Source: Candidatus Thorarchaeota archaeon (GTDB taxonomy: Archaea > Asgardarchaeota > Thorarchaeia > Thorarchaeales > Thorarchaeaceae). Taken from it: a stretch of DNA of 13,035 nucleotides. The position numbers and the translations under genes were made by a program. The first letter of the stretch is position 1. Every line of letters starts with the position of its first letter. Below are positions 1 to 13,035 of this stretch, one piece after another. Location of the stretch: NCBI GenBank assembly GCA_016839605.1, contig JAEOTX010000120.1, positions 1 through 13,035 of the forward strand. Direction: 5' to 3'. The notes below the pieces were generated by a model. That model was given only the letters and a program-made list of their open reading frames with translations. It was not told where the DNA came from and made no database searches.

Positions 1-296
1 CTTCCGAGACCAGCAGTGACCTCTTCTTCCTCTTCTTTCTCTTCTTCCTTCTTCTCATCTTTAGCAGGGGCTGCCTCAGCGGCGCCACCAGCTGCAGGAG
101 CAGCAGCGACAGCCATAGGCATAGCTGCACCCTTTAGAGCCTCATCTATGTCAACATCCTTCAGGGCTGCAAGAAGCGCCTTGACTCTACCCTTGTCAGC
201 TGTAACACCTGCAGCGGTGAGCACAGCTTCCATGTTCTTGATATTGACCTTCTGGCCTGCTTTGTGGAGCAGAAGTGCTGAATATACGTACTCCAT
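1..296 (-). CDS. rpl12: Archaeal ribosomal stalk protein P1 (aL12), 3' end truncated by window edge
   Basis: Not in the ORF track; read by hand from ATG at 296: [31 protein letters not shown]...[16 protein letters not shown]...[35 protein letters not shown]. Classic MEYVY start, Ala-rich hinge and acidic tail. SD GAGGT at 305-309; follows rpl10. Confidence 0.97.
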
Positions 297-316
297 TTCT
301 ATCTACCTCGCTATTA

Positions 317-1333
317 TTATCCAAACAGGCCGCCGAGGCCTGCAACTTCTTCTTCCTCTTCTTCCTCAACCTCTTCAGTTTGCTCTGGCTCCTCTGTTGG
401 AGCCGCTGCAGCTGAAACCGCAGCAGCCTGAACTTGACTGAGGGCTTCGGAGGATATTGCGTCTGGGTCTTTCTCAGAGATTATTGCTGCAAGAGCAAAA
501 ACCTCCGAGTTTGCTTTGGCTAGGAACTCGCCTATCATGTCTGGCTCGAAGAACCCTATCTTCATAGTCAGACTCTTGGCTTCAATATTGGCCTTGGCAA
601 GCAGCACTGGAATGGTTTCCAGAGTGGGATAACCTGTGTTTATTGAAAGGTTGACTGCGTAGTGATGTCCAGCTATGACCTGTCCTAACAAATCACCTAT
701 GTCTACCTCCAGACTGTCACCAGTCATTATTGAACCATCAGCATATGCTGCTATAAGCTTCAGTTGCAGCTCCATTGGTTCGATTCCCAGTCTTGCTAAC
801 ATCAGTGCCATGGCGTTTGAGATTACGTTTCCAGACTTGACGGCAACGGTATCATTAGTGACGTGAATGACACCTCCCTTTACACGAGCTGGAATCTTCA
901 ATGCCGCTAGTTCACTGATGAATGGACCAGGAGCTACACCGGTGTTCATCGCAGGAACGATGATGTCTTTCTGCGCAGTCTGCCCGCCCTTTGCTGGAGC
1001 AGCAGCCTTGTTCTCGCTCAGGAACTTCGTCAGAACGAACGGATCCTGATTGCTGAACATAAAGGCCACAGGACCTGTAACATGCTCAACTAGATCCTTG
1101 ATTCCTTTCTTCTTAGCTGCTTCGAGAGCTCTAATCATCAACGTGTTTCGTGCCATCATCATTGTAGCAGAGCCTCTAAGGCTCTCTCTGATTCCAGAAA
1201 GCTGCTTTGCTCCGACACCCTCCACGTTCACAAGACCAATCATCTCGCTTCCGTCAATTCGGGCTGCGAGATCAGCCACTTTTTCAAGTTTCCATTGTGG
1301 AATTGTCTTCTCATATACTGACGTCTTAATCAC
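317..1333 (-). CDS. rpl10: 50S ribosomal protein uL10 (P0)
   Basis: IPQWK N-terminus, ARNTL, APAKGGQ, NTGVAPGP, LARLGIEP and acidic C-tail EEEEVAGLGGLFG; lies between rpl1 and rpl12. Start uncertain (GTG 1333 or ACG 1324). Confidence 0.97.
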   Translation of the reverse strand: MIKTSVYEKTIPQWKLEKVADLAARIDGSEMIGLVNVEGVGAKQLSGIRESLRGSATMMMARNTLMIRALEAAKKKGIKDLVEHVTGPVAFMFSNQDPFVLTKFLSENKAAAPAKGGQTAQKDIIVPAMNTGVAPGPFISELAALKIPARVKGGVIHVTNDTVAVKSGNVISNAMALMLARLGIEPMELQLKLIAAYADGSIMTGDSLEVDIGDLLGQVIAGHHYAVNLSINTGYPTLETIPVLLAKANIEAKSLTMKIGFFEPDMIGEFLAKANSEVFALAAIISEKDPDAISSEALSQVQAAAVSAAAAPTEEPEQTEEVEEEEEEEVAGLGGLFG

Positions 1334-1992
1334 CTCTCGATTGGCACATCGACCGTTGGTCCCATTGTACTCTTGACGAGTACTCCGCCAACACGGTCTA
1401 GGAATCCCTTGCTATCCACGAAGTTCAAGACGGCTGCAATGTTGTCAGCAATCTCCTTGTCAGCCATTTTCACATGACCAACCTTGACGTGGAATGTTGG
1501 TGTGTTCCTCATCCTTACTCGGACAGTCCGTTGATACTGGTCTACCACAGGACCAAGATCTGCTTGCGGCGGGAAAGGCCTTGGCATCTTCCCTCTGGGT
1601 CCCAAAGCTTGCCCAAGGTATCGCCCCACAAGGGGCATTGCATCCACTGCTGCGATGAAGAAGTCGAAGCCCTTTGCTAAGGCCTTTCTTTCCTTTTTCT
1701 CATCGCCGAGCTTTGGAATCTCATCCTTTGACACAACTCTCTGGACTCCAGCTGCTAGCGCTTTCTCAGCGAACTCACCATCCCCGAAGGCGCAGACCTT
1801 TGCAGGAGGAAACATGGCGTTAGGAAGGACGACCTCTTGATTGAAGCGGTTCTCAGGCTTAGTAACATCAAGTTCCTTCTTCCTGAAGTTGACAGCAACA
1901 TCAAAGCTCTGCTTGAACTTCCTTTTCTTCTTGGTCCCCAGTTTCCTTGCCTCAGCAACGGCAGCCTCAATGGGTTCAACTTTGACTGACAT
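1330..1992 (-). CDS. rpl1: 50S ribosomal protein uL1
   Basis: RKFKQSFD, DFFIA, GRYLGQALGPRGKMP and VKSTMGP motifs; SD GGAGG upstream; operon position. Confidence 0.98.
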   Translation of the reverse strand: MSVKVEPIEAAVAEARKLGTKKKRKFKQSFDVAVNFRKKELDVTKPENRFNQEVVLPNAMFPPAKVCAFGDGEFAEKALAAGVQRVVSKDEIPKLGDEKKERKALAKGFDFFIAAVDAMPLVGRYLGQALGPRGKMPRPFPPQADLGPVVDQYQRTVRVRMRNTPTFHVKVGHVKMADKEIADNIAAVLNFVDSKGFLDRVGGVLVKSTMGPTVDVPIER

Positions 1993-1995
1993 TGA

Positions 1996-2502
1996 TTAGC
2001 CCTCCCTGAGCGGTTCGTCTAACTGACTATCCCAGACACCATCTCTAACATCTTGCTGGAACTCCTTCGCTGTCTTTCCTTCTACTGTAACGCCCATGGA
2101 AACACAGGTTCCTGATACAATCAGAGCAGCACTCTTCATGTTGAGTGCCGATATGTCGCTTGCCTTCCCTTTTGCAATTGACTTGATTTGGTCAATGGTG
2201 AGGTTTCCGATGATGTTTGTGTTTGGCTCTCCCGATCCCTTTGGTTGACCAATCTCTTTCAAGATTAGGGCGCTAGTCGGTGGAGTTCCCACATCAACGG
2301 TAAAGCTCTTGTCATTAGGGTTGACTGTGATTTTGACTGGTACTTTGAGTCCAGCAAATGCCTGAGTGACCTCATTGATTTTAGTAACAACCTGGAAAAT
2401 ATTGACTCCTGTTGGTCCTAGTGCTGGTCCAATGGGTGGTCCTCCAGAGGCTTTGCCACCTTCTACCATCGCATCGACTATAATTGGCTTAGTTTCGCTC
2501 AA
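1996..2502 (-). CDS. rpl11: 50S ribosomal protein uL11
   Basis: VEGGKASGGPPIGPALGPTG, VPVKI, PPTSALI and GTCVSMGVTVEG motifs; TTG start preceded by GGAG. Confidence 0.98.
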   Translation of the reverse strand: MSETKPIIVDAMVEGGKASGGPPIGPALGPTGVNIFQVVTKINEVTQAFAGLKVPVKITVNPNDKSFTVDVGTPPTSALILKEIGQPKGSGEPNTNIIGNLTIDQIKSIAKGKASDISALNMKSAALIVSGTCVSMGVTVEGKTAKEFQQDVRDGVWDSQLDEPLREG

Positions 2503-2506
2503 TTTC

Positions 2507-2617
2507 TCACAACTCCTGATGCAGTAACCTCGATGAGTCCTTGGACACCTCGATTATGGTCGACCTAATGGCACAAGTAGCACTCTGTCCAATTCGGTCT
2601 ACTGCATTCATTGTCAC
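2507..2617 (-). CDS. Candidate small upstream ORF / leader peptide (36 aa; 42 aa from in-frame ATG at 2635)
   Basis: GGGGT SD (2625-2629), 7 nt spacer, then GTG; reads MTMNAVDRIGQSATCAIRSTIIEVSKDSSRLLHQEL; TGA ends 4 nt before the rpl11 TTG. No homology recognised. Confidence 0.3.
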   Translation of the reverse strand: MTMNAVDRIGQSATCAIRSTIIEVSKDSSRLLHQEL

Positions 2618-2657
2618 TTTCTTCACCCCAGACATGACGTCTTGCGTCTATGTCCAA
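2519..2657 (-). promoter_or_regulatory. Structured 5' leader of the rpl11-rpl1-rpl10-rpl12 operon
   Basis: Nested inverted repeats ATGCAGTA (2519-2526)/TACTGCAT (2600-2607) and TTGGACA (2541-2547)/TGTCCAA (2586-2592), plus a second hairpin at 2628-2657. Confidence 0.5.
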
Positions 2658-2689
2658 TTAAGGAGATGATTCGACCGCACATCTAGAAT

Positions 2690-2704
2690 GTTTTAAGCGT
2701 TTTG
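2690..2704 (-). promoter_or_regulatory. Putative BRE/TATA promoter of the rpl11 operon
   Basis: Minus strand CAAAACG-CTTAAAAC in the spt5-rpl11 intergenic region, resembling an A-rich BRE plus TATA box. Confidence 0.5.
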
Positions 2705-2728
2705 GAGTGGCTGAACGGCTCTTGCTTG

Positions 2729-3409
2729 CTAATCGTGAGCCCAGAATGAGTCATCATCCATCTCATCCTTTTCCGCATCAGTCACATCAGCGTCGTCGCT
2801 GACATCGGCATCTTCCTCACGATGTGCTTTTTCGACTATTTTGGCAAAGTCTGCGTGAACACGTATTGGGATTGTATGAGGGCTATCCAGAAGTTCCAGA
2901 ATGAGCTCTTCCTTTGCCGCGTCAACTCGTGCAACCTTGGCTCTTTCTCCCTTGAATGGTCCAGAAATGATTTCCACAACATCTCCGGTCGAAATTCCCT
3001 CTGCCGCTGGTTTGGGCACTAGGAACTTGTCAATCTCTTCGAAGCTGACCTTACCACCCACGCGACCTCGTACATGAGGTACACCAGAGATTGCAATCTC
3101 CACATCTCTGAACTCAAGGGTCTCAAGAAACACATAACCTCGTAGAGTTTCAGGCACAAGAATCGCTTTCACGCGTCCTAGAAGCTGGTTAGTCGAAACA
3201 AGCTTGGGCTCTCCAGTCTTCTTTTTCTTCTTCTTCTTGCAGCTGCTCATATGTTCCAGGGTGGCCTCTTTGGAAGAAAACTCCTCAGAACAGAAAGGAC
3301 ACTCCCAGACATCTGTTTCACCAATGACTGCTGTGGTGATGAGATCTGTGACTCCCTTTTCCTGGCCAATTGTCGTCCTTACCGCATAGATACTGCTTCT
3401 TGTTTCCAA
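2729..3409 (-). CDS. spt5: Transcription elongation factor Spt5/NusG with zinc-finger insertion and acidic C-tail
   Basis: NGN domain (IYAVRTTIGQE...AILVPETLRGYVFLE...VPHVRG) and KOW (GDVVEIISGPFKGERAKV); lies between secE and rpl11. Start reassigned to TTG 3409 (SD GGGGGT 6 nt upstream). Confidence 0.96.
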   Translation of the reverse strand: METRSSIYAVRTTIGQEKGVTDLITTAVIGETDVWECPFCSEEFSSKEATLEHMSSCKKKKKKKTGEPKLVSTNQLLGRVKAILVPETLRGYVFLETLEFRDVEIAISGVPHVRGRVGGKVSFEEIDKFLVPKPAAEGISTGDVVEIISGPFKGERAKVARVDAAKEELILELLDSPHTIPIRVHADFAKIVEKAHREEDADVSDDADVTDAEKDEMDDDSFWAHD

Positions 3410-3452
3410 ATAGAGACCCCCGTGATACAATGGATTCTGGATAGACTGGTAA

Positions 3453-3668
3453 CTAAAACAGTCCTGCCAGCGATGTTAGTATCCAGCTTTCTGTACCCCA
3501 TCGAGATGTGAGTGTGTTCATGAATATCTGAACAATGAAGCTCAGCATGCCAACTAGAATCATAGCCAGCACCGTGATCTTGGTACTTGTCCAGAGTTCT
3601 GTTCTGGATGGCTTGGTAGCTAGCTTGAGGATGCGTCTGCTCTCCTGAATGAATTCACTGATACCCAA
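3453..3668 (-). CDS. secE: Protein translocase subunit SecE / Sec61-gamma
   Basis: EFIQESRRILKLATKPSRTEL amphipathic helix and KP motif, then one TM segment; ftsZ-secE-spt5 context. Likely start TTG 3668 after GGATGTGA. Confidence 0.95.
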   Translation of the reverse strand: MGISEFIQESRRILKLATKPSRTELWTSTKITVLAMILVGMLSFIVQIFMNTLTSRWGTESWILTSLAGLF

Positions 3669-3720
3669 ATGTTTCACATCCTGGTGATTCAATACCCCTG
3701 ATTGTGGGATTCGGGTGCTC

Positions 3721-4917
3721 TCAGTCTAGGTCTTCTTTTAACCCTTCCTGCTTGTCCAAGTCGGGTTCATTCAACCTCTGTAGTCCCAGGTCTGTCTTTA
3801 GGTCATCTGCTAACGGCATAACTCTCTCCGTCTTATCGAAGACATATGGAGAGCTCACACCAGAGGCAATAATGGTCACGCGAATCCGATCTTCAAGTTC
3901 TGGAGAGATCAATGCGCCATAGATGATTTCTACTCCCGGATTCACTTGTTCAGTCACCAGTTCTACAACCCGTTTTGCCTCAGCTAACTGAAGGTCAGTG
4001 CTGCCACTAACGTTGACAAGGATGTTACGCGCATTTTCAATTGAAACCTCAATCAGTGGGTTCCTCAGAGCATTGATCACGGCTTCCTCAGCTCTATCTT
4101 CGCCCTCTCCCTCGCCAAGTGCGATGATTGACACACCACCATTCTTCATTGTAGTTCGAACATCAGCAAAGTCCAAGTTCACTAGTCCGGGCTTTGAGAT
4201 TAATTCCGCTATGCCCTTTACAGCTCTCACCAAGACTTCATCAGCCACCATGAAAGCCTCAGGCATAGAAAGGTCTGGTGCAATCTCTAGGAGCTTTTCA
4301 TTGGGTATAGCGATCAGTGTGTCAACATGCTCCATTATTGCATTGAGACCACGCTGAGCATTTCTTCTTCTTGTGTCCCCTTCTACCTCGAAAGGCAGAC
4401 ACACAATGGCAACTGTCAATGCGCCATTCTCTTTTGCAGCCTTGGCAACCAACGGTGCTGCTCCTGTTCCTGTACCGCCACCCATTCCTGCAGTTACGAA
4501 CACGAGGTCTCCTCGAACTACATCCTTTATGACCTCATACGACTCCAGACCCGCTGCTTCGCCTACATCTGGATCATTTCCTGCTCCAAGTCCTCCACAG
4601 GTTTCCCTGCCGAGAAGCAGCTTATGGTTTGAACTACAGAAATAGAGGTCCTGTGCATCTGTGTTTGCGGCGAGTGTTTCTGCCCCTTCCACTCCCACTT
4701 GCATCAGACGTGTTACTGCGTTATTACCCGCGCCGCCGACTCCGACTACAAGTATTCTGGCGCTCACAGACTCTAGTATATTAGCCAGATCCTCATCAGT
4801 TGTGGCTGATTTTCCAATGGCCGTCTTGGAGGATTTACTAGGGGTATCACGCTTTCCAGTTGTTGTTGGTGTCGTACGAAGGACCTCTTCCAATAATGGA
4901 TGCATTAGCTCACTCAC
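3721..4917 (-). CDS. ftsZ: Cell division protein FtsZ (FtsZ1-type)
   Basis: GVGGAGNN, NTDAQDL, GLGAG, AGMGGGTGTG signature and T7 loop NLDFADV all intact; upstream of secE as for archaeal ftsZ1. Start GTG 4917 or ATG 4905. Confidence 0.98.
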   Translation of the reverse strand: MSELMHPLLEEVLRTTPTTTGKRDTPSKSSKTAIGKSATTDEDLANILESVSARILVVGVGGAGNNAVTRLMQVGVEGAETLAANTDAQDLYFCSSNHKLLLGRETCGGLGAGNDPDVGEAAGLESYEVIKDVVRGDLVFVTAGMGGGTGTGAAPLVAKAAKENGALTVAIVCLPFEVEGDTRRRNAQRGLNAIMEHVDTLIAIPNEKLLEIAPDLSMPEAFMVADEVLVRAVKGIAELISKPGLVNLDFADVRTTMKNGGVSIIALGEGEGEDRAEEAVINALRNPLIEVSIENARNILVNVSGSTDLQLAEAKRVVELVTEQVNPGVEIIYGALISPELEDRIRVTIIASGVSSPYVFDKTERVMPLADDLKTDLGLQRLNEPDLDKQEGLKEDLD

Positions 4918-4953
4918 ACCTTCTGTTCAGTGTTAATATCGGTGTATTCTCCT

Positions 4954-4988
4954 AAGAAAAAGTGGAATACTACGTCGGTAATACCGAC
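4954..4988 (-). terminator. Possible terminator or operator between pfkB and ftsZ
   Basis: Perfect dyad GTCGGTA-A-TACCGAC (4974-4988) at the pfkB stop, followed on the minus strand by TTTTTCTT (4954-4961). Confidence 0.3.
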
Positions 4989-5959
4989 TATCGCCTACCC
5001 TTTCCCTTTCTGCGTTTCTTGGGCTTGAAAGTCCTCAATACTGAGTCAATAGACACACGATTCTTCTTGAGGAGTCTGGCGGTTTCATCCATTGTAGGCT
5101 GTCCGCTTTGCGCGCCTTTCTTTGTTATCGTAAGGGCAGCAACGGCATTTCCAACATGAAGGGCTTGTTCGATTCTCTCAGAGCGTGTCCAGGCTGTGAT
5201 GAAACCAGCTGCAAAAGCATCTCCAGCTCCCAAGGTATCTACAGCAGGGACATCAAACACTGGAGAGGTACAGTACTCAAATCCATCCGTGGCAACAGCC
5301 CCTTTTGCCCCCTTCTTGATCACTACAATCCCTGGTATTGTCTTTGCAAAAGCCTTCAGAGCTTTTTCACTTGGATTGACATTGAAGTAATTGCGTAGCT
5401 CTCCTTGGTTTAGGAAGAGAAGATCAGTTTTGCGGAGAATTGATTTGAAGTTCAATGAACCAGCAGCCCTTCCCGGATCAAATGAGAAGATCATCCCATT
5501 TGCAGTAGAAACCTCTTGAAGCCGCGAAGCCATCATCGGAAATGCACCAGCGAGGTGCATAACTGTTGATTTTACCAAGTATTCTTCATCGATGACATGC
5601 TTCTCCAAGAATCGATTAGCACCAGGTTCTGAAACTACAACTCTGTCTCCATTTCGTTGCTCCGCTAGGAAAAAGATTCCAGTTGGCTGATTGTCTAGGA
5701 CTAGTACAGAACTTGTGTCCACACCTACATTTGACAGGTCTTTCAGAGCTTGCTGCCCATAGAAGTCATCACCAACACAGCCAACAATTCCTGTGCCTAC
5801 ACCAAGTCTAGCAATCTGGGATGCGAAGTTCGATGCAGACCCTCCAAATGATATGAGTCCCTTCTTGCTTGTCACATGCTCATTCTTCGCTGGAATCCTG
5901 CTGACTTGCATTATGACATCGACATTGATTCTGCCGATAGCAACAACCTCTCGCACCAA
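4988..5959 (-). CDS. PfkB/ribokinase-family carbohydrate or nucleoside kinase
   Basis: GRINVD, GGSASN, GCVGDDFYG, DPG, FLNQGE, KKGAKGA and DTLGAGDAF (anion hole and catalytic Asp); substrate not assignable. Confidence 0.93.
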   Translation of the reverse strand: MVREVVAIGRINVDVIMQVSRIPAKNEHVTSKKGLISFGGSASNFASQIARLGVGTGIVGCVGDDFYGQQALKDLSNVGVDTSSVLVLDNQPTGIFFLAEQRNGDRVVVSEPGANRFLEKHVIDEEYLVKSTVMHLAGAFPMMASRLQEVSTANGMIFSFDPGRAAGSLNFKSILRKTDLLFLNQGELRNYFNVNPSEKALKAFAKTIPGIVVIKKGAKGAVATDGFEYCTSPVFDVPAVDTLGAGDAFAAGFITAWTRSERIEQALHVGNAVAALTITKKGAQSGQPTMDETARLLKKNRVSIDSVLRTFKPKKRRKGKGRR

Positions 5960-5971
5960 TTCAATTGCCTC

Positions 5972-6898
5972 TCACACTATAAGTGCCATAATCCCCTTCT
6001 GCGCATGTAGACGATTCTCAGCTTGATCAAAGACAACGCTATACTTAGAATCATCCATTATATCAGAGGTCAGCTCTTCATCGCGATGCGCGGGCAAGCA
6101 GTGCATCACAATCACATCTTTGTTTGCTTTGCCAACAAGAGATCTATTGACTTGAAATGGCATCAGGGCGTCTTCTTTCTCCTTGGATTTTTCCTGACCC
6201 ATGCTGAAGAATGTGTCAGTGTATATCACGTCAGCTCCCTTAACCGCTTCAGTTGGATCATTCACTACTTCCACGGTTGTGTTGTGCGTCTTACTCAACA
6301 CATCAGCTTTCTTGATGATATCCTCAGTGGGAGTGTAGCCTTTTGGTGAACCAATAGTGACATCCATTCTCATGATTGTGCAGCCCTGCATGATTGAATT
6401 ACTCACATTGTTTGAATCACCAACGTACGCAATCTTGAACCCCTCTAGCTTTCCCTTGTGTTCCTCAATTGTCATCATGTCAGCCATGATTTGACAGGGA
6501 TGATTGTAGTCAGATAGTCCATTGATCACTGGAACAGTGGCATGCTCCGCCAGTCCAGTCACTTCGTCGTGACCGAAGACTCGAGCCATAATCACATCAC
6601 AATATCTGCTCAGGACCATGGCCGTATCTGCAATTGTTTCTCCTCTGCCAAGTTGGGTGCCACTTGGCTGAAGATATAATGCATGACCCCCGAGCTGAGT
6701 CATTCCCACTTCAAAAGACACCCGAGTCCTTGTGGAAGACTTCATGAAAATCATAGCAAGTGACTTGCCTTTCAGAATCTCATGGGGTTCTCCATTCTTC
6801 TGTTTGCGTTTCAGTTCATGCGCCTTATCTAGCATGGCTCTCAGTTCATCTCTACTGAAATCTGAAAGATCTACAAAACTTCTACCCTTGAAATCCAA
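5972..6898 (-). CDS. argF: Ornithine carbamoyltransferase
   Basis: SSTRT carbamoyl-phosphate motif, HPCQ, DxxxSMG, HCLP and QAENRLH; TTG start 7 nt after GAGGT. Confidence 0.96.
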   Translation of the reverse strand: MDFKGRSFVDLSDFSRDELRAMLDKAHELKRKQKNGEPHEILKGKSLAMIFMKSSTRTRVSFEVGMTQLGGHALYLQPSGTQLGRGETIADTAMVLSRYCDVIMARVFGHDEVTGLAEHATVPVINGLSDYNHPCQIMADMMTIEEHKGKLEGFKIAYVGDSNNVSNSIMQGCTIMRMDVTIGSPKGYTPTEDIIKKADVLSKTHNTTVEVVNDPTEAVKGADVIYTDTFFSMGQEKSKEKEDALMPFQVNRSLVGKANKDVIVMHCLPAHRDEELTSDIMDDSKYSVVFDQAENRLHAQKGIMALIV

Positions 6899-6949
6899 AA
6901 TGGTAACCTCTACTGTTGGATTGACACCGAGGGTTCAGATTGTGCCGCG

Positions 6950-6957
6950 TAATAAAA
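6950..6957 (-). promoter_or_regulatory. Putative internal TATA box for argF-pfkB
   Basis: TTTTATTA on the minus strand, 52 nt upstream of the argF start in a 71-nt intergenic gap. Confidence 0.45.
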
Positions 6958-6969
6958 CTGTCCACCTGT

Positions 6970-7878
6970 TTAATCCGCTACGAGTCTCTGTGCAAACCAC
7001 TCCGGCTCGAACCTGCGCAGGTCATCATAACCCTGTCCGACTCCAATGTAGATCACAGGTCGACCAGTCACAAATGCCACTGAAAGCGCTGCTCCACCTG
7101 ATGGGTCTGCATCCACTTTGGTTAGAATAGCTCCATCAATCTCTATGGCATCATTGAACTCCTTTGCTTGAGAGAGCGCATCATTACCGGCAAGAGCATC
7201 TCCGACAAAGATTTTCAGGTCCGGTTCAGTAACCCTCGCAATCTTCTGCATCTCGGCGATTAGGTTCTTGTTACTCTGCATTCTTCCAGCGGAGTCTATC
7301 AGAACAATGTCAATCCCTTTTGCACGTGCGTGGGAAATGGCATCATATGCCACAGCTGCTGCATCGGATCCATAATTCTGCTTGATGACTCTGATACCAA
7401 GCCTGTTTGCATGTTCCTCAAGCTGTTCTATGCTTCCAGCTCGGAATGTATCTCCAGCGGCAATAACGATGGAAAAACCGTTCTTCTTGTAGAGATTTGC
7501 CACCTTTGCCAATGTTGTCGTCTTGCCAGTCCCATTCACACCCACAAAGAGAATGACTGTTAGTTCTCCATTTACCTTCTTGTCAGAAGCATACTGAATT
7601 GGGTCAAGTGGATGTTCAGGTGTCAGGACTTCCATAATTGACTCATAGATTGCAGTTCTGAATAGCTTGCCAGTCTTTTCCAGACGGCCGGTTCGCTTCC
7701 CGATGAGCTTCTCCTTTGTCAGGTTGCATATGTGCTCAGCAACATCGACTGCAACGTCGTTTTGAATCAGAACCATCTGAAGGGCCCATACCGCATCAGC
7801 GAGATTCTTCTCGTTCAGCTCCTTGGTGGTGGCTTTGGTAACAGCAGAGTCCATCGCACCACGGAGCTTCTCGAACAC
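6970..7878 (-). CDS. ftsY: Signal recognition particle receptor FtsY (NG domain only)
   Basis: GVNGTGKTTT, DTFRAG, DSAGR, TKVD and GVGQGYDDL SRP-GTPase motifs; follows pfdA; GTG start. Confidence 0.98.
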   Translation of the reverse strand: MFEKLRGAMDSAVTKATTKELNEKNLADAVWALQMVLIQNDVAVDVAEHICNLTKEKLIGKRTGRLEKTGKLFRTAIYESIMEVLTPEHPLDPIQYASDKKVNGELTVILFVGVNGTGKTTTLAKVANLYKKNGFSIVIAAGDTFRAGSIEQLEEHANRLGIRVIKQNYGSDAAAVAYDAISHARAKGIDIVLIDSAGRMQSNKNLIAEMQKIARVTEPDLKIFVGDALAGNDALSQAKEFNDAIEIDGAILTKVDADPSGGAALSVAFVTGRPVIYIGVGQGYDDLRRFEPEWFAQRLVAD

Positions 7879-7879
7879 G

Positions 7880-8317
7880 CTATTGTGCCCCCTGGGCCTG
7901 CATCTGCGTTGCTAGCTGTCTCATCTGTGCGTCAATGGCCTCTGCACGGTTGGCGAGCTTTCCAAGTTCGGAAATCAGGCTCTCATACTGCTTTCCCAGA
8001 CTCTCGATGGCTTGTTCTACTCCTTCAATGGCTTGTTCTAAGCTCTGCTCGATTCTCACTCCGCTACCTAGAGCTCTCGTCACTTTCGAGGTGTCTATTA
8101 GCTTTGCCTGTACGAAGATGCCACCTCCAACATTGAACAGTGTTTCTTCGCCCTCTTTTCTGGTCTCAATCTCTTTAAGCACTGCAAATCCGTTTTGGTA
8201 CTGGTTCAAAAGGACCTGTGTCAGTTCTATCTGTTGTCGAATGGTGTTCAGATTTGACTCAGCGAGTTGCTGTTCCACATAGAGTTTCTGAAGAAGATTC
8301 TGTTGCTCCTCCGTCAT
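7880..8317 (-). CDS. pfdA: Prefoldin alpha subunit
   Basis: Coiled coils flanking beta-hairpins (LFNVGGGIFVQA...LGSGVRIE); conserved position between eL20 and ftsY; start overlaps the eL20 stop (TAATG). Confidence 0.95.
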   Translation of the reverse strand: MTEEQQNLLQKLYVEQQLAESNLNTIRQQIELTQVLLNQYQNGFAVLKEIETRKEGEETLFNVGGGIFVQAKLIDTSKVTRALGSGVRIEQSLEQAIEGVEQAIESLGKQYESLISELGKLANRAEAIDAQMRQLATQMQAQGAQ

Positions 8318-8559
8318 TACAGTTCGCTCTCCAGTCCGAGAATCCTACGGAGTTCCAGATTTGTGGCCTCTTCGGGTTTGATCTCAGCAATCTCACTGAT
8401 AGTGATATCCCTTCTTTTCACTCTGTGGCGACTGCCAAGTTCAGAGTAGATCTTCTCTATAACATGCGCCTCTTTAAGCGCAATCATTTCTTTTGAGAAA
8501 GTGAACTTTCTCTTCAGCTTACGATATTCGCCTTTCGCTCTCCATACCTTAGAACTCAT
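8317..8559 (-). CDS. rpl18a: 50S ribosomal protein eL20 (L18Ae/LX)
   Basis: FSKE...EKIYSELGSRHRVKRRDITI motif; between eif6 and pfdA. Confidence 0.95.
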   Translation of the reverse strand: MSSKVWRAKGEYRKLKRKFTFSKEMIALKEAHVIEKIYSELGSRHRVKRRDITISEIAEIKPEEATNLELRRILGLESEL

Positions 8560-8573
8560 CTGAAGACCACCTT

Positions 8574-9239
8574 TTAGACAAAGCCCAGGACTTGACTGAT
8601 GTGAGCCAATTCTACACCCGTTGTTTCTGACCCAACAATCAAGCTGTCCATGTTCGCCATTACACCTAAACTAGTGTAGGGGCTGCCTCGATTAACTGTG
8701 CCAACCTCGACGTGCACTTTTAACAGCTGTGATATCTTCTCAATCTCACTGGTAGTAGCCATAGGATGAACTATTGCTCCCTGATTCGTTGTTGCTGAGT
8801 TAGAGCCTACTATAGGTAGATTGGCCACAGTACTTGGGATGACCTCAACGTCAAGAGCATCAGATATCTTTGCTCTTGCATTCTTGTCAAAATCAGGATG
8901 GCAGATAGCGCCATTATCATTGGCTAAGATGATGTTGCCAAGAGCTGTCATCTTGTTATCAATCCAATCCACCCGAATGTCAGGATACTCTTTTAGTGCT
9001 GCAAGCTCGTCGTCATTTGTTGTGTAAGGAAGAAGAATTCCGTTTGAATTAGCTACACAGACAAGACCGATCACATCTAGAGTGGCAATAGTTGACTGTA
9101 CCAATGGAAGATTGAAGACACGTTCCATTGTTTCTATGGACCTCTCTGACATGTTTGGAGAAACAAACACATACCTATCTGTGGCGATTCCAAAGGCTCC
9201 AACATTCGAATCGCCCTCGAAATCGTATCGGGCGATCAT
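8574..9239 (-). CDS. eif6: Translation initiation factor 6 (aIF6)
   Basis: ANSNGILLP, ALGNIILANDNGAICHP, GTVNRGSPY and GSETTGVEL pentein repeats. Confidence 0.97.
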   Translation of the reverse strand: MIARYDFEGDSNVGAFGIATDRYVFVSPNMSERSIETMERVFNLPLVQSTIATLDVIGLVCVANSNGILLPYTTNDDELAALKEYPDIRVDWIDNKMTALGNIILANDNGAICHPDFDKNARAKISDALDVEVIPSTVANLPIVGSNSATTNQGAIVHPMATTSEIEKISQLLKVHVEVGTVNRGSPYTSLGVMANMDSLIVGSETTGVELAHISQVLGFV

Positions 9240-9245
9240 TTACAA

Positions 9246-9647
9246 CTACCCCTCTGCTAGATAAACTCGGACAAGGTTATCTGAGTTCTTGGTTGCCCTA
9301 ATTCGTATCCTTCTCGGAGGTTTCTGAATTCCCCTATCCCAGATCCTCTCATTCACCTCAGGTTGAATCACAACCTCCTCAGGTTTCATGTGTCGTTCCA
9401 CGAATTCTCTGAGTATTCTTACAGCCCTGTTTGATCTGCGGAGTCTGCTACCTGTCCAGTATGCCTTTCTCAGGGGTACTGTGTAAATCCGTTCATCGAT
9501 GATTTCTTCCTCTGGGATGACTTCGGCAGGTTCGACTTCTGTTGCATCTGGCCTATCTTCTACGGCCTCAATCTCCTCGTCCTCGCCAATCTCTTCAATA
9601 TCTTCGAGTTCGGGAAGCTCCTCTTCGATCTCCTTCTCTTCAATCAT
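9246..9647 (-). CDS. rpl31e: 50S ribosomal protein eL31 with acidic N-terminal extension
   Basis: ERIYTVPL...RAVRILREFVERHMK...VNERIWDRGIQKPPRRIRIR. Confidence 0.96.
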   Translation of the reverse strand: MIEEKEIEEELPELEDIEEIGEDEEIEAVEDRPDATEVEPAEVIPEEEIIDERIYTVPLRKAYWTGSRLRRSNRAVRILREFVERHMKPEEVVIQPEVNERIWDRGIQKPPRRIRIRATKNSDNLVRVYLAEG

Positions 9648-9661
9648 CTACGTACACCTGA

Positions 9662-9817
9662 CTACGGCTTGAGCTTGGTCTCACGCCAATTTCGCTGCTT
9701 TGGTGTTCTTCTCACTTTTCCACCAGACTTCACTACAGCCCAGGTAGGCACTGAAGAATTGCTCTTGAGTGCTCTTGCCATTCTGAGTTTCTTCGCGAGG
9801 GGTTTGTTCCTTGCCAT
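9662..9817 (-). CDS. rpl39e: 50S ribosomal protein eL39
   Basis: Below the ORF-track cutoff; hand-translated [51 protein letters not shown] (51 aa) with VPxW and RNWR motifs; SD GGTGA. Confidence 0.96.
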
Positions 9818-9835
9818 TTTCTTCACCATTTGCAG

Positions 9836-10174
9836 CTATCTGAACGAGATTTTCCTCTCTCGTTCCTGTCCCGTTATTTGTTGCAGCAACGTCTTCAGTT
9901 GCTCATCAGTCACTCTTGCCTTTAGCCTTCCAGATGAGGCCAATTGTATAAGCTGCAGTTCTATCTGTTCCGCAACTTGGGGCTTGACCATTCTGATGTT
10001 TGAGAGCCTTGAACGAGCCTCGGGAGTCAAAATCTGTCTGAGAATTGCCTCCTTCTGAGCCTGTGCTTCGGCAACCTGTTGGTCCCTGACCTGGTCTTCA
10101 AGTGCCTGTTCTTTCAGAGATGCAAGTTTCCTCTGTCGAATCTCATCAAGCTCCTCGTCGCTCAGCACACTCAC
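9836..10174 (-). CDS. PDCD5-like dsDNA-binding protein
   Basis: DEELDEIRQRKL...ILRQILTPEARSRLSNIRMVKP...IELQLIQLA...TDEQLKTLL; conserved position between rps19e and rpl39e. Start could be GTG 10174, GTG 10168 or CTG 10165. Confidence 0.95.
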   Translation of the reverse strand: MSVLSDEELDEIRQRKLASLKEQALEDQVRDQQVAEAQAQKEAILRQILTPEARSRLSNIRMVKPQVAEQIELQLIQLASSGRLKARVTDEQLKTLLQQITGQERERKISFR

Positions 10175-10194
10175 CTACTACGCCAAGATGGCGT

Positions 10195-10647
10195 CTAGTA
10201 GTTCTCCAGCTCGGGTATAGCCTTCGAGAGCTCCCTCTTCAATGTCGCAGACAGCTTATCCATGTAAGACCTACCTACGTTGGTCATCTCACGGCCTTTG
10301 TTTCCACGCTTCAGGATAAAGCCCGCCTTTTCCAGCTGCTGCAGAGCAGTTCGTACAACTGCCCCACTTCCTTTGTGGAACTTGTTGGGCTTTGTACCGC
10401 GTCGCTTCTTCCCGCCATAGTCAATACGGAGACGTTCTGTCCCAATAGGCCCCTTAAGATAGATCTTCCTGAGAATACTTGCGCATCTCATGAACCACCA
10501 GTCTGGATTGTCTGGTGCTCGCTCCTTATGTGCACCCGTCTTTACGAAGAGAGCCCATTCTGGAGGTTCGATCTCATCTCGAGACCTAAGGTCCTGTGCA
10601 AGTCGTCGTATCATGACGTTAGGTGGGATATCATAGACCGTAGGCAT
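10195..10647 (-). CDS. rps19e: 30S ribosomal protein eS19
   Basis: MPTVYDIP, PPEWALFVKTGAHKERAP, DWWFMRCASILRK and LQQLEKAG motifs; start reassigned to ATG 10647 (SD GGTGA). Confidence 0.97.
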   Translation of the reverse strand: MPTVYDIPPNVMIRRLAQDLRSRDEIEPPEWALFVKTGAHKERAPDNPDWWFMRCASILRKIYLKGPIGTERLRIDYGGKKRRGTKPNKFHKGSGAVVRTALQQLEKAGFILKRGNKGREMTNVGRSYMDKLSATLKRELSKAIPELENY

Positions 10648-10738
10648 CTGTTTGTCACCATTTCGTTTGAGGGGGTCACCGCACATAGACTGAGCTAGTG
10701 GCCTACCTCAGAAGGCTGCCCTCGTCAAAATTAGTTGC

Positions 10739-10746
10739 CATAAAAG
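10739..10746 (-). promoter_or_regulatory. Putative TATA box for the rps19e sub-operon
   Basis: CTTTTATG on the minus strand ~92 nt upstream of the rps19e ATG, just outside the inferred IS left end. Confidence 0.4.
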
Positions 10747-10761
10747 GTTGACGGCAGCTGC

Positions 10762-10799
10762 TACAAACCCAAACAAACCCATACATAAGTTAGAAACCC
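10762..10799 (+). repeat. Left-end ~10-bp periodic direct repeats
   Basis: TACAAACCC (10762-10770), AACAAACCC (10772-10780), degenerate TACATAAGT, AGAAACCC (10792-10799). Confidence 0.7.
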
Positions 10800-10839
10800 G
10801 TATTCGGTAAAGACTATACCTCTCCAGATTATGTATGAG

Positions 10840-10847
10840 CTTATAAC
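10840..10847 (+). promoter_or_regulatory. Putative TATA box for leaderless tnpB
   Basis: CTTATAAC about 30 nt upstream of the tnpB ATG, which has no SD. Confidence 0.5.
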
Positions 10848-10875
10848 ATCTAATCGAAACTAAATTCTGAGCCTC

Positions 10876-12096
10876 ATGCTGGTGACCAAGGCTTACAGGT
10901 ACGAACTGGACCCGAACAACCGTCAGAGGTCGCATCTTCACCAACATGCAGGAGTCGCCCGTTTTGCCTACAACTGGGGTCTCGAACATCGCATCCAGCT
11001 CTTCAAGGACAATCATGGAACTGAGCGGTTCACCGATGCTATGAAGCAGCACAAGTTCCTGAACAGCCTTAAGGAGAGCCAGTTTCCCTGGATGTACCAG
11101 TGTTCCAAGTGCGCACCCCAAGAAGCCCTCAGAGACCTGCATAGGGCCTTCAAGAACTTCTATCGTGGACTGAAGACCGGGCAGAGAGTGGGCTTTCCGC
11201 GATTCAAGAGGAAGGGTGTCAGGGACAGTTTCAGACTCACTGGGACAATACGATTCGAGGGGAGGAAGATTCGACTTCCACGGCTTGGAGTGATTCGAAT
11301 AAAAGAGAGAAAGAGGAGCTACATCAGTGGACGGTTCCTCTCAGCTACGGTGCGAAGAAGAGCAGACAGATGGTTTGTGTCGGTCACTGTGGAGGAGGAG
11401 TTTCCGGACCCAGAACCCCCTGCTGGAGGGACTGTGGGAGTGGACCTTGGAGTCAAGACTCTTGCTACTGTTTCTGATGGGAATACCTTTGCAAATCCTC
11501 GAGCCCTGCGAAGAAGACTTAGGAAGCTGAAACAACTGTCAAGAAGTCTGTCGAGAAAAAGGAAGGGGAGTACGAACCGAGAGAAGGCAAAACTCAGACT
11601 GGCCAAGATGTACCTGAAGGTCTTCAACATCCGACAGGACACTCTGCATAAGGTCACGACCTATCTTGCCAAGAGCCACAGCAGGATAGTGATCGAGGAC
11701 CTGAACGTGTCTTGGATGTTGAAGAACCGAAGGCTGGCACGAGCTATTGCGGATGTGGGATTCTATGAGTTCAGAAGACAACTGGAATACAAGTGCAAGT
11801 GGTATGGGTCAGAGCTCGTTGTGACCTCAAGGACATTTCCCTCATCGAAAATGTGTTCACGCTGTGGACACAGGAAAAAGGCGCTATTACTGTCACAGAG
11901 GGAGTATCACTGTGAAGTGTGCGGTCTGAGGATCGACAGGGATCTGAATGCTGCCGTGAATCTAGTCGCCGTCAGTTTGCCGGAGACTCAAAACGCCTGT
12001 GGAGAGGACGTAAGACTCTTAACGAGTCCTTTGGGAGTCGTAGAGCAGACCTCAGCGAAGCAGGAACCGAACATCAGCCCTAGACTCAATGTCTAG
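10876..12096 (+). CDS. tnpB: RNA-guided endonuclease TnpB
   Basis: N-terminal KAYRYEL...GVARFAYNWGL, GFPRFK, RuvC-I GVDLG, RuvC-II IVIEDL, Zn ribbon CSRC...CEVC and RuvC-III DRDLNAA; D-E-D triad intact. Confidence 0.97.
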   Translation: MLVTKAYRYELDPNNRQRSHLHQHAGVARFAYNWGLEHRIQLFKDNHGTERFTDAMKQHKFLNSLKESQFPWMYQCSKCAPQEALRDLHRAFKNFYRGLKTGQRVGFPRFKRKGVRDSFRLTGTIRFEGRKIRLPRLGVIRIKERKRSYISGRFLSATVRRRADRWFVSVTVEEEFPDPEPPAGGTVGVDLGVKTLATVSDGNTFANPRALRRRLRKLKQLSRSLSRKRKGSTNREKAKLRLAKMYLKVFNIRQDTLHKVTTYLAKSHSRIVIEDLNVSWMLKNRRLARAIADVGFYEFRRQLEYKCKWYGSELVVTSRTFPSSKMCSRCGHRKKALLLSQREYHCEVCGLRIDRDLNAAVNLVAVSLPETQNACGEDVRLLTSPLGVVEQTSAKQEPNISPRLNV

Positions 12097-12138
12097 GATT
12101 GTCTAGGTTTCGGGGAACGGTTGTCGCAACGTGCCAAG
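11966..12138 (+). ncRNA. TnpB omegaRNA/reRNA: scaffold to 12120 plus flank-derived guide
   Basis: Overlaps the tnpB 3' end. Nested stems CCGT/ACGG, CCTG (11996)/CAGG (12061), GAGG/CCTC, GACTC/GAGTC and CCTAGAC/GTCTAGG. The GCCTGTGGAG...GAAGCAGGAA pattern is typical of these scaffolds. 5' end and guide length are approximate. Confidence 0.75.
12079..12110 (+). repeat. Right-end hairpin and 10-bp tandem repeat
   Basis: CCTAGAC-TCAAT-GTCTAGG hairpin (12079-12097); GTCTAGGATT GTCTAGGTTT tandem (12091-12110). Confidence 0.8.
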
Positions 12139-12146
12139 GAAATTCC

Positions 12147-12416
12147 CTATAGCTTGAACAGAACTGCAGTGTTTCCACGTATTCCGACCAAATGAGAACC
12201 AGATCTTTTTACAAGGGACTCGAAGATCTCCTTTTTGGAATTCGTTGCAGCAGCTGACCGAAGTAGACGGACCTTGATGTATTTGTGTTTCTTGAGGAGC
12301 CTCTTCGTTTCCTTGATTATACCTTCAGAGAGACCGCTCTTTCCTATCTGCATGATAGCGGGGTCTTGCCATGCGATGTTTATTCTGGTCTTGTCTGGTT
12401 CTTTTGTAGATCCCAT
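12147..12416 (-). CDS. yhbY: YhbY/CRM-domain RNA-binding protein
   Basis: QIGKSGL, IKVRLLR and GNTAVLF motifs; conserved rnp4-yhbY-rps19e context. Confidence 0.9.
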   Translation of the reverse strand: MGSTKEPDKTRINIAWQDPAIMQIGKSGLSEGIIKETKRLLKKHKYIKVRLLRSAAATNSKKEIFESLVKRSGSHLVGIRGNTAVLFKL

Positions 12417-12458
12417 GTCCGTTCGACCTGCTCGAGTGAGGTGTCCTCTTTAGCGTTC

Positions 12459-12776
12459 CTATCTGACGTAATATCTTGTGATGTTACCACAAGCAATACA
12501 AGTCACTGTGAGATGCTTCGATCGGTTGTTTCGTATCCTTACACGACAGTTCTCACCGGGGACTAGTACCATCCCACACCGGCGACAAATCTTCTTCTTG
12601 ATTTCTTGCGGAACTTTGATGCGGACCTTCTGCGCGACTTTGAAAGCCACCTTCATACGCTGTCGTGCGCCTTCTGGGTCTGTCTTGGCTATTTCCGAAG
12701 CCTGTTTCCATAGGAGCTTTATCCTAGCCCTGGCTAGACGCTTGGCCTCTGACTGTCTAGGTCGTTTCTTGGGCAC
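12459..12776 (-). CDS. rnp4: Ribonuclease P protein component 4 (Rpp21)
   Basis: LARARIKLL helix, KKKICRRC...LVPG.NCRVR...VTCIACG.ITRY zinc ribbon; GTG start with SD GAGG. Confidence 0.95.
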   Translation of the reverse strand: MPKKRPRQSEAKRLARARIKLLWKQASEIAKTDPEGARQRMKVAFKVAQKVRIKVPQEIKKKICRRCGMVLVPGENCRVRIRNNRSKHLTVTCIACGNITRYYVR

Positions 12777-12810
12777 CGAATTTCCTCGAATCGATGAGTT
12801 ATCCGATACA

Positions 12811-12819
12811 TCTTAAATC
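12811..12819. promoter_or_regulatory. Putative bidirectional TATA box between rnp4 and nep1
   Basis: TCTTAAATC reads CTTAAAT (+) and ATTTAAGA (-); centred in a 77-nt divergent gap. Confidence 0.45.
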
Positions 12820-12853
12820 GTTCGTGACTACCACCAAATAAGGTGGGTCTGCC

Positions 12854-13035
12854 ATGCTCCATGTCATCCTTCTTGAGTCAGCAATCGAACTAGTTCCTAA
12901 AAATCTGACCTCCACAAAGCTTGTCCAGAAACATGCTAGTAGGAGAGGAAAGAAACCAAATCAACTCCTGCTCGATCAATCGCACCATGGACAGGTAATG
13001 ACCAAGTTGGAGAATGGAGACCGCCGTGGGCGGCC
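12854..13035 (+). CDS. nep1: 16S rRNA pseudouridine N1-methyltransferase Nep1/EMG1, truncated by window edge
   Basis: Hand-translated MLHVILLESAIELVPK...HASRRGKKPNQLLLDQSHH...LENGDRRGRP; matches Nep1 ESxxELVP, LLDxSxH and RGRP(D) motifs; SD AGGTGG at 12841-12846. Confidence 0.93.
   Translation, partial: MLHVILLESAIELVPKNLTSTKLVQKHASRRGKKPNQLLLDQSHHGQVMTKLENGDRRGR

Follow-up and report, generated by a model that had tools for sequence, protein, structure and literature searches.

A family-wide insertion carrying a predicted C2HC zinc finger in the NGN domain of Spt5 of Thorarchaeaceae

No transcription factor other than Spt5/NusG is known to be conserved throughout life, and its archaeal form, Spt5, is commonly regarded as a minimal NGN–KOW protein. 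The window analysed here, a stretch of 13,035 nucleotides from a Thorarchaeota (Asgard) MAG, contains spt5 in the gene order ftsZ-secE-spt5-rpl11-rpl1-rpl10, with SecE encoded upstream and the ribosomal proteins L11, L1 and L10 downstream. A search of the genome returned one match, and the gene is thus single copy. The protein scores 148.5 bits against the Spt5 equivalog model TIGR00405 (cut-off 69.95), in a match that begins only at residue 86, and it also exceeds the cut-offs of the Pfam models for NGN (PF03439, 57.7 bits, cut-off 22.4) and KOW (PF00467, 31.2 bits, cut-off 22.3). It is the housekeeping Spt5 of this genome. Translation of positions 2729-3430 of the minus strand gives an intact frame and the same sequence, finger motif and run of seven lysines included, as a preliminary description of this DNA had reported. 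The start codon is placed at the TTG at position 3409 (residue 8 of P0001), which yields a protein of 226 amino acids, because TTG, ATG or GTG is kept in this column in nearly all of about 50 Thorarchaeota loci, some of which have a stop codon just upstream. The features of the gene, all on the minus strand and numbered from this start, are the following.

2729..3409, minus strand: spt5 gene, 226 amino acids plus stop (TIGR00405, Pfam NGN and KOW, conserved start column, single copy)
3326..3409, minus strand: first part of NGN (residues 1-28), with strand 1 and helix 1, matched in alignment to residues 2-24 of solved archaeal Spt5; strand 6-12 and helix 17-30 in the AF2 model, pLDDT 81-95
3173..3325, minus strand: family-specific insert, residues 29-79 (stalk, predicted zinc finger, Lys run, return strand), absent from solved Spt5 and from the sister family (L026); dN/dS 0.085, AF2 pLDDT 78-87
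3239..3310, minus strand: predicted C2HC finger core, residues 34-57 (ligand conservation, sub-threshold C2H2 Pfam matches, AF2 beta-beta-alpha fold, Foldseek matches to zinc fingers)
3299-3301, minus strand: codon of C37, predicted ligand
3290-3292, minus strand: codon of C40, predicted ligand
3278-3280, minus strand: codon of F44, core Phe of the finger
3251-3253, minus strand: codon of H53, predicted ligand
3239-3241, minus strand: codon of C57, predicted ligand
3218..3238, minus strand: run of seven lysines, residues 58-64, read from the sequence and predicted to continue the finger helix (AF2 helix 47-61)
3173..3217, minus strand: residues 65-79 (TGEPKLVSTNQLLGR), forming the return arm of the stalk, with P68, S72, N74, L76, G78 and R79 at least 90% conserved and an AF2 strand at 69-72
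3005..3172, minus strand: second part of NGN (residues 80-135), containing the Spt4-pairing strand 2 (VKAILVPE) and the invariant Glu96
2825..3004, minus strand: linker and KOW domain, residues 136-195 (Pfam KOW match; dN/dS 0.006)
2732..2824, minus strand: family-specific acidic tail at the C terminus (residues 196-217), closed by the DDSFW motif (218-226); AF2 pLDDT below 50

In this Spt5, extra residues separate helix 1 from strand 2 of the NGN domain. The distance from the strand-1 motif to the GY(I/V)F motif is 82 residues here and 37 in most of 150 representative homologues, which amounts to a net insertion of about 45 residues. In alignments to solved archaeal Spt5, the first stretch of the protein corresponds to chain residues 2-24 and the second starts from chain residue 30-33, so that the extra residues fall in the loop connecting helix 1 to strand 2, upstream of the point at which the TIGR00405 match begins. 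The range originally delimited for the insertion, 3179-3322, equals residues G37-L84 of P0001. Within it, the motif C-x2-C-x3-F-x8-H-x3-C occupies positions 3239-3301 and is followed directly by the seven Lys codons (AAG AAG AAG AAG AAA AAG AAG, 3218-3238). The motif occurs once in the six frames of the window, where composition leads to an expectation of about 0.21, or about 0.002 for a gene of 226 codons.

The spacing and the core Phe agree with the strict C2H2 pattern C-x2-4-C-x12-H-x3-5-H, but the fourth ligand is not His, which makes the finger a C2HC variant. Pfam C2H2 models recognise it below their gathering thresholds: PF22034 gives the best score (21.1 bits against 27), followed by zf-C2H2_4 (19.7 against 27) and zf-C2H2 (14.2 against 25.2). 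AF2 predicts a beta-beta-alpha finger mounted on a two-strand stalk, with pLDDT 78-87 over the insert when the full-length protein is modelled and about 80 when the finger is modelled alone; the flanks are predicted to be beta strands, as had been supposed. The top Foldseek matches of the insert-only model are all beta-beta-alpha zinc fingers, superposing with rmsd 0.8-1.3 Å over 23-26 residues, although none is significant (E at least 1). The best VIA match, a C2H2 finger of an archaeal virus, is likewise not significant (Z 3.8), and an Atlas feature search with the insert gave weak leads only (score 0.77), to C2H2-type clusters. As modelled, the module would consist of a two-strand stalk, a predicted C2HC finger with classical C2H2 spacing and core Phe, and a helix extension that carries a Lys/Arg run in most genera.

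Of 85 species representatives of Thorarchaeaceae, covering 16 genera, 83 carry the insert, with one match per genome and no stop codons. The two missing cases are assembly gaps, one being a contig break within spt5 and the other a genome without an assembled spt5. The insert was not found in the one available genome of the sister family (L026). All 24 family relatives compared match the Spt5 over its full length, whereas other Asgards match only from residue ~86. Only the spt5 locus of this genome matched the finger, with one match per genome across the class, and a whole-library HMMER search recovered the insert in two representatives only, P0002 and P0003 (a fragment), and matched no further protein through the finger. 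In the alignment, C37, C40, F44 and H53 do not vary, and C57 reaches at least 90% conservation; the fourth ligand changes to Glu in genus g25 and is never His in any sequence. Judging by this Glu, the finger does not strictly need full tetrahedral coordination by Cys and His. On the surface of the finger, few positions are conserved apart from the ligands, the core residues and W35, P38, E42 and T50. Conservation of the Cys and His ligands among orthologues, which the preliminary description had proposed as a check, is thereby borne out in three positions without exception and in the fourth with the substitution just described.

Selection was estimated from 29 close pairs, as synonymous sites were saturated when all pairs were used. 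dN/dS is 0.085 for the insert and 0.067 for its stalk, the most constrained part of it; the cores of NGN and KOW give 0.006-0.009, and the linker of the acidic tail 0.34. The insert is fixed across Thorarchaeaceae and under purifying selection. The preliminary description had named an assembly artefact as one way in which the observation might fail, and an artefact or a neutral junk insertion could in principle be suspected from the repetitive poly-AAG tract and from the relative whose assembly breaks within spt5. However, the same in-frame insert, free of stops, is found in 83 genomes that come from many independent studies, it is under constraint, and its ligand codons vary synonymously within the family. 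Selection and distribution together refute this reading, to which we assign practically no weight. It is very likely, then, that the insert is a real, folded and selected zinc-finger module, in which zinc binding is predicted. The view of it as a conserved, lineage-specific elaboration of Spt5 has held, and no description of this zinc-finger add-on to Spt5 was found in the literature searched, in keeping with the preliminary description, which knew of none.

A ubiquitin-like partner had been suggested for the insert. The ligand set and spacing C-x2-C-x12-H-x3-C are those of CCHC ubiquitin-binding fingers, and UBZ domains (WRNIP1, FAAP20, Rad18, NDP52) are among the weak structural matches; a finger of the UBZ/NEMO type would read ubiquitin-like modifiers on the transcription machinery. 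However, none of those structural matches reaches significance, and fingers of the classical DNA-binding type rank equally well. The residues that follow the finger His are not conserved. Moreover, a search restricted to PF00240 detected ubiquitin in none of 25 Thorarchaeaceae genomes and not in the single genome of the sister family, but did so in 13 of 15 other Asgard genomes. A modifier-reading finger is accordingly highly improbable.

The insertion site was also said to be close to the interface with Spt4. The Spt4/5 complex was predicted with an ipSAE of 0.66 (best control 0.00; the ipSAE mark is attained by 58 of 80 solved complexes and by 2 of 110 mismatched pairs), a score that may reflect memory of solved Spt4/5 structures, the pair being a textbook one. 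At least 93% of contacts are shared between runs, and the partner has a pLDDT of at least 81. In this complex, residues 80-85 of Spt5 pair with residues 38-33 of Spt4, and E96, invariant in 97 sequences, contacts residues 51-53 of Spt4. These predicted contacts match the Spt4/5 interface of Methanocaldococcus jannaschii (Hirtreiter 2010), E96 being the conserved Glu of the acid-dipole contact. The proximity of the insert to Spt4 is thus supported: its base (Spt5 28-29 and 77-78) touches residues 39-41 and 47 of Spt4. The finger and the lysine run lie outside the confident contacts, and the model neither shows nor excludes contact of the finger with Spt4.

Spt4 was found in 23 of 24 family relatives and in 5 of 5 further genomes. 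It was not detected in this MAG with the family model or with the protein of a congener, an absence that is uninformative because the MAG is 80% complete. Replacement of Spt4 by the insert is ruled out by this distribution, and the former proposal of an altered use of Spt4 fails as far as loss of Spt4 is concerned, the canonical interface being predicted intact. The Spt4 of Thorarchaeaceae has a family-specific insertion of its own, a loop of 8 residues adjoining the strand that pairs with Spt5. Every genus examined, g29 and g25 among them, has both the Spt4 loop and the Spt5 insert, and the sister family has neither. As the two exit at the same end of the paired strands, they should be spatial neighbours. 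Compensation of charge between the lysine run and the Spt4 loop was looked for and not seen, the loop being unchanged in g29, where the run is acidic.

It could be argued that the two insertions simply pack together as a brace, enlarging or stabilising the interface of the heterodimer without any new ligand. The common exit point, at which Spt5 80 pairs with Spt4 38, the contact of the insert base with Spt4 in the model, the joint occurrence of both insertions and the strong constraint on the stalk all agree with this proposal. Nevertheless, the confident Spt4 contacts include neither the finger nor the lysine run, a metal-binding domain of 25 residues with a charged arm exceeds what a brace needs, and the Spt4 loop stays the same where the charge of the run flips. 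A mere brace is quite unlikely.

Structural work has established that Spt4 points away from the RNA polymerase and that the upstream DNA follows a positive surface of Spt4/5 (PMC3094117). With Spt4 directed away from the enzyme, the finger should be solvent-exposed and distal to the polymerase, leaving clamp binding undisturbed. The insert is probably an accessory module on this RNAP-distal face of Spt4/5, adding contacts with nucleic acid or with a partner. The mechanism we propose for it is that stalk and finger would enlarge and stiffen the heterodimer, that the charged arm, usually basic, may make non-specific contacts with nucleic acid on its way out of the polymerase, the upstream DNA duplex being the most plausible target, and that such contacts might increase the retention of Spt4/5 on the elongation complex, in the manner of domain II of Thermotoga NusG. 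Two published observations accord with this tethering. The NGN of Pyrococcus furiosus Spt5 makes a functional contact with upstream DNA (PMC11162788), and domain II of Thermotoga maritima NusG, which is also inserted in the NGN, binds double-stranded DNA at 0.04 µM and is modelled near upstream DNA (PMC5224480). By topological reasoning from PMC11162788, the insertion would lie at the end of helix 1 opposite the DNA-contact residues of Pyrococcus (H12, R64, H65/66 and R67), an arrangement that speaks against a tether.

The charge of the arm varies among genera. The net charge of the segment with the lysine run goes from +7 to -3 across the family, being 0 to +1 in some genera and acidic (-3) in g29, which keeps the finger. 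Tethering of nucleic acid therefore cannot be the function conserved family-wide. The finger proper has a mean net charge of -1.6 (range -6 to +2), and the positions on its helix surface vary from sequence to sequence, so that the DNA or RNA binding once envisaged for the insert is doubtful as far as the finger itself is concerned. Given this acidic or variable surface, the finger is more likely a structural scaffold or a protein-contact surface than a base-reading finger. Taken as a whole, the statement that a selected module on Spt4/5 acts by tethering nucleic acid is one that we favour tentatively, at somewhat less than an even chance; the tethering mechanism specifically is possible and is put forward with greater reserve.

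FOG-type, MOZ and other CCHC fingers are surfaces for protein–protein interaction. It has accordingly to be considered that the finger docks a lineage-specific partner (a termination factor or chromatin protein, for instance, or the ribosome or a protein specific to Asgards) and recruits it to the elongating polymerase, the lysine run being an accessory. Finger and stalk persist in every genus while the charge of the run that follows changes sign; the finger surface, acidic or variable, has no conserved basic recognition face; its polymerase-distal location next to Spt4 is accessible; and the co-occurrence of the Spt5 insert, the Spt4 loop and the SFW tail suggests a co-evolving interaction surface. 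On the other hand, so few conserved surface positions make a weak case for a specific protein interface, and the partner is hypothetical. We regard recruitment by docking as rather unlikely.

The tail mentioned above is acidic throughout the family, with a net charge of -7 to -19. D220, S221, F222 and W223 are at least 90% conserved, and dN/dS falls from 0.34 in the tail to 0.059 in the motif. An intramolecular switch can be imagined by analogy with basic DNA-binding domains that are regulated by acidic tails: the basic run would bind the protein's own acidic tail or SFW motif, keeping Spt5 autoinhibited until engagement with the elongation complex opens it. The basic run and the acidic tail with its terminal SFW are both family-specific, and more basic runs accompany more acidic tails (Spearman rho -0.53, 51 sequences), a correlation to be taken as a lead only, as the sequences are kin rather than independent and phylogeny was not corrected for. 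Autoinhibition is also known in NusG of T. maritima and in RfaH (PMC7819879). However, AF2 does not dock the tail with confidence (residues 198-221 have a pLDDT below 50), and g29 retains the acidic tail and the FW motif despite its acidic run. The switch is decidedly improbable.

A broader proposal would join these elements. The Spt5 finger with its charged arm, the Spt4 loop and the SFW tail may have arisen together at the base of Thorarchaeaceae, forming a composite docking platform on the polymerase-distal face that would couple elongation to, for example, chromatin, termination or translation, as one instance of a wider, unrecognised elaboration of the NGN loop in archaea. Such a platform, which we hold to be unlikely, would be a prokaryotic parallel to the acidic and repeat regions by which eukaryotic Spt5 recruits partners.

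As for that wider elaboration, the preliminary description had taken the loop between helix 1 and strand 2 to be normally a few residues long, which is right for most archaea but not for several lineages with unrelated insertions there. Heimdallarchaeota Spt5 P0006 has about 77 helical residues at this site, the Thermoproteota clusters P0058, P0068 and P0117 also have inserts, and so do P0017 (with a KOW-like segment), P0018, P0033, P0057, P0069 and P0113. None is related in sequence to the Thorarchaeaceae finger, and only P0068 has a possible metal-binding pattern (CxxC...HxxxxH). Independent expansions of the same NGN loop have thus taken place in Heimdallarchaeota, Thermoproteota and other lineages, and the loop represents a permissive site for engineering. 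The Spt5 insert of Thorarchaeaceae is a concrete, testable case of an elongation factor gaining accessory surfaces, of modest immediate reach, as the module is restricted to one family and the organisms are uncultivated.

Elf1 likewise has a zinc module together with one basic and one acidic tail. Replacement of Elf1 by this Spt5 is ruled out, since Elf1 (PF05129) is encoded in all 24 family relatives and in this MAG.

Compared with the solved archaeal Spt5 of P. furiosus (3P8B), M. jannaschii (4ZN1/3LPE) and T. kodakarensis (9BCT), the protein described here has the same NGN and single KOW, the same secE-spt5-rpl11 arrangement, and the same E96 and strand 2, but it adds a zinc-finger module of about 45 residues and an acidic SFW tail of about 30 residues, which are in no solved Spt5. 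With classical C2H2 fingers, including those of the archaeal-virus proteins AFV1p06 (2LVH) and SSV1 B-129 (PF22034), the finger shares the (W)-x-C-x2-C-x3-F-x8-H-x3-(ligand) spacing and the predicted fold. It differs from them in that its last ligand is Cys (Glu in one genus), that Thr takes the place of the usual core Leu, and that it is a lone finger embedded in another domain and lacking a conserved basic recognition face.

Domain II of NusG from T. maritima and Aquifex aeolicus is also a lineage-specific insertion in the NGN, and it binds nucleic acid non-specifically. It is larger and shows no evident relationship of sequence or fold to the insert. In the Thermotoga and Aquifex structures this domain is reportedly inserted after strand 2, not before it, and bacteria, to our knowledge, lack Spt4. 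The full-length Spt5 model aligns to 1M1G and 2XHC through NGN and KOW only, and a PDB search found no sequence similar to the insert. A further parallel comes from metazoan Spt6, whose S1 insertion domain (SID) is a zinc-finger-like module of about 50 residues within a conserved domain of an elongation factor, confined to one clade (PMC13289920). Protein, host domain and clade are different, and no homology is implied; what the two have in common is a small zinc-finger-type module set within a conserved domain of an elongation factor in a single clade.

The preliminary description took the spt5 frame to be intact, and translation of the open reading frame at 2729-3430 (minus strand) gives a protein identical to the sequence it reported. 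The start codon is the TTG at 3407-3409 (minus strand), equivalent to residue 8 of P0001, the protein as first called; the product has 226 residues, and residues are numbered from here. Across about 50 related loci this column is usually TTG, a few loci having ATG or GTG, and nearly all keep one of the three; in several relatives a stop codon lies directly upstream. Gene models that reach the upstream TTG at 3430 carry 7 spurious N-terminal residues. Pfam detects a Spt5-NGN domain, split, at 57.7 bits and a KOW motif at 31.2 bits, and TIGR00405, the NCBIfam equivalog model for Spt5, reaches 148.5 bits (cut-off 69.95) with its aligned part beginning at residue 86. When aligned to solved archaeal Spt5, the first 20-odd residues correspond to chain residues 2-24 and the remainder resumes from chain residue 30-33, and this gap therefore places about 50 surplus residues in the helix 1-strand 2 loop. 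The gene is flanked by SecE and FtsZ upstream and by L11, L1 and L10 downstream, with PfkB kinase, OTCase, FtsY, prefoldin, eIF6 and L31e further upstream, beyond FtsZ. The spt5-rpl11 intergenic gap spans 226 nt (window 2503-2728). A 406-aa TnpB-type transposon protein (10876-12096, plus strand; HTH_OrfB_IS605, OrfB_IS605 and Cas12f1-like TNB domains) borders this conserved ribosomal and translation gene cluster. The Spt5 features are the following:

3239-3301, minus strand: finger motif C-x2-C-x3-F-x8-H-x3-C, read from the sequence
3218-3238, minus strand: seven Lys codons, directly after the finger motif
2732-2824, minus strand: acidic tail of about 30 residues at the Spt5 C-terminus, net charge -7 to -19 in the family

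The finger pattern is unique in the window, all six frames having been scanned. Its proposed ligands are conserved among orthologues: in an alignment of 44-48 distinct sequences C37, C40 and H53 are invariant, as are P38 and F44, and at least 90% conservation is seen for C57, W35, E42, T50 and M54 in the finger and for G30, E31, D33, P68, S72, N74, L76, G78 and R79 in the stalk. The ligand codons switch synonymously (TGT/TGC and CAC/CAT). From 29 sequence pairs with unsaturated synonymous sites, dN/dS was 0.085 for the insert, 0.006-0.009 for the NGN and KOW cores and 0.34 for the acidic C-terminal linker. Variation occurs in particular genera: Glu occupies exactly the fourth-Cys ligand position in all three species of genus g25 (L047, L094, L095; one a complete chromosome), two sequences have H-x4-C spacing, and the deep-branching genus g29 (L089-L091) keeps the finger and has an acidic stretch instead of the Lys run.

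Full-length matches to this Spt5 were found in 24/24 relatives of the same family, from 9 genera, and in the sister family (one genome) and other Asgard families the match begins only at residue ~86. Searching the whole class with the insert by itself recovered it in 83 of 85 Thorarchaeaceae species representatives, covering all 16 genera, each insert-bearing genome giving exactly one match with no internal stop; it was not found in the sister-family genome. The two negative family genomes are assembly gaps. One is a congener, G016, where spt5 is split over two contig ends (C389 and C94; L025, L096) and the insert region is missing, a break that possibly reflects assembly failure at the repetitive AAG tract; the other has no assembled spt5 at all. 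With 83 of 85 species positive, one stop-free match each and both misses explained, an assembly artefact is ruled out, and the insert is, on this distribution, a fixed Thorarchaeaceae character acquired after divergence from the sister family, as the lineage-specific elaboration first suggested. A HMMER search of 1.84 billion representatives returned the insert in only two, one of them a fragment. P0003, a representative of 191 aa, matches Thorarchaeaceae Spt5 over 1-128, finger included, and then continues as unrelated sequence, maybe from a chimeric or disrupted contig.

An AlphaFold2 model of Spt5, built on a 97-sequence alignment (mean pLDDT 80.6; 78-87 over the insert), has a strand at residues 34-36 followed by the CPFC knuckle, a strand at 43-44, a helix at 47-61 that extends into the Lys run, and a return strand at 69-72. 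These elements agree with the beta stalk earlier read into the flanks. Modelled by itself, the finger keeps the same topology (pLDDT ~80). Foldseek of the finger model against the PDB gave no significant match, as expected at ~25 residues; its top ranks, not significant, are nearly all beta-beta-alpha zinc fingers (C2H2, CHHC, UBZ; rmsd ~1 Å over 23-26 residues). A structure search independent of Foldseek placed first, again not significantly, the C2H2 finger of the archaeal virus AFV1 (Z 3.8, 39 residues), and the best Pfam match, below threshold, is PF22034, an archaeal-virus C2H2 finger. That the insert is a real module under selection is well supported; it is a selected, probably folded unit beside the Spt4 edge, and it probably binds zinc.

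Spt4 (PF06093) was not found in the source genome, which is 80% complete, by the family model or by a congener's protein. As it is present in 23/24 relatives and in 5/5 further genomes tested, its absence is most simply explained by incompleteness. Thorarchaeaceae Spt4 (L076-L087, L097-L101) has its own 8-residue insertion, consensus PGR-x3-ED, situated after the Spt5-pairing strand and before the start of the helix with the Ser of the acid-dipole contact; it was not seen in the sister family or in 11 other Asgard genomes, and all genera checked have it together with the Spt5 insert. Prediction of the complex between Spt5 NGN (residues 1-135) and a congener's Spt4 scored 0.66 (best control 0.00), passing a mark attained by 58/80 solved complexes and 2/110 mismatched pairs, although Spt4/5 is a textbook pair and the passing score may stem from memorised solved structures. 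The runs share at least 93% of contacts, with partner pLDDT of at least 81. Spt5 80-85 lies antiparallel to Spt4 38-33, and E96 of Spt5 packs against Spt4 51-53, matching the acid-dipole contact known from M. jannaschii Spt4/5 (PMC2896526). Of the insert, only the base (28-29, 77-78) makes confident predicted contacts with Spt4 (39-41, 47). Since in this register the insert precedes Spt5 80 and the Spt4 insertion follows residue 38, at the same strand end, the two must be spatial neighbours in the modelled heterodimer.

NGN bridges the RNAP cleft, binding at the clamp coiled-coil, and in published structures Spt4 is oriented away from RNAP, with upstream DNA following a positive surface of Spt4/5 (PMC3094117). 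In the Pyrococcus elongation complex upstream DNA is touched by NGN H12, R64, H65/66 and R67, contacts that matter for activity (PMC11162788). The insert is attached at the end of helix 1 opposite H12; therefore, the finger should be solvent-exposed on the distal face, compatible with clamp binding, and could reach nucleic acid only via the stalk and arm. Our best inference is that stalk and finger would lengthen and stiffen the Spt4/5 heterodimer and offer a usually basic arm that touches upstream DNA, or other nucleic acid as it emerges, in a non-specific manner, which could prolong the stay of Spt4/5 on the elongation complex. Over 51 sequences the run after the finger averages a net charge of +3.7 (range -3 to +7), the finger proper -1.6 (-6 to +2) and the C-terminal tail -12.7 (-19 to -7). 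Some genera have lost the basic run or reversed its charge, and the finger surface is acidic; both count against a nucleic-acid arm as the conserved function, so that a protein-docking role of the finger and a pure brace of the heterodimer are serious rivals. A ubiquitin-like partner, also proposed in the preliminary description, is disfavoured by the distribution of PF00240, found in 0/25 Thorarchaeaceae genomes and not in the sister-family genome, vs 13/15 other Asgard genomes. Replacement of Elf1 by the finger is disfavoured, Elf1 being present in every Thorarchaeaceae genome searched, the source genome included.

A possible switch, in which the basic run binds the acidic tail, is suggested by a correlation of run and tail charges (rho -0.53, in 51 sequences related by descent, uncorrected for that relatedness), but AlphaFold gives this no support. 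A conserved (D/E)(S/G)FW motif closes the tail and is missing from sister-family Spt5; its dN/dS is 0.059 vs 0.34 for the linker. Three family-specific traits co-occur: the insert in Spt5, the loop in Spt4, and an acidic Spt5 tail with its conserved terminal SFW. The Heimdallarchaeota Spt5 P0006 likewise has an acidic C-terminal stretch, then aromatic residues.

The canonical spacing of 37 residues is kept by the majority of the best 150 representatives, and in other archaeal Spt5 the same loop is expanded by unrelated inserts of ~20-150 residues. These include a helical insert of ~77 residues in P0006 (NCBI records give its cluster the Heimdallarchaeota name), large Thermoproteota-labelled clusters that include Tara marine metagenome members (P0058, P0068, P0117; P0068 with a possible metal pattern CxxC...HxxxxH), a KOW-like insert in P0017, and further expansions in P0018, P0033, P0057, P0069 and P0113. 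With unrelated expansions in several lineages, the helix 1-strand 2 loop is a recurrent accretion site, and the Thorarchaeaceae finger is one case of it. P0125 has no loop insert and carries an N-terminal extension with CxxC...CxxC. In line with the earlier statement that no description was known, none was found in the full texts searched, whose coverage lacks most subscription journals, so that an earlier one is possible; the insert is absent from a 2026 elongation-factor domain survey of 218 Asgard proteomes (PMC13289920) and from a paper on the same gene cluster in Asgard genomes. The observation of an Spt5 with an embedded C2HC finger is confirmed, and its interpretation partly supported. 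According to the 2026 survey, metazoan Spt6 has an analogous zinc-finger insertion (PMC13289920). Experimental precedent comes from domain II in the NusG of Thermotoga, which is likewise inserted in NGN, binds dsDNA at 0.04 uM and has been modelled near upstream DNA (PMC5224480).
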